DNA from: a virus
Reading direction: 5' to 3' (one strand)
DNA: 64,000 nucleotides
IMG/VR virus record: IMGVR_UViG_3300020404_000006
Part shown: piece after piece, positions 1 through 64,000 of the stretch
How the letters are laid out: each line of letters begins with the position of its first letter
How positions within the stretch are numbered: the stretch's first letter is position 1
The notes under the pieces: generated by a model
Told to the model about the DNA's origin: nothing
Seen by the model: only the letters and a program-made list of their open reading frames with translations
The model's database searches: none
Translations under genes and position numbers: made by a program

Positions 1-789
1 ACCAGCAGCTCCCATGGCAGCAGCACCACCTATACCACCAGCTATACTTCCAGCAGTACCAGCCACGGCACCACCAATCTTTTCAAATGTTCCTTTTTTA
101 CCTTCATCTACTTTTTCTTGTTCTTTTTTTGATTTTAAATTTGATTTTAAAATTGCTGCTCCAAGTTCAACTATTGGATCCTTCTTCTTTTGATATCTTT
201 TATCTAATTCATCAATATTTGGACCTCTTCTGTTAGGCATCACACCTAAATTCTCCTTTACTGGTGTCTTAGGAATCATGACAGGTTCAAACATCTTCTT
301 CTTAGCCCAATCATCTGGAATCATGAGATGTTTTGCTTTAAATTGCATGTGCAAGAGAGTGGTATCGATGCCATTTCGTGAAGCAATTCTCTTCATCAGG
401 TCATCAACTTCACCGTAGGATGGATAGTCTAATTTTACTAGACCATCTTCCAATTCTTTAACAGCGACTGACTCATTCATCTTTTTCTGTTGGGATTTTT
501 TCTTGAGGAGGGTTTCTAAAGTGTTTGGGTCTTTAGGATCCTGTAGATCTTTGTATCTAGCAAAGAGACTCTTATCTTTTTTCTCTCCCTTGTACCCTTC
601 AGGAAGAGATTTTTTCTTTTCAGGTAATCCTTTGTGTTTAGTAGATGCAAATTTCTTTACATCTCCTTTCTTCATGCTGGTAGCAGCTCTTTGAACCTCA
701 GGCGACGTTTTCCCTGTCGGGAGAGTGCCTTTTTGATACGCTCTAACAATTCCAAAGAACCTTTGTTGCTTTTTCGAGACTGATGGCAT
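1..789 (-). CDS. Partial (runs off window) basic modular protein, N-terminus DUF3008-like; probable head-internal/late protein
   Basis: Hand translation from ATG at 789: MPSVSKKQQRFFGIVRAYQKG...KVDEGKKGTFEKIGGAVAGTAGSIAGGIGGAAAMGAAG, open to position 1; absent from ORF track because there is no stop in the window. Confidence 0.75.
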   Translation of the reverse strand, partial: MPSVSKKQQRFFGIVRAYQKGTLPTGKTSPEVQRAATSMKKGDVKKFASTKHKGLPEKKKSLPEGYKGEKKDKSLFARYKDLQDPKDPNTLETLLKKKSQQKKMNESVAVKELEDGLVKLDYPSYGEVDDLMKRIASRNGIDTTLLHMQFKAKHLMIPDDWAKKKMFEPVMIPKTPVKENLGVMPNRRGPNIDELDKRYQKKKDPIVELGAAILKSNLKSKKEQEKVDEGKKGTFEKIGGAVAGTAGSIAGGIGGAAAMGAAG

Positions 790-790
790 G

Positions 791-1156
791 TCATGTACCT
801 AATCCTTTTCCTGATTTCATGTTTTCTTTACTACCGTATCTAGCTCTTGTTTCTACATACCCTTTTGTATCATCACCGTAACCCATCTCTTTGGCATCTT
901 TCTTAAGTTGTTGGTTTGCCTTATGTTGTTTGAGATACTTACCTTCACCATCAGTCTTCTGACCTTTGACTTTCTTCTGTTGATTACTACCACTTCTCAT
1001 GATAGCACCCTTACCATACTGTGCTGTAATGGATTTCTTTACTGCATCTAGTACAGAGTCCTTAGATTTAGATGATGGTTTCTTAGTTCCACCTTTATCA
1101 TATCCCATCTCTTTTTTGAGACGAGTGGCCTCTTGGAAGTCTTGAAAATTCTTCAT
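791..1156 (-). CDS. Lys-rich hypothetical protein with MKNFQDFQE leader
   Basis: 121-aa ORF tightly packed between neighbours; leader resembles T4 internal-protein capsid-targeting sequence. Confidence 0.75.
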   Translation of the reverse strand: MKNFQDFQEATRLKKEMGYDKGGTKKPSSKSKDSVLDAVKKSITAQYGKGAIMRSGSNQQKKVKGQKTDGEGKYLKQHKANQQLKKDAKEMGYGDDTKGYVETRARYGSKENMKSGKGLGT

Positions 1157-2844
1157 TTCTTTTTACCCAAGTCTTTGATAGATCCTTTGCCTTGTACTAT
1201 TTTAGATTGATACCTACCCATCTCTGGATCTTCATAACCTTTACGATAGTTTTGAGGTGTACCTCTACCAGTTTTGTTTCTGTTTGGTTTGTCACTAGGA
1301 ATAGACTTTCTTATCATCTTTTCGTAGGATCTGTTTGTCTTTCCTCCTGTCTTTCTCATCTTAAACATTGATTCATCATTACTTCTACCCAACTTATCTG
1401 CAACTTTCTTACTTATACCTCTGTCTTCATTACCTTCACCAGCACCAGCATTGTAAGCAGTCATTCTATTCTCATCGAGTGAGGATAGTTCATCTCTCCA
1501 ATTAGAGAAACTACTCATTTGAATTTGTGCTACCTTTTGTTGTAACTTTGTATCTTGTTTGTTGTCTTTTTTGATTAACTTGTTAACCAATGCTCTTTTT
1601 GCGAGTTGTGTTTGTTTCGCTTTTTGTAGTGCCTGTCTTTGATTTGATTGACTGATTGGGTTAGCCATAGCCATTTCATTGACATTGGTATCATCCTGTG
1701 GTATCTTTTTTCTTACCTTCTCACCACCTTTTCTTACAGCAGCGGCAGCAGCTTCTCCAGCAGCATTTATTGCTTGGTTCTTCAGTTCCTGCCCACCGTG
1801 TTTGATAGCGCCTTGGACTATCTTACCACCTGTCTTTCCACCTACCTTGATCCCTGTTCTTACAGCAGCTTTACCTAGTCCTGATACTACTGCACCAAGG
1901 CCTTCATCAACAAACTCTTCATTTTTCATTGATTCTTTCTTCTCTGCTTCTTTCTTCTTCAGTGCTACCTTACGGAATGTTAGATCAGTGCGACTGCCGC
2001 TGTCCATTCTACCCTGTGCTTCTGGTTTCTTAGAACCACCAGCAGGTTGAGGACCAGCACCACCATCACTCACTCTTCTACCATGAGTGTACTTAGCACC
2101 ACTCATCTTAGAATCACCAGAGATCATCTTACCAGCATTAGATCTGCTGTCCTGATACTGCTTCTCAGTCTGTCCGTGCTTTCCTTGATAGATTTCATCA
2201 ATACTATAATCAACTTCTTCTTTCTTAGAACTGTTACCCCAGTTCTTTGCACCCTTCTTTCTGCACTTGGATAATGCTCCAGACGCATATGCACTTGGCC
2301 ATACATCATAACGTGCTTTTACCTTATGATAACAGGCATCCTTTGTACCACTACCCTTACCTTTCTTATCTTTAACTTCGTTTAATTCTTCTGACTCTTC
2401 TTCTAGAAGAGCCTCCATAACCATATCACTAGCACCCCAAAGATCATTCTCATTGATAAATGCTTCTACTAATTCTTCATCAGTCCATCTGTCTATATCA
2501 TATCCTTCTTCTGCAAGACCTGTTAACCAAGTATCGAATGTCTCTCTGTAATCTTCTTTCTCTAGAAGTTTAAGTGTCTCCCACTCGGCTCTATACTTAC
2601 CTTCCTTCTTCAATTTCTTTTGTTGCCAAGAGTCTAAAGCGTCAACAGGACGACCTCCTTTTGACATCACATCTTTTTTATGTGCTTGAAACTCAGCAGC
2701 TGACTTTGCTCTGTCTGCATCTCTTTGTTTGTTCTTAGCAGCCAGTGCCTCGTTCTTTTTCTTTATATTATCCTCATTCTTTTGTAGATTAGGATGTAAA
2801 GGCGCTTCATAAATTGCAGAATAGGCTTCAGAAAGTTTGTCCAT
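1153..2844 (-). CDS. Modular Lys/Glu-rich late protein (probable head-internal polyprotein)
   Basis: ORF 1153..2871, likely start MDKLSEAY at 2844; late promoter 2876-2883; basic modules separated by (I/L/V)xE sites. Confidence 0.8.
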   Translation of the reverse strand: MDKLSEAYSAIYEAPLHPNLQKNEDNIKKKNEALAAKNKQRDADRAKSAAEFQAHKKDVMSKGGRPVDALDSWQQKKLKKEGKYRAEWETLKLLEKEDYRETFDTWLTGLAEEGYDIDRWTDEELVEAFINENDLWGASDMVMEALLEEESEELNEVKDKKGKGSGTKDACYHKVKARYDVWPSAYASGALSKCRKKGAKNWGNSSKKEEVDYSIDEIYQGKHGQTEKQYQDSRSNAGKMISGDSKMSGAKYTHGRRVSDGGAGPQPAGGSKKPEAQGRMDSGSRTDLTFRKVALKKKEAEKKESMKNEEFVDEGLGAVVSGLGKAAVRTGIKVGGKTGGKIVQGAIKHGGQELKNQAINAAGEAAAAAVRKGGEKVRKKIPQDDTNVNEMAMANPISQSNQRQALQKAKQTQLAKRALVNKLIKKDNKQDTKLQQKVAQIQMSSFSNWRDELSSLDENRMTAYNAGAGEGNEDRGISKKVADKLGRSNDESMFKMRKTGGKTNRSYEKMIRKSIPSDKPNRNKTGRGTPQNYRKGYEDPEMGRYQSKIVQGKGSIKDLGKKK

Positions 2845-2875
2845 TTTGAAAGGATACAGTATAGCTATCATAACG

Positions 2876-2883
2876 TATTTATT
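2876..2883 (-). promoter_or_regulatory. T4-type late promoter (AATAAATA)
   Basis: Near match to TATAAATA about 30 nt upstream of ATG 2844. Confidence 0.65.
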
Positions 2884-2888
2884 ATATC

Positions 2889-2896
2889 AATAAATA
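2889..2896 (+). promoter_or_regulatory. T4-type late promoter (AATAAATA)
   Basis: 30 nt upstream of fibre ATG 2926; back-to-back with the minus-strand copy. Confidence 0.7.
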
Positions 2897-2925
2897 GAAG
2901 ACAGGGACTCTATAATTTTAGCTAA

Positions 2926-5607
2926 ATGGCTCGTCAGGGAATATTTACTGGATTCACACCGAATGATGGTCTGGGAGATTCCCTTGCCTTGGGTGCAACC
3001 AAAGTAAATCAAAACTTTACAGAGATTTATACCACGTTTGGTGACGGTAACAACCTTAGTGTCAACGCAGGCAGTGCTGGTACTTGGACGAAGGCAGGGA
3101 ACTCTGGAATATACACAAGTAAGAACGTAGGTATCGGCACAACCGATCCTAGTGCTGCTTTGTTTGTATCAGGTAACGTTCAATTAACAGGTATTACAAC
3201 TGGAACATTCGTTGGAGATGGTTCTGGTCTTACAGGTGTGACTGCAACAGGTTCTGGTGTTGTCATTAAAGATAGTGGTGTTCTAGTTGGTGTTGCACAG
3301 AGTCTTAACTTCGATAGAAACTTAGATATTACACAAGTATTTGGTGGTAATGTCACAGTTTCTGCTGCTGACACAGTAGGATTTGCATTTACTTCTGGAT
3401 TCTCTACCACATCTGGTTACTCAAACGTTGCTGGAGTATCTACTACATCAGGAACTGCTGGGTTTGCTGACACGGCAACACTGGCACTGACTGCAAACTT
3501 CGCCTCAGTCGCTGGTATCGTAACATACGCATCTGCATCTGGAGTTTCAACTAACTCAGGAGTAGCCGAGTATGCAAAGGTGGCTGGTGTTGCAACATAC
3601 ACTGGTAACACAGGGTTTGCAACCATGGCAGGGTATGCACACACAGCTGGTATCGCCTCAGTCGCACAGAATTTAACAGGAACTCCATCAATAGTTGTTG
3701 ATAATGTCAATGGTCTTGGAATTGTAACCTTCCCAGGCCAAGGTAGTAAGATGCGTTTCGACTTTGACGCAACAGGTGATCTACCTCAAGCAACCTCTTG
3801 GAGAGGTATGTTTGCATGGGCAAATAATACTAAGACTGCATACGTTTCCAGTGGAACCACAATGGGTGGTTACAATGGTTGGAGACAGATACTTCACGGT
3901 GATCATCTAGGTAACTACTTCACTGTGGGTGTTGTAACTGCATCTAAGTTTGCTGGTGATGGATCTGAACTTACAAACTTACCATCAACAGATAGTATTT
4001 GGAGATCAAACTCCACTGGTATTCACACTCTCAGTAACGTTGGTCTTGGAACTACTAATACAGAGTCATATAAACTGAAGGTTGTAGGCAATCTTAAACT
4101 TTCTGGTCGTTTAGATGGTACTGCCACAGATAACTTACTACCATTCTTATGGTCAACCTACGCATCTCTACCATCATCATCCACATATCATGGTCAGTTT
4201 GCTCACGTTCACGAAACAGGTAAGGCATACTATGCACACGCTGGTTGGAATGAACTAGTCAACAAGAATCAAGATCAATCAGTTGGAACTGGAACTGAAA
4301 ACTATAGAGTTGGTGTTGTAACTGGAATATCATTTACAGGTGATGGTTCTGGTTTAAGTAATATTTCTGTTGCATACGCAGCATCTGCTGGTATCGCCTC
4401 TCTTTCACAAGGACTAGAGGGTAAACCAGACATCTTAGTTGCTAACATCAACTGTACTGGTATTGTTACTGGTGCAGTATTCGTTGGAGATGGTTCTGGT
4501 CTTACAGGTATTACTGCATCTGGTAGTGGTATCATCATTAGAGAAGGTGGCACACTCGTAGGAACTATTGGAACTGTAAACTTCGGAACTGGTTTCAGTG
4601 TTTCCCCAGCATCTGCTGGTGTTGTAACAGTCACCACATCAGGTGGTGGCGGTGGTGGATCTGTCTTTACTACCAGAATCGTTGGTATTCAAACAGATAA
4701 CGTAATACCATTCTACTACGACAATTACAGTGACTTCCCATCATCATCTACCTATCATGGTGCAGTTGCTCACTCCCATGACACTGGTAGATTATATTTT
4801 GCACACGCTGGATGGAAAGAATTAGTCAACAGAGAGGCAGATGGCACAGTAGGAACTGGAACTGACAACTACAGAGTTGGAGTTGTTACAGGTACATCTT
4901 TCGCTGCCTCATCATTCATTTCTGTTGGTGGAAATCAAATAACTCAACTGGATATCACACAGTATGAGACTGCATACTCATGGGGCAACCATGCACTTGC
5001 TGGATATCTAACAGGTCTAGGTGGACAAAACTTAGGTAACTTATCTAATGTTTCCAGTGCATCTCCAAATAGTAGTGATGTATTGACATGGAGTGGATCA
5101 GAGTGGGCACCAGCCGCACCTACAGGTGGAACTGGTTCTGGAATCATAATCAAAGAAGAGGGAACTCAAGTTGCATCAGGGATTACTTCGATTGACTTCG
5201 TTGGATCTACCGTAAGTGCAACTGCAACTGGTTCAAACGCAACTATCACAGTCACTGCTGGTACTGGTGGAGGTGGTTCTATTTCCACAACTGGTGTAGG
5301 AACATACACTGCATCTGCTGGTGTGGAACAACAGATAGATTCATTCTCTAAACTCAGTTACTCTGGTGCAGAGTACACATTGATGATCGGTCTAGGAACA
5401 TTCAGACAATCACAAAAACTTCTCGTGATGCACGATGGAACCACAGCATTCTCACAAGAGTATGCTATTATGTTCTCCCCAGAACAACAGGTATCAGTTG
5501 CTTCAACAGTAAGTGGCAACAACGTTTTAGTTAAAGTCACTCCAGAGGCAGGGATATCTGGATTATCTACATACAGATTTGTCAAGACTTACATTGAGAA
5601 CTTATGA
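2926..5607 (+). CDS. Tail fibre-like virion protein, 893 aa
   Basis: N-terminal NDGLGDSL..GATKVNQNFTEIY baseplate-attachment-type motif; repeated F.GDGSGLTG modules; Gly/Thr/Ser-rich. Confidence 0.85.
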   Translation: MARQGIFTGFTPNDGLGDSLALGATKVNQNFTEIYTTFGDGNNLSVNAGSAGTWTKAGNSGIYTSKNVGIGTTDPSAALFVSGNVQLTGITTGTFVGDGSGLTGVTATGSGVVIKDSGVLVGVAQSLNFDRNLDITQVFGGNVTVSAADTVGFAFTSGFSTTSGYSNVAGVSTTSGTAGFADTATLALTANFASVAGIVTYASASGVSTNSGVAEYAKVAGVATYTGNTGFATMAGYAHTAGIASVAQNLTGTPSIVVDNVNGLGIVTFPGQGSKMRFDFDATGDLPQATSWRGMFAWANNTKTAYVSSGTTMGGYNGWRQILHGDHLGNYFTVGVVTASKFAGDGSELTNLPSTDSIWRSNSTGIHTLSNVGLGTTNTESYKLKVVGNLKLSGRLDGTATDNLLPFLWSTYASLPSSSTYHGQFAHVHETGKAYYAHAGWNELVNKNQDQSVGTGTENYRVGVVTGISFTGDGSGLSNISVAYAASAGIASLSQGLEGKPDILVANINCTGIVTGAVFVGDGSGLTGITASGSGIIIREGGTLVGTIGTVNFGTGFSVSPASAGVVTVTTSGGGGGGSVFTTRIVGIQTDNVIPFYYDNYSDFPSSSTYHGAVAHSHDTGRLYFAHAGWKELVNREADGTVGTGTDNYRVGVVTGTSFAASSFISVGGNQITQLDITQYETAYSWGNHALAGYLTGLGGQNLGNLSNVSSASPNSSDVLTWSGSEWAPAAPTGGTGSGIIIKEEGTQVASGITSIDFVGSTVSATATGSNATITVTAGTGGGGSISTTGVGTYTASAGVEQQIDSFSKLSYSGAEYTLMIGLGTFRQSQKLLVMHDGTTAFSQEYAIMFSPEQQVSVASTVSGNNVLVKVTPEAGISGLSTYRFVKTYIENL
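3207..4509 (+). repeat. Exact 31-nt direct repeat pair (3207-3237 and 4479-4509)
   Basis: attcgttggagatggttctggtcttacaggt occurs twice, 1272 nt apart (in frame). Confidence 0.9.
4129..4902 (+). repeat. His-rich ~69-aa internal repeats in fibre (4129-~4335, 4696-~4902; divergent copy ~3748-3951)
   Basis: DNLLPF..PSSSTYHGQFAHVHETGKAYYAHAGWNELVN vs DNVIPF..PSSSTYHGAVAHSHDTGRLYFAHAGWKELVN. Confidence 0.85.
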
Positions 5608-7820
5608 TTCACACTAGTACGAACACTCTTGATAGGACAGGGTTAGCTGTCAAACCAACTGGAGCTAACGACAAGAAGGCATACTCTATCAAATGTTATA
5701 CCAAAGATGACTGGGTATTCATTCATGAAGAACTAGAAAAAGATGGTTCACTGGAAGATAATATTCCAGATCCATCAATAGTGTGTCCCGATAAAAAGGA
5801 ACATAGTGATACCAGAGCAACCTACATGTTGACTGATGCGGAAGCAGAAGACCTAAGAAAACATGAGAGGGTAGAGTTTGTCTGTATTGATTATGACGCT
5901 TACCCAGGCAACTACGCTCCCGATCCAAAAGATATTGTTGCTAGTATACAAAAGTTTGGTAGAGGAACAGGGTCGGTATCCAACTACAGAGCATGGAATA
6001 CTTCACCGACAGGCACTAGACCACCTACATCTCAGGCTGGTATAGGTGCATCAGATAAGAACAGAACTGGATATCAGATACTAAGACACACACAGAAAGA
6101 GAATCCTTGGGATGCAACATCCACTGGACTAACTCAATCTGATCATATTATTATAGAGACAGAGACAAAACAATTAGGCGATGGCACTGGTGTAGATGCA
6201 ATCGTGTCTGATGATGGTTTCTGGATTGCACACCCAGAATTTGTAACAACTGATGATGATCCTGTAGGATACTCAACAGGAAACGCATTGACATGGAGTG
6301 GTATATCTACAACACCAGGCACATGTGGTGTCCTAGATGTACTTCTTGATGGTCCATATTATATTGACCCAGACTGGTTCAATGCAGATCCAGGCAATAG
6401 ATTGACTCAACGTTGGGATGGTACAACAGTCCCAGTAGAGTCTGTAGCAAGAGCATGGTGGTCTGATTCAAGTCAGAGATCAGTAGGATTCTCTACCATT
6501 GGTACTACTAGTGGTTTCAGTGCTTTCTACAGTAGACAAAGTTGCAATGGAAGTAATACACAGAAACCAACCAACGGATCTGACCACGGAACTCAATGTG
6601 CTGGTCAAGTATTTGGTAAAAATTATGGATCTGCATACAACTGTAACAAGTGGGTGTTAAATGGTATTGGTGGTTCCAATGCTGGAATCAATGGTAGTCA
6701 ATTTGATATACAAAAACTCTTCCACTTATATAAACCAAACTATGATAGACATTCTGCTGTTACTGGCAAACAAAATGATACTAAAAACCCAACACTGTCA
6801 AGTAATAGTTGGGGATATAGGGACGATGCCATTCATGATGGTGGATTCTACTGGTATAGACCATCATCTATAGATGGATTAGTGCCTGGCACATCATATA
6901 CAAGTGGTAGTGAACCAGAATTCATTGATTTACTAGGTGCATATGGTGATGGTAGTAGAATGAAAGGAGAGATGGTAGATAGTTCTGTAACCGCATCTGG
7001 TAAAGAACTGTCTGACGCTGGAGTGATCTTCGTCTGTGCTGCTGGTAATAGTAATCAAACTCAGGTAAGGCCTGGCGATCTTGATTTTGACAACTATTGG
7101 GCTACAGCTGCTCAAGGAAATGATTCTCCTCTATCAGCGAGCACTCATTTTGAATTTGGTTTACAATGTTATAACACTATCAATAGAAGAGGGTGGCCAC
7201 AGTCATTAGGTAAAACTACATCTGGTTTATCTACTGCTGGAACTGAGTATGCTGCTATCAATATTGGTGCGTTAGATGATCAAATTGTAAGTGGTGGACT
7301 GGGTGGTAACACCACAGACTATAAAGAAAAGAAAGTTTCCTATAGTGACATGGGAACAGGTATTGATTGTTATGGTGCTGCTGATGACACAATGACAGCA
7401 GATGGTAGAGCGTCATCTCTTACATATCCACACCCAGAAACATATAGTGGGTTGACTTTAACTCCGTATGATATTGATTTTGGTGGCACTAGTTCTGGAT
7501 GTCCTACATGTGCTGGATGGATCACTACCAAACTACAATATAATAGAGATTGGACTTACACTGATGTAAGAAACTGGTTAAATAACAGTTGTGGTGCTCA
7601 ATCTCCTGACAGATTTTACTATGGTGATAACATAACAGGATTCACATCGACAACAGCTGCATGGGAGGATATGTATTCCGTCCAGATGTATGGTCAAGGA
7701 CCTGTTGTAATATGGGATGCTCCTACTGGTTCACCTACTGAACCAAAGAAACCTGAGATTAGAATCACAAACTCACCAAACTTAAAGTTTAGTGGTGGAG
7801 TTGAGATAAAATTCTCCTAA
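5604..7820 (+). CDS. Subtilisin-like (S8) serine protease, 738 aa
   Basis: Triad in subtilase order: D203 (IVSDDG), H328 (SDHGTQCAG), oxyanion N482 (AAGNS), S630 (FGGTSSGCP); N-terminal propeptide-like segment; ATGA overlap with fibre gene. Confidence 0.85.
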   Translation: MIHTSTNTLDRTGLAVKPTGANDKKAYSIKCYTKDDWVFIHEELEKDGSLEDNIPDPSIVCPDKKEHSDTRATYMLTDAEAEDLRKHERVEFVCIDYDAYPGNYAPDPKDIVASIQKFGRGTGSVSNYRAWNTSPTGTRPPTSQAGIGASDKNRTGYQILRHTQKENPWDATSTGLTQSDHIIIETETKQLGDGTGVDAIVSDDGFWIAHPEFVTTDDDPVGYSTGNALTWSGISTTPGTCGVLDVLLDGPYYIDPDWFNADPGNRLTQRWDGTTVPVESVARAWWSDSSQRSVGFSTIGTTSGFSAFYSRQSCNGSNTQKPTNGSDHGTQCAGQVFGKNYGSAYNCNKWVLNGIGGSNAGINGSQFDIQKLFHLYKPNYDRHSAVTGKQNDTKNPTLSSNSWGYRDDAIHDGGFYWYRPSSIDGLVPGTSYTSGSEPEFIDLLGAYGDGSRMKGEMVDSSVTASGKELSDAGVIFVCAAGNSNQTQVRPGDLDFDNYWATAAQGNDSPLSASTHFEFGLQCYNTINRRGWPQSLGKTTSGLSTAGTEYAAINIGALDDQIVSGGLGGNTTDYKEKKVSYSDMGTGIDCYGAADDTMTADGRASSLTYPHPETYSGLTLTPYDIDFGGTSSGCPTCAGWITTKLQYNRDWTYTDVRNWLNNSCGAQSPDRFYYGDNITGFTSTTAAWEDMYSVQMYGQGPVVIWDAPTGSPTEPKKPEIRITNSPNLKFSGGVEIKFS

Positions 7821-7826
7821 TAAATA
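7819..7826 (+). promoter_or_regulatory. T4-type late promoter (AATAAATA)
   Basis: Overlaps protease stop, 19 nt before ATG 7845. Confidence 0.6.
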
Positions 7827-7844
7827 CTACAAAAGACTAGCGAA

Positions 7845-8708
7845 ATGGCAGACAAATCATTTGGTGTAAAGGACCTGAATATAGTTGGAGCGAGTGGTGA
7901 TCCAACTATAGAAAGTAATGGTGACCTAAATTTAAAAGCTGGTCAAGTTGCTATCCAGACTAACACCACAGTCACAGGAGTTGTTACTGCATCTTCATTT
8001 GTTGGTGATGGATCAGGACTCACAGGAGTTACTGGTACTGGTTCTGGTATTGTAATTAAGGACACCAACTCTCTTATTGGAACTGCTGGAACAATTAACT
8101 TTGGCGATGCCTTATCTGTTTCTCCAGCATCAGCTGGTGTGGTCACAGTCACCGCTGCAAACACACAACTTTCCACTGAGGAAGTTCAAGACATCGTAGG
8201 TGGTATGGTTGATGGTGGAACTGAAACCAACATCACAGTAACTTATAATGACACTTCTGGTAAACTTAATTTTGAAGCTTCTGGAGGATCTGTCCCTGCA
8301 AACCTTACTGCAACTACTCTAGATGTATCTGGTATCTGTACTGCTGGTAGTTTTGTCACCGATCTTACCACTGGTAATGGAACTGATAGATCATTTGCAA
8401 TAAGATATACTGTGGGATCAAACGGTGCTTCTTCATACTGGTTTGCAGGTCCTGGCATCCTTAATAACATGTCAAATCCTACTCTATATCTACAGAGAGG
8501 AATGACCTATATCTTCAACAACACCACTGGGTCTTCACACCCATTCCGTATTCAATTCCAAGGCACATCAACAGGTGTAGGAACATATGTTAGTGGATCT
8601 CAGAATGGAGAACAAGTATTCATCATACCGCACACTGCGCCTGGAGCATATGAATATCAATGCACCATTCATGGTGGTATGAAAGGCACATTTATTATCC
8701 CTAGTTAA
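7845..8708 (+). CDS. Fibre-like virion protein with C-terminal cupredoxin (type-1 copper) domain
   Basis: FVGDGSGLTG..SVSPASAGVVTVT fibre module; H232 (HPF) plus C273-x2-H276-x2-M279. Confidence 0.8.
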   Translation: MADKSFGVKDLNIVGASGDPTIESNGDLNLKAGQVAIQTNTTVTGVVTASSFVGDGSGLTGVTGTGSGIVIKDTNSLIGTAGTINFGDALSVSPASAGVVTVTAANTQLSTEEVQDIVGGMVDGGTETNITVTYNDTSGKLNFEASGGSVPANLTATTLDVSGICTAGSFVTDLTTGNGTDRSFAIRYTVGSNGASSYWFAGPGILNNMSNPTLYLQRGMTYIFNNTTGSSHPFRIQFQGTSTGVGTYVSGSQNGEQVFIIPHTAPGAYEYQCTIHGGMKGTFIIPS

Positions 8709-8712
8709 GATT

Positions 8713-9312
8713 ATGCCATTAGCATTTGGAATTGGAAAGTCAAGGGGAGCTCAGTTTGATCCTCCAGTATTTTACTCAAATTTATTACAGTTCTACTGGC
8801 ACTGGACTGATGGTAAGGACTTTGACCTCAGATGTGAGTTCATTCGCCCTACTCAATTAGCTGGTCAAATAGTAGGAACTGATAAACTACCTCAGATTGT
8901 AGATGGTGGTGGTTCAGTTACATATATGAAATGGGGTGGAGACAATACCCAAGACACAGAGGGGTATGAAGGCATATACATTGACATAGATGCAATCAAA
9001 ACCGTGCCAGGCGGAGTTGCAAACAATGTAATAGAATTAGATTTCAGAGGTATGTGGTATGCAGAAGTTGGCACAAACCCAGTAGTAGTAAGAGCTTCTT
9101 CATATCAAGGTGGAAGCATGTCATTAGAAAGAGACACACCTAACGTGCCTGGATTCGGATTTATTAATGTAGGATACGCTCAATCCTTTACAAATTACAA
9201 AGAAAGTATACCCAAAGTTGTTACAAGTGTTGACCGAGAAGGCACTGGTCAACGATTAGCTCGTGCCATCATTGACTTAAACACATATCAGATAACTTTT
9301 GAAGATTATTAG
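8713..9312 (+). CDS. Hypothetical protein, possible YfaP/DUF2135-like beta-sandwich
   Basis: 199-aa ORF; W..GKDFDL...P and WGGDNTQ..GYEGIYIDI motifs. Confidence 0.6.
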   Translation: MPLAFGIGKSRGAQFDPPVFYSNLLQFYWHWTDGKDFDLRCEFIRPTQLAGQIVGTDKLPQIVDGGGSVTYMKWGGDNTQDTEGYEGIYIDIDAIKTVPGGVANNVIELDFRGMWYAEVGTNPVVVRASSYQGGSMSLERDTPNVPGFGFINVGYAQSFTNYKESIPKVVTSVDREGTGQRLARAIIDLNTYQITFEDY

Positions 9313-9337
9313 TAACAAATTATATAATTTTTTTCCG

Positions 9338-9345
9338 TATAAATA
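9338..9345 (+). promoter_or_regulatory. T4 late promoter, perfect TATAAATA
   Basis: Exact consensus, 28 nt upstream of ATG 9374. Confidence 0.8.
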
Positions 9346-9373
9346 CAGGCAGACTAAGTAGTGGGAAATCAAC

Positions 9374-9886
9374 ATGAAAAGATTTTTACCTATAATTATG
9401 CTTTTGATGGCGGCTCCCATGGCAGCGAGGGCCGATTTGATTCACAGATTGACTACGAGTACCCAACTCAGTGTTGACGGCGCAGCGACTCAGGCTACAA
9501 GAATTGGCTCAACTTATAGCGTAAGCGGTAACAATATCACCGCTGGTACTATGGGTGGACTCACCAAGTCAGCTGGAGATACAATTACAACTGCGGCGGC
9601 TAGTCAGACTCAAGGTTCTTACTCAGTTACTACTGCTGGCAGTGCCTTCAGCCTAACAGAATCATTTATTCTAGGCGATGCAGTAAATCCAATAGGAACT
9701 GGTGTTGACGTATCTGCTGGTATTGTTGCTGACATGCCTGCATATGGTAGTGTAGTAACACAAAGTGGCGGCGTGGCAGGCAGTCTTGCTGGCACGATTA
9801 CCTCAGCGGGCGTTATGACGCTAACAGCTGGAGGCGCAGGCACTAGTGCTACTGGCCAATTCGTTTCAGAAATTTCGATAGATTGA
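9374..9886 (+). CDS. Exported beta-rich protein (signal peptide)
   Basis: MKRFLPIIMLLMAAPMAARA|D Sec-type signal with AxA site; Thr/Ser/Gly-rich. Confidence 0.85.
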   Translation: MKRFLPIIMLLMAAPMAARADLIHRLTTSTQLSVDGAATQATRIGSTYSVSGNNITAGTMGGLTKSAGDTITTAAASQTQGSYSVTTAGSAFSLTESFILGDAVNPIGTGVDVSAGIVADMPAYGSVVTQSGGVAGSLAGTITSAGVMTLTAGGAGTSATGQFVSEISID

Positions 9887-9895
9887 ACATGACTA

Positions 9896-10381
9896 ATGAA
9901 GAAACTTCTTGCGACATTTGTGGTTGCACTTGCCCTTGCGAATGTGAGGACTGCGAAGGCTGTGCCTGTGGTCCCTAATTTCCAACAGGGCAGCATGACA
10001 TCTCGGACCGAAACGACTTCGACAGTGACCGAGACCATAAATTCAATCGATATGAGGACAGGATGGGAGTACAGCGTGACGGGCACAGGGGTCTCCAACA
10101 ATGGAGAAGCCCTCAACCCACCAGTGAATACATCAACGGTGAATGTGACACCGAGCAGTTCAGCGGGTGCAACAGGAGGAGCAGTGGTGACAGGAACAGT
10201 AACAAGTTCCTTCGACTCCTTAGACTTCTCCAACCCAAGCAGCTTTACAATAACAAATCCAGGCGGAGCTTTCCAATTTACACAGAGCTACCAAGGGCCT
10301 GGCATGACCAATCAGACAATAATACAGAGAGTCACCACCATAGAAAGCGTGACCGACACAACTTCAACGTTTACGCAATAA
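9896..10381 (+). CDS. Exported beta-rich protein (signal peptide), probable paralog of upstream gene
   Basis: MKKLLATFVVALALANVRTAKA|V signal; shares YSV(S/T)G and G.AF..T.S(F/Y) with 9374..9886. Confidence 0.85.
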   Translation: MKKLLATFVVALALANVRTAKAVPVVPNFQQGSMTSRTETTSTVTETINSIDMRTGWEYSVTGTGVSNNGEALNPPVNTSTVNVTPSSSAGATGGAVVTGTVTSSFDSLDFSNPSSFTITNPGGAFQFTQSYQGPGMTNQTIIQRVTTIESVTDTTSTFTQ

Positions 10382-11229
10382 GTACATTAGTACTATCAAT
10401 TATCTCTCCGACGGCGGCATTAGCAGAGAATGTTGGAGGGGTATCAGCTACAGCAAATCCAATCGCGAACAGCTCGGGCAGTGTCACAAATCAAGCTATA
10501 CAGGTGCTACAGGGACCGTATATAACTAATACTTACGGTGGTGGCGTGCAATGTCAAGGTGCTACTGTTAACTTCACACCCTACTTACAATTTGCGGACA
10601 GTAGAAAAGATCCGTGGAGAGATGTAGTAATGGAACCTCAGTATAATACTACTGACTTCACTGGTCGTACCACACAACAAACTGTTACTGTAAAGAACTA
10701 TCCTTGGGAGTCATGGTATGACACAAGGACTAAAGCAGATGGAACTAGATGGTTCCCTGATGGGGAAGACATGGAGATAACAGTAGACGTAGATGGTCCA
10801 GACGGCATACCAGACAATCCTGGCCAAGTGGTCTGGGAGAAACCTGTTCGTACTGACATGACAGCAAACCAGTCATTGAATCTTGGTTTGTCTGCCACCC
10901 TATCCATACCATTGAATAGAAAACTACAAAAGCAATGTATGGAGGCAGCACAACTACAAAACAATATGCAGACTCAACTGATTGCTAACAAGAGATTAGA
11001 TTTTGAACTAGCGAGACTGAAGAATTGTGGCGAATTGAAAAAGAGTGGCATATTTTTCCACCCCAAATCACCCTACTATTCAGTATGTGCTGATGTAGTA
11101 GTTACAAATCCTGGCGGTCAATTACTTCCTCACACACATGATATGCCTGCACCAAATTGGAAAGAAGAAAAGACAAGTAATGACGCAAATGTTCTAGGAA
11201 CATTCTCTATCGGAGACACTAAAGATTAA
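10378..11229 (+). CDS. Exported protein with OEP/TolC-like beta-strand + helix segment; start codon uncertain
   Basis: ORF track begins at 10063 inside the upstream gene; signal-like ISTLVLSIISPTAALA|E begins at ATA 10378; NLGLSATLSIPL followed by a helical segment; Cys pairs. Confidence 0.7.
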   Translation: MSTLVLSIISPTAALAENVGGVSATANPIANSSGSVTNQAIQVLQGPYITNTYGGGVQCQGATVNFTPYLQFADSRKDPWRDVVMEPQYNTTDFTGRTTQQTVTVKNYPWESWYDTRTKADGTRWFPDGEDMEITVDVDGPDGIPDNPGQVVWEKPVRTDMTANQSLNLGLSATLSIPLNRKLQKQCMEAAQLQNNMQTQLIANKRLDFELARLKNCGELKKSGIFFHPKSPYYSVCADVVVTNPGGQLLPHTHDMPAPNWKEEKTSNDANVLGTFSIGDTKD

Positions 11230-11726
11230 TGTTTAGACCGCCATACTGGTCTCATGATAATGTTCAACTCTCTGATAGTATAATAAACAAATTAAAATCC
11301 CGACTGTCAGAGATAGAATTGATTGACAATCATAAAAGTTCTTACTGGATCAATCAAGAGTATGAAGATCAGGCACCAGATAGATTTTTAAATGAAAGAT
11401 ACGATATTATTGTAGAAGATATCGTGAAGAGTGTAGGTGCTTTCAACAAAATGGCATACACATATACATTCTGGTCACAACTATATGATCAGGGTAATAA
11501 TATAGGGGAACATAATCACATTCCCTCAGATATATCTTGGGTTCACTTCGTAGATGTGCCAGATCAAAAGTGCTTTCGTTTTACTGACACCAAAGGGAAC
11601 ACATTAGTTCCTGATGGTCAGAGTAGTGGTGATATAATTTGTTTCCCTTCATGGTTATGGCATGAAACCATACCAACTGATGAACAAAGGTTGATTGTCT
11701 CTGGTAATATAACTTTTACTTACTAG
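11229..11726 (+). CDS. 2OG-Fe(II) oxygenase-like protein
   Basis: HNH..S.ISWVHFV...GDIICFPSWLWHE...RLIVSGN double-stranded beta-helix pattern. Confidence 0.75.
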   Translation: MFRPPYWSHDNVQLSDSIINKLKSRLSEIELIDNHKSSYWINQEYEDQAPDRFLNERYDIIVEDIVKSVGAFNKMAYTYTFWSQLYDQGNNIGEHNHIPSDISWVHFVDVPDQKCFRFTDTKGNTLVPDGQSSGDIICFPSWLWHETIPTDEQRLIVSGNITFTY

Positions 11727-12594
11727 ACTTCTTTAAGTCCTTTATCATATTCTTTCGATCACCAAACCTTAGTTCTGGTAATCCTTTTTGTTTTCTATAC
11801 TTATTAGTTCTTATCTCGGCTGCAGAGAGTTTATTCTCTTTCTTACCTAATGCTTTCTGAACTCTCTTGATAACCTGTTTGACTAAGGGTTTGACAACTC
11901 TCAGTAGTAGAGGTGTTGCAGCTGCCGCTGCAGTAGCCACTATTGCGATTGATGCTGTTGTACTTACCTGATTTGTACTTGGCAAAAATTTCTCAAGAGT
12001 TGTAGTAGGTTCATACAACGTCTCACATATTTTCTGTTTAGGATTATTTGGATCAGTTATCAACTGATGTCCAGTCACCCTCTCGTCTCCTGACGAAGTT
12101 ACATCACCCACTCTAAGTTGATTAGGACCAGGGCACTCAGGATCTTTATAATCTTCTGGAGTATTTGGTCTACTAGTATTGGACTCTGGTGGTGGAGGTG
12201 GATCACCTGTATCGACACCACCTGTAACTTCCTCTGGTTCGCCGTATACTGTAGTCCATGTTAGTTCATTTGCCTGATAGTCAGGTGGTTCATAGTATGG
12301 CATACCACCATCACATAATACTACATTACCTTTAGGGTCATCATTGACCAAATTTTTATTTCTGGATGGATCTCTCTTAGCGTTTTCTTTATTTACCTTG
12401 ACACATCCTGGCATATCTACGACAGGCACTCCTATATTGACAGTTACAGGTGGAGTGTAAGGAACTGCCTGTGGAGGGGTCGCCATCCAAGGTCTAGGAA
12501 TATTTGCAATAGTAAGTGTGCCTGTGTCTATGGGTTGGATAAATCTCAATCCACTCCCATTAATAAAGATCTGTGGGATCTGATTATTTGGCAT
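11716..12594 (-). CDS. Pro-rich protein with C-terminal membrane anchor and basic tail
   Basis: 292 aa; hydrophobic ASIAIVATAAAAATPLLL near C-terminus; four Cys upstream. Confidence 0.8.
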   Translation of the reverse strand: MPNNQIPQIFINGSGLRFIQPIDTGTLTIANIPRPWMATPPQAVPYTPPVTVNIGVPVVDMPGCVKVNKENAKRDPSRNKNLVNDDPKGNVVLCDGGMPYYEPPDYQANELTWTTVYGEPEEVTGGVDTGDPPPPPESNTSRPNTPEDYKDPECPGPNQLRVGDVTSSGDERVTGHQLITDPNNPKQKICETLYEPTTTLEKFLPSTNQVSTTASIAIVATAAAAATPLLLRVVKPLVKQVIKRVQKALGKKENKLSAAEIRTNKYRKQKGLPELRFGDRKNMIKDLKKSSK

Positions 12595-12826
12595 TAGGAA
12601 TCACCAATTTCAATCCCTTAACTTGTCCAGATTGAGTAGGCCATGCTTCAATCAAAGCAGAACGAACTTCTTCTCTAACCACTTCTCTAATTTGTTGCAG
12701 TTGTACTTCCTGTCTCTTTGCAGGACCACCCATCTGTTGATCAATAAGTTGACCTCCACCTACCACTGCACCAGTTCCTACAACTGCTGCTGCGGTTCCA
12801 TAGGTAGCCATTTTTTGTAAGTCCAT
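12584..12826 (-). CDS. Small protein with N-terminal hydrophobic segment and short coiled coil
   Basis: 80 aa; GTAAAVVGTGAVVGGG. Confidence 0.7.
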   Translation of the reverse strand: MDLQKMATYGTAAAVVGTGAVVGGGQLIDQQMGGPAKRQEVQLQQIREVVREEVRSALIEAWPTQSGQVKGLKLVIPNAK

Positions 12827-13071
12827 TAGTGGTATGGGGTATCATCATCTTTAGGTAAACCGAAGTCACCTAATGTATCTAGGAAAGCTCTACGTTGTGC
12901 CCATGTTTGTCCACTAGTAGAACCTTTACATGGGTTAATACACTCCTCAAAGTCTTGCGTGTTACAAACTAACCCTGCAAGATCATGAGGACATCCCTGT
13001 TTACCAGTTGACCAATATAATTGTTCATCTATCCATTTAGCTTCGCACCGTGGGCATGTTCTGATGTTCAT
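12826..13071 (-). CDS. Small Cys-rich protein
   Basis: 81 aa; CPRC...CPHDLAGLVC...CINPC. Confidence 0.7.
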   Translation of the reverse strand: MNIRTCPRCEAKWIDEQLYWSTGKQGCPHDLAGLVCNTQDFEECINPCKGSTSGQTWAQRRAFLDTLGDFGLPKDDDTPYH

Positions 13072-13073
13072 AA

Positions 13074-13280
13074 TTACTCACTATCACAATAAATGTACTG
13101 CTTTTCAAGCATTAGTTTATAGAAATTACTTTTTAAATCTCTTAAACGTTCTTGTTCATATGGATCAGCATTGTTTCCAGGCCATTTTTCTAAATGGAAA
13201 CACAATGATTGGTAGATTTGCTTTACAGACCTATATTCTAGGTCAAAAGCAAACCAAAGTTCTTGTTCTTGGTCCATCAA
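13074..13280 (-). CDS. Hypothetical protein
   Basis: 68-aa ORF abutting neighbours; late-like CTAAATA at 13311-13317. Confidence 0.65.
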   Translation of the reverse strand: MMDQEQELWFAFDLEYRSVKQIYQSLCFHLEKWPGNNADPYEQERLRDLKSNFYKLMLEKQYIYCDSE

Positions 13281-13329
13281 GGTTACTCCCCTTGCGTGAC
13301 TATAAACAACTATTTAGTCTCAGTTGAGA

Positions 13330-13608
13330 CTAAAATGGATTGATAGGCATATCTGGTCTTAATGAAGGTAATGGAGTAGAGTCACCACCTTTGTCTGGTG
13401 CATCTGCTGACATTCCGCCAAGAGCACCTCCGATTCCCCCTAATGCTCCACCACCAAGTCCAGCAGGGAGAACAGATTCCATTACTTTGCCTTTAACATC
13501 TTCGATGATTGCATCCTTATTAACATATAGATACCCAGCAGTACCCACGACGGCGATAGATACAACACCACTAGCAATAGCGATTCCATTTACGATTTTT
13601 TGAAACAT
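13330..13608 (-). CDS. Small membrane protein
   Basis: 92 aa; N-terminal TM (GIAIASGVVSIAVVGTAGYLYV), Gly-rich linker. Confidence 0.75.
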   Translation of the reverse strand: MFQKIVNGIAIASGVVSIAVVGTAGYLYVNKDAIIEDVKGKVMESVLPAGLGGGALGGIGGALGGMSADAPDKGGDSTPLPSLRPDMPINPF

Positions 13609-13610
13609 AA

Positions 13611-14075
13611 TTACATCTCATACTTTTTAGGATCAGTTTCGGTAGTTATTTTTAAAGGTGCTTGTTCGACACGGATGACTTGTGCTGGTGCAGTTTGTGA
13701 TGCCGCAGCAATAAGTTTTTCCATATCTGCCTTAGTTACTCCACTGCCACCACCATTAGCAGTACCGTTACCATTCATCTTCATAGTACCGTCACCTTTC
13801 TTAGATGCGGTCTGGATGCCAAAGCTCGCTAGCACGCCTGTAAAAACTGATGCTATAAATGTCGGATCAATTTTCTGTTGAGGAACGCCTGGAATGGCCA
13901 CATAATTTAAAGTCAAAATTCCGCCGCTCCAAACCAACACGCCAAGACGAACAAATGTACTAATGATAGCAGCCTGCTCATCTTCATCGGGTAAGATTTT
14001 GTCTTTTATTTTTTCGAGAACGCCTTTCGGTTTCTCTTCTTCTTTCTTAGGGGAAGTTTTAACAGATTCTGGCAT
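13611..14075 (-). CDS. Two-TM membrane protein
   Basis: 154 aa; AAIISTFVRLGVLVWSGGILTL and TFIASVFTGVLASFGI hydrophobic segments; charged N-terminus. Confidence 0.8.
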   Translation of the reverse strand: MPESVKTSPKKEEEKPKGVLEKIKDKILPDEDEQAAIISTFVRLGVLVWSGGILTLNYVAIPGVPQQKIDPTFIASVFTGVLASFGIQTASKKGDGTMKMNGNGTANGGGSGVTKADMEKLIAAASQTAPAQVIRVEQAPLKITTETDPKKYEM

Positions 14076-14095
14076 GGTAAAATATTATAACCTTA

Positions 14096-14407
14096 TTATA
14101 TATAAGGATACTTTGTCCTGATCTCTTCGACTTTCGCATCGTAGTCTGCCTGTGTTATCTCGCCTCTTTGCACTTTGAAATACATTGGGTCTGTGACCTC
14201 ACGGAACTCTTGTTCACGCATAAATTTATGGTAAGCATTCTGTTTTTCTTTATCTGTTGTGACTGCAGCTGCATCTACTAACGCTTGATCTATTTCAAAC
14301 GGTGTAGTGTCACTAATATCCCTATCAAATATACCAATATCATCTTGAATTAATAAATTTTTGTCTGGATATGCTGCACGAATAGCTTCGTGATTGTAAG
14401 TTGCCAT
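14096..14407 (-). CDS. Probable tail-fibre assembly/chaperone-type protein
   Basis: Likely start MATYNHE at 14407 abutting fibre stop; C-terminal REVTDPMYFKVQRGEITQADYDAKVEEIRTKYP. Confidence 0.6.
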   Translation of the reverse strand: MATYNHEAIRAAYPDKNLLIQDDIGIFDRDISDTTPFEIDQALVDAAAVTTDKEKQNAYHKFMREQEFREVTDPMYFKVQRGEITQADYDAKVEEIRTKYPYI

Positions 14408-16563
14408 TAAGATTTTACCTCCGTTACGGTGATACGACTCCAAGTTCTTCTACTAGTTGAGTTATCCCCATCAAAGCTATCTCTATTGATATAGTAATCA
14501 TAAGATGATGTAGTTTGGTTTCTAATAATGAACGTGTATGTAACTGTAGAAGTAGTATTTGGTGAATCTAGATATGGGGAGTAAGTAACTTGATCGATTC
14601 TATAGTTAAGGTTACTATACGGTGCAACAGCTGCCATTGATCCTTGTCTATAATTACCATTGTTTGCTGGAACAATATTAGTTGTACCACCACCAGATAT
14701 CGCTCTTCTAATACCATATAAGAAAGCATAATCATATTGGTAAGCGTCTGCAAACATAGCACCTTCAATTAGAATCTTACTACTTGCTTGAGTGGGAGTA
14801 ATACTAACAGAAAATGGAGCTGCTGTCCAACCACTTTGCCAACCAATCACACTAAAACTTGTGGCCGTGCTATATATTGTCTGTTTGCAGAGTGGTCTAG
14901 CATCAACATTAAGACCAGTAATAGCAGCTGCTGGTACATTAGAAAGACCAGCTCCAGATCCATTGAACTGGGTGGCGTATAACTGACCTGTATTGGAATT
15001 GAATGTAAGATTACTTCCAGTATGAGGTGTAACATCACCAGTTGCTGCTTGAGCAAACAAGAGATTACATGAAGTGTCACCAGATTGATCCGTTACGGTA
15101 ACTTTTGTTGCAACATCAGCAGTAGATGCAGTGGTGGCACTCGTTGCATTACCACTGAATGATGATGCCGTGATAATACCAGTTGCATTTATATTTGTGG
15201 GTTGTAAAGTTCCCTGTACTGCATCAAATAGTAAGTTAGTTCCTGTTTTTGCAGCAACATATCCTGATGATTCCCCAGCGAACAATACACTACATGTTGT
15301 ATCTGTAGATTCATCAACAACTGCAATGTTATTTGACCGTGAGGCAGTGGTTGCAGTGCCAGCAGAAGTAGCAGTGTCTGCATTTCCAGCTAAAGGACCA
15401 CTAAATGTTGTTGCAGTTACAACACCAGTAGCGACCATACCAGATCTTGCGGTGATAAGACCGACAGAATCAATATTAGTTACGTCTTCGTATGTTAATG
15501 TTCCACCAATACTTACGTCACCACTGACATTCAATGAAGTTAGAGTGCCTAGTGATGTGATATTTGGTTGTGCTGCGGTGATTACATTTCCAATCAATCC
15601 ACCATGAACATCAGTGATATAAGCAGATGCTACACCAGTTATGACTGTGTTACCATCACCTGTAATATTTCCATTTGGTTTGATGTCCCCAGTAAAGGTT
15701 GAGACACCAGAAACTTCTAATTGATCGTATTGGTTAACAGCGGTTACTGTGACAATACCAGCAGATAGGGGTGATACTGTAGAACCATATCCAAAATTAA
15801 CACTAGCAGCAATACCAATAGGAGTACCGTTATCCCTAATAAGGATACCAGAAGATGCAGCAACAACTCCAGTCAGTTGAGATCCATCACCCTTGAACGT
15901 TCCACTAGCAAGACCAACAACAATATCAGGTGATCCAGTCAGGCCTTGAGAGTTGACTGCAAGAGTGGCGATACCAGCGGTGGTTGCATACCCAGCTACA
16001 GTAGATACACCAGCGAGTTGAGAATAGACTGATCTCTGAGAGTCCGTAGAAAGACCCGCTACGAAAGCATAGTTCCCAAGTCCAGCAGTCTGAGCATACG
16101 CTGCAGCCCCAGTAAGATCACCTATAACGTTGGTGCAAGCAATACTGACTGCAACTATATCCTTGGCTAAGATATCTGGTTGTCCAGATATACCATATGC
16201 AAAAGAAGCATTGACAGATGTGGATGCAGTACCAGTGAGATCACCTGTAACATTACCAGTTACACTTCCTATCAACCCACCACTAAAAGCAGTTGCTACA
16301 ACAACCTCTGGTAAACGATCAGGTGAAAGTAAACCAGAGGTTAAGTTAGTTGCATTTTGATAGTAAGAAGGTAACTGACCACCAAACTTATTAGAGTCAC
16401 TAGAGATACCAGAAGTCTTGGCGAAGCTTACCAAATTAGTCGCATCACCAAATATCGAGTATATCTCGCTAAAGTTTGCGTTTACCTTTACTGCTCCTTG
16501 TCGCAGGGTGTCTCCTGTTCCGTCATTACTGGCAGAACCTACACCAATTTGTTGCTTAGCCAT
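14407..16563 (-). CDS. Tail fibre protein, 718 aa
   Basis: MAKQQIGVGSASNDGTGDTLRQGAVKVNANFSEIY N-terminus; FKGDGSQLTG and GVVTATTF modules; C-terminal ITPTQASSKILI..DSPNTTSTVTY domain; late-like CTAAATA 16587-16593. Confidence 0.85.
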   Translation of the reverse strand: MAKQQIGVGSASNDGTGDTLRQGAVKVNANFSEIYSIFGDATNLVSFAKTSGISSDSNKFGGQLPSYYQNATNLTSGLLSPDRLPEVVVATAFSGGLIGSVTGNVTGDLTGTASTSVNASFAYGISGQPDILAKDIVAVSIACTNVIGDLTGAAAYAQTAGLGNYAFVAGLSTDSQRSVYSQLAGVSTVAGYATTAGIATLAVNSQGLTGSPDIVVGLASGTFKGDGSQLTGVVAASSGILIRDNGTPIGIAASVNFGYGSTVSPLSAGIVTVTAVNQYDQLEVSGVSTFTGDIKPNGNITGDGNTVITGVASAYITDVHGGLIGNVITAAQPNITSLGTLTSLNVSGDVSIGGTLTYEDVTNIDSVGLITARSGMVATGVVTATTFSGPLAGNADTATSAGTATTASRSNNIAVVDESTDTTCSVLFAGESSGYVAAKTGTNLLFDAVQGTLQPTNINATGIITASSFSGNATSATTASTADVATKVTVTDQSGDTSCNLLFAQAATGDVTPHTGSNLTFNSNTGQLYATQFNGSGAGLSNVPAAAITGLNVDARPLCKQTIYSTATSFSVIGWQSGWTAAPFSVSITPTQASSKILIEGAMFADAYQYDYAFLYGIRRAISGGGTTNIVPANNGNYRQGSMAAVAPYSNLNYRIDQVTYSPYLDSPNTTSTVTYTFIIRNQTTSSYDYYINRDSFDGDNSTSRRTWSRITVTEVKS

Positions 16564-16594
16564 TCTTTACAGGACTACTTTTATATTATTTAGT

Positions 16595-17758
16595 CTACAG
16601 TTTGAATCCGCTGAACTGATTCTTCTTGATATCTTGTTTGATACCACCAACAACGTAGGATTCAACCTCTGTTTCCTGTGGTGCAACTTGTAATCCCTTA
16701 GATGAGATCCAGTGTTGTGTCCAAGGCAATGGATTGTTCTTTAATGGTTGATCATAGATTGGATCTAGACCAAGAGCTTTCATTCTCTTGTTAGCAATCC
16801 ACTCAACATATTGATTGAGTAGTTTGTCATTCAAACCTATCATAGAACCACCACTGAACAGATACTCTGCCCATTCCTTCTCTTCTTCAACGGCATTTTT
16901 GAACATGCCTATTACATTACTTCTCTCTTCCTTTGCGATCTGTTGCATTTCTGGATCGTCTCCATCTGCCCACTTCTTAAGAATCTGTTGAGTGAGAACT
17001 AGATGTTGGTTTTCATCCCTACTGATAAGGCTGATGATCTTTGCCGATCCTTCCATAAGCTTAAGTTCTCCAAAAGCAAACGAGCACGCGAAGGAGACAT
17101 AGAACCTAATTCCTTCCAAGATATTGACATTTGCGATTGCTCGATAGAGTTTCCTTTTGAGTTCATGAATTGTCCATTGTGATGAAGGTGAATCCTTCCA
17201 ATCTTTTTCCCACATACGTCCCTGATCCCATTCGTGGGCATCATTTATAAAGTCGTCGTAGGCTGCTGTTACAGAGTTTGCTCTCTTTAAAATCTTTTCA
17301 TCATCTAGAATCGTGTCAAAGACTTCTGATGGATTCGGATACACGTTCTTGATAATATATGTATAGGATCTAGAATGTATCATCTCCATAAATTGCCACA
17401 CATTCATAGCACCTTCCAGTTCAGGCAAGGCACAATATGGTGCAAAAGCCATGCCAGGACCACGACCTTGTACAGAATCTAAAAGAATTTGGTATTTTAG
17501 ATTGGATGTAAAGATGTGTTTCTGTTCTGGTCTTAGTGATTGATAGTCAGCTCGGTCTTTTTGTAGAGACACCTCCTCTGGTCTCCAGAAATATCCTAGC
17601 ATTTGAGTTGTTAGTTTATCAAACACTGGATACTTATACTCATCATATCTTTGAACTCCAAGTGGAGCACCAAAGAACATTGGTTGAGTCTTAGTGTCTA
17701 CATGCTGTTTGTTAAAAACAGTCATTCTTTCTACTTTTTTAGATGGTGCAACTGTCAC
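16595..17758 (-). CDS. nrdB: Ribonucleotide reductase class Ia beta subunit
   Basis: FWRPEEV, LLDSVQ, EMIHSRSY (radical Tyr), LEGIRFY, RDENQH di-iron motifs. Confidence 0.97.
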   Translation of the reverse strand: MTVAPSKKVERMTVFNKQHVDTKTQPMFFGAPLGVQRYDEYKYPVFDKLTTQMLGYFWRPEEVSLQKDRADYQSLRPEQKHIFTSNLKYQILLDSVQGRGPGMAFAPYCALPELEGAMNVWQFMEMIHSRSYTYIIKNVYPNPSEVFDTILDDEKILKRANSVTAAYDDFINDAHEWDQGRMWEKDWKDSPSSQWTIHELKRKLYRAIANVNILEGIRFYVSFACSFAFGELKLMEGSAKIISLISRDENQHLVLTQQILKKWADGDDPEMQQIAKEERSNVIGMFKNAVEEEKEWAEYLFSGGSMIGLNDKLLNQYVEWIANKRMKALGLDPIYDQPLKNNPLPWTQHWISSKGLQVAPQETEVESYVVGGIKQDIKKNQFSGFKL

Positions 17759-20036
17759 ACTCTTGCTCCTCTGATAGTTCGGTGAATAGTTTTTCTAATT
17801 GTGGTTTCGCTTCTTCAACATCTACATCATCACTCTTCATGTCATAAGTATTCTGATAGTATGAGGTCTTCCAACCATACTTATATGTGGCGAGAAAGTC
17901 CTGTGCCATAACAGAAATAGGCACTTCATTATCTGGATAGTGAGTTGGATTGTAACTCCAGTTCCCACTGATGGCCTGATCAAAGAACTTCTGCATTACT
18001 GCAACTACTTTGATGTATCCATCATTACCTTCCATATCCCATAGTAGGGTATAGTTATTTTTCAAAGATCCAAAAGACGGAACAACTTGCTTAAGAGGTC
18101 CTTTCTTTGATTTTTTAATGGACAGGTAATCTCTAGGTGGTTCGATTCCATTTGTGGCATTTGACACAACGGAACTGCTCTCCGAAGGCATTTGTGCGGA
18201 CAGAGTGCTGTGCCTGAGTCCGAACTCAAGAATAGATCCCCTAAGAGTTTCCCAATCATGTTTCAGTTCTACCTTTGTAATCTCATCTACATCTCTTTTG
18301 TATGTATCAATCGGTAGGATTCCATCAGAGTATTTTGTAGATGAAAAATCAGCACAAGGACCTTTCTCTTTAGCAATATCATTTGATGCTTTCAGTAGAT
18401 AATACTGGAATGACTCAGTAAGTTTATGTACTGCGTCCCAGGCCTCCTGTGAGTCGTATTTCCATCCATTCTTAGCAAGATAATGAGCAAGACCAATATA
18501 ACCCACTCCAAGGGATCTACGACCCAATGTGGCAATCTCTGCTGCTCTTACTGGATAATCTTGATAGTCAATCAACTCCTCTAGAGACCTCACAGAAAGG
18601 TCACAGAGGTCTTCCAACTCCTCCAACTTAGTCAACTTACCTACATTGATTGCAGACAAGATACAGAGGGCAATCTCGCCATCTATAGAGTCAATATGTT
18701 GGAGAGGTTCTGTGGGTAGAGTGATCTCTTGACAGAGATTACTCATACTTACCTTGTCCTTGAAGGAAGAGTGTTCATTACAGTGATCAATATTCATGAT
18801 ATAGATACGACCTGTCTCTGCTCTCTCCTTAAGGAGATTCATAATCAGTTCTTGAGCTCCGATTGTTCGCTTGGGGATTGATTCATCCAGTTCGTAACGG
18901 CAATATAACTCATCAAAGTCAGGGGTCCCAAAACTCTCAAACAAGTCAGGACAACTATGGGGAGAAAAAAGCGTGATTTCCTTATCTTCGATAAACCTTT
19001 CATAGAAGAGTTTTGAGATTTGGATTGAGTAGTCGAGTTTTCTGACACGATTGTCTTCGGTTCCTTTGTTGTTCTTGAGAACTAAAATGTCCTCTATTTC
19101 TTGGTGCCAGATGGGGAAGTGGACAGTCGCTGATCCACCTCTAATGCCATTTTGAGTGCAACATCTGACAGTTGCTTCAAACTTTTTGAGGAACGGTACA
19201 ACACCTGTGTGTTGAACTTCTCCGCCTCTGATTTTACTGTTGATCCCACGGATGCGGCCTGCGTTGATACCAATCCCAGCCCTCTGAGCAACATAACGAC
19301 CGATGGCCATATCAGAACTAAAAATACTATCCAAGGTGTCGTCAACATCAACCAGAACGCAAGACGCAAACTGCCGAATAGGTGTTCGGACACCACCCAT
19401 GATTGGGGTTGGTATGTTGATTTTGTGTCGGGAAATGGCATTGTAGTAGCGTGTAACGTAATCTATTCTGTTTTGAGCGGGGTACTCCGCAAAGATAGTC
19501 ATTGCAATAAGCAAGTACATGAACTGTGGGGTCTCATAAACCTGTCCAGTGCTTCTGTCCTGTACCAAATACTTATCAACGACCTGTCTTAGACCAGCAT
19601 AAGTGAAAAGATAATCACGATCATGGTCAATAAGTTTGTCTAATCCTTCAATCTCCTGTAAGGAATACTTCTTAAGGATATCAGAATCATAGATTCCTTT
19701 TTCTACACCTCTATTGATCTGATCAATAAGTGTAGGAACCTCATGGATTCTACCATATAGATTCTTTCTAAGACCAAAGAGAAGAAGTCTAGCAGCGACA
19801 TACTGATAGTTTGGAGCATCCAAATCAATCAGATCACTTGCTGACTTGACGAGGATGCCTTGGATTTCGGAGGTAGTAATTCCATCATAGAATTGGATTC
19901 CAGATTGAATTTCAACTTGACTTGCAGATACACCTGCAAGACCGTCACAAGCTAGTTCAACCATCTTGTGCATCTTTTCCAAGTCAAGAGGCTCAATATG
20001 TCCCGCTCTCTTGACTACTTTAATACCATTGCTCAT
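17739..20036 (-). CDS. nrdA: Ribonucleotide reductase class Ia alpha subunit
   Basis: N-terminal ATP cone, PTPIM, SCVL, SNLCQEI, C-terminal CDSC. Confidence 0.97.
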   Translation of the reverse strand: MSNGIKVVKRAGHIEPLDLEKMHKMVELACDGLAGVSASQVEIQSGIQFYDGITTSEIQGILVKSASDLIDLDAPNYQYVAARLLLFGLRKNLYGRIHEVPTLIDQINRGVEKGIYDSDILKKYSLQEIEGLDKLIDHDRDYLFTYAGLRQVVDKYLVQDRSTGQVYETPQFMYLLIAMTIFAEYPAQNRIDYVTRYYNAISRHKINIPTPIMGGVRTPIRQFASCVLVDVDDTLDSIFSSDMAIGRYVAQRAGIGINAGRIRGINSKIRGGEVQHTGVVPFLKKFEATVRCCTQNGIRGGSATVHFPIWHQEIEDILVLKNNKGTEDNRVRKLDYSIQISKLFYERFIEDKEITLFSPHSCPDLFESFGTPDFDELYCRYELDESIPKRTIGAQELIMNLLKERAETGRIYIMNIDHCNEHSSFKDKVSMSNLCQEITLPTEPLQHIDSIDGEIALCILSAINVGKLTKLEELEDLCDLSVRSLEELIDYQDYPVRAAEIATLGRRSLGVGYIGLAHYLAKNGWKYDSQEAWDAVHKLTESFQYYLLKASNDIAKEKGPCADFSSTKYSDGILPIDTYKRDVDEITKVELKHDWETLRGSILEFGLRHSTLSAQMPSESSSVVSNATNGIEPPRDYLSIKKSKKGPLKQVVPSFGSLKNNYTLLWDMEGNDGYIKVVAVMQKFFDQAISGNWSYNPTHYPDNEVPISVMAQDFLATYKYGWKTSYYQNTYDMKSDDVDVEEAKPQLEKLFTELSEEQECDSCTI

Positions 20037-21034
20037 ACTCGTTTCCAGGCTTGTAATTTTAATTTGGCTTCTAAACCTTGGTAGATATTCGAGTCTACCA
20101 CTCTTTGCACACTTTGTCCACTAAGATACATGTCATTTATGTCCTTTTCAAGAATATTCTTAGGGAAGATTACGACTCTATCACCTCTATCGATAGTGGT
20201 GGCAAGTCTTTCAACTATTTGTCTGTTCCTTGGTTCATTGTCATATATCCATACAGGGTTAGTGATTCCCCACTTGGAGACATCACCATCCGCTCCACAC
20301 ATTGCGATTGAATTAGGGATGAATGTGGAGTCAAATGGTCCTTCCGTGACGTAAACAGTTTTTCCAGTATTGATATCATCGAGACCATAAATCTTCGGAG
20401 CATCGTCCTCCAACATGATCGTAATATATTTGATCTTGGATCTAGGGAGCAAAGATCTCCCTTGGTATCCTACAAGTGTACCTTTGTACCTAAGCGGAAT
20501 GATGATTCTCGGTTCATCATTTTTGACATCATCAAACGTGTGCTTTTGTGCATTAGTCCACTCTTTGAAATTATTGCAGTAGTACAAATTTTCTAGTGTT
20601 TTACTAGAAATCTTCCTACTTTCTTCTAGGTATATTCGAGCGGGGTGTGATTTATTTAGACTAACGATATTTTCTAGATCGATACGAAATTTGTCTTTAA
20701 TAAATACTGGTTTTGGTAGGTCAAATTTAGGTACAGGAGTGTTAGATCCCAGTCCCACAGTACCTTTTTTATACCTCTCCATAATATACTGCTTGTGCAA
20801 AACAGTATCCTGATCCCGAAGAAAATTAGTAAGTGTCTTAGAAACGCCACAGTTATGACACTTAAAATTATAATCATTTTTTATAGGATATAAGAATCCC
20901 CTCGCTTTATTCTTATACTTACTAGAATCCCCACAATAAGGGCATCTAAAATTATATAATCCTCTACTCTTCTTAGTAAACTTTTGGAGTCTAGACGATA
21001 CCAGACTTATGTATTTGCTGTCTACTAGGTTCAA
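20033..21034 (-). CDS. gp61: DNA primase (T4 gp61)
   Basis: Zn finger CPYCGDS..CHNC; TOPRIM EGPFD and DNE. Confidence 0.95.
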   Translation of the reverse strand: MNLVDSKYISLVSSRLQKFTKKSRGLYNFRCPYCGDSSKYKNKARGFLYPIKNDYNFKCHNCGVSKTLTNFLRDQDTVLHKQYIMERYKKGTVGLGSNTPVPKFDLPKPVFIKDKFRIDLENIVSLNKSHPARIYLEESRKISSKTLENLYYCNNFKEWTNAQKHTFDDVKNDEPRIIIPLRYKGTLVGYQGRSLLPRSKIKYITIMLEDDAPKIYGLDDINTGKTVYVTEGPFDSTFIPNSIAMCGADGDVSKWGITNPVWIYDNEPRNRQIVERLATTIDRGDRVVIFPKNILEKDINDMYLSGQSVQRVVDSNIYQGLEAKLKLQAWKRV

Positions 21035-21428
21035 TGCTGACTACTCGTTCGACTCCTAGTATAACAGATGATTGATTATTCTGCAACCCTTGTATAACTT
21101 TCTGACCCATAGGACTGACGAGAACTGATATGACACCGATACCACCAGCGATTGTCCACATCTTCTTCTCCATCATCCTCAGACGTTCTTCTACCTTCAT
21201 TATATCTCTCTCACATCCTGTCTTAATCTCTTTAGTCGAACGGTTAAGTTCCCTATGAAGAGATTCCACCTTCTCGAATAGTACGGCATCTATCCTATCT
21301 TGCTTGTCCAGCTTTTCATTATGAACCGCAAGCAGTTGTCCCATCTTTACGGAGTTATCCTGTAAAGAATCTACTACTTTTTCTAATCTTTCTAATATAG
21401 CTGTGTTGATACTGGCGTTTTCGCTCAT
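20991..21428 (-). CDS. Coiled-coil protein with C-terminal TM
   Basis: 145 aa; heptads then WTIAGGIGVISVLV. Confidence 0.7.
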   Translation of the reverse strand: MSENASINTAILERLEKVVDSLQDNSVKMGQLLAVHNEKLDKQDRIDAVLFEKVESLHRELNRSTKEIKTGCERDIMKVEERLRMMEKKMWTIAGGIGVISVLVSPMGQKVIQGLQNNQSSVILGVERVVSIEPSRQQIHKSGIV

Positions 21429-21592
21429 TTCTTTTTACGTTTTGAGGTTGCTTTTGCAGCGTTGTACCATCTTCTAATCATTCCACCAAAAGGTAAATCA
21501 TATCCAGCAACAGGACCTTTGGAATCTGCAGCAGAAGTAAAACCACCTGTACCAGCGGTCATCATCTCATTAAATTCCTTAAAAGTCTTCAT
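21425..21592 (-). CDS. 55-aa protein with MKTFKELNE leader (not in ORF track)
   Basis: Hand translation MKTFKELNEMMTAGTGGFTSAADSKGPVAGYDLPFGGMIRRWYNAAKATSKRKKK; ATGA overlaps at both ends. Confidence 0.75.
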   Translation of the reverse strand: MKTFKEFNEMMTAGTGGFTSAADSKGPVAGYDLPFGGMIRRWYNAAKATSKRKKK

Positions 21593-21963
21593 AGTTCTTT
21601 AAGACACTGTAAACATGTATCATCCATAGGTACATCATGTAGTGCCGATTTGGGAAACTCAGGGAATCTTCCTAAGTATACCACAAACGTTTTAACAACA
21701 GGCCATAAGTCCTTATCTATCTTGAAAAATAGAAGAGGTGTGGCGGCCTCACCAAAAACATTATAAAGGATTATGAAGTGGTTAATAAGTAAATGAGCTT
21801 TCAAAACGCCAGTAGTTTTATAACGTTTCAAAAGCCTTTTTACCCATTTGAATCTTTTCAGATCCTCTTCAAAATCTTCCTTAGTGACTGCGTGAGGGTT
21901 TTCGTAATTCTTAATTGCAAAAATTACATAGTTATTTTCATTCAGTTCAGAAAACTTCATCAA
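21589..21963 (-). CDS. Conserved T4-like phage hypothetical protein
   Basis: 124 aa; FEEDLKRFKW.KRLL..Y...HLLINHFIIL.NVFG pattern typical of cyanomyovirus core. Confidence 0.8.
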   Translation of the reverse strand: MMKFSELNENNYVIFAIKNYENPHAVTKEDFEEDLKRFKWVKRLLKRYKTTGVLKAHLLINHFIILYNVFGEAATPLLFFKIDKDLWPVVKTFVVYLGRFPEFPKSALHDVPMDDTCLQCLKEL

Positions 21964-21991
21964 TCATTTTATTCTGTATTATCTAGGTCGG

Positions 21992-22555
21992 TTATGCGAC
22001 AACAGTAATTGTACCAGCAGCAGTTCCGATAGAAGCAACATTAGTAATTGTGGAGTTGGTAGATGTACCAGCATCCTTAATTGTTCCACCGTTAAGTGCA
22101 ACTGCGTTTGCTCCTATTGATAGTTCGTCATCAGCAGAAGTCGCTGCGTTACCAGCGGCGATTGTGAGTGAGAACACCAATTCATTACTGCCTGTACCTG
22201 AGGCATATGACAGTGTATGGTTTGCTCGTTGGTCATTGACCACTGTAAGTTGTGGTGTGCCTGTGACATCAACTGCTTCGTTGAATCTTACTCTTACCTG
22301 TAAAGTTCCACCATCTGACTTGTCAAATGATGTTGTGATGAACTCAATTTCGGTAATGTCTGCAGCACCGATACTTGTAGCGAGTTCTCCGATTGCGACC
22401 AGAATCTCTGGGTCTGCATTAGGATTATCGTTACCAGTTAATGCACCATTTTCCAACACCCAACCAGACTTTGTAGCAAAACATTGCTTCTTCTGTTCGT
22501 CGGTCAGAAACTTAGGCTTTGACTCGTCTGAGTCGGTTGCTCCCCAAAGAGGCAT
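21992..22555 (-). CDS. Probable virion structural protein (Ig-like)
   Basis: MPLWG start; beta-rich V.F.EAVDVTG.P, Y.SG.GS.ELVF; late-like ATAAATA at 22591-22597. Confidence 0.7.
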   Translation of the reverse strand: MPLWGATDSDESKPKFLTDEQKKQCFATKSGWVLENGALTGNDNPNADPEILVAIGELATSIGAADITEIEFITTSFDKSDGGTLQVRVRFNEAVDVTGTPQLTVVNDQRANHTLSYASGTGSNELVFSLTIAAGNAATSADDELSIGANAVALNGGTIKDAGTSTNSTITNVASIGTAAGTITVVA

Positions 22556-22589
22556 GGGCTTTTCTCCAATTTAAGACTACTTTCTAGAT

Positions 22590-22778
22590 TTATTTATCCA
22601 ATAAGGCTTTTTCCAAAGCATCTACTAACTGGTCATCTACTTTGTTGCCTGACTTGGCAGCCGCTTTCTTGAGTAATCCAATCAAAAATACCTTTAGTTT
22701 TTCTTCTAGGTCTTCTGGGATCTTGTCTACCGCTTTGTTGATAACGTTGATAGCGATAGGCAGTAAAAATTTAGTCAT
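22590..22778 (-). CDS. Small helical hypothetical protein
   Basis: 62-aa ORF; amphipathic, KSGNKVDD..V motif. Confidence 0.7.
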   Translation of the reverse strand: MTKFLLPIAINVINKAVDKIPEDLEEKLKVFLIGLLKKAAAKSGNKVDDQLVDALEKALLDK

Positions 22779-22814
22779 AATCTTATAGCAAGTTACACTA
22801 TATATAAGACCAGT

Positions 22815-23915
22815 TTAGAGAAAATGATCAAACATCTTCTGTGTAAACTGTGGATTCCAATCAAGAACAAACTGCCAAGGATAGTCACGAGGATCTGTAT
22901 CACCAAATAGTTTCTTTGATCCTTCCGAGGCAGTATTCCAGAAAGGAGAATCAAAATCAGAACCCTTGTAGTAATGCAAATTGATAAATCTGATAACCTC
23001 TTCCATGATACAGGTATATTGATCGGGTTCTTTGTTGTCCAATATAAAATCTACAATCATCTCATTGATAAGACCGTAACATCCCAATGATGTGGCCTGT
23101 ATTGGTTCTAAGAACAAGGCTCTATTGCCATTGACAAATATATTACCATCTTCATTGACTATACTCTTAGCATAGTAGTTCTTAAAGGAGAACTCTCTGC
23201 AATCTCTACTATGGAACTCAATCTGATACTCATTTAGTATCCTTGATACATCATCCTGAGCTTCTAACTGAGATGTTATTTTAGAATTGTATAAGTATCC
23301 CCAACCAGTTCTATTTTGTAGTGGTAAACCAAACATCCACCCATGTTTATGGGCAATATGATAGGTATATTCCCAGTCGCCTGGTGTGTATGACCTCACC
23401 GCAATCGCTGAGTCTAAGTAAACGTTATCACTAATAATATAATCAGAATAATCCTCTGGATATCCTCTACAATCCACTACAAAGTCATATTCTTCGCCAT
23501 CCAAAGATACCTTTCTACCCAAAGACTTCATTTCTTTTATAGTTCTGACCTTCTCAGAGAAGTTTGGATACATTTTACTGAGTCTGGGTAATACAAACTC
23601 AGGAAACTTAGTAGTATCGAACTGAATACCATACTCTCCAGAAACAAATGGCAAGAACTTATTACCATTCCAATTCTTAAACTGAATACCATACTTAGTA
23701 GTAGAATCCAGTTCTTGAGAATCAAGATGATGTACATAATCAACACCAACCCCCAAGGAACGAGGAAAGATTGGTAAAGTAGATTCACCAATGTCAATAG
23801 GACTTATAACATTGCTGTATATTAAATCCACCTTAGCAAACTTGGGTAGTGATTTTAAAAGAGATACTGCACAATATAGTCCCGCTGTGCCAGCACCGAC
23901 TATGGCTACTTTCAT
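22815..23915 (-). CDS. Flavin-dependent (tryptophan halogenase-like, PrnA family) protein
   Basis: GAGTAG FAD motif, IGEST, FVVDCRG, GWMFGLP, FLEPIQAT. Confidence 0.8.
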   Translation of the reverse strand: MKVAIVGAGTAGLYCAVSLLKSLPKFAKVDLIYSNVISPIDIGESTLPIFPRSLGVGVDYVHHLDSQELDSTTKYGIQFKNWNGNKFLPFVSGEYGIQFDTTKFPEFVLPRLSKMYPNFSEKVRTIKEMKSLGRKVSLDGEEYDFVVDCRGYPEDYSDYIISDNVYLDSAIAVRSYTPGDWEYTYHIAHKHGWMFGLPLQNRTGWGYLYNSKITSQLEAQDDVSRILNEYQIEFHSRDCREFSFKNYYAKSIVNEDGNIFVNGNRALFLEPIQATSLGCYGLINEMIVDFILDNKEPDQYTCIMEEVIRFINLHYYKGSDFDSPFWNTASEGSKKLFGDTDPRDYPWQFVLDWNPQFTQKMFDHFL

Positions 23916-24103
23916 TTAGTTTCTTCTATTGCCTCTTTGATAATTCTCTTTAATTGTTTTGATTGCTTCTTATTAATAGATCCAAGTGAGGTATCTATCT
24001 TTACCTTTACCCAGTAAAGACCTATAAGAACAAGTGTAAAAGGAATTGCATCTGCCCAAGAGATTTCATTCCATGCTTCTACTACATTCAATACTGCAAA
24101 CAT
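23912..24103 (-). CDS. Small membrane protein
   Basis: 63 aa; WADAIPFTLVLIGLYWV TM. Confidence 0.65.
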   Translation of the reverse strand: MFAVLNVVEAWNEISWADAIPFTLVLIGLYWVKVKIDTSLGSINKKQSKQLKRIIKEAIEETK

Positions 24104-24106
24104 AAT

Positions 24107-24568
24107 TTACTCCGATAATGTTCCACGAGATCTACGAAGAACTCTTAGTTCCTCAAAATCTTTTTGTTTTTTGCCGCCATCATATGGCCAGGCGTACCCT
24201 TCACCGATCATTTCTTCATTGATTGAGACACGTTCGTCCCCAATGTATAACCAGCCAAGAAGACGGCCGTACTTGCCAACGCCACCGACAAGTTCAGTAC
24301 GGATAATGAGATCATCATCACCAGCCACAGCCGTCTGGAGTTTCTCTTTGAGCCAATTCGTCGCATCAATTCCAAGAGCTTTCTCCTCTTTGTCTCTAGT
24401 TCTTTTCTCAGGTGTGTCAACACCAGCGACCCTAACTCTTTCTTTCTTTGTCAGATCAAATCCAAGGTCAATAGTAACGTCAATAGTATCTCCATCAACT
24501 ACTCTATTAATTTTCGTCACTCGGAAGTTGTAACAACTCTTCCGTGACGGTGGGGTCATTGCTCCCAT
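24107..24568 (-). CDS. Staphylococcal-nuclease-like (thermonuclease) protein
   Basis: RVVDGDTID, RVRVAGVDTPE, KYGRLLG, N..MI.EGYA; late-like ATAAATA at 24590-24596. Confidence 0.88.
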   Translation of the reverse strand: MGAMTPPSRKSCYNFRVTKINRVVDGDTIDVTIDLGFDLTKKERVRVAGVDTPEKRTRDKEEKALGIDATNWLKEKLQTAVAGDDDLIIRTELVGGVGKYGRLLGWLYIGDERVSINEEMIGEGYAWPYDGGKKQKDFEELRVLRRSRGTLSE

Positions 24569-24758
24569 AGTAAAACTCCATCAGTGCTTTATTTATGGAG
24601 TCTTCTGGGGAAGTTCTCCATCGTTTCCGCCTTTCATTTCTTGCGTCTTCAAACGCTTCATAAAGTTGATCGTATAGATCATTCTCCACTATCGGACCCG
24701 CCATGACTGGCATGGCTGTCATGAGAGTGAGCAAAATCATTCGGAACAAAATGGTCAT
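24507..24758 (-). CDS. Hypothetical protein with possible signal peptide
   Basis: 83-aa ORF; start uncertain; overlaps both neighbours. Confidence 0.5.
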   Translation of the reverse strand: MTILFRMILLTLMTAMPVMAGPIVENDLYDQLYEAFEDARNERRKRWRTSPEDSINKALMEFYYGSNDPTVTEELLQLPSDEN

Positions 24759-24837
24759 ATCTTATAATATAGTAGATTAAAATAGAAACTGCAACCAGCA
24801 GTATAACAATCATCCATATAATACTCCAGACTATCAT
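24679..24837 (-). CDS. 52-aa single-TM peptide (not in ORF track)
   Basis: MIVWSIIWMIVILLVAVSILIYYIIRYDHFVPNDFAHSHDSHASHGGSDSGE; ATGA overlap with upstream ORF. Confidence 0.65.
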   Translation of the reverse strand: MIVWSIIWMIVILLVAVSILIYYIIRYDHFVPNDFAHSHDSHASHGGSDSGE

Positions 24838-25112
24838 AGTATTGATCTCAATATGAACTCTTTAGTTAGTATAGGATGACCAAATAGATCTAACTGTAAT
24901 CCATCTACATCCTCTTTTTTAATACCTTCGTTCTTTCTCGCATGTTCCCAGTAATATGTGCCATCTTCTCTGCAATATAACCAGCTAGTGTCGTGTGAAC
25001 TGGGTGTGAAGACTGCAATAACTCTTGGGTATCTTGGTTCTGGATTTCTTTCATAAACAACCCCTTGAGGGGAACGATAAAACTTAGGATCAATCTCTTT
25101 GTCGCCAGTCAT
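24834..25112 (-). CDS. Hypothetical protein
   Basis: 92-aa ORF in operon. Confidence 0.65.
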   Translation of the reverse strand: MTGDKEIDPKFYRSPQGVVYERNPEPRYPRVIAVFTPSSHDTSWLYCREDGTYYWEHARKNEGIKKEDVDGLQLDLFGHPILTKEFILRSIL

Positions 25113-25389
25113 CTGATCTCTCTTGATGGAACCAGTCTACGATCTCGTCTGGTGAACCGAAACCCCTACGGTGGTTACTTGAATCGGGGTCTCCTATATT
25201 CAAGTTATTCAGAAAAGAATCATTTGGATTCTGTGTCATTCTTCTAGCCTGTTGTAACATCCCTCTTGCTGAGGTGTTTGCTTTTGCTAATTTCTGAGCC
25301 CATATCATATCATCTATGCTGACTTCTGTTCCTGATGCAATGTCTTTGCATATTGCTTCCAAACGGAGACGATATTGAGTTGATAACAT
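25090..25389 (-). CDS. Conserved cyanophage hypothetical protein
   Basis: 99 aa; MLSTQYRLRLEAIC..I..G.EV...DMIWAQKLAK. Confidence 0.75.
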   Translation of the reverse strand: MLSTQYRLRLEAICKDIASGTEVSIDDMIWAQKLAKANTSARGMLQQARRMTQNPNDSFLNNLNIGDPDSSNHRRGFGSPDEIVDWFHQERSDDWRQRD

Positions 25390-25442
25390 TTACTAATAAT
25401 AATGATAATTATATACTATCTATCAACTTTATATTTCTTTTA

Positions 25443-25946
25443 TTATCCTATTAGATTCATTGCCTCCTTTAATTCTCTTGCATGTTCCAATTCATCTTGT
25501 GCGATCTCTTGTATCTTTTTATCTTCTGGGTGTACACTTAAGTATTTTGTGTAAGTTTCAAATGCGTGCTTCTCAATCTTCATGTTGATGTCGTAAGCGT
25601 CCACAGGATCAATGAGATAATACCCAACCATGATCCAATAATAAACCAAAACAAGATGCTTGGCAAAGAAACGGTCGATCCAATGTTTATTTCCCTCCCT
25701 ACGTTCCATCTCTTCCAAATGCTCTGTTTCATTGAGTGCCTGATAGAAGTGTTCTTTCATCAAGTATATATGATCATCACCCCTGAGTCCAAGGGATTCA
25801 CGAAAATGTAACACACTGATAAATGCAAAATAGGGTGCTCTTGCTATGACTTCCAACACCCAGAATCTTTGAAAAGGTCTGTTGCGGTAAAGGAAGTCAA
25901 GGATTGATATGGTTACACTTAATACGATTGTATTAAATTGTTTCAT
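25443..25946 (-). CDS. ptoX: Plastoquinol terminal oxidase (alternative oxidase family)
   Basis: RFWVLEVIARAPYF, NETEHL, EKHAFETY, DELEH di-iron carboxylate motifs. Confidence 0.92.
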   Translation of the reverse strand: MKQFNTIVLSVTISILDFLYRNRPFQRFWVLEVIARAPYFAFISVLHFRESLGLRGDDHIYLMKEHFYQALNETEHLEEMERREGNKHWIDRFFAKHLVLVYYWIMVGYYLIDPVDAYDINMKIEKHAFETYTKYLSVHPEDKKIQEIAQDELEHARELKEAMNLIG

Positions 25947-26035
25947 AATGCGTAGGCAATTTGTGGTAAGTAAATAATAGCTACTGTAATTGTTCCTAAT
26001 ATGATTATAGTGGATGCTATCGGTAAACTTTTCAT
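25943..26035 (-). CDS. 30-aa single-TM peptide (not in ORF track)
   Basis: MKSLPIASTIIILGTITVAIIYLPQIAYAL; ATGA overlaps with both neighbours; GGAGG SD upstream. Confidence 0.65.
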   Translation of the reverse strand: MKSLPIASTIIILGTITVAIIYLPQIAYAL

Positions 26036-26193
26036 TTTACCTCCTTAATAAAATCCAAAGAAAAAGGATGTTCCTGTAGATAGGGAACATCCTCTCTTGC
26101 GTTTCTTGCTGCTTCAAATGCGTCTGAAGCATATTCACCAATTTCATGGTGTTCGTTCTTTTGGTCGTGCCAACCTAGTGTGTAATGGGACAT
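26032..26193 (-). CDS. Small conserved cyanophage protein
   Basis: ORF 26032..26217, likely start MSHYTLGWHD at 26193. Confidence 0.65.
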   Translation of the reverse strand: MSHYTLGWHDQKNEHHEIGEYASDAFEAARNAREDVPYLQEHPFSLDFIKEVK

Positions 26194-26217
26194 GATAGTT
26201 TCAACTCCATTCATCAC

Positions 26218-26231
26218 TATTTATTATACCA
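26218..26231 (-). promoter_or_regulatory. Overlapping extended -10 (TGGTATAAT) and late promoter (AATAAATA)
   Basis: Minus strand reads TGTGGTATAATAAATAGTG. Confidence 0.6.
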
Positions 26232-26275
26232 CACTAAGTATAAACCACTAGTTATGTGTGGACTCACTGACTATA

Positions 26276-26536
26276 TCAGGATACGTTGAAAGCGATCTTT
26301 GTTACCTTTACATCACCACCATTTGCGGATGCACTAAGTTTATCTGTACCATCTTTATCTACCTGTGCAGACTGATTAGAAGGCAAAGTGAAACTACCAA
26401 TACCAACGTCATTGGCATCAGATCTTATGATTACAACTGCAGCACCATTAGTGTTCACAATGTGAACCGCCTTTGCTAAACTCACATTAGTTGCAGACGC
26501 TAAGGTGGTCTGTGGTGCCATTGGTTTAATTAACAT
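26276..26536 (-). CDS. Small beta-rich hypothetical (possible virion) protein
   Basis: 86-aa ORF. Confidence 0.7.
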   Translation of the reverse strand: MLIKPMAPQTTLASATNVSLAKAVHIVNTNGAAVVIIRSDANDVGIGSFTLPSNQSAQVDKDGTDKLSASANGGDVKVTKIAFNVS

Positions 26537-26542
26537 GGTTCT

Positions 26543-28291
26543 TTAGTAACCTCTCTTATATTTAGCGGATTCATCTTCTGGGTTGATGATGATTGTATTT
26601 TTACCACTCATAGGTTTGATTTCTTTTACCTTATCTGGATACTTCTTATCTATCTCCCATAGAAATTCTTCACGCCAATCAGAGTATGACTCATTCTTTT
26701 GCTTAAGTTTGTTGATTGCTCTTTCTCTCGCTTCATCCTCCTTCATCTGTTTATAGGTTCTCATTTTTCTCCTACCCATTCTCTTTGCTTCCTGTTCTGC
26801 TTTGATGAAGTTAGTTGCCTCCTTGACTTCTGTTTTTTTAGGTCTTCCTTGTGTGGTTTTCTTAGTTTTGTTCTCAGGTTTTTGGGCATTATATGCAGCT
26901 TGTGCTTTCCTATATCCCGCTTCATCACCTTTGTAACTTCTTACGTTAGGTCTCTTAAGTTTCTGTTCTTTTGGTTTCTCTTCTTTTTTCTTGGGTACTG
27001 TTGTGGCCTTGACAGTGATTGCCTTACTTTGTGGAGTCGCATCATCTTTCTTTCCTTGTTTCCTCATTGCAGCCATCAATCTATCTGCGCCTGCATCAGC
27101 CTTCTTCCTTCTCTTACTTTCTTTTTCGGCCGCTGAGATAGCTCCCTTCACTATAGGAGAATCGGTCTCTCCACCTTTCTTATCAGTGGATGTAAGTTTA
27201 GGTTGATCGGGTTTAGAACCAGTAAGTTTTTTATTCTTCTTTGGAAATAGTTTATCGAAGTTTTTCTTCGCTTCATCCGATGCTGATCCTGTTGTTGCTA
27301 CTTTTCCGCCTGGAGATCTTACAATACTACCACCCTTAATAGATTCTCCAGAGTCTTTCTCTACCTGTTTCCTAGCAGCATCGTCTTTTGATGCTACCTT
27401 CTCTTGTTTCTTGACTATTTTATTATCAGGCGATGTATTGAACTTCTTCAGCGCCGTAGAGTCTATACTCTGTTGTGGTGACTTGGATGTTACATTACTG
27501 GTTTGTTTCCTTGGTTTTTCTTTATACTGTCTATACTTATCCTCTGCCGTCTTTCTTGCATCTTGTCTCCTTTTCTGACCTTCTCTATATCTTTTTTCTT
27601 GCTTAACCTCAGGCTTAACAGCATCACCTGTGATAGTCCTACCGCCTGTAGTTTTTACTGTTTTATCCTTAACTCCAAGTGCTTTCTTTCCTATTGATTT
27701 GACAGCTTTACCTAGTAAACTACTTACTCCAGTTGAACCAGTTTTACCAGTTTGTTGTCCTGATCCTGTAACTTTACTTCTCTTTGGTAAATCTTGTTGT
27801 TCTTGTTCTTTCTTTTTCCTTTTGTAAGCATCAATACCACCAGCCACGGTAGCTCTACCTCTACGAGCAAGAGCTCTCATGTTAGTTCCAAGTCCAGTTC
27901 CAGTGGTTGCATCCTCTGTATCTGGTCTGAATTTTGCAAATCCTGCTACAGTTCCGCCTGCTGCGGAAAGTTTTCTTTGTCCTGACTTAGATCCTGCAGC
28001 GGCAGCGGCTTTTGCCTTATTCCTATCCAAAGTTGCCTGTATTCCAGGCTTCTTTGATCCATCAGATCTTCTATATCCAGGCCTCTGAGGCCTCTGAGGA
28101 ATACTAGGAGCCTTCGATGGGGTGGCACCACCCTCCATGTTCCTTGGAGGTACAGGAGATCTAGCTCCTTGAGTGGTGGAATTAGTAGTAACTTGAGTTT
28201 TATTCTTTTGGGCAAAACGTTTTGAGACATCCACCCCAACAATCTCAGTTATTGGAGACTGTTCATATTCAAATTGTTCAAAGCTTTTCAT
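26543..28291 (-). CDS. Highly basic low-complexity protein with MKSFEQF leader (probable head-internal protein)
   Basis: 582 aa, Lys-rich; leader ends PITE|I; C-terminal YSDWREEF motif resembles FSNWRDEL in 1153..2844. Confidence 0.8.
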   Translation of the reverse strand: MKSFEQFEYEQSPITEIVGVDVSKRFAQKNKTQVTTNSTTQGARSPVPPRNMEGGATPSKAPSIPQRPQRPGYRRSDGSKKPGIQATLDRNKAKAAAAAGSKSGQRKLSAAGGTVAGFAKFRPDTEDATTGTGLGTNMRALARRGRATVAGGIDAYKRKKKEQEQQDLPKRSKVTGSGQQTGKTGSTGVSSLLGKAVKSIGKKALGVKDKTVKTTGGRTITGDAVKPEVKQEKRYREGQKRRQDARKTAEDKYRQYKEKPRKQTSNVTSKSPQQSIDSTALKKFNTSPDNKIVKKQEKVASKDDAARKQVEKDSGESIKGGSIVRSPGGKVATTGSASDEAKKNFDKLFPKKNKKLTGSKPDQPKLTSTDKKGGETDSPIVKGAISAAEKESKRRKKADAGADRLMAAMRKQGKKDDATPQSKAITVKATTVPKKKEEKPKEQKLKRPNVRSYKGDEAGYRKAQAAYNAQKPENKTKKTTQGRPKKTEVKEATNFIKAEQEAKRMGRRKMRTYKQMKEDEARERAINKLKQKNESYSDWREEFLWEIDKKYPDKVKEIKPMSGKNTIIINPEDESAKYKRGY

Positions 28292-28298
28292 GTGTATC

Positions 28299-29135
28299 CT
28301 ACTTTTGGATGGATTTGTGTGCCTTAAAAATGGAACTTGCGTGTTTTTCGATTACCTCTTCTGAGATAGTTTCTTCTACTTCTTCCTCTGGTTTTGAGAA
28401 TACAACTGGACTCTTGACATTGAAACTCTCGTTCTTGGGACGGCAATCATTTACCAGTTTACCACCTTTCATTTTCATACCCACCTTCTTATGGGTGTCC
28501 CAACAATCCTTTGCTTTACCCTCTTCAATCTCAACTTCTACCTCTTCTTTCTTCATCGCCTTTCCGATTGCCTTACGACGATTCTTAAGGTATGAATCAG
28601 AATCATCTACATCACCATCATTATCGACATCATCATCTTCTTTTCCGACTGGATCTAATTTCTTTTTCTTTTTCTTTCCTTCCTCTAAAGGAGATACTTT
28701 ATACCTAGTACCAGACATCTCTCCAAGAGTAGTAAGGTTTGCTGCAACCTGATCCCAGAGTCTATCTACCAGTTTCTCATCTGGATTACCTAGTGGTTCT
28801 GGAGTAACAACATCAGTAATCTCATGAGTTAAATTACCATCTGCATCATGCAATTCAACAGATTCAGCGTTGTTTAATTGACCTTTCCCTCTGATCTTAT
28901 CAGCGACATTACCGACTGTACTAGCAACATTAGCAACCTTCCCTACAGTACTGGCAACCTTTCCTACCTTACTAGCAACAGCCATTCCCTTAGCGAGCAA
29001 GGGGGCAACAGCTAGAGGTGCGAGCTCATCTATTTGTTCTTTATCATCATGCTCGATGACTTTACCATCAGCATCTTTTTGATGATGTTCATACATTGAC
29101 TTATAAGCGTCAACCAGTTTTGAGTCGTCAGTCAT
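28299..29135 (-). CDS. Modular late protein
   Basis: 278 aa; KLVDAYKSMYE leader; ASxVGKV repeats; DDDVDNDGDVD acidic loop; C..H.KVGMKMKGGK.V.DC module; late-like ATAAATA 29171-29177. Confidence 0.8.
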   Translation of the reverse strand: MTDDSKLVDAYKSMYEHHQKDADGKVIEHDDKEQIDELAPLAVAPLLAKGMAVASKVGKVASTVGKVANVASTVGNVADKIRGKGQLNNAESVELHDADGNLTHEITDVVTPEPLGNPDEKLVDRLWDQVAANLTTLGEMSGTRYKVSPLEEGKKKKKKLDPVGKEDDDVDNDGDVDDSDSYLKNRRKAIGKAMKKEEVEVEIEEGKAKDCWDTHKKVGMKMKGGKLVNDCRPKNESFNVKSPVVFSKPEEEVEETISEEVIEKHASSIFKAHKSIQK

Positions 29136-29173
29136 GGTGGTAAATTAATTAGATAGTCCTTGTCTATCCTTAT

Positions 29174-30550
29174 TTATCCCTTTCCAACCTTATAAGGTAT
29201 AGATGTATCATTATACTTTGTGCCAGGTCCACTAGCAGGGTCATTAGGATTCTTAACCTTCTTACCATCATAGTAAGACCCAGTGGTGATTGGTTTTATA
29301 ATTGGATCATCATTCCACTTTTTATCACCTTGGCCTGGTGTCATTCTCTGCATGTATTGTCTATACTCATCCGTGCCTACATCATATGCCTCTGTCAAAT
29401 CTTTCAACCATGCTTTGTACATAGTAGACTCTGGAGTTTGTACGATAACATGATTCGCACCTCTCCTAGTAATTCTACCCCTGACTCCAGTGTTTACATT
29501 CTCTACTAATGATCCTACTTTGAAACATTGTTCTTTTAGATATGCAACTCTTAGTCCAAAAGGATCTAGTTTAGGTGCATACTGCCATGTCTCAGAGGAT
29601 AATGATCCTCTAAGTTGATCATCAGTGGCTCCCATAGATTTTTGGATAAGGTTGAAGAGATTCTTCTTCTCCATATTACCTAAGTTAGGGATACCCTTTG
29701 CAAACCCTTTGAAGTCATCCTTTGCTACTGCATCTCTCATCTTAGATGCAGACATACCCTCAATACCTTCGGAGTCTGGGTCTCTTGCACCAGCAGATAT
29801 GACTTGAAGATCCTCAAATTCGTACAAATCACCATTATATTTTTGTGCAAGACTCTGGAATTCAGATAGTCTATCCTGTCCTACAACTATTGTTATTGCT
29901 TTGTATCCTAGATTGAAGGCACCTGTAAGAACATCAAATATAGTTCTTGCATTAGGATCATCTTTGATATCCTCTTCATAATCTGGGAACATCTTCCTCA
30001 TATATTCTATCTTCGCACCAGGCTGTAGAGGATTCTTCTTAGAATCTACACTACGACTTGGATATACCTTCAAGTCATATCCCAATCTACCAGCTTCTGC
30101 AGCTGCTTTGTCTAATAATTTTTGATGACCTACGGTTGGTGGGTTGAATCTACCAAATACAACTACTGCACCTTCACTAGTAGGTGCTCCCATTACCTCT
30201 GCTGTCTGTTGATCAGATTCACCAGGCTCAGGTGATTTAGTTGCGGTAGCAGAAGGATCCTCCTTTGGTTTTGGTTTTGGAGCGGGTGCAACTGCAGCAG
30301 GTGCTTTCTTCTGAGCAGTGGGTTTTTCTGGTGTGGCCACCTTAGTAGATTTTGGATCCTCGGTATCGGCCGCACCTCCTCCTCCTGTGTATTTAAGTTT
30401 ACCGTTTACTGTCTTTGCTACAAAATTTCCTTTGGCATCATACCATCCTCCATGACCGTCGCCCTTTAATCCCTTGAGTTTAGCCTCAGTGGATGCAGCA
30501 GTCTTTACAGCTTCTGTTAAAAATTGACCGAAGGATTTCACAAAATTCAA
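29174..30550 (-). CDS. HxGH nucleotidyltransferase (T4-like 'cytidyltransferase' family, NMNAT-like)
   Basis: VVFGRFNPPTVGH, SASKMR; late promoter AATAAATA at 30567-30574; leader MNFVKSFGQFLTE|A. Confidence 0.85.
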   Translation of the reverse strand: MNFVKSFGQFLTEAVKTAASTEAKLKGLKGDGHGGWYDAKGNFVAKTVNGKLKYTGGGGAADTEDPKSTKVATPEKPTAQKKAPAAVAPAPKPKPKEDPSATATKSPEPGESDQQTAEVMGAPTSEGAVVVFGRFNPPTVGHQKLLDKAAAEAGRLGYDLKVYPSRSVDSKKNPLQPGAKIEYMRKMFPDYEEDIKDDPNARTIFDVLTGAFNLGYKAITIVVGQDRLSEFQSLAQKYNGDLYEFEDLQVISAGARDPDSEGIEGMSASKMRDAVAKDDFKGFAKGIPNLGNMEKKNLFNLIQKSMGATDDQLRGSLSSETWQYAPKLDPFGLRVAYLKEQCFKVGSLVENVNTGVRGRITRRGANHVIVQTPESTMYKAWLKDLTEAYDVGTDEYRQYMQRMTPGQGDKKWNDDPIIKPITTGSYYDGKKVKNPNDPASGPGTKYNDTSIPYKVGKG

Positions 30551-30577
30551 TAGACGAGTACAGTTTTATTTATTCCA

Positions 30578-31837
30578 TTAAGAAATTTTGTTAAATTTGA
30601 CAGCAAGGTTCTGGAATTGTCCCATCTTGTGCATTGCACCTACCTTGTTAGTCCTAGTGGTGAAAGCCATTGACATGACTGAACCATCACTCAATACAAT
30701 ATTGAAATCTTGTTTACCACTACCCGCTTGTGCCCTTACACTTGTCACCGCAGATAAGGCAGCAGATAATTTTTCATTAGTATTATCTAAACTCGCATCA
30801 GTTTCTGTAGCCTTTACTGTTATTGCTGGAGTTTTAAACCCTGAGTATGCAATCTTTTGAGTAATATATTTTTTTGCCATAGTAAAATTACTATTGAAAA
30901 GATTGATTATCTCTTGTCGTACAATACTTAAATTAGAATCATATAGTCTATTATACTCAGCCTCATTCTCCTGTTCAAATTGAAAAGTCTTTAGTGCCAA
31001 TTTTGATGTTCCCCAGAAAGCATAGTCAGACTTATCAATACCCTCTATAGATTCATAGTTTGGCCATAGTTTATCTTTGATTGCATTGTAAGCAGTCTGT
31101 TCACCAAAGAAATCAAATATTGGTTTTACATATGTGTTCAACTTAGGTTCGGCAGATTTTGCGGTTCCAGCCTTCAAACTGATACCTAACATACCACCAT
31201 TTCTATACTGAACAAAAATATCGCCTGGATGACTTCCCTCTACACCACTTGGTTTTGCTCTGTATCCCCAGTAACATTGTGCAATAGGATGTTTTGCACT
31301 ATGAGATCTCAACCATTTTGTTATATTCTTTGCGTTTGTTACTTTTGTTTGAAATGATCCGTTCTCTGCCTGATCTATAAACTTCTTTCCAGCAGCTGCG
31401 TCCTGTGATGTCAGGTAGTATGCAGCACTAGGATTGTTTGCTTTTCTAATTGCTTGATAAAAATCCTTTACTGATAGATTGGGACTGATATTATTCATGA
31501 AAGCAATACATGGAAACAGTTCCGTCATGGAAGAGTTCAACGTTGTCATTGACATACCACCCTTTCTGGGCTTGTATATAAACGTCAAAATAGTTCCGTC
31601 ACTCATCCTTACACAGGATACAGGAACGGAACTAATAGATTTCTGTTCGTTATAAACTCTGCCTAGTCTTGATAGAAGTCCTTCTACATCTGATTTAGTT
31701 CTATCTCTGTCATCAGATTTCACAACATAAGTGACTTGTTTAGAAGTTGCACCTTTTACTTCAACATCCCTATCAGGAATATTAATCTCTTGTAAGATCT
31801 GATTTAGTTGTAATACTTCTTCAGCAGTTCTAGCCAT
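30578..31837 (-). CDS. Possible PD-(D/E)xK nuclease-fold protein
   Basis: 419 aa; HPGDIFVQY...LGISLK; late-like CTAAATA at 31851-31857. Confidence 0.6.
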   Translation of the reverse strand: MARTAEEVLQLNQILQEINIPDRDVEVKGATSKQVTYVVKSDDRDRTKSDVEGLLSRLGRVYNEQKSISSVPVSCVRMSDGTILTFIYKPRKGGMSMTTLNSSMTELFPCIAFMNNISPNLSVKDFYQAIRKANNPSAAYYLTSQDAAAGKKFIDQAENGSFQTKVTNAKNITKWLRSHSAKHPIAQCYWGYRAKPSGVEGSHPGDIFVQYRNGGMLGISLKAGTAKSAEPKLNTYVKPIFDFFGEQTAYNAIKDKLWPNYESIEGIDKSDYAFWGTSKLALKTFQFEQENEAEYNRLYDSNLSIVRQEIINLFNSNFTMAKKYITQKIAYSGFKTPAITVKATETDASLDNTNEKLSAALSAVTSVRAQAGSGKQDFNIVLSDGSVMSMAFTTRTNKVGAMHKMGQFQNLAVKFNKIS

Positions 31838-31853
31838 GAGTTTTTGATACTAT

Positions 31854-32258
31854 TTAGAGGTCTCCCTCCTGTCTATTCTCAGAATAGAATACATCAAAAC
31901 TACCGCCTGGGTATCTCTTTTCCAGTTTCTTAACATTGGTTGCAATTACATCATCAAATGAAATGTCCAAAGCCATACAAGCGTTTGCAACATACCACAT
32001 GATATCACCTAGTTCTGTTACAAGATGATGTTTGTTTGCACCATTCCAAGGCTTTCCTTGAAACACCATCTTCTTTACAATCTCAGTGAACTCACCCGCT
32101 TCAGCAGACATACCTACTGCAGCAGTCAAAAGTCTTTCAATGTTCGCACCCTGTCCATCCAACTCAACCATACGGTCAGCGAGATTAACAAAGTCTTTGG
32201 AAGCGTCAGAGGTTACGGCATCTACGAATGTCTCGTACCTTTTAAAATCAATAGTCAT
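31854..32258 (-). CDS. mazG: MazG-like nucleotide pyrophosphohydrolase
   Basis: GMSAEAGEF.E.VKK...ELGDIMWY...N..KL..RY. Confidence 0.93.
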   Translation of the reverse strand: MTIDFKRYETFVDAVTSDASKDFVNLADRMVELDGQGANIERLLTAAVGMSAEAGEFTEIVKKMVFQGKPWNGANKHHLVTELGDIMWYVANACMALDISFDDVIATNVKKLEKRYPGGSFDVFYSENRQEGDL

Positions 32259-33640
32259 TAGAATTTCAACGTTGCGAACTTGTCTTTAATCTTTTTAGAT
32301 TCATCATTATTATACTCCTCATCCTGTCCACTGTCAACTATATCATCCTGAGCACTCTGGTCACAATCAAATAGTTTCATTTTTGAACGATCAATACCAA
32401 TAACAAATCTCTTATTCATATTGATATCATTGTATCTATTCTTCAACTGTTTGACCATGATTTGATTTACTTCCTCTAATTCCTCCGTAGAAATAAGAGC
32501 AAACATAAGGTCGGCAGTAGCGGGAAGACCGAATGACTCAGAGGTATCTGTAAGATCAACGTCACTGTTACTATACCCACTACGAGTGGTTTGAGTTGCG
32601 GATACGATGGGAACATCTGTTTCGACTGCAAGGCCTCTAAGTTCTTCAGCGATTGCTTTGATGTAGGAGTATGAGTTGACATTAGAACCAGCCCTATAAC
32701 GTGATGATGCACATATATTTAAGTAATCAATGAAGATAATGTCAGGTTTGAAAGACTTTTTAAGTGCAAGTTCATTCAACAAACCTTTGAAATGTCCTGA
32801 GTGTGCAGCAGCGGTAGGATACTCTTTGATGATAAGATTACCTTGAGTCTTTTCTGACAATTTAGTAACCTTAGTTTCAAACATCTGACGAGGAATCTCT
32901 GTCAACTGTTGTACAGGTATGTTTAAAAGATTAGCATCAATTCTTTCAGCAATCTTCTCCTCAGCCATCTCAAGCGTGATGTATAATACGTTCTTGCCTT
33001 GGAGTAACACACTGCTTGCGACATGACACATAAACAAAGACTTACCAACACCAGTGCCAGCGAGAGCAATATTGAGTGTTTTATTTGGAAGGCCACCCTT
33101 TGTAATCTTGTTGAAAAATTCGAGGTCAAACTCGATTCTATCTTCCTTCTTGTGGTAGAAGTCAAATCTCTCCTCATAATCTTCTAGGTAATCGTGTCCA
33201 ACATGGTTATCAAACCCAACAGCAAGTGCATCTGATAGGATAGCAGGGATAGCATCAACACCTTTCTTGATGTCATGACCATCTGCAATAGAGATACTCT
33301 CGACCAGTGCAAGATAGATTGCTCTTTCTTTACACCACTTCTCTGTAGTATCTATCAACCAATCATCTACTGCATCTTCTTTACTTGTCTGATTCAGGCA
33401 ATCTAAAATTTCTTTGTAGGTATCATCATTGATATCTTTTCTCTTCTCACATTCAATGGAGAGGATCTCTACAGTAGGGCACTTGTCATAGTCTACAATG
33501 AACCTTGCACACTCTTCAAATATAATCTTGTCTGTTGTCTTATCAAAGTAATCAGGTTTCAGAAAAGGCAATACCTTCCTAGTATAATCCTCATTAAATA
33601 TGAGATTCTTGATGATCGTATTTTCAATAGTTTCAATCAT
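32258..33640 (-). CDS. gp41: Replicative DnaB-like helicase (T4 gp41)
   Basis: AGTGVGKS Walker A, YITLEM, IFIDY, SATQTTR; likely start at 33640 (ATGA overlap). Confidence 0.95.
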   Translation of the reverse strand: MIETIENTIIKNLIFNEDYTRKVLPFLKPDYFDKTTDKIIFEECARFIVDYDKCPTVEILSIECEKRKDINDDTYKEILDCLNQTSKEDAVDDWLIDTTEKWCKERAIYLALVESISIADGHDIKKGVDAIPAILSDALAVGFDNHVGHDYLEDYEERFDFYHKKEDRIEFDLEFFNKITKGGLPNKTLNIALAGTGVGKSLFMCHVASSVLLQGKNVLYITLEMAEEKIAERIDANLLNIPVQQLTEIPRQMFETKVTKLSEKTQGNLIIKEYPTAAAHSGHFKGLLNELALKKSFKPDIIFIDYLNICASSRYRAGSNVNSYSYIKAIAEELRGLAVETDVPIVSATQTTRSGYSNSDVDLTDTSESFGLPATADLMFALISTEELEEVNQIMVKQLKNRYNDINMNKRFVIGIDRSKMKLFDCDQSAQDDIVDSGQDEEYNNDESKKIKDKFATLKF

Positions 33641-34179
33641 TGATAATGAAGATATGTACTCATGATGTACTTTGGTGATCCGCCCTTGACAGGATATCCT
33701 CTGTGTGGATATTGCCATGTGGGTGGGAATACTAACACTTTACCAGTTTCAGGCGAAACTGTCAATTCATTGTAAGGAAAATCAGTCTCTCCTCCTACAA
33801 AATCGTCATTAAGATAAAAGAGAAAAGCAAGATATCTCTTTGCACTCATATGATCTTGAACATCAGTATGTAATCCAAACTGGTCATCGCCTGGATCATA
33901 CTTTTTGATTCTAAATTCTTCAAAGAAAAATCTATCAGGAAACCACTCCACATATTCTGGTAGATCTTTCTTATATTGTTTTATTACATCTACAGTTTTA
34001 TAACACAATAGTTGTACAAACTTATCAAACTTACCAGCCGTGTTTAAATTTACCTGAGTAAAATCAGGCACTCCACCATTCTCTACTCTCTGTTTTTTCT
34101 CACAGTTTTCGTATATTTCTATGATAGATTTGCATAATGATTCATCAAAAACCTCATAGGTCTTGATGAATTTATCCAT
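33637..34179 (-). CDS. 2OG-Fe(II) oxygenase (prolyl-hydroxylase-like)
   Basis: HTD..., FLFYLND.F.GGET.F, VLVFP..W.YPH, KY; likely start MDKFIK at 34179. Confidence 0.85.
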   Translation of the reverse strand: MDKFIKTYEVFDESLCKSIIEIYENCEKKQRVENGGVPDFTQVNLNTAGKFDKFVQLLCYKTVDVIKQYKKDLPEYVEWFPDRFFFEEFRIKKYDPGDDQFGLHTDVQDHMSAKRYLAFLFYLNDDFVGGETDFPYNELTVSPETGKVLVFPPTWQYPHRGYPVKGGSPKYIMSTYLHYQ

Positions 34180-35173
34180 AGCTGAACGTCTCCCCTGCAA
34201 TCTCCTCCAACTTTGCCATAACTTCGTCAGTAAAATATTCTTCGGGGGAAGCCAGTATTTTCTTTGCGTAGACTTTCTTGCCGTCGATTTCGTATCTTCC
34301 AGCAACATTTTTCCAGAGTCCGCCAAGTTCTCCTAGTTCGAGTAGTCCATAATATCTATCCAAACCACGTTCATCATAGTATAACCTTATGGATACTTCC
34401 TTGTTTTCTTTACTCAGACGCGACTTGTGTGTCTTAGCTTTAATAATATTTCCAACGACTTCCGTTCCTTCCTTTTCCTTAGCTTTTCTGAGATAAATGA
34501 TTGTGCTTGCCGCATACTTGAGGCCGCTGCCTCCGCCCATCTCTTTGGTGGGAACGTATGATCCGATAACATCATAGGTATGATTGGTAACGATTAGTGG
34601 AATGTTTGCTTGACCAAGTTTAAGAGTCAACATTCTAAATGCACCTTTGACAAGTTGAGATTTAGTCATATCTCTTACTTGTTTATCATCTAACGCATCA
34701 CGAATCTCTTTCTCAGTAGAAAGCATGCCTAGAGAATCCAATACAAACATACATGGTTTGCGATTCTCTTCATCTGTCTTAAGGTATATATCTACTGCTT
34801 TGAGTGCCTTTGATCTAAACTCTTCAATCGTTACCACATTGACAACAACGAGCCTTTGGAGATCAATTCCTCTAGACTCAAGTAGTCCCCTATTGACAGC
34901 AGCTTCAGTGTCAAAATATAAACAATACCCATCAGGGTTATTGTCAAGGAAATTTTTAACGACAGCGAGGCTGAAGAAAGTTTTTCCAGTAGAAGACTCC
35001 CCAGCAATAGCAGTAATCTTGTTCCTAGATACACCACCAAATATACTACCTGATACGAGTCCGTTAAAAATGTACGAACCTGTGTCAATAAATTCTTCAG
35101 TCGATTCTGCCTCGGAGGCAAGTTGGGTGTACTCATCTCCAATCTCTTTTACAATTTCTTTTAAAAAATCCAT
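34172..35173 (-). CDS. uvsX: RecA-like recombinase (T4 UvsX)
   Basis: GESSTGKT, FDTE, LDSLG, MGGGSG. Confidence 0.95.
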   Translation of the reverse strand: MDFLKEIVKEIGDEYTQLASEAESTEEFIDTGSYIFNGLVSGSIFGGVSRNKITAIAGESSTGKTFFSLAVVKNFLDNNPDGYCLYFDTEAAVNRGLLESRGIDLQRLVVVNVVTIEEFRSKALKAVDIYLKTDEENRKPCMFVLDSLGMLSTEKEIRDALDDKQVRDMTKSQLVKGAFRMLTLKLGQANIPLIVTNHTYDVIGSYVPTKEMGGGSGLKYAASTIIYLRKAKEKEGTEVVGNIIKAKTHKSRLSKENKEVSIRLYYDERGLDRYYGLLELGELGGLWKNVAGRYEIDGKKVYAKKILASPEEYFTDEVMAKLEEIAGETFSYG

Positions 35174-35188
35174 AATGATTTACTTCTG

Positions 35189-35851
35189 TTATAATTCTAC
35201 CACAGACCACAATAAATTACCAGCGATTGATATTCTTGGTTCATCTGTGTTATAAAATGGATACACTTGATGATGTAGATTAGATGGGAATAACATCATA
35301 GCACCTTCCATTTCTGGACTCATGAAGATAGGAAACTCAATAGTGTTTCCTAGAACATCAGTATAGGTAAACTGAAAGTCTGATGCGGCTTTTGAATGAA
35401 ATGGCAGATTGTGTTGTTCCACATAATCTGTTGGGATCTTCATCCAGATCACAAATGATGTGATGCCTGTATGACCGTGTTCGGGATTGAACTCAGTTTG
35501 ATATTGATAGTTTACCCACCAATTTAATCTGAACTCTGTTGTAAGTTTGTGATCCAACTTTGGGTCAATATCTATGGGAGGAAAGTAATGCTTTGGGTCT
35601 TCATCTATCAACCTTTGTGTTAGAGGACCTACAACTTGATCTCTGAATTTGTTATCAGGGTCTTTCAATCCCAAACTGCCAGTTATATTACCAGCAAGTC
35701 TGTAACTGTAATCGTTACTATTATTGACATTATCTTTCTCCGCCTGTTTTACAACAGACCAAAGATAAGACATCCAATCTTCACTAAGTTTAGTTTTATA
35801 TATCGGAAGGTTAGGTAATTGAAACGCTTCCCATGATACTTCACTTGTCAT
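35189..35851 (-). CDS. 2OG-Fe(II) oxygenase-like protein
   Basis: WVNYQ..TEFNPEH.H, LFPS.L.HQVYPF, RISIAGN; likely start at 35851. Confidence 0.75.
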   Translation of the reverse strand: MTSEVSWEAFQLPNLPIYKTKLSEDWMSYLWSVVKQAEKDNVNNSNDYSYRLAGNITGSLGLKDPDNKFRDQVVGPLTQRLIDEDPKHYFPPIDIDPKLDHKLTTEFRLNWWVNYQYQTEFNPEHGHTGITSFVIWMKIPTDYVEQHNLPFHSKAASDFQFTYTDVLGNTIEFPIFMSPEMEGAMMLFPSNLHHQVYPFYNTDEPRISIAGNLLWSVVEL

Positions 35852-35999
35852 GTTTGTTTGGATAAAACACTTGAACGAATGATTCACACTTAGGGCATGA
35901 AAGATTAGTCACTATAGAATACTCATCTTCACAATGGTAATCTTCAGCGTCAAAGTCTGAACCCCATATTAGTTCAGTATTGCAATGCCAACAATTCAT
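35841..35999 (-). CDS. 52-aa Cys4 zinc-ribbon-like protein (not in ORF track)
   Basis: MNCWHCNTELIWGSDFDAEDYHCEDEYSIVTNLSCPKCESFVQVFYPNKHDK; ATGA overlap upstream. Confidence 0.75.
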   Translation of the reverse strand: MNCWHCNTELIWGSDFDAEDYHCEDEYSIVTNLSCPKCESFVQVFYPNKHDK

Positions 36000-36079
36000 T
36001 TCTTAAAGACTCCAAATTTAGCAAGAAGATATACTGACAATATTGTCCAGAATACAACTTCTAATCCTATGTTGTTCAT
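35996..36079 (-). CDS. 27-aa single-TM peptide (not in ORF track)
   Basis: MNNIGLEVVFWTILSVYLLAKFGVFKK; overlaps both neighbours' stop/start. Confidence 0.65.
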   Translation of the reverse strand: MNNIGLEVVFWTILSVYLLAKFGVFKK

Positions 36080-36546
36080 TAGATCCCCACTATTTTTCTT
36101 TGTCTTTCAAAGTAGTTATGGAGCAACCATGAACTACTATTTTTCTTATCCGTTCCACCCACACCAAACTCCATCTCTACTCTAGGATCATCACCAAACT
36201 TATCCATCTCTGGTGTATTACCTTTACCACGGTCACCTCCATTGGCAAAGACAACAGTTTGTGCGATCTCTAAACATCTTTCGATTGCATGACAGGCGGA
36301 ACCATGTTCATCATCCTCTACTGTAATCACGGCATCAACTACATCCAAGTGACGAATGATCTCTGCACGTTCTTTCCATGACATGAAGTATTGTCCTTTC
36401 TTCTTAGTCAACCATTCTTCCGTGTTCAACCCCACTACTAGGTAATTTGTAAGATCTTTTGCTTGCTCGAAGTAAGCAATGTGGCCACTATGAAGAGGAT
36501 CAAAACCGCCTGTGACTAGAGTAAGTATTCTCTTCTTAGTCATCAA
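36079..36546 (-). CDS. TagD/RfaE-like cytidylyltransferase
   Basis: VTGGFDPLHSGH, LVVGLN, ERAEII, VDAV, GGDR. Confidence 0.85.
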   Translation of the reverse strand: MMTKKRILTLVTGGFDPLHSGHIAYFEQAKDLTNYLVVGLNTEEWLTKKKGQYFMSWKERAEIIRHLDVVDAVITVEDDEHGSACHAIERCLEIAQTVVFANGGDRGKGNTPEMDKFGDDPRVEMEFGVGGTDKKNSSSWLLHNYFERQRKIVGI

Positions 36547-36700
36547 ACTCTCCTTTTCTAGCTAAGTATACTTTAACATCATTATACTGCTTTTGTATAC
36601 TTTGTGCAAACCAATTTGCTGGATCTCTTGATTCAAAGACTTTCATCTGTCTATCAGAAAATAGTCCATCATCAGACCAGCATACTATGTATTTTGTCAT
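36536..36700 (-). CDS. 54-aa hypothetical protein (not in ORF track)
   Basis: MTKYIVCWSDDGLFSDRQMKVFESRDPANWFAQSIQKQYNDVKVYLARKGEFDD; ATGA overlap with gp43 stop. Confidence 0.65.
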   Translation of the reverse strand: MTKYIVCWSDDGLFSDRQMKVFESRDPANWFAQSIQKQYNDVKVYLARKGEFDD

Positions 36701-39201
36701 GCGAAGAATGATTCAAGTGTGTTCTTGCGTTCGGTCTCCCAACCAATGCAATCAAGGATAACCTTTACAGGTTCCATAAACGACTTATTGAACTGTAGTT
36801 CGTAGTCAATATGTTTATCTAGGTCAAGTTCCGTAGGGAAATCTTGAATGAAAGATATAACATTTTCGTGCATCCAATTAGGTGTCTTTAGGTAGCAGAA
36901 CTTGATCTTCTCACCGTTTTGAATAGCAGCATATTTATTGGTCAACTCTTTCTTCTTTGTGTAGTGATTATATAAGATTGCACCACGAACATGAATAGGA
37001 CATCCCTTATGATACATGTCTGTGGATGACTTCCATTTCTCCACATTAGATAGACTACGAGGAAATGCAACTTCCTCTGGCGATAATGATTTGAACTCCT
37101 CCCTACACTGTTCAATATAATCAATCACTTCATCTTCTGTACCAGACATCAAAAGTTTAAAGGCATCTTTCAAGAACTTACGACATGGTGCAGGGGTAGA
37201 AGTTTTGATTGCTTCAATACCCATGATCTTAAGTTTTGCCTGTTCATATCTTACACCCTCACTATCCCATACGTTAAGAATATATCTTTTCTTTGCAGTC
37301 CAAATACCACGATCAGCGATATTCTCCCGCTTCATGATCATCTTTTGATCGTAGGCGTTGACGTACTCTGCCAATTCTTCGTAAGAACTTTCAATATAAG
37401 GCTCAAGTTGTTTTTCACACACCTTGTTAAGGAACGACACAATGCTTTCAGTAGCCGCCTCTCTCCCTTCGTATACACGGTCAACCAAAGGACCCATGTG
37501 CAAGTAAATAGAATCAGTATCACTAGCAATAACATAATCGATATCTTTTGTTTTTAAAATAGTATTCATCTTCTGGTTTATTTTATTCTCAATCCATCGG
37601 ATTGATACCTGTCCAGATAAGGTGATGGCCTCCGCGTTCGCAAGTTTGTAATAGCGAAAATATTGATTACCAATAGCACCATAAGCACTATTGAGGGCAA
37701 TCTTCTTGGACATTTGGACGTTGTTGCATCTCGCAATCTCCTTTTCAAGTTCTTTAGTAGGGGTTTTTTCATAGGCTTTTTTTGCTTTGATCATCCTCTT
37801 TTTGAAGATGACACGTTCGTTATACATCTTCTCCATCAACTCAGGTAGAAAACCTTTCTTGTCCTTACTAAACATTGCACCATTGGCACAAACTGCATAG
37901 TCCTTGTACATCTCAAAAGTAATCTCTTGATTGAGAAGTTTATCCACCGTGGCACTAGGATGTTTCTTTTCCTGTAGTGTTTCTGGGGAGATGTTGTATT
38001 GCATAATCAAATGCGGATACAGTGAGTTCAAGTCAAAAGATACCACCCAGTCATACTTACCAGGCTTAGGTTCTTTCACATACGCACCAGCATACTTCTC
38101 ATCTTTCTTGTTACGATCCTTCTGTGGGATCACAATGTTTTTCTTTTTGAGATAGTTGTAGATAATCGCATCCCATGTGCGAACTTGAAACGCAACATCA
38201 GTGAAGTTGATCTTTGCGTCATAGGCACGAGTGCAACATAGATCAATCAACTTGAGTTTATCCTCAAGACGGTCAACCAGTTCCACGTCAACGATGTTGT
38301 AATCTACAAACTTCTGCCAGTTCTTTGTATAGAACTCACGGAATGTGTCAAACTCACTGTGATCCAACTTCTGTTGACCGAGTTCCATCATAGCAATATG
38401 ATCCAATTTGAAACTCTCTTGGTTTGAAGTTGCAGGGGATTTTTTGTATAGATCCAAGTAATCAATTACAGATATGCCTGCAAGATCAAAGACAATGTTT
38501 GCCCGACCCATTATTGTGATTTCATTCTTTCTTACAATGCCCCAAGGAGAGAACTTCTTGGCCATCTTCTCACCCATAAGACGTTCTACCCTACCTACAA
38601 GGTAAGGGATATCATACAGTTCACAGTTCCACCCTGTAATGACCTCAGGCGTGTGTTTCTGCCACCACTCTAGGAATGTATAGATCAGACCTTCCTCGTT
38701 ATGGCAGTCAATGTAAGAGTAGTTCTTTCTGTTTGGATTGGTCTTATATGGACGCGATCCAAAGGTAGTAATTCTTTTAGTATTGTAATCTTGTACCGTG
38801 ATTAGAAGTAATTCTTCTGCACAATTAAAGACATCGGGGAATCCACTCTCTGCGGCAACCTCGATGTCAATAGTTACTAGATTAATTTTGCTCAGATCAA
38901 ACTTGATCTCATTCTCTGGGTAATTATCAGAGATATATTGATGCACATACCTCTCATTACCATATACATTGAAGTTTTTTACCTGTGAATACTTATCAAT
39001 AAACTCCCTACAATCCTTGATTGTGCCAGGTTTGATTGGTTCTACAGGTTGACCGTCAAGAGTCTTCCACTTACTTCTTTTCTTTGTAGGCACATAAAAG
39101 GTAGGATGAAACTCCTCCCTGTCACTAAAATGCTTTCCATTGTCATATCCTCTAACCAGCATACTGTTGCCGATCTGGAAAACATTAGTGTAGAATTTCA
39201 T
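36697..39201 (-). CDS. gp43: Family B DNA polymerase (T4 gp43)
   Basis: Exonuclease DIE; SFDLNSLYP, KIALNSAYG, ASDTDS, KKRY; 834 aa with no visible intein. Confidence 0.98.
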   Translation of the reverse strand: MKFYTNVFQIGNSMLVRGYDNGKHFSDREEFHPTFYVPTKKRSKWKTLDGQPVEPIKPGTIKDCREFIDKYSQVKNFNVYGNERYVHQYISDNYPENEIKFDLSKINLVTIDIEVAAESGFPDVFNCAEELLLITVQDYNTKRITTFGSRPYKTNPNRKNYSYIDCHNEEGLIYTFLEWWQKHTPEVITGWNCELYDIPYLVGRVERLMGEKMAKKFSPWGIVRKNEITIMGRANIVFDLAGISVIDYLDLYKKSPATSNQESFKLDHIAMMELGQQKLDHSEFDTFREFYTKNWQKFVDYNIVDVELVDRLEDKLKLIDLCCTRAYDAKINFTDVAFQVRTWDAIIYNYLKKKNIVIPQKDRNKKDEKYAGAYVKEPKPGKYDWVVSFDLNSLYPHLIMQYNISPETLQEKKHPSATVDKLLNQEITFEMYKDYAVCANGAMFSKDKKGFLPELMEKMYNERVIFKKRMIKAKKAYEKTPTKELEKEIARCNNVQMSKKIALNSAYGAIGNQYFRYYKLANAEAITLSGQVSIRWIENKINQKMNTILKTKDIDYVIASDTDSIYLHMGPLVDRVYEGREAATESIVSFLNKVCEKQLEPYIESSYEELAEYVNAYDQKMIMKRENIADRGIWTAKKRYILNVWDSEGVRYEQAKLKIMGIEAIKTSTPAPCRKFLKDAFKLLMSGTEDEVIDYIEQCREEFKSLSPEEVAFPRSLSNVEKWKSSTDMYHKGCPIHVRGAILYNHYTKKKELTNKYAAIQNGEKIKFCYLKTPNWMHENVISFIQDFPTELDLDKHIDYELQFNKSFMEPVKVILDCIGWETERKNTLESFFA

Positions 39202-39458
39202 GCGGTTGCCAGTTTCAAGTAAGAATCAATGAGTTCTCGGTGTGGTTCCACCAATGTTACTATTTTATCAGAACATATCATAATTTCAACGTCATCTGTC
39301 ACTTTCTTTAACCAAGGTGACATATCATCACCATCAAGTGCATAAGGTGATACAAGTTTGCAGTTTGGATCTCCGATATCAACAGCGGCTACTTCCTCTA
39401 TTCCTGAGATAAGAACGTCGCCATTAACTAGGATTAGTATCTTTACTTCCTGTTCCAT
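39198..39458 (-). CDS. Small conserved protein, Sm/LSm-like pattern
   Basis: 86 aa; VKILILVNGDVLISGIEE...PW...IMICSDKIVTLVEP...SY. Confidence 0.75.
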   Translation of the reverse strand: MEQEVKILILVNGDVLISGIEEVAAVDIGDPNCKLVSPYALDGDDMSPWLKKVTDDVEIMICSDKIVTLVEPHRELIDSYLKLATA

Positions 39459-39759
39459 AAATTTTAGTCTCGTAGGATTGTTTTACCATAGGTTTTGGTT
39501 CTACTATCGCAACAACCCAGCTTGGGTCAATAGATATCTTTCTCTCATCAGATAAAGGCATCCAAGGATAGTATTGTACACTATATTGTGTCTCTCCTTC
39601 CTCTTGTCCTTCTGTAAGTAACACAGGTGCTTCAACCAACTTACAACAGTAGGCATTTTCAAGAACGATGAAGATGGGTTTTTCATTCTCATCTACAAGT
39701 TCTTTTACATCTGCGATGACTTCTTCATTAGATTTTAGTAGAACTAGTTTGACGGTCAT
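39424..39759 (-). CDS. Small conserved protein, Sm/LSm-like pattern
   Basis: 111 aa; VKLVLLKSNEEVIADVKE...PW...ISIDPSWVVAIVEP...SY. Confidence 0.8.
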   Translation of the reverse strand: MTVKLVLLKSNEEVIADVKELVDENEKPIFIVLENAYCCKLVEAPVLLTEGQEEGETQYSVQYYPWMPLSDERKISIDPSWVVAIVEPKPMVKQSYETKIYGTGSKDTNPS

Positions 39760-39781
39760 TGCACCAGTATATAGTTTGCAA

Positions 39782-39852
39782 AGCGGATGGATGGTATTGC
39801 ACCACCGTCTACAAGTTGGAAACCTGTCGTAATACTTTTATACGACATCCGC
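39782..39852 (-). tRNA. tRNA-Gly (UCC)
   Basis: Acceptor GCGGATG/CATCCGC + discriminator T; anticodon arm ACAGG-TTTCCAA-CTTGT; T arm GGTGG-TGCAATA-CCATC; 71 nt; no encoded CCA. Confidence 0.9.
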
Positions 39853-39907
39853 ATGAAAGACCATCTGCCCCACTCAAGAGTTGCATCTTAGGTCTTGAAA
39901 AAAAGGG

Positions 39908-40078
39908 GGGAGGTTGGGTTCCTGTGTACCAACAAGAGGAGGGCATTTCTACAGTTTAGAATTACTCCTCTGCATGAGACCTACTTGGTTTGTAGTTCTA
40001 CTGTTCCCAGCAGCGGGCACCACCCCTGTCTCATCACCTTAACCAGCTATATGCCAGTAAGTTTATTCAGTCACTCCC
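39908..40078 (-). ncRNA. Structured RNA, probably the cyanophage manA RNA motif
   Basis: Closing helix GGGAG/CTCCC; internal helices TGAGAC/GTCTCA, AGAGGAG/CTCCTCT, TTCTA/TAGAA, GTTGG/CCAAC; U7 tract at 39898-39904; tRNA adjacent; family name from recall of the motif. Confidence 0.7.
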
Positions 40079-40104
40079 AGTAAGGTGATCAACCTTACAA
40101 AGTT

Positions 40105-40133
40105 ATTATAGTAGGATCTGTGTAAGGTGTCAA
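40105..40133 (-). promoter_or_regulatory. Consensus sigma70 promoter TTGACA-17-TATAAT
   Basis: TTGACA 40133-40128, TATAAT 40110-40105. Confidence 0.9.
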
Positions 40134-40822
40134 CCCCCTTTCATAAATCCATTTTTTTGTAACCATTCCTTAGTCATAGGTGTGGGTGGGTAGACTTCCC
40201 ACATGTTACCATTAGCACATGCTTTCAATGCTCTCATTGTCATACCCTCAGTTTTCCCTGCCCAAAATGCTTCTTTCTCCCAAGGAATTGCTTTTGGACT
40301 TGCAGCATAAGTTCTAGTGGCAATGTCTTGCCAGATCTGAGGAACCTTATCTTCATCCATGATAATAGCAATCATACTATTATCGATAGTCCCTGCCATA
40401 CAATCTTGTGCAGCGTGCCATCCTTCATGTCGCATCACACTCATGAGTGCAGAAGGGCGACCCATATATGCTTTGTTCAAAAAGAAATTATTACCAACTG
40501 TGTGATATACTCCACGATTTCCTACAGGAAAATATTTTTCATCTCCCAGATAAACTTTTACTCCGACATAATTAAGTGCCACCAACATCTCATGGAATTC
40601 CCTAGACACATGATCAAAATTCCTATTATAATTATCAGAAATATCTGCAATGGAGAATACTTCTTGGACACCCTCAGTACATTCTCGTAGCATCATACAT
40701 CCCATTGCATCATTAGTGTACCATCCTTTAGTGATTTTACTTTCGATGGGTTTGGGTAATGAATGTGCTAGTACAGGGGCGCTCAATGCAAGACCAATAC
40801 ATGTAGCAATGAACTTTTTCAC
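40130..40822 (-). CDS. Exported HExxH zinc-metallopeptidase-like protein
   Basis: GTG start; signal MKKFIATCIGLALSAPVLA; RHEGWHAAQDC with downstream WEKEA; extended -10 TGTTATAAT at 40847-40855. Confidence 0.7.
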   Translation of the reverse strand: MKKFIATCIGLALSAPVLAHSLPKPIESKITKGWYTNDAMGCMMLRECTEGVQEVFSIADISDNYNRNFDHVSREFHEMLVALNYVGVKVYLGDEKYFPVGNRGVYHTVGNNFFLNKAYMGRPSALMSVMRHEGWHAAQDCMAGTIDNSMIAIIMDEDKVPQIWQDIATRTYAASPKAIPWEKEAFWAGKTEGMTMRALKACANGNMWEVYPPTPMTKEWLQKNGFMKGG

Positions 40823-40856
40823 GGATTACTCCCAAAATATACTCATATTATAACAC

Positions 40857-40883
40857 AAAAAAAGACCCCTGCATGGCAGAGGC
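40857..40883 (-). terminator. Intrinsic terminator after hsp20
   Basis: GGCCTCTGC-CAT-GCAGGGGTC followed by T-run. Confidence 0.7.
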
Positions 40884-40910
40884 CTCGATCCATCTCGAAC
40901 TAAATTATAT

Positions 40911-41342
40911 TTATAGAAAGTCTTTTCGAGCATGATGCTCTGGTACTATTTTGCCCAGTTTAATTGTGAGAAGTCCATCTGCAAATTTTACATCCTTAAC
41001 TGTAATGTCTTCTGACAATGCCCAGGCTCTCTGGAAAGATCTCTGAGCCAAACCTCTGTGTAGGTACTCAGATTCTTCTTCGGTTTTCTCTTTCTTACCC
41101 TCTACAATAATCTTTCCGTACTCTGTGTAGACTTTAACCTCATCCTTACTGAATCCAGCAAGTGCAATCTCTAGTCTAGAATCTACATTGTTAATCTGTA
41201 CAAGATTATAAGGTGGGTAATTAGTAGTGGAATCAAAATCGAAGAACTGGTTGAAGTAATCGTCCATACCAACGCTATTCTTCATGATCTTGTCAACTAG
41301 TGTTCCCAGATCCTGAGTATGATATCTTTGAATGTTTGTCAT
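40911..41342 (-). CDS. hsp20: Small heat-shock protein
   Basis: YPPYN, LEIALAGF, YLHRGLAQRSF, DGLLTI; SD AAGGAG. Confidence 0.93.
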   Translation of the reverse strand: MTNIQRYHTQDLGTLVDKIMKNSVGMDDYFNQFFDFDSTTNYPPYNLVQINNVDSRLEIALAGFSKDEVKVYTEYGKIIVEGKKEKTEEESEYLHRGLAQRSFQRAWALSEDITVKDVKFADGLLTIKLGKIVPEHHARKDFL

Positions 41343-41409
41343 GTTTCTCCTTTTAAAGCGAGTTTAGTTGTGTCCCTTACGGCGACATTACTAATTATAC
41401 AACGAGCAT

Positions 41410-41436
41410 AAAAAAAGAGGGTCGTGTAAACCCTCA
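41410..41436 (-). terminator. Intrinsic terminator after regA
   Basis: GAGGGT-TTACACG-ACCCTC followed by T-run. Confidence 0.7.
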
Positions 41437-41455
41437 GAGATCATAGTGATAACCG

Positions 41456-41917
41456 TCAGTCTGCCTTGACAAACGTGCTTTGTGACGATTGTACTACCTT
41501 TTTCTTCTTACCTATATTGTACTTAGTCTCTAAAGTCCAGTCTCCTTTATCCTTATAAGATAGAACTTTGATCTGATTCAGAGGAGCAACATCCACAATT
41601 TGTTCTGGTCTAAGAATAGTAATCAATCCCCAATCTGATAACAGAGTGATGATTCTATTCCTACGTTGCACATCATTCATAGAAAGATTAGCGGACTTTC
41701 CATCCAATGCAAACAGTTCTTTGAAATGTACAATATAATATCTACCTTGCTTGTGCAGAATATGGCACGATTGATAAATCTTTTTTTCTTTGCGTGAAGC
41801 GACACCGATTCTCGTCAGAGTTTCTCTAACCTTCAAGAAATCATCTGGTTCGTTAAGTGTGACTTCGATCATCTGATCTTGTGACCAAGCAATCTCAGGT
41901 TCGGTAAACCCACTCAT
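41456..41917 (-). CDS. regA: Translational repressor RegA
   Basis: DDFLKVRETLTRIGVA, QSCHILHKQGRYYIVHFKE. Confidence 0.95.
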   Translation of the reverse strand: MSGFTEPEIAWSQDQMIEVTLNEPDDFLKVRETLTRIGVASRKEKKIYQSCHILHKQGRYYIVHFKELFALDGKSANLSMNDVQRRNRIITLLSDWGLITILRPEQIVDVAPLNQIKVLSYKDKGDWTLETKYNIGKKKKVVQSSQSTFVKAD

Positions 41918-42297
41918 CCTGTACCTCCAACGTCAATGCGTTTTTTAATAAAATTCAACTGCTCTTTGGTTAAGACTTTCAATGCTTGGATTGCTTTATC
42001 ATTACTATAACCATAGTATTGTTTCACAACGTCAAGATCTTTGATCTTATCTTTGCGGAGCCAAGGAGAGAATCTCTTCTTCTTCCTGAGACTATTTAGA
42101 TAAAAGTGATATTGAAGATCCTTTGATATGTGGTGATTCATGTTCATTTCATTAGCAAACATGACACAATCAATGTGTGCGGACATACATTTGTTAACAA
42201 TAAACGGTGGATACTTCTTGATCGCTTCGGGATCATCCTCCGTAAGATCCTCTTTGGTGAGGTTTATGGAGTTCAACCAGTCTTTGAGTTCTTTCAT
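41914..42297 (-). CDS. gp62: Clamp loader small subunit (T4 gp62)
   Basis: YPPFIVN..S...D....ANEMN...QY.FYLNS.RK.KR, YYGYS. Confidence 0.9.
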   Translation of the reverse strand: MKELKDWLNSINLTKEDLTEDDPEAIKKYPPFIVNKCMSAHIDCVMFANEMNMNHHISKDLQYHFYLNSLRKKKRFSPWLRKDKIKDLDVVKQYYGYSNDKAIQALKVLTKEQLNFIKKRIDVGGTG

Positions 42298-43436
42298 CGT
42301 ATAATATCAATATCGTCAGGGTTTTTGTTCCAAGTTTCCAACTTGGTTCTTAGTCTTCCGTCTTCTCTGAGCGCTTCGTAGCGACGAGAAGCTTTCTTTC
42401 TCCACCAAGAAACAATCTGATCAACAGAGAACCTATCATAGTTTTCAGCTTTAACCAAAGTATCTTGCTCTCCCAAGATAACTTCTCGAGCATTCTTGAA
42501 ACCATAGGTAGACATATAGAAACGTTTCTGTTCAGTCAGATCCTTGGCAGATTTGATCGCAGTGTTGAATGATTCTAGTTTATCTCTATCCTGTAAGGAC
42601 TTTTTGATAACAGAAATCATCTTTGTCTGGATCTTTAGTTTTCTACTAGAGGCATCTTCCTTCACTAAACATTTATTATTATTCCTTGCTGTAAACCATT
42701 TGTTTAAATCTTGGAAGATAGAGTCATGCAGTAGTGGAGTAAAGTCACTCACAGTTAGACCCTTGTATCTCATGTATGGTTTAAGTCCATCATACTGTGA
42801 TGAGGATTTAGTAGATCCATACAATGATGTAGTTTCAAACAAACAAATATCTGTATTGTATTTTGCGTTAAGTTCTTCTCTTGCTTGATGTGAACAACAC
42901 AACATCGCTAAGAGTTTACCACCGAGGTAGTTAAAACCAAAAGGTTGAGTAGGTACAATGATGAAACCCATGATTGCATGGCGATTAAACCGACCCAAAT
43001 CTGGTACATCACCCAACCAATCATTCCTTGGTTTGGAATTGATGGTAGGAGAACCGAACCTTATGAATCCAATAACCTTTCCTGTGTTCTCTTCTTTGAC
43101 AATCCACTTGAGTGATTTGCCTGGAATAGAACTCTCAAAAGCATGAGACATTGTAATCTGCAATCTCTCATTGAAGAACTCATTGGTCAATCCACCATAC
43201 TCTCCAGCACTGTAGATCTTAATCTTCATATCAGAAGGGTGCATATCAAACTTACTGAAGAGATCATCCTCAGTCGCACCACCACCACCATCAAAGAAAG
43301 CTGATAGATCAGAGGGTTGTTCTGATATTCTGTCTAGTTTTACATTACGAAGATATTCATCGATCCTTCCTGTATTAGAAAAGTAATCAATGAATTTATC
43401 TGCTGCATATGCAGCTTCACTCTCAGTTAACATCAT
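42294..43436 (-). CDS. DUF4338/DruA-like protein
   Basis: VIGFIRFGSP..RNDWLG, VPTQPFGFNYLGGKLLA, FETTSLYG. Confidence 0.65.
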   Translation of the reverse strand: MMLTESEAAYAADKFIDYFSNTGRIDEYLRNVKLDRISEQPSDLSAFFDGGGGATEDDLFSKFDMHPSDMKIKIYSAGEYGGLTNEFFNERLQITMSHAFESSIPGKSLKWIVKEENTGKVIGFIRFGSPTINSKPRNDWLGDVPDLGRFNRHAIMGFIIVPTQPFGFNYLGGKLLAMLCCSHQAREELNAKYNTDICLFETTSLYGSTKSSSQYDGLKPYMRYKGLTVSDFTPLLHDSIFQDLNKWFTARNNNKCLVKEDASSRKLKIQTKMISVIKKSLQDRDKLESFNTAIKSAKDLTEQKRFYMSTYGFKNAREVILGEQDTLVKAENYDRFSVDQIVSWWRKKASRRYEALREDGRLRTKLETWNKNPDDIDIIR

Positions 43437-43681
43437 TGTATAACCATTTCATCCTGATAGAATCGTGGGCCTGGCATTGGAATCAATAGTTCTGGAGGTA
43501 GGATGTCTGGTATCTCTATCATAAGAGGGGCATCAAGAACTGTTTGAAGAGTCTCTGCCATTCTTCTAAATCCTGATCCCACATAGATCTGTCCTGCTAC
43601 AACTGCTACAGTTGCAGTTCCCCAGAATATATAATAGAATCTAGACTTTACTTGTGCTCTAATTTTAGTTGTTTTGGTCAT
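43433..43681 (-). CDS. Small membrane protein
   Basis: 82 aa; FYYIFWGTATVAVVAGQIYVG. Confidence 0.7.
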   Translation of the reverse strand: MTKTTKIRAQVKSRFYYIFWGTATVAVVAGQIYVGSGFRRMAETLQTVLDAPLMIEIPDILPPELLIPMPGPRFYQDEMVIQ

Positions 43682-44625
43682 TTGAATTCACACTCCACCA
43701 TAATTTCTGTTAGACATGCTAACAGGTTGATTTCTTGATCTGCTACGAAGGCAATTTGATACTGATACTTAGCAATAATGAGGACAGCAGCAGCAATGCT
43801 AGGACCTTCGAGGGAATCAAAAAGAGCATCGTAGATACGACGCAAAAGTACAGAAGGATCATTATCCAAGTTATTGACAGCCCACTTACGAACCTCTTTA
43901 AAGTTCTTACCCTTAAGATTTTTGATAAGGTCATGAATGTTTACCTCAGAAAAATTAGCAAGAATAGATGAATCAATCTTACCACTTACAGAATGTCGTT
44001 GACACTCATTAAGAACTCTTCTCCAATCAGGAAAGTGTTTATTGATTAATTCAGCGACGACTTTCTTGTCTGCTTCAATATGTTCTTTATCAAGGATCTC
44101 AACCAATCTTTTGAAGAACTGTGCTGCGATTGTTGCTTTATGTTTTCCAGAGATTCCAAACTCGATGACTGAACATCTTGAATGGAGGGGTTCGATGATT
44201 CTGTTCTTGAAGTTACAGGTGAAGATGAATCGACAGTTCTTATAAAATGCCTCAATATTCGCCCGTAAGAGGAGTTGTACATCATGGGTTGTGTTGTCAG
44301 CCTCGTCAATAATGATGACTTTGTGCTGTGCGTCCATGCCTTGAAGTGATACGGTCGAAGCAAAGTTCTTTGCTTGATTCCGTACCGTGTCAAGAAATCG
44401 TCCTTCATCGGATCCATTGATGACATAATAATCAACTCCTAGTTCTGCACATAATGCTTTTGCAACTGTAGTCTTACCAATGCCAGGAGGTCCTGACAAC
44501 AAAAGATTAGGGATCTCTCCCTTCTTGAGAAACTCTTTGAAAGTCTTCTTAGTAGTCTCTGGGAGTATACATTCATCAATAGTTTTTGGTCGATACTTCT
44601 CTACCCAAATGAATTCATCCCTCAT
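43678..44625 (-). CDS. gp44: Clamp loader large subunit (T4 gp44)
   Basis: WVEKYRP, GPPGIGKT, IIDEAD, SRC. Confidence 0.96.
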   Translation of the reverse strand: MRDEFIWVEKYRPKTIDECILPETTKKTFKEFLKKGEIPNLLLSGPPGIGKTTVAKALCAELGVDYYVINGSDEGRFLDTVRNQAKNFASTVSLQGMDAQHKVIIIDEADNTTHDVQLLLRANIEAFYKNCRFIFTCNFKNRIIEPLHSRCSVIEFGISGKHKATIAAQFFKRLVEILDKEHIEADKKVVAELINKHFPDWRRVLNECQRHSVSGKIDSSILANFSEVNIHDLIKNLKGKNFKEVRKWAVNNLDNDPSVLLRRIYDALFDSLEGPSIAAAVLIIAKYQYQIAFVADQEINLLACLTEIMVECEFK

Positions 44626-44851
44626 TAGTTCCCCTCAAAAGCATTGCTGGTCTGACCAACTCAAGACATTTTTCGGCCGTGTTTAGACCTTTCATTTGTG
44701 CTACATAATCTTCCCAAGTTGCAAGATCAGTCTCTCCACTTAGGTTAGCAAGTAAATTGATCTCAGCAATCTTCCGAAGAGATTCCTCATCCATCAAACT
44801 GACGGTATATTTGACGAACTCAAGAGCGAGTTCTTCCTTTCTTTTAGTCAT
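44615..44851 (-). CDS. Hypothetical protein
   Basis: 78-aa ORF in operon. Confidence 0.65.
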   Translation of the reverse strand: MTKRKEELALEFVKYTVSLMDEESLRKIAEINLLANLSGETDLATWEDYVAQMKGLNTAEKCLELVRPAMLLRGTNEG

Positions 44852-44853
44852 AA

Positions 44854-45057
44854 TTAAATAAATCCTTTGGATTTTTTCTTTGGTTTGTCAATAACCTCAA
44901 TAACTGGTGGGTCGAGAATCATATCTCTTTTGTTCCACCAGAATTCTTGGACTTCATCCCAAGATTCGACTACCTTGGAACGTCCATCCGTAAACACTAT
45001 TCTATAGTGATGTCTGTCATATGGCAAGTCACTTGTCTGAGAAAAATGTTCTACCAC
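44854..45057 (-). CDS. Conserved small cyanophage protein
   Basis: 67 aa; F.QTSD.PYDRH.Y. Confidence 0.7.
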   Translation of the reverse strand: MVEHFSQTSDLPYDRHHYRIVFTDGRSKVVESWDEVQEFWWNKRDMILDPPVIEVIDKPKKKSKGFI

Positions 45058-45185
45058 GTTTCCTCATGTGTATGAACCTTGCCTTCAATGTGATTGTGTT
45101 CGATCTCTTCGATATGAAGATGCTCTAAAGCGTTTGCGATTCTTTCAAGTGAATCTGCAATTCTTTTGATGTCAATAGGATTCAT
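45051..45185 (-). CDS. 44-aa His-rich peptide (not in ORF track)
   Basis: MNPIDIKRIADSLERIANALEHLHIEEIEHNHIEGKVHTHEETW. Confidence 0.7.
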   Translation of the reverse strand: MNPIDIKRIADSLERIANALEHLHIEEIEHNHIEGKVHTHEETW

Positions 45186-45192
45186 AATTTAG

Positions 45193-45726
45193 TCAAAGCC
45201 AATGCGGTTTTCTGGATGGGTCACGAAGATAATTAGATGCAACCCAAGGCTTGGATGCGATATAACGTTTGTAAGCAGTGAGAGTGTCAATGCTTGTGTC
45301 ATATTTAAACTCATCTGGTCCTGCAAATGCGTAATCTTGAACATAGTTGTAACATGTGATTGCTTCCTTTGAGAAACGATGAAAGATTTTCTTCGCTTCA
45401 AACAAAGTCTTGCGACATCCATGTTCTTTACCGTAACGGTGAGTGTACTCTGTTGACAATGCACACCCATGTTGAATCAACCATGCTGTGTTGACCAGAC
45501 TTCTGCCTGCCCATTGTGTACATGGATGATTGCGGAAAGCACCTTTACTTGTTTTGTATGGAGTGCCATCTTTCTTGTGTAGGAGATCATCACCCCAATC
45601 AAAATACCAATGTGAGAACACAATGGAAAGCATTTGACATGTTTCCAATGGCATCTTGACCACATGTTTGTCAGGTAATACCTGAGCAGACTTGCGTGGA
45701 CAGTGATCAGTGACAAAGATGTTCAT
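45193..45726 (-). CDS. Pyrimidine-dimer DNA glycosylase-like (DenV superfamily) protein
   Basis: MNIF...DKHVVKMPLE.CQML...HPCT.WA, EYT.RYGK.H. Confidence 0.75.
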   Translation of the reverse strand: MNIFVTDHCPRKSAQVLPDKHVVKMPLETCQMLSIVFSHWYFDWGDDLLHKKDGTPYKTSKGAFRNHPCTQWAGRSLVNTAWLIQHGCALSTEYTHRYGKEHGCRKTLFEAKKIFHRFSKEAITCYNYVQDYAFAGPDEFKYDTSIDTLTAYKRYIASKPWVASNYLRDPSRKPHWL

Positions 45727-46187
45727 TCTTCTAACCTCCAGCTCTTCCTCATTGTAACATAAGTTTCGCTTTTGGCAACAATATCTCTTACCTTCTTGAA
45801 TATTCTCGCTGACTCTGCATATTTACTTGTCATATGATCTTCTTCTTGTGGTAATATTTCTTTCGTTCCTTTCTTATACTTTCTACCTGAGTTATGATTT
45901 GCATAACGTCTTGCTCTAGTAAATCCCATCTCTAGGAATTTACGACACATATCCATGCCAATAAAATCCTTACCATCCCTATAATCTAGGTACATGGCAA
46001 AGATTTTATTAGATGATCTTACTGCTTCATCAGGAGTTTTGAATCTCCAATGAGCACATATATCGTTAGTATAAGGGCGTACCAGTAGTACTCCTTGTTC
46101 TCCCCTTCCAATGCGATATAGCTTCCGAGTCTTTGCATTTGAAAAATCAAGACTCTTGTAATCGAGGTCATAATCAAATTCTTTCAT
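45723..46187 (-). CDS. DUF4385-like protein
   Basis: YRIGRGEQGVLLV.PY, WRFKT, MDMCRKFLEMGFTRARRYANH. Confidence 0.8.
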   Translation of the reverse strand: MKEFDYDLDYKSLDFSNAKTRKLYRIGRGEQGVLLVRPYTNDICAHWRFKTPDEAVRSSNKIFAMYLDYRDGKDFIGMDMCRKFLEMGFTRARRYANHNSGRKYKKGTKEILPQEEDHMTSKYAESARIFKKVRDIVAKSETYVTMRKSWRLEE

Positions 46188-46205
46188 AATAAAATAGTAA
46201 GTTAA

Positions 46206-46373
46206 CTAAGCTCTTTTTCTTTTTTGCTTAATTGAAATTACGGATATAATTGCTGCGGTTGCAAAAACAACTGCTGCTGACGCAAGAAGATATGTGGGAT
46301 CAAATACTACGTCGGGTTGTGGTTCCCATGTGCCTGGCAATGTGTAGACACTAGGGTGAGATGCAAAAAACAT
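46206..46373 (-). CDS. 55-aa single-TM peptide (not in ORF track)
   Basis: MFFASHPSVYTLPGTWEPQPDVVFDPTYLLASAAVVFATAAIISVISIKQKRKRA; TAATG overlap with gp45. Confidence 0.65.
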   Translation of the reverse strand: MFFASHPSVYTLPGTWEPQPDVVFDPTYLLASAAVVFATAAIISVISIKQKRKRA

Positions 46374-47048
46374 TAATCCTCCCAAGTTAGATCAGGTTCT
46401 AAAGCTATATAGTAAGTCAGATCGTATTCAGATGAGGTAAACTGTGACAAAAGTTTACGAGAGATCTTAACTTCATATGTGCCAGGCACAATCTTGATGT
46501 TTTCTACCTTGAAATGTAATCCAAAAGTCTTAGTAGTTTCTCCTACAACGATAGAGAAATCATTAGATGTATCGTTCTTACGATCAGAAACAACCATCTT
46601 AATCTCATTACCATCACCCACAACAGAAAGATCTGTTAGATGGTAGACCGCTGCAGCCTTTAGAAGACGATCAAGTTGAGAACTCTTAAGTGTAAACTCA
46701 ACATCAACTGATGGAAGAGTAATTGATTTCTCAGGAGGAGAAACAATCACACTAGGATCAGCAAAGAAATACTTAGACTTCTGTTTGCCTTCTTTAATGT
46801 TGACAAAACTTTGTCCTGTGAAGTTTAGTTCTGGATCTTGGAAAAGACCTAGAGAGTTCAAGAACTGACTAAGATCATAAACACCAAACTCTTGAGGAAT
46901 ATCTTCGTCAATGTTTGCCTCTGCAAGAATGTTCTTCATTACAGAAATAGTTCTCAAGGACTTACCTTGCTTGAACAGGATAGACTGATTGATAGAAGCA
47001 AAGTTCTTCAACAGATTGATAGTTCTATCGGAAAGTTTCATAGGGATC

Positions 47049-47065
<17 letters not shown>
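46373..47065 (-). CDS. gp45: Sliding clamp (T4 gp45)
   Basis: MKLS..TINLLKNFASINQSILF, FGVYDL..FL, Y.IALE. Confidence 0.95.
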
Positions 47066-49543
<2,478 letters not shown>

Positions 49544-49620
49544 TGTTTGTTCTTGTCTATGTATACATTATAATGGAATGAGAGGTGGAATCAACCACCT
49601 CTGTGCCAGTTTGTCAACTG
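49544..49620 (-). promoter_or_regulatory. Early-type promoter cassette, copy 1
   Basis: CAGTTGACAAACTGGCACA box, AGAGGTGG/CCACCTCT stem-loop around TTGATT, 16 nt, TATAAT, then TACATAGACAAGAA. Confidence 0.75.
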
Positions 49621-49622
49621 GT

Positions 49623-51887
49623 CTATGCGATGTAACTCATGAACTGACCTAGAACTTTCTTGTTCATTTTCTTTGCAGAAAGTGACTTCTTGAAAGCAGA
49701 CTTGATCTGTGCTTTAGTTGCATCTTCTTTCACTTCAAAACTAGAATCAGAGTTAAGTGCGGATGAGGACAATCCGAAGTAAGCATGGTATCCACCACCA
49801 TCAGTAATCATGAGAGATTTTGTTTTTCTCCACTGGTTCATGATGGATTGGTGTCTTTCATAATCGAAATCAACGTAACGACGAACGAAACTGTTGCAGT
49901 CACGAGTATCAATAACTCTGATACCAAGGAAATTGACTTCTGGAAAACGACCCTTGAGTTGATTGAGTAGTGCAGCAGTCAAATCGTAGTATGCGTCTGC
50001 ACAATGATAGGTCTTACCGTTTATGTCACGAATGAATACGTTACCATGTGCGGAACGTGTTCCCAAGTATGGTTCTTCACCTGATCTACCTTTGAACTCT
50101 TTATGAAACTTGAGAGGATGTGCTTCACCATCAGTAAGAGTGATGCACTGAATCTTCTGAACACCTGTTTTCTTTTTGAACTCAGGAATCAGTTGATTCA
50201 AGGAGACAAGTGCTTCGTTCAAAGGAGTTCCAGATAGACCCAAACGATTTGGGCACTGGTAGATAAAATTGCAGTTCCAACGACCACGATTGTCAAGAGA
50301 GTTTGTGAGTCTCCAGATGTTCATCATCTGTTTCTCTAGATCTCCTTTCTTACAATCACTTGTTAGAAACTCAACCATTGCGAATTGTGCTTCGACATAA
50401 AGTTGACCATCTTTCTTTTCGTGATGATCTGGTGGATACTGCCAATTTTCGTAGTTACCAAACCTATCATAATTTCTCTCTCCACGATTCCACTCATTAG
50501 TGAAAGCAAATACTTGGAAAGGAATTTGAACTTTCTTACAGAACCAAATCAAATTGAACAACTGTTTGATTGTATCCAAGAGAACATTACTCATAGATCC
50601 AGACCAATCAAGGACAAAGATGAGTCCATGATTTTTACCATCAGGTAGAGTAGTGATCTTTTTGAATAGATCTTCGTTGTACTTGTATGAGTGAAGCTTT
50701 GTGCAATCAAGAACACCTGTCTTTGATACTGTAGCACGAGAGTATGCGTCAGCAGACTTGCGGCACTCAAACTCTTTTACAAGATAGTTGACTTCTTTCT
50801 GTGCAGAACGACGGAAGAGTCTGTACTCATTGTCAACACTTCCATAAAGATCCATAGGAAGACGATAGTTGTCTGCTTGTTGAATCTCCTGATCATAATG
50901 TTGTTGTTGCTTGATCCATTCCTCATTGAGGTATTGATGAACCTCTGCATTTTTGGCAGTAATAGTTCCAAGATTTAGTGTTGGAATGGTGCAGTATTCT
51001 GTATCGTAAATACTTGAAGTTTGTTTCTCATTATTCAAGTTTACCAAGTTATCTGAGAGAGTCTTGTCAGTGATAGTATCAAAATCACAATGCTCTCCTC
51101 CGATAGGATTGTAATCTGGTTCGTTCTCATACTCAGTAGTATCTTCTCCCAAGTCAGGACGGCCATCTTCAACATCACCATCAGATCCATCGAAAGGAAT
51201 GGGATCACCTTCTCCTTCTCCTTCTTGATCACTCTTTTCTGAATCAATAAGATCTTCTAGAGTTAGATCTCCACCGCCTTGACCCATATCAAGACTATCC
51301 AATGAAACATTTACTTTGACTGGTTCATCAAATGTAGACTTCATGTACTCATAAAGTTCTTGAGCAAGTTTCAGAACCTCATCAAAAGTATTAGTCTCAA
51401 GTGCAGCTTCACGGAAATATACTTCATCTTCATCCATAGGAACGTCAACAAACTTTCCAATCTTGTGATGGATATTGAGACGGTCAGGAAGATTCATATC
51501 TTCTACGTCATTCTGATCCAACTCAAAGAAATCTTGATCCGCTAGTTCTTTGTATCCCATGTAAAATGTCTTGACGATACCAGCGTACTTACGCTTCATC
51601 AACTTCTCAATACGAACATCCTCAAGGATGTTGACGAATGACATAGGAAGATCAGGATACTTGATCTTGAAATTCTCGTTAGGTGTGTAGAGTGCGTGTC
51701 CAACCTCATGACCCACCAGAAGGTCGTATACGGTCGCAGAGGCCTTCTCCCACATTGGAAGGGTCAATACTCTACGATCTACATCAAAGGATGCTGTAGG
51801 GACTTTCTTGTTCTCGATGATCAAATCTTCGGTCGCAAGTAGTTTAGCGAGTTGACCTTTGACTTCGTAATTAACCTTTGTAAGCAT
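49623..51887 (-). CDS. CobT-like protein: HExxH metallopeptidase-like domain + vWA domain
   Basis: HEVGH, N.LED.RIE; acidic linker; MIDAS LDWSGSM, GTPL, LTDGE. Confidence 0.85.
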   Translation of the reverse strand: MLTKVNYEVKGQLAKLLATEDLIIENKKVPTASFDVDRRVLTLPMWEKASATVYDLLVGHEVGHALYTPNENFKIKYPDLPMSFVNILEDVRIEKLMKRKYAGIVKTFYMGYKELADQDFFELDQNDVEDMNLPDRLNIHHKIGKFVDVPMDEDEVYFREAALETNTFDEVLKLAQELYEYMKSTFDEPVKVNVSLDSLDMGQGGGDLTLEDLIDSEKSDQEGEGEGDPIPFDGSDGDVEDGRPDLGEDTTEYENEPDYNPIGGEHCDFDTITDKTLSDNLVNLNNEKQTSSIYDTEYCTIPTLNLGTITAKNAEVHQYLNEEWIKQQQHYDQEIQQADNYRLPMDLYGSVDNEYRLFRRSAQKEVNYLVKEFECRKSADAYSRATVSKTGVLDCTKLHSYKYNEDLFKKITTLPDGKNHGLIFVLDWSGSMSNVLLDTIKQLFNLIWFCKKVQIPFQVFAFTNEWNRGERNYDRFGNYENWQYPPDHHEKKDGQLYVEAQFAMVEFLTSDCKKGDLEKQMMNIWRLTNSLDNRGRWNCNFIYQCPNRLGLSGTPLNEALVSLNQLIPEFKKKTGVQKIQCITLTDGEAHPLKFHKEFKGRSGEEPYLGTRSAHGNVFIRDINGKTYHCADAYYDLTAALLNQLKGRFPEVNFLGIRVIDTRDCNSFVRRYVDFDYERHQSIMNQWRKTKSLMITDGGGYHAYFGLSSSALNSDSSFEVKEDATKAQIKSAFKKSLSAKKMNKKVLGQFMSYIA

Positions 51888-51963
51888 TTGTTTTCTTGTC
51901 TATGTACACATGATAATCGACCCTGTGCCAATTTCAACCAACCATGTGCCAGTTTGTCAACTG
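51888..51963 (-). promoter_or_regulatory. Early-type promoter cassette, copy 2
   Basis: Identical 19-nt CAGTTGACAAACTGGCACA (51945-51963), TTGAAA-16-TATCAT, TACATAGACAAGAA. Confidence 0.75.
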
Positions 51964-51964
51964 T

Positions 51965-52207
51965 CTACCCTGACCATCTCAACGCAGTATCTAAAGCTTT
52001 CTTTGCAGTATTTTGTAATTTTATAACTTTACTCTCATATGTAATCGTAAATCCCAGCAGATCTCCTTCGGGATCATTTGGCATACCTACAGGTTGCACA
52101 AAAAATATTCCAGCATGTGCCACCGTTCTCCATTCCATGTCAATAAAACCTAAGTCCCTCAAGGCACATTCTAGTTTCAGTGAATGGCATCCATCTAATA
52201 GTATCAT
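51965..52207 (-). CDS. Conserved cyanophage hypothetical protein
   Basis: 80-aa ORF. Confidence 0.7.
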   Translation of the reverse strand: MILLDGCHSLKLECALRDLGFIDMEWRTVAHAGIFFVQPVGMPNDPEGDLLGFTITYESKVIKLQNTAKKALDTALRWSG

Positions 52208-52228
52208 ACGGTTACAAGACCTATGCTA

Positions 52229-53953
52229 CTATGTAGAATACCTCACTTTTGAGAATCCATTCATCTTTTCAAAGGTAATCATATTGTCCAATCTATCTGT
52301 CAACTCATCAACCTTATGAGAGATCATAAAGATGTAAGCATCCTTGATGACATATCTGATAATCTTCACAAATTCATCTGTACCATTACTGTCCAGAGAA
52401 CTGTCAAATATTTCGTCAAGAATGAGTATGTTTGTGGACGATGAGTTCTTCATCTTTGCAATATCACGCCATGTAAACAAGATAGCAAGGTCAATTCGCA
52501 TCTTCTCTCCCTCAGAGAAAGATTCGTAACTGAATTTCTCATGAATAGGCGACTTAATACACTCATTGAACTGTTCATCCAATGTAAAATTGATATAGAA
52601 GTCCATCATCTGAAGATACTTATTGATCTTCTGATTCATGATAGGCAAATACCTCTTCATAATCTTTGCCTTGACACCAGAGTCTTTCATCATGGCGTTT
52701 GCAAAGTCTAAGTATTCAATTTCTTCGGTATGATCTGCTTTATTTGTTTCTACTAGTGTTAAATCATTTTTGAGGCCTCTAAGCGTGGCTCTTTCAGTAT
52801 TTCTATTTGCAATTTGTTCGGTAATGTCTTGAACTTCTTGTTCATAAGTGCGGATTTGTCGTTGGTACTCAGAAATTTTAAAATTGTTGGTAGAAATGTC
52901 ATGCGTTAGTGTTGAGATCTGCTTAGAAACATCTATAAACCTGGCCTCTTTCTTTTGTTCTTCGTTTATAGACTTTTGAAGTTCTTTGTAAGCGGAGTTA
53001 ATCTCCTTTACCTTCCCTTCGATATCTCCAATCTTATTTAAGCGAAAGTCTTCCTCTATTTTCTGCTCACAGGTAGGGCATGATACGTTTTCCTTGAAGA
53101 ACTGGTGTTCTTTAGTAATAATCTTTATCTTTTGTTCAAGTTTACCCTTGACATTATTGTATTTCTTAAGAGAAGATGAAGCAGATGTCAGAGTATCTAA
53201 TTCTGGTTCATACTTTTCTTTAATGTTCTTAGATGTCTGGTCATTTTCATACATCAAGGATGAAGTATCCTTTAAAAGTGTGTCAATTTTACCTTGAATG
53301 TCTTTTATTTTCTTCTTGCCTGTCTTATCGAGGTCAGAAATGAAACTTTTTTGCATTTCAATCTTTTCCTCAATCAATTCTTTCTTGATTGTGAGTTCTC
53401 GGATCTCCGTATTCGCTTTACTCATCTTCTCACGGAGAATTTTTGACATTCCAGAGAAAATTTTGATGTCCAGAACGTCCTCTACGATCTCTCTACGGTG
53501 AGTTTGACTCAACTGCATGAAAGGAACGAACGTTGCAGCACCTAAAATGGTAGTTTGAGTAAAAGATTTGTAGTTTAGTCTTAAAATATTATCTTCTAAG
53601 TGTTGTTGCTGATCATTTGAACTAGCAAATTGATCTTGTTTCTTACCATCAATATAAATTTCAAACAAAGTCGGCTTCATACCTCTAACAATGGTATAAA
53701 TTTTACCTTGAATCTCAAATTCTATATTAACTTCGCACTCTTTATCATTCACAGTGTTGACTAACTGTGATTTTTTAATCTTTCTGAATGGTTTGTTGTA
53801 CAAAACAAAAGTCAGAGCGTCCAATATCGTGGACTTCCCTGCACCATTAGCACCAACTATCAAATTTGTAGGAGACTTTTGGAAACTAACAATTATAAAC
53901 TGGTTACCAGTAGATAAAAAGTTACGCCACCGTATCGTCTTGAATGTTATCAT
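52229..53953 (-). CDS. gp46: SbcC/Rad50-like recombination ATPase (T4 gp46)
   Basis: GANGAGKS, CPTC hook, FSEGEKMRID, LDEIFD, ISH. Confidence 0.96.
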   Translation of the reverse strand: MITFKTIRWRNFLSTGNQFIIVSFQKSPTNLIVGANGAGKSTILDALTFVLYNKPFRKIKKSQLVNTVNDKECEVNIEFEIQGKIYTIVRGMKPTLFEIYIDGKKQDQFASSNDQQQHLEDNILRLNYKSFTQTTILGAATFVPFMQLSQTHRREIVEDVLDIKIFSGMSKILREKMSKANTEIRELTIKKELIEEKIEMQKSFISDLDKTGKKKIKDIQGKIDTLLKDTSSLMYENDQTSKNIKEKYEPELDTLTSASSSLKKYNNVKGKLEQKIKIITKEHQFFKENVSCPTCEQKIEEDFRLNKIGDIEGKVKEINSAYKELQKSINEEQKKEARFIDVSKQISTLTHDISTNNFKISEYQRQIRTYEQEVQDITEQIANRNTERATLRGLKNDLTLVETNKADHTEEIEYLDFANAMMKDSGVKAKIMKRYLPIMNQKINKYLQMMDFYINFTLDEQFNECIKSPIHEKFSYESFSEGEKMRIDLAILFTWRDIAKMKNSSSTNILILDEIFDSSLDSNGTDEFVKIIRYVIKDAYIFMISHKVDELTDRLDNMITFEKMNGFSKVRYST

Positions 53954-54209
53954 AATCTTTTGGCGGAATCACAATGTCATCGGGTGTGATAATAACGTAT
54001 TTGTATTTGTGTTTTTTACAGGTTTCGACAGCTAGCATATCATCTATTTCTACAACTGTCAACACAGTGGATTCATCCGCTTCTAGAAGCCCTGCATATC
54101 TAGTAGCATCATCTTCTTGCTGAAAAAGATAGAGAGCCTTCTGACCGTCATCATTAGTAACGGCATATGCCCCTTCTCCTTCGTGACCAGCAAGTGATAA
54201 GATGTACAT
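53922..54209 (-). CDS. Conserved hypothetical protein between gp47 and gp46
   Basis: Likely start MYILS at 54209. Confidence 0.75.
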   Translation of the reverse strand: MYILSLAGHEGEGAYAVTNDDGQKALYLFQQEDDATRYAGLLEADESTVLTVVEIDDMLAVETCKKHKYKYVIITPDDIVIPPKDYDNIQDDTVA

Positions 54210-55252
54210 TAATCTGCTTCGCAAGCTTCTAAGTAGACTTCCTTGAGAAGTTTTTTGACTCTCTCTTTTTCCAATTCAAAGTCAGAGTCCTCGATGTACT
54301 TATTTAGAAGTGTGAGGGTATCCTCAATCTTTTCTCCATCAAGATCTACTTCCTTGTCATTGATCTCGGTATTTTCCACTACCTTCAAATCTATTATACC
54401 AGCTTTCAGAAGTTTTTCAAGGAACTTGTCATATTCTAACTGACTCTTTCTGGATCTAACAAATAATTTTACAATCTTATCTTTGTATAGATGTGCTTTG
54501 AATGTTGCAGCAGGGGTAGAATCGAAGTAGATCTTCTCATATATTGTATATGGATTCTGTACAAACTCAATCTCTCCTGTTTCAGTATCTAAGATATTGA
54601 ATCCTCTCTTGTCTCCACAATCATTCCAATACATTTCATAAGGATTGCCTAAGTAAAATACCTGACCATCGTTACTTCTAGTATGATAGTGTCCTGAGAA
54701 TACAGTATCAAACTTTGCAATAATCTCTTTGTCAATACCACCTTGCTGAGTCATGCCTGGATAGAGTTCAAACCCATGCAACTCTAAATGTCCAAAAGCA
54801 ATCTTAGCATCAGTCTTTTCAATCTCTGCACAAGTCTCTTTATAATTATCTTCACATATCCACGGTAACATCATTGCCTTAAATCCATTGATGTCATATG
54901 TGCCTGGCGTAGAGATAGGAATTAAGTTATCGTAGTGTTCCAGTAAGGAATCAATCGAGTTAATCTCATTCGTATTCTTGTAGTAGATGTCATGGTTTCC
55001 TACAAGTTGCCAAACTTTCACGCCCAGATTTTTGAACTTATCATACACATTCTCCCTCGCCCAATTAAGAGACCAGTAATCAATATTCTTACGATTGTCA
55101 AAAGCATCTCCCATGTGGATGCAATACTCGATTCCCCTTTTCTCTAACTCAGGGAAAAAGATATCATCATAGAATTTTTTAAAGAAATCGTGAAATGTTT
55201 TGCTACCTCGTCTACCACCAAAGTGAGTGTCCGTAATGATTGCTATCTTCAT
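54209..55252 (-). CDS. gp47: SbcD/Mre11-like nuclease (T4 gp47)
   Basis: DTHFG, GDAFD, GNHD, GHLE, SGHYH. Confidence 0.96.
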   Translation of the reverse strand: MKIAIITDTHFGGRRGSKTFHDFFKKFYDDIFFPELEKRGIEYCIHMGDAFDNRKNIDYWSLNWARENVYDKFKNLGVKVWQLVGNHDIYYKNTNEINSIDSLLEHYDNLIPISTPGTYDINGFKAMMLPWICEDNYKETCAEIEKTDAKIAFGHLELHGFELYPGMTQQGGIDKEIIAKFDTVFSGHYHTRSNDGQVFYLGNPYEMYWNDCGDKRGFNILDTETGEIEFVQNPYTIYEKIYFDSTPAATFKAHLYKDKIVKLFVRSRKSQLEYDKFLEKLLKAGIIDLKVVENTEINDKEVDLDGEKIEDTLTLLNKYIEDSDFELEKERVKKLLKEVYLEACEAD

Positions 55253-55443
55253 TTACCTTTTACATTCTGGATTGATGTGCTACTCCTAGTGACGTTCTTG
55301 ATCACAATAAATTTATCACCAGCAAATGTCCCTGCCAGATTAACTTCGATCTCATCACCGTCTTGCCAATTCAAATCACCATTCTTTTTCGTATGGTTCA
55401 TTGCTTCTTGGATCTGATCGATCACTTCATTCGTTAATTTCAT
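55249..55443 (-). CDS. Small hypothetical protein
   Basis: ORF 55249..55455, likely start MKLTNEV at 55443. Confidence 0.7.
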   Translation of the reverse strand: MKLTNEVIDQIQEAMNHTKKNGDLNWQDGDEIEVNLAGTFAGDKFIVIKNVTRSSTSIQNVKGK

Positions 55444-55597
55444 ACTCAATTTCAATAACTTTGGATGACCTACCAGTAGAGTTTGCTCTGGTTAGTCTTG
55501 TCATAGTGCCACCTAATGACCTAGCAATGTAATCTAATTCTTCTAAACATTTCTTTTCCAGATCCTCATAGGGATCATAATACCTATCAACCCTCAT
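55427..55597 (-). CDS. 56-aa hypothetical protein (not in ORF track)
   Basis: MRVDRYYDPYEDLEKKCLEELDYIARSLGGTMTRLTRANSTGRSSKVIEIEYEINE; ATGA overlap with gp55 stop. Confidence 0.7.
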   Translation of the reverse strand: MRVDRYYDPYEDLEKKCLEELDYIARSLGGTMTRLTRANSTGRSSKVIEIEYEINE

Positions 55598-56076
55598 TGA
55601 TTCATCTTCGTTTGTACTGCCTCTTTTATAGAGTTGTAGTCACTAGAATTACCGTAAGTATCATCAACGTGCATAACCTCATCAAACCCCGACTTCTCAA
55701 TGATCTTTTCACGGATCTCCATTTGCTTCTTCTCTTTCTGGATCCGACGTAGAAAAGCGTAATGTATAATTTGAGTAAAGTATGCAAAAGGGTTTGTGGA
55801 CTTCTCTGGATTGAAGTTATGAATGTATTGGACGCAGTTTTCAATGCCATCAGATATCATGTCCTCTCTGAACATATAGTTCACAAAGTTTGGTTTGTAT
55901 GATAGGTGGGTTGCAATTTTTACGAAACATTCTCCAAGATAGTTTGTGATTCTAGGTTTTGGATCACCCGCTTCCTCCGCCGCTTTTACGTCTGCTTTGT
56001 ATTGAACGATCGCATACAGGAATTCTTTGTTGTTTACATAGTGTTCGGATCGTTTTCTAGTACCTTTTGCGGGCAT
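55594..56076 (-). CDS. gp55: Late-transcription sigma factor (T4 gp55)
   Basis: HYVNNKEFL, NF.NY.FREDMISDG, NPFAYFTQI..AFLRRI.KEK. Confidence 0.95.
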   Translation of the reverse strand: MPAKGTRKRSEHYVNNKEFLYAIVQYKADVKAAEEAGDPKPRITNYLGECFVKIATHLSYKPNFVNYMFREDMISDGIENCVQYIHNFNPEKSTNPFAYFTQIIHYAFLRRIQKEKKQMEIREKIIEKSGFDEVMHVDDTYGNSSDYNSIKEAVQTKMNQ

Positions 56077-56101
56077 CTATATTACCTCTTGTGTTAGTTT
56101 T

Positions 56102-56130
56102 ATTATACCTCAAAACGAGATACTTGACAA
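56102..56130 (-). promoter_or_regulatory. sigma70 promoter of gp55 (TTGTCA-17-TATAAT)
   Basis: -35 at 56130-56125, -10 at 56107-56102; SD GAGG downstream. Confidence 0.8.
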
Positions 56131-56152
56131 GTCATATAAAAAGATGTACAAT
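56124..56152 (+). promoter_or_regulatory. Antisense-oriented sigma70 promoter (TTGACA-17-TACAAT)
   Basis: TTGACA 56124-56129, TACAAT 56147-56152; -35 overlaps the gp55 promoter -35. Confidence 0.65.
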
Positions 56153-56177
56153 AACTCTGTCAGAGTTCAAGGGAATG

Positions 56178-56585
56178 CTATGAAGCTTCGCCTTTCTTAT
56201 AAAGCTTCTCAAGACTTTCTCTGGCCTTCTCGACTGAAATTACATATCCCATCTTCTTTGTTACCTTTATCTTCTCTCCAGATCCCCCATTGAGATTAGA
56301 GAAAATAAATTTTTGATAATATTTTACTACTTCTGAGTCCTCGCGTGCCTCAACAACAGTGATGACTCTATCCATAGGAATGATAATGATATTGTCCGTA
56401 GGCATACTTCTTAACCACGGCATCATTCTTAGACCTTCATGAGAACCATTCATACTCACCGTCTCGATTTCTACAGGATCACTGATAATCAAAACCGTGC
56501 GACCATTTTCATCTGACGGCATGACTTCACCGAAGATTTCCTCTCCTGATACTAATTTGATTGAAGCGTAGAAATCTTCTTCCAT
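56178..56585 (-). CDS. Conserved protein, Sm/LSm-like pattern
   Basis: IKLVSGEEIFGEV...PW...IIIPMDRVITVVE...YY; same pattern as the 39198 and 39424 ORFs. Confidence 0.8.
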   Translation of the reverse strand: MEEDFYASIKLVSGEEIFGEVMPSDENGRTVLIISDPVEIETVSMNGSHEGLRMMPWLRSMPTDNIIIIPMDRVITVVEAREDSEVVKYYQKFIFSNLNGGSGEKIKVTKKMGYVISVEKARESLEKLYKKGEAS

Positions 56586-58172
56586 TTAGTCTTTCCCTAT
56601 AATAGTGTTGTTTATAACCAAGTAGTCTATATTCATATTTAGAAAGGATTGAATAGCGTCCTCTGGAGTCTCTACTATGGGTTTACCATTATCATTGAAT
56701 GAAGTATTCAACAATACAGGGACTCCACTGATTTTATAATACTCTTCTAGTAACTCAGATAAGATGCCTTCACTGACTGTCTGAATCCTACATGTATTGT
56801 CAACATGTGTTATTGCTGGAATCTTATCTCTCTTGTCTTTCTTTACCGTTTGAGAATACAACATGTATGGACTATCAATATCTTCCTCAAAATAATCCTT
56901 GAGATAGTCCTTAAGTATGACACCAGCAAAGGGTCTCCACTCTTCTCTATGTTTTACCTTCTCGTTTAATATATCCTTATTCTCTTTATATTTAGGTGAC
57001 ATCAAAATGGATCTATTCCCAAGTGCCCTAGGACCGAACTCAGATCTACCTTGATACCATGCAATAATTTTTCCGTCCTCTAAGTATTGTGCAACTTTTT
57101 TAATATCCAAACTATCTTTATATTCTGATATATCAATTTGCTTTGGTGTAGAGTATGATTTACCTAAGAAGGCAAGATTTTTAGGAATCTGAACTTCATT
57201 CCACATTGATGCACCAAACGCCGCTGCTCCAAATGCCAAACCACAATCACTTACAAAAGGAGTGATGTGAAACTTTCTGTTCTTGAGAGTCTTTACTATT
57301 TTTGTGTTAGCATTGATGTTAAGAAACACTCCGCCAGTTAAACAAATTGTCCCATCTAAGTAATCTTCATTTAATCTTAACATTAATTCAGTAAGAGATT
57401 CCTCAAAATTGTATTGCAATAACTGAGCTTTGTCCGAAGAAGAAATTGGATAAGGTCTTGGATCCCTCATATCAAATAATACTTCTGGGAAGTGTGATCC
57501 AAAGTTATATAACTTTTGTATATGTTTACCAGATCCATATGCGGCAAGACCCATGATCTTTCCAGCAAAAGAACAATGATGTTTTGGGTCCATAAAATCT
57601 ATTTCCTGTCCGATCTTCTTACAGAAAATATGATGTGACCAGTATTGATATAGTAATCCCCACTCACCATTGAAAGGGAAATACTTAAATTTATTTCTTC
57701 TCTTATCGAAGAGAACCATTGAGCATTTTTCTAATCCAAGAGAATTTCCATCAGTCCAGTTGTGAGAACCACCACCATCAATTACAATACACACTCCATC
57801 ATTGGATGGTTGAGTGAATATAGATGAATAAGCATGTGCTTGATGATGAGAAATATATCCTATCTCCGCATTAGGGAAAATTTTCTGTAGATACTCTTGA
57901 GGTTCATTTTTTTCTAGACTCCTTACCCAATCCTGTAAACCAATATCTACAAACATGACTAGGTTGATGTCTTCTTTATTAAGACCTTCTATCACATAGT
58001 CTATGGATTTTTCTGGATATCTTCCATCATACTTTAAACCGCTAAGTCTTTCTTCCTGTATGCTACAGATATGTTCACCGTCTACAAATAAGGTTGCACC
58101 AGCATCATGTATATAACTTTCTCTATCAGATCCATCAAAGAGGATAGATCCATATATTCCTAAGACTTTCAT
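56586..58172 (-). CDS. Carbamoyltransferase (NodU/CmcH/TobZ family)
   Basis: EERLSG.KY, HHQAHA, IDGGG, GKIMGLAAYG, GGVFLN, EFGPRALGNRSIL, KHRE.WRPFA, LLNTSFN. Confidence 0.92.
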   Translation of the reverse strand: MKVLGIYGSILFDGSDRESYIHDAGATLFVDGEHICSIQEERLSGLKYDGRYPEKSIDYVIEGLNKEDINLVMFVDIGLQDWVRSLEKNEPQEYLQKIFPNAEIGYISHHQAHAYSSIFTQPSNDGVCIVIDGGGSHNWTDGNSLGLEKCSMVLFDKRRNKFKYFPFNGEWGLLYQYWSHHIFCKKIGQEIDFMDPKHHCSFAGKIMGLAAYGSGKHIQKLYNFGSHFPEVLFDMRDPRPYPISSSDKAQLLQYNFEESLTELMLRLNEDYLDGTICLTGGVFLNINANTKIVKTLKNRKFHITPFVSDCGLAFGAAAFGASMWNEVQIPKNLAFLGKSYSTPKQIDISEYKDSLDIKKVAQYLEDGKIIAWYQGRSEFGPRALGNRSILMSPKYKENKDILNEKVKHREEWRPFAGVILKDYLKDYFEEDIDSPYMLYSQTVKKDKRDKIPAITHVDNTCRIQTVSEGILSELLEEYYKISGVPVLLNTSFNDNGKPIVETPEDAIQSFLNMNIDYLVINNTIIGKD

Positions 58173-59623
58173 TTTAAGTAAACAGTTCTAATTTCATAAT
58201 TAAAGTTCTCCTCATTGTATATTTTAACACGCTCTACCAAATGATTCAATGTGTAGTTCTTTTTACCCTTGACAGAGATGTCGTCTGCGATATCATATAA
58301 CATTGCTTTGTTCTTACCCTTTCCCTTTCTAAGGACCCTACCAATACTTTGTAGATTTCTAATTCTAGATTTGCTAGGTGATGCAAAAATGACGTTATGT
58401 AAGTTTTTAATGTTAATTCCTGTAGAAAAAGTTCCATAAGACGCAACAATGATCGCATCTGCTTCTCTATCGACGATAGATCTAACCTCTTCCCTCTCTT
58501 CACTATCAACTCCACCATGAACATAAAAGACTTTTCTATCGTTATCACTGTTGATTAAATTATATAGTGGTTCACCATGAGCCTCTACTCTACTGAATAG
58601 GACTAGGGTGTTACCCTTCAAACTTAAAGCAAGATTTCTGATGAATAAGTTTCTCTTCTCATGTTCTATGATATAATTCATCTCTTCCCTGTAATCATCA
58701 AAGGGAATTGCTGGATGTTTTAACAATACAATTCTGATATCCAACTTAGCAAGTTGACCTTTCTTCTGTAGATCTGATGTTTGAGTTACCTTGTAAGAAG
58801 GACCAAACAATCCCTCCAACACCCACTTGTGTGTTTGCGATCCACTCAGAGTTCCAGTAAATCCGTATCTATACTTAGTATCTCTCATCTTAGACATGAT
58901 ACCAATTAGAGATTTGGACTTGAATTGGTGTGCTTCGTCTCCTATAATCACATCAAACTTAGCAAAGAAGGTCTTATCCATAGTATAGATAGACTGCCAT
59001 GTTGATATAGTTACACGTTGTTGTGTACTTTTTTTCCTACCTGCATAGACCTTATGACAATATTTCTCGACATCCCATCCATAATCTATAAAGTCCTTAT
59101 ACATCTGTTCTACAAGAGAGGTAGTAGGGACGACTAATAATATTCTTCTCTTTCTTCCTACATGATATCTCGCAACGGCATATATCATCAGGGATTTGCC
59201 TGACCCAGTTGGAGATATAATTAATCTTCTATTATATTTGAGTGCATCATACACACCCTCTATTTGATAATCTCTAGGTTTGAAACTAGAAATTGCAGTC
59301 ATATAATCTTTCACACCTTCTAATGATATCTCCTCATTCTCTTCAAAAGGAGTACCATATGTTTCGTTATTTTTAAACTCTACACTATAATTTGCTTTTC
59401 TTGCCCAAGCAATAACTTTGTCTAACAGTCCTACATACAACTCACCTGTTGCAGTAGAGAACAGTCTGATCTTACCATCCCAATGCCTGTTCCTATACTG
59501 AGGCATATACTTGGCGCCTGGAACATCAAAGGTAAAGTAATCTGACAGTTCTTGTTGCACATGAGGTTGTGCATCTACAGTAAGATGGACTTCATTCTTC
59601 TTGACAATAATAAGATCACTCAT
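58169..59623 (-). CDS. uvsW: SF2 helicase (T4 UvsW)
   Basis: RDYQ, PTGSGKS, DEAH, GFTGT, LQSIGRVLR; likely start at 59623. Confidence 0.95.
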   Translation of the reverse strand: MSDLIIVKKNEVHLTVDAQPHVQQELSDYFTFDVPGAKYMPQYRNRHWDGKIRLFSTATGELYVGLLDKVIAWARKANYSVEFKNNETYGTPFEENEEISLEGVKDYMTAISSFKPRDYQIEGVYDALKYNRRLIISPTGSGKSLMIYAVARYHVGRKRRILLVVPTTSLVEQMYKDFIDYGWDVEKYCHKVYAGRKKSTQQRVTISTWQSIYTMDKTFFAKFDVIIGDEAHQFKSKSLIGIMSKMRDTKYRYGFTGTLSGSQTHKWVLEGLFGPSYKVTQTSDLQKKGQLAKLDIRIVLLKHPAIPFDDYREEMNYIIEHEKRNLFIRNLALSLKGNTLVLFSRVEAHGEPLYNLINSDNDRKVFYVHGGVDSEEREEVRSIVDREADAIIVASYGTFSTGINIKNLHNVIFASPSKSRIRNLQSIGRVLRKGKGKNKAMLYDIADDISVKGKKNYTLNHLVERVKIYNEENFNYEIRTVYLK

Positions 59624-60045
59624 AATCCATTCGTAAATCGCTGCCACTCAATGGCATTTTTAATCTGATACGTTCGATTCTGTATAACCTTGAGAATACT
59701 ATCCAAATAATCTAACATGATCTGATAGTATTCTATCTTTGCAGTACACCTGATAAGGTCTTGATCTGCATCAAAGTATTTGTCTAGGTCTGCTTTTAGA
59801 ACTTTATAGTCAAAAGGTTTTTCTACATATACTTCTGGTGATGCCTTACCTGTGTAGTATTGCCACTTCTCCTTCTTTAAAATTTTGTACTGAGTTTCCT
59901 GAGCTTTCTGTAAGGTCAGGATGTTGGTGTAAATTTTGTAGTATTTTGCGTGTAAAGCGGGTATTTTTGTTGACTCATTGTGTAGTAATTCATTATCAAT
60001 TATGGAATCTTTATCCCACAAGTCTTGTATAAATTCAAGATTCAT
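59620..60045 (-). CDS. uvsY: Recombination mediator (T4 UvsY)
   Basis: D..ID...L..ES..IP.LHAKY, YYTG, R..QIKNAIEW..F..G. Confidence 0.9.
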   Translation of the reverse strand: MNLEFIQDLWDKDSIIDNELLHNESTKIPALHAKYYKIYTNILTLQKAQETQYKILKKEKWQYYTGKASPEVYVEKPFDYKVLKADLDKYFDADQDLIRCTAKIEYYQIMLDYLDSILKVIQNRTYQIKNAIEWQRFTNGL

Positions 60046-60601
60046 CTCCTATTAGACTCTCCACATTAAAAATAGTATATTTAAAAGTAGCAGTCGCTAC
60101 AATATAATTTATATCAGTTACATCAGCGCTAAATGGAACTGGTGTCAATGAAGTTGGGAACATATCCTTGAAATCAACCTTAGCGATTGTATTGAAACTA
60201 CTGTTGTAAACTAGTATTGTTCCATCAGATCTGGCAGCGTTTAACAGATCTGTTTGTTGAGGATCCAGACTGACTCCTTCTCTAAGAGACTCAGGAAATC
60301 CAAGTGCTCTCATCCACCTCTCAATCTGTAGGTAGTTCTCTAAGTTTTCATCTATAAAGAATTCTACATCCAGATCACCATATTGCAACTTATCGCCAGG
60401 AACAGGAATGTCTCTGAGATATGTGCTTTGGATTGCAGCACCTAAAGTTATGTTAGGTAAAGATACTGACTTGGAAAAGAAATCCACCTTGGGTGCTTTC
60501 TGCAAGGTGAATTTGAATCCAGCTGGAGACAGAAAATTCCTATTTTTAATTTGTCTATCAAAGAGATTAGGTCCTTTGATATCAGTGTATTCTCTGCTCA
60601 T
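60035..60601 (-). CDS. gp3: Tail tube terminator/completion protein (T4 gp3)
   Basis: NFLSP.GFKF, PGDKL.Y.DL, F.IDENLENY, F.D.FP; late promoter AATAAATA at 60614-60621. Confidence 0.85.
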   Translation of the reverse strand: MSREYTDIKGPNLFDRQIKNRNFLSPAGFKFTLQKAPKVDFFSKSVSLPNITLGAAIQSTYLRDIPVPGDKLQYGDLDVEFFIDENLENYLQIERWMRALGFPESLREGVSLDPQQTDLLNAARSDGTILVYNSSFNTIAKVDFKDMFPTSLTPVPFSADVTDINYIVATATFKYTIFNVESLIGDES

Positions 60602-60616
60602 GAGTTTTATCTTTAT

Positions 60617-61243
60617 TTATTCAGCGAAGTCGGGGTCTTCACAGACATCTGCAAGTTCAGAAGCCATTTGACCACCTATTTCCGATCCTTGGTTCCCCCC
60701 AAACATTGCGACCCAACCAGCAGCAAGCCACCCAACAAAGGGAATATTGACAAAGGCAGGAGCAACAGCAGTCCCCACGCTAGTCCCAACAAGTCGCCCT
60801 GTCTGCTTTCCACCACCGACCGCCTCGATACACTCGACCTGTTGGGCAGTGAGCTTTCCCGACTGACTTCCTCCGTTAGTATTGTCTTGCCAGGATCTTG
60901 GGTTGGATACTGCTCCTCCTTGATGGTGAGCTCCGTCCATAGTGTACTCCTCAGTGACTCGGATTTTGTTGTTAGCCAATCCCAGAAAGCCACCTTTTAT
61001 ATTCTTATCCCTTTCCACACGCATCACTGTAGGGTCATTACCCTTATAGTCAATGCGATATCCGTCTTCCCCTACTTCTGCTCTATAAGAGGTATAGTCA
61101 CCCACAGGCAAGTTTATGTTTGGTAATTTCGATCCTCTTTGACTCAACATACCTATCATACCGATATGTGATACGGCAAGGAGACTACCCACAGTGCCTA
61201 TAGCGATCCACTTCCACTTACTTCCGTTTGGTTGTGTCATCAT
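60617..61243 (-). CDS. Membrane protein with N-terminal TM and C-terminal glycine-zipper hairpin
   Basis: Likely start MMTQ at 61243; WKWIAIGTVGSLLAV; GRLVGTSVGTAVAP..GWLAAGWVAMFGG. Confidence 0.75.
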   Translation of the reverse strand: MMTQPNGSKWKWIAIGTVGSLLAVSHIGMIGMLSQRGSKLPNINLPVGDYTSYRAEVGEDGYRIDYKGNDPTVMRVERDKNIKGGFLGLANNKIRVTEEYTMDGAHHQGGAVSNPRSWQDNTNGGSQSGKLTAQQVECIEAVGGGKQTGRLVGTSVGTAVAPAFVNIPFVGWLAAGWVAMFGGNQGSEIGGQMASELADVCEDPDFAE

Positions 61244-61275
61244 CTCACACAATATAGTGCTTACTATATAGGCAT

Positions 61276-61302
61276 AAAAAAAGAGACCCATTTGGGTCTC
61301 TT
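61276..61302 (-). terminator. Intrinsic terminator after gp23
   Basis: AAGAGACCC-AAAT-GGGTCTCTT followed by T-run. Confidence 0.85.
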
Positions 61303-61324
61303 AGTAAGATATGTAATATCCGAA

Positions 61325-62731
61325 TTACATAAGGTTTGCAACCTTAACTCTTCTGTAGTAGCGGTTAGCGTTGGAAAGAAGTCTTCCAAGTCCTTGGTTA
61401 GATACGTTACCTTCGGCAAATGGGTTTGCAACGATTCCGTAACGAGTCTTGAAGCCAATTTTTGGTTGGAAGGTGTCCTGACCCACTGCACGAACCATCT
61501 GTAGAGGAACGTAAGGGCAGTAGAACAATCCAGCGTCATAAGGGTTAGTACCCTTGTAACCAACAACGTAGTACTGATTAGCGTCATTGTTTGCAGCGAA
61601 AGGATCGATGTAAACTTTGTACTTACCAGCAAGAGTACCAGCAAATGTATTACCAGTATCGTCAACGTTTAAGTTAGCGTTAAGTGCAGGGGTGTAATCA
61701 AGGATTCCAGCCATTGTAAGAGCTGAAGCAACGTCGGCAGAGCAGAGAACCACGTTGCCCTTTCCGCGACGAGTTCTTTGTGCGATTTGGTTCGCATCTC
61801 TTTCGATCTGGAATAGAAGTCCTTTGAACTTCTCAACTGACCAACGACCGTTTGAGTCGGTGTCTAAGTCGAACGTTCCAGCGGTTGCAGTGTTGATTGT
61901 TGCACCTTGTTCTGCGACCTTGTAGATAGTACGGATAACTTCGCGGTTGATCTCAGCAAGAATCTCAGTTGAGAGAATGTTTGCGAGTTCAGACTCAGCG
62001 TTTAATCCGTGAATTGCTTTAAGGTCTTGAGCCAATTCTAAACTGTACTCAGCTTTGAGTGCTCTGGACTTCGCAGTCACAGTAACTTTCTCGATGCTGA
62101 ATGCCATTTCTTGGAAAGCGTTAGCAGCAGCGTCTCCTAATGCCTCAGACTCACCAGTAACCATACCTTGACCAACAGAGTAGTCAGTAGTAGTTGCGGA
62201 ACCAACAGGGTTAAGAACGCCTGGGTTAGTGCCGTTAGGTGAAGATGTAGTACCAAAACCAGCGGCAACGTCTGTCATGCCACCTGTAAGGTTCTGAGAG
62301 GAGTTCTGTCCAGAGAATGAAGTATCTGGTTCATCGAAGAGAGCCTCAGTTCCACTCTGATTAGTGAATCTGGATCTCATTGCGAAGATAAGTCCTGTAG
62401 GACCAGACATTGGTTGAACACCAGCAAGGTCATATGCGACCAAGTTAGGCATTGCACGTCTGATAAGACTAATCAACACAGGGTCGAAACCAGCAACAGG
62501 GCCGCCTGCGGCAGATGAACCACTAAATCCACCAGTTCCAGCGGAGTTAGTAGGAGATGCCTCAGTCAATGACTGGAAAGCATTCTCTTCTCTGAGCATT
62601 TGCTCTTGGTTTTCGAGAAGAACCGCAGTAACGTTTCTTCTATGTGCGTCTTTAATTGGATCTGACCCTTCGTGATCTAGAAGGGGAGCCCACTTTTCAG
62701 TGAGTTGTTGATAGTTGATGTTTTGTTGCAT
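61325..62731 (-). CDS. gp23: Major capsid protein (T4 gp23)
   Basis: EKWAPLL, GVQPMSGPTGLIFAMR, AKSRALKAEYS.ELAQDLKAIHG, GFKTRYG. Confidence 0.98.
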   Translation of the reverse strand: MQQNINYQQLTEKWAPLLDHEGSDPIKDAHRRNVTAVLLENQEQMLREENAFQSLTEASPTNSAGTGGFSGSSAAGGPVAGFDPVLISLIRRAMPNLVAYDLAGVQPMSGPTGLIFAMRSRFTNQSGTEALFDEPDTSFSGQNSSQNLTGGMTDVAAGFGTTSSPNGTNPGVLNPVGSATTTDYSVGQGMVTGESEALGDAAANAFQEMAFSIEKVTVTAKSRALKAEYSLELAQDLKAIHGLNAESELANILSTEILAEINREVIRTIYKVAEQGATINTATAGTFDLDTDSNGRWSVEKFKGLLFQIERDANQIAQRTRRGKGNVVLCSADVASALTMAGILDYTPALNANLNVDDTGNTFAGTLAGKYKVYIDPFAANNDANQYYVVGYKGTNPYDAGLFYCPYVPLQMVRAVGQDTFQPKIGFKTRYGIVANPFAEGNVSNQGLGRLLSNANRYYRRVKVANLM

Positions 62732-62771
62732 CGGTCTATAAGAGTTGTTTAGTTAAAAATTAATCCAGTTC

Positions 62772-63854
62772 CTATTTCATACGTCCAAGTGCTTCAAGAT
62801 ATGCAGCCATAGTGCCAGTTGCTGGCTCTACATGTTCTGCTTCTTCCTTAAGTTCTTGAGGAGCGGACGCTGTGGATGTTGTTTTCTTCTGTCCGAAATA
62901 AGATTCTTTCAGAGTTTCAATTTTTCCACGATAGGATTCTTCACTTTCAAACTCAACACTTTCTGCAAGAGTTTGTAGTTTCTCTTTCTGAGATACTGCA
63001 AGTCCTTCTGCAACGTTGTTGAAGACAGTCTGAGCAGTTGACTCACCAAGTTTTTGGTTAAGTGCAACGTTTCTTTCTATCTGCTCATTGAGCTTGGTCT
63101 CCATTTCATCAAGTTTGTCCACCATGTTTTCTAGGACATCATATTTATCTTCAGGTAAGGTTACATAATGTTCTTCAAAAAGCTTTTTCATGCCTTCCAT
63201 GAAGGATTCAGTCATTTCGGATTTAATGCCTTTCTCGATAGCGATAGCATTTTCCTCCATCCATTCTTGGGCGACATATTCGAGGTATGCGTCTGTTCTC
63301 TCAGTGAGTTCGACTTTGATTTCCTCAACCTGTTCGTTGAGTGCTTTCTCATACTCTTCGTTTAACTGATTCTCGATATCTGTGATCTTAGCATTGATAG
63401 ATGCCTCGAAAATCACCTTTGCCTTTTCTTTGAATTCCTCAGAAAGGTCTTCTCCAGAAAGAAGTGCGTTGACATCTTCTTCGATGGCAGCGTTTAGATC
63501 AACTGCTTCAGTTTCAGTTGACTCTTCTTCAGCGACAACCTCTTGGGTTTCGTCGGCTTCCGCCTCTTCGGCGTACTTGGGTGCAGTAGGCATTGGATCA
63601 GCTTTACCAGCGTTTTTAGTGATTACGTCTTTAACTTGCTTAATAGTCGCGGTTGGCGTTTTAAGCATGTTGCTGTTGTCGTCAGGCTTTGAGTTCTCAG
63701 GCGTAGGACCACCAAGATCTTCAACGGAACCTTGACCATCAGGAACGTAATTGGGAGTAGAGGGCATTGGATCGCCTTTTGCTGCTCCACTATTTACAGC
63801 GGTATTAGATTGCTGTGTCTTTACATCCATTTCTTGTAAATCTCCACGGGACAT
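62772..63854 (-). CDS. gp22: Prohead core/scaffold protein (T4 gp22)
   Basis: LSEEFKEKAKVIFEA, D.YLEYVA.EWM.EN, ESFM.G.K.LF.EHY; position before gp23. Confidence 0.92.
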   Translation of the reverse strand: MSRGDLQEMDVKTQQSNTAVNSGAAKGDPMPSTPNYVPDGQGSVEDLGGPTPENSKPDDNSNMLKTPTATIKQVKDVITKNAGKADPMPTAPKYAEEAEADETQEVVAEEESTETEAVDLNAAIEEDVNALLSGEDLSEEFKEKAKVIFEASINAKITDIENQLNEEYEKALNEQVEEIKVELTERTDAYLEYVAQEWMEENAIAIEKGIKSEMTESFMEGMKKLFEEHYVTLPEDKYDVLENMVDKLDEMETKLNEQIERNVALNQKLGESTAQTVFNNVAEGLAVSQKEKLQTLAESVEFESEESYRGKIETLKESYFGQKKTTSTASAPQELKEEAEHVEPATGTMAAYLEALGRMK

Positions 63855-63903
63855 TTTGAACTCTCCGTCGTAAAACGTGTTTAGATATCGTATAATCTAT
63901 GTT

Positions 63904-63911
63904 TATTTATT
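63904..63911 (-). promoter_or_regulatory. T4-type late promoter (AATAAATA)
   Basis: Between gp21 stop and gp22 start. Confidence 0.7.
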
Positions 63912-63914
63912 AAA

Positions 63915-64000
63915 TCAAAGATTTGATAAGAAGTTTTGGAAGATTTCCAACTTCTTCTCGTCAAGTTGACCTTGATCTACTAATTTATTTATAGTTTTTT
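63915..64000 (-). CDS. gp21: 3' end of prohead protease (T4 gp21), partial
   Basis: KTINKLVDQGQLDEKKLEIFQNFLSNL*; synteny upstream of gp22. Confidence 0.75.
   Translation of the reverse strand, partial: KTINKLVDQGQLDEKKLEIFQNFLSNL

Follow-up and report, generated by a model that had tools for sequence, protein, structure and literature searches.

The closest described counterparts of the genes considered here are the T4-GC 237/236/235 trio of marine cyanophages treated by Sullivan et al. (2010; PMC3037559). In the parts of that paper on which we draw, 218, 219, 234, 235, and 237 form a conserved cluster of hypothetical genes, clustered "for functional reasons," and the five-gene cluster was present in all but one of 16 cyanomyoviruses; S-PM2 lacks it, yet it still lyses its host. 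Our locus matches this cluster in gene content, in gene order, and in the convergent partners (GC234, 219, 218, and a "plasmid stability" protein), whereas those parts of the paper give no account of export signals, paralogy, a lost start with an overprinted leader, or a podovirus counterpart. The operon analyzed here is this T4-GC 237/236/235 module of marine cyanophages, which is widely conserved but uncharacterized.

Several better known systems offer points of comparison. Overprinted phage genes use a single stretch of DNA for two frames, of which the more recent one is typically basic, disordered, and poorly conserved. TolC consists of two tandem repeats with barrel strands and long helical hairpins and measures about 430 to 500 aa. 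T7 keeps its lysis genes between the tail fiber and terminase genes. Two-component spanins (lambda Rz/Rz1 and T7 gp18.5/18.7) have no identifiable counterpart in the phages that carry our module; S-SSM7, P-SSM2, Syn19, and P-SSP7 are all classed as "spanin-less," and 20 of 91 "spanin-less" phages infect Prochlorococcus or Synechococcus hosts (PMC6139136).

We analyzed a 64,000-nt window (IMG/VR record IMGVR_UViG_3300020404_000006) with 86% nucleotide identity to S-SSM7, in which T4-GC labels are attached to the matching genes. An exact match to the late-promoter-like box TATAAATA lies on the + strand at positions 9338 to 9345, 29 nt 5' of the g1 ATG, and the published cyanomyovirus late promoter consensus is NATAAATA (PMC2984593). 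The motif alone was not above chance, with 3 copies observed in the window versus 3.5 expected. In relatives, 98 distinct g1 upstream regions included 42 with a late-type box (TATAAATA in 14, CTAAATA in 13, and CTATATA in 9, plus others), mostly 30 to 35 nt before the g1 ATG. The sequence-only reading had described a perfect box at 9338 in front of three adjacent genes and proposed a late-promoter operon of three exported proteins; the box is exact, and the three genes are adjacent and cooriented on the + strand behind it, which supports an operon preceded by a late-type box.

The first gene, g1 (9374 to 9886, + strand), encodes a predicted exported protein of 170 aa (T4-GC 237; phrog_564, match at 2e-56), and g2 (9896 to 10381, + strand) encodes one of 161 aa (T4-GC 236; phrog_650; Pfam DUF6322 at 1.2e-34). 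At both true N termini we found what reads as a classical n-h-c signal peptide of the Sec (SPase I) type. In g1 this is MKRFLPIIMLLMAAPMAARA followed by D (MKR..., ARA before D), spanning residues 1 to 20 (9374 to 9433) with a hydrophobic window at residues 4 to 23; in g2 it is MKKLLATFVVALALANVRTAKA followed by VPVV (MKK..., AKA before V), spanning residues 1 to 22 (9896 to 9961) with a hydrophobic window at residues 1 to 20. The mature start is conserved in relatives, with VPVVPNF directly after AKA in g2. Both proteins contain YSV(S/T)G and G.AF..T.S(F/Y), and profile-profile comparison of the two families by hhalign gave 96.4% (E 1.3e-9). Against DUF6322 (PF19847), g2 scored 119 bits (cutoff, 30.6), whereas g1 scored 14.6 bits and stayed below the cutoff; precomputed Pfam matches assign DUF6322 to the g1 homologs of three loci (L088 to L090), with a direct scan of L088 being subthreshold. 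The AF2 model of g2 was all-beta, with terminal strands of 24 to 25 residues and a small head, at low confidence (pLDDT 67), and the g2 C terminus SVTDTTSTFTQ is invariant. Judged from their sequences, g1 and g2 are distant paralogs of the all-beta family DUF6322 with predicted ordinary cleavable Sec signal peptides, as the description of the first two proteins as beta-rich paralogs sharing motifs had it. A match of the g2 family profile to designed WD40 repeat proteins (E 1e-8) was treated as spurious, being summed over repeats of about 40 residues with 0 to 2 significant stretches.

The third gene behaved differently from what had been read into it. A Sec-type signal peptide had been assigned to all three genes, which fits g1 and g2; g3 has a signal-like segment, AISTLVLSIISPTAALA followed by ENVGG (core and ALA cleavage-type site at 10378 to 10425, + strand), with no ATG, GTG, or TTG adjoining it. 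No canonical start was seen near this hydrophobic segment in any of about 80 loci. The sole canonical start in the g3 frame is the ATG at 10063, 105 codons upstream and inside g2, and from there the frame, which is -1 relative to g2, is open throughout. The full open reading frame (ORF; 10063 to 11229, + strand) thus comprises 388 aa (T4-GC 235; "gp165" family; phrog_848/1755), and the S-SSM7 annotation includes this long ORF as SSSM7_227. That g3 lacks a start of its own and overlaps g2 had been missed by the sequence-only reading. The first 319 nt (10063 to 10381, + strand) are a dual-coding overlap, the C-terminal half of g2 in frame 0 and the g3 leader in frame -1, and the g3 codon at the junction, ATA, overlaps the g2 stop TAA. 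The h-region and the ALA site before E occupy ORF residues 106 to 121, within the only hydrophobic window of the ORF (residues 103 to 121). Because no start adjoins this segment, the n-region counted from ATG 10063 would be 105 residues long, which is unusual. Relatives with an ATG at the junction have a classical signal peptide there, e.g., MKRVLATLLLLTAPAQA.

To relate the junction codon to the upstream frame, we surveyed 142 distinct junctions from relatives, which are related sequences and not independent samples. An ATG stood at the junction in 6 of the 142; in these, the g3 frame had 1 to 11 open codons upstream, with 4.2 stops observed versus 3.4 expected. In the remaining 136 the junction codon was not ATG (ATA, GTA, GTG, and similar), at least 40 codons upstream were open, and 0.00 to 0.04 stops were observed versus about 1.9 expected over the last 50 codons. 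These non-ATG junctions have an upstream ATG at 54 to 56 or at 101 to 107 codons, two discrete positions that belong to different clades. Over the final 100 codons of g2, the -1 frame was free of stops in all 61 distinct loci, while synonymous shuffles of that stretch gave 2.7 to 6.7 stops and left the frame open in at most 4.5% of trials; the avoidance was seen in the -1 frame and not in the +1 frame. At-risk codons ending in T numbered 0 of 1,941 within the open stretch, a zero that follows from how the stretch is defined, compared with 35% upstream of it and 48% in the relatives with a junction ATG. The g2 codons that form the upstream ATG (Thr ACA and Gly GGA) were invariant in 57 of 57 distinct relatives, and neighboring fourfold sites varied. 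Amino acid identity was 49% for the g3 leader, 51% for the noncoding +1 frame, and 80% for g2, and the net charge of the leader was always positive (+4 to +20). P-SSP7 has the same -1 arrangement of g2 and g3.

An alternative is that programmed -1 ribosomal frameshifting in g2 yields g3 as a g2-g3 fusion; in its favor, the g3 frame is invariably -1 to g2 and remains open throughout the 3' half of g2. An in-frame X_XXY_YYZ heptamer of any kind was present in 53 of 125 distinct g2 genes, but none was positionally conserved within the overlap, and the commonest one lay near the 5' end of g2. The open frame also begins at a conserved ATG with invariant codons, and clades differ in which of two discrete positions this ATG takes; in a fusion, moreover, a second hydrophobic segment would follow a domain that had already been exported. 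We rejected frameshifting because there is no conserved slippery site and the ATG is conserved, and we consider it very unlikely. Initiation at the junction ATA or GTA itself, by termination-reinitiation after g2, would yield a short signal peptide and leave the upstream frame incidental or a minor second route. The junction codon does lie at the exact position of the ancestral ATG, the signal peptides this would give are plausible in some lineages (M-KAICLSALSVVVTAPVNA in P-SSM2, and one with a basic n-region at another locus, L057), and seven lineages have GTG there. However, this leaves unexplained the near-complete avoidance of stops over 40 to 146 codons, the invariant upstream ATG, and the fact that both go strictly with a lost junction ATG. 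GTA is two substitutions away from AUG, and the peptide in the window would be without a charged n-region. Overall, junction initiation appears unlikely. Because relatives with a junction GTG keep the long open frame, two starts may coexist in them.

Apparently, then, g3 begins at an ATG hidden out of frame within g2. Its ancestral start would have been an ATG sharing bases with the g2 stop (ATGA), with a classical signal peptide behind it; most cyanomyovirus lineages, and P-SSP7 as the one podovirus read, would have lost this ATG by decay, chiefly to ATA or GTA. Translation would now begin at an ATG in the -1 frame of g2, captured 54 to 107 codons upstream (here 10063), or in P-SSP7 probably at a GTG 37 codons upstream. 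The basic leader is kept stop-free and otherwise unconstrained in sequence, and it would serve as a very long n-region before the hydrophobic core and AxA site; acting together as a signal, these would allow the 267-aa beta-plus-coiled-coil mature domain still to be exported. The likeness to overprinted phage genes is that one stretch is read in two frames and that the leader is basic, apparently disordered, and poorly conserved; the likeness to extended signal-peptide regions is a long n-region before a normal h/c core. Unlike an overprinted gene, however, the leader is not a new protein but a stop-free extension that would restore initiation after the start decayed, and across the 142 lineages its presence goes closely with the identity of the junction codon. 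The g2/g3 junction would be an unusually clean natural example of a lost start rescued by an out-of-frame ATG in the preceding gene, a rescue that leaves a measurable signature, stop avoidance without sequence constraint. The overprinted leader might also couple g3 dosage to g2 translation.

The predicted mature domain of g3 (267 aa; 10426 to 11226, + strand) opens with a conserved strand region and also contains a beta domain and one helix of 42 residues (residues 165 to 206; 10918 to 11043, + strand), in an AF2 model of moderate confidence (pLDDT 80) with no internal repeat. The motif NLGLSATLSIPL (10879 to 10914, + strand), read as the last beta strand before the long helix, precedes it; G154, P162, and L163 of the motif region are nearly invariant, and four Cys are conserved. 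The motif, a helical segment after it, and paired Cys had been noted earlier; the motif and the predicted helix are present, as are the four conserved Cys. It had been proposed that g3 is OEP/TolC-like, an outer membrane channel with the two beta-rich paralogs as filament or plug subunits. The strand-Pro-Leu-helix junction, in which a beta strand closing on ..S.PL leads into a long alpha helix, does recall TolC, as does the predicted export of the protein. Weak fold matches (E 0.007 to 0.4, Z 2 to 4) also link g2 and the g3 beta domain to oligomeric barrels built from long-hairpin subunits (lysenin, the anthrax PA pore, and the phi29/Andhra collar). The likeness in g2 lies in a predicted pair of strands of about 24 residues with a small head, for which such subunits (lysenin, anthrax PA pore, phi29/Andhra lower collar, FliF beta-collar, and SpoIIIAG) were the top weak fold matches. 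However, the g2 scores were below significance (Foldseek E 0.007 to 0.2; Z no higher than 3.9) for a model of pLDDT 67, giving no convincing solved fold, and the barrel-like matches were below the tools' own noise levels. No Pfam family, including OEP (PF02321), matched the g3 region by hmmscan against Pfam-A at an E value of 1 or less, and a 60-sequence g3 family profile gave 0 matches at an E value of 10 or less against all PDB sequences. No TolC-family chain was among the matches listed by Foldseek on the PDB (best E, 0.15) or by VIA wide and VIA re-ranking; the lists held mostly single-helix matches (Z of 5 or less) plus sub-noise beta-hairpin matches and gave no convincing solved fold, and BFVD returned solely the protein's own uncharacterized family. 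The mature g3 protein has a single 42-residue helix and no tandem repeat and is about half the size of TolC, and the reading of g3 as a TolC-like channel with g1 and g2 as filament or plug subunits is most improbable.

The gene neighborhood was conserved among relatives, with the trio in the same order and with the same convergent partners. T4-GC 234 (11716 to 12594, - strand; 292 aa, phrog_570), a Pro- and Cys-rich protein with a hydrophobic segment at residues 210 to 234 and a basic tail, always adjoins g3 in relatives and is homologous (E 2e-22) to the convergent gene of a distant locus (L088). T4-GC 218 (13611 to 14075, - strand) is a two-transmembrane protein of the DUF6450 family (Pfam, 2.3e-34; two hydrophobic segments), a family that includes P-SSP7 gene 043, adjoining the g2 and g3 homologs. 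In this T7-like phage, genes 043 to 045 correspond to DUF6450, g2, and g3, with a weak match of 042 to GC234, and the module lies between the tail fiber gene gp17 and the terminase gene gp19. An S-LBS1/S-H1-like lineage also carries the module, which is common to phage lineages with little else shared.

In both the window and S-SSM7 the operon is directly downstream of baseplate-like genes (gp9/gp10-like), and the trio could on that account be ordinary baseplate or tail fiber components. Its upstream neighbors are dam, hsp20, hli, or talC genes in Syn19, S-SSM5, S-CAM4, P-RSM6, and P-SSM2, however, and the module, with its Sec signal peptides, is common to myoviruses and podoviruses. T4-GC 234 to 237, 218, and 219 are absent from the virion protein list of S-SM1, S-PM2, and Syn9, which are relatives and not this phage (Supplemental Table 8, PMC3037559), and proteomics of S-SM1 and Syn9 virions did not detect the trio. 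A virion role is hardly credible on this evidence, which, together with the Sec-type signals, favors the earlier view of exported, nonvirion proteins.

We consider it reasonably probable that the operon behind the late-type box makes three proteins bound for the host periplasm or outer membrane rather than for the virion and that the g3 start has been captured within g2. For the function of the trio, a late envelope or lysis role is the leading guess: together with GC234 and DUF6450, the membrane proteins linked to it, the trio would form an envelope complex made late in infection, and this complex could be the outer membrane lysis step of the "spanin-less" phages. In its full form, in which trio, GC234, and DUF6450 build a complex spanning the periplasm and outer membrane that is the missing outer membrane disruption or release device of these Prochlorococcus and Synechococcus phages, common to T4-, T7-, and S-LBS1-like cyanophages and with g3 made through its overprinted leader, this proposal is tentative and on balance unlikely. 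The lysis reading is a guess from synteny in one podovirus, timing suggested by the promoter-like box, and the absence of known spanins.

Like two-component spanins, the products would be late, periplasm-directed by prediction, and equipped with a coiled-coil segment and conserved Cys; the genes overlap, lie between tail fiber and terminase in the podovirus, and occur in phages with no identifiable spanin. If its signal segment were uncleaved, the g3 precursor would have an N-in/C-out anchor and a periplasmic coiled coil, as in i-spanin topology. In contrast to spanins, g1, g2, and g3 have no lipobox, no Cys following their predicted signal cleavage sites (the mature proteins would start with D, V, and E), and the partners are beta-rich with no sequence or fold similarity to spanins. 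Also, the 5' end of g3 overlaps the 3' half of g2, whereas Rz1 is embedded inside Rz. No endolysin was linked to the module. An exported trio that remodels or masks the host surface, for superinfection exclusion or for protection of progeny from debris, would have precedent in phage-encoded receptor-blocking outer membrane proteins such as lambda Lom (discussed in a preprint) and would suit a module that occurs solely in picocyanobacterial phages. Functions in exclusion, however, tend to be early or constitutive, whereas this operon has a late-type box and the P-SSP7 module occupies the position of a lysis cassette, and we regard surface masking as rather doubtful. For the question of how these phages breach the cyanobacterial outer membrane, the module is a concrete candidate to test.

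The trio genes are among the most widespread uncharacterized genes of ocean cyanophages, with at least nearly 8,000 matches listed per protein in metagenomic protein searches and 402 g3 family representatives at 50% clustering. A scan of prokaryotes, one genome per species, returned solely a misbinned phage contig (94% identity) and one insignificant match; NCBIfam gave no bacterial family for any of seven cluster proteins, the ESM Atlas returned solely unnamed viral clusters, and no meaningful match to a PDB sequence was obtained with g1, g2, or g3. Literature searches found no paper for "DUF6322" and nothing relevant for "gp165" with cyanophage. Existing genome annotations contain systematic errors at this locus: g2 is missing in S-SSM7, where GC236 is unannotated, and in P-RSM6, while P-SSM2 and P-SSP7 have what seems to be a shortened g3.

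The region was 86% identical at the DNA level to the T4-like cyanomyovirus S-SSM7, a Synechococcus phage, and 382 cyanophage records matched it more weakly; the isolates matched were exclusively Synechococcus or Prochlorococcus phages. The trio found by the sequence-only reading is real, and its anatomy is more interesting than that reading realized. The genes corresponding to g1 (9374-9886, +), g2 (9896-10381, +), and the third frame, g3 (10063-11229, +), are labeled T4-GC 237, 236, and 235 in S-SSM7 and Syn19. Sullivan et al. (2010; PMC3037559) place T4-GCs 218, 219, 234, 235, and 237 in a hypothetical-protein cluster that 15 of 16 cyanomyoviruses carry and that they describe as "clustered for functional reasons." The literature search found no later characterization of this cluster and no paper using the term DUF6322. 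In S-SSM7 (NC_015287; locus L001:6586-7078), g2 is unannotated: the true 161-amino-acid ORF lies at 6593-7078, and a 29-amino-acid Cys-rich ORF in the wrong frame, SSSM7_228, is annotated in its place. The g2 annotation is also missing in P-RSM6.

Judged from their sequences, the N termini of g1 (170 amino acids; MKR, hydrophobic core, ARA|D) and g2 (161 amino acids; MKK, hydrophobic core, AKA|V) look like textbook signal peptides, and in 36 aligned relatives the mature g2 start, VPVVPNF, is conserved right behind the cleavage-type site. Pfam DUF6322 matched g2 with an E value of 1.2e-34 and g1 below threshold (E = 0.049). An hhalign comparison of the two family alignments (24 representatives each) gave 96.4% probability and an E value of 1.3e-9 over 60 columns, which include both motifs noted earlier, TG.EYSVSG and pG.aFqFtes; g1 and g2 are, by this profile comparison, paralogs, as had been proposed. 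In the distant loci L088 to L090, precomputed Pfam hits assign DUF6322 to both homologs, and scanning the L088 g1 homolog directly gave a sub-threshold score (E = 0.044). AlphaFold models mature g2, at low confidence (pLDDT 67), as an all-beta protein with strands of 24 to 25 residues at both ends. One database g2 homolog in the alignment, P0310, reads in the -1 frame for about 25 residues (KQLYNNKSRRSVPIHSKS) and then returns; either a pair of assembly indels or natural variation may account for this, and it is an example of confusion between the two frames.

The claim that all three adjacent genes encode Sec-type signal peptides held for g1 and g2, but the signal-like segment of g3 (10378-10425; AISTLVLSIISPTAALA|ENVGG, preceded by ...GCA ATA AGT...) has no start codon of its own. 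No ATG, GTG, or TTG lies near it, and the ATA before it overlaps the g2 stop (CAA TAA). The g3 frame is -1 relative to g2 and has no stop back to 9979; the first start codon in it is ATG 10063. An adjacent start is likewise missing in about 80 related viral contigs; the g2 C terminus is always SVTDTTSTFTQ* and g3 always in the -1 frame in the related loci.

The -1 frame had 0 stops across the final 100 codons of all 61 distinct g2 genes, while synonymous-codon shuffles preserving the g2 protein and codon usage gave 2.7 to 6.7 stops, with no more than 4.5% of trials leaving the frame open; stops in the +1 frame numbered 5 to 15, in line with expectation. The open -1 frame is not due to chance. 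Two more scans seeded by distant family members and three look-ups of distant homologs enlarged the sample to 142 distinct junctions between the g2 stop and the g3 start. Six of these, from three lineages, have an ATG junction (ATGA overlap), with 1 to 11 open -1 codons upstream, 4.2 stops observed versus 3.4 expected in the last 50 codons, and no need of an upstream ATG; classical signal peptides lie at exactly the position of the g3 segment (e.g., MKRVLATLLLLTAPAQA|QV and MKKLIPVFALTALLSPAAYA|QG). The other 136 have at least 40 open -1 codons, 0.00 to 0.04 stops observed versus about 1.9 expected and, in nearly all, an upstream ATG at 54 to 56 or 101 to 107 codons. Codons at risk of forming a -1 stop if they ended in T did so in 0 of 1,941 cases within the open stretch (zero by construction), in 35% just upstream of it, and in 48% in ATG-junction genes.

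The upstream ATG is built from g2 codons Gly56-Trp57 (GGA TGG), and it is itself constrained: all 57 distinct sequences use ACA for Thr55 and GGA for Gly56, versus a codon entropy of 0.6 to 1.9 bits at most other conserved fourfold sites. The sequence of the g3 leader is unconstrained, with a mean pairwise amino acid identity of 49% versus 51% for the untranslated +1 frame and 80% for g2. Its net charge is always positive (+4 to +20); the +1 frame is somewhat basic too.

The most economical reading of g3 expression is start loss followed by capture of an upstream ATG. The ATG of an ancestral ATGA start-stop overlap would have been lost, an out-of-frame ATG upstream would have been captured, and selection would now merely keep the leader path free of stops; the precursor would carry an oversized basic n-region ahead of the ancestral hydrophobic core and AxA site. 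The non-ATG junction codons are ATA (80), GTA (46), GTG (7), and CTA, CTG, and TTA (1 each), and reinitiation at ATA or GTA may provide a second route. Frameshifting by -1 was not supported, no slippery heptamer being positionally conserved. The -1 relation of g3 to g2 recurs in P-SSP7, where a GTG lies 37 codons inside g2. In that genome (AY939843; locus L087:3659-4282), the annotated GTG start of PSSP7_045 (3827) leaves out the signal segment; upstream, the frame stays open for 56 codons and includes a GTG at 3671 within gene 044. For P-SSM2 "gp165," too, the annotated GTG start falls at the mature N terminus.

The g3 family has at least nearly 8,000 matches in a word-based search and 402 representatives at 50% clustering in an exhaustive search, and no Pfam domain. 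Its members share an N-terminal GGVSATANPIANSSGSVTNQAIQVL stretch and, beyond a variable middle, a C-terminal block (G.SAT.S.PL-x-helix; Cys171, Cys201, and Cys221); the N-terminal part also has a conserved Cys43. In the AlphaFold model (pLDDT 80), 33 disordered N-terminal residues precede a beta domain (35 to 162) and one 42-residue helix (165 to 206). Pfam OEP gave no match at E values up to 1, the family profile found nothing among PDB sequences, the best Foldseek match to the PDB had an E value of 0.15, and VIA listed generic long helices alone (Z of 5 or less). The proposed TolC likeness is therefore unsupported, and g3 is not filed under TolC. BFVD returned only its own family, "Gp165" in P-SSM7 and podovirus P-SSP10; members also occur in P-SSP3 and S-TIP37. 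Weak top fold matches of g2 and the g3 beta domain are long-hairpin proteins that form oligomeric barrels, including lysenin, PA pore, iota and CDTb toxins, phi29 and Andhra collar, FliF, and SpoIIIAG; these matches are a lead for multimer modeling, not evidence.

The late-promoter box survived in part. An exact TATAAATA lies at 9338-9345, 29 nt 5' of the g1 ATG, and agrees with the late consensus published for cyanomyoviruses, NATAAATA (PMC2984593), and 42 of 98 distinct relatives have a late-type box upstream of g1, mostly at 30 to 35 nt; other relatives have a coding gene immediately before g1. However, the octamer occurs no more often than by chance in the window (3 copies versus 3.5 expected).

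The upstream neighbors of the trio vary (baseplate genes in the window; dam, hsp20, hli, or talC in other phages), and the convergent GC234 gene (11716-12594, -) is constant, being homologous even in L088 (E = 2e-22). P-SSP7, a T7-like podovirus, has a co-oriented block of 042 (GC234-like, phrog_9426), 043 (a two-TM DUF6450 protein; E = 2e-32), 044 (g2; phrog_650, E = 2e-32), and 045 (g3); 042 matches the window GC234 weakly (pairwise E = 0.027; phrog_9426 E = 0.0046). The block sits between tail fiber gp17 and terminase gp19, the position occupied in T7 by the holin and spanin genes. The genes g2 and g3 and the convergent gene also occur together in relatives of the Synechococcus phages S-LBS1 and S-H1, a third lineage. 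GC218, 219, and 234 to 237 are not among the virion proteins detected in S-SM1, S-PM2, and Syn9 (PMC3037559), which agrees, for these relatives, with the view that the trio are not ordinary virion parts. Kongari et al. (PMC6139136) listed S-SSM7, P-SSM2, Syn19, P-SSP7, and 16 other picocyanobacterial phages without an identifiable spanin and suggested non-canonical topologies or an OMP as substitutes. From this circumstantial context, the leading functional hypothesis, still rather unlikely, is a late envelope complex, possibly for the outer-membrane step of lysis; surface remodeling or superinfection exclusion by the trio is the main alternative.

Several nearby genes were also recorded. The DUF6450 protein (13611-14075, -; L087:3112-3423) is a small two-TM protein with charged ends and a holin-like shape. 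It occurs in the podovirus block as well as the myovirus cluster and, in L088, directly 5' of g1. A 2OG-Fe(II) oxygenase gene (PF13759, phrog_81; 11229-11726, +), whose ATG overlaps the g3 stop, lies between g3 and GC234, an insertion confined to the S-SSM7-like lineage among the loci inspected. Upstream are a 738-amino-acid ORF amid baseplate genes (5604-7820, +), whose S-SSM7 ortholog is annotated with a PF00082 (subtilase) domain, and a gp9-like baseplate or tail-fiber connector (phrog_677; 7845-8708, +), whose C-terminal 70 or so residues gave weak cupredoxin/plastocyanin-type matches below cutoffs (E = 0.006 to 0.05). Within a few kilobases of the trio are a "cyanophage outer membrane protein-like beta barrel" gene (Phage_OMP, PF24653; L088:4808-5170, -) and, in S-SSM5, the DUF680-annotated SSSM5_164; a preprint treats DUF680 and this OMP-like family as the same.
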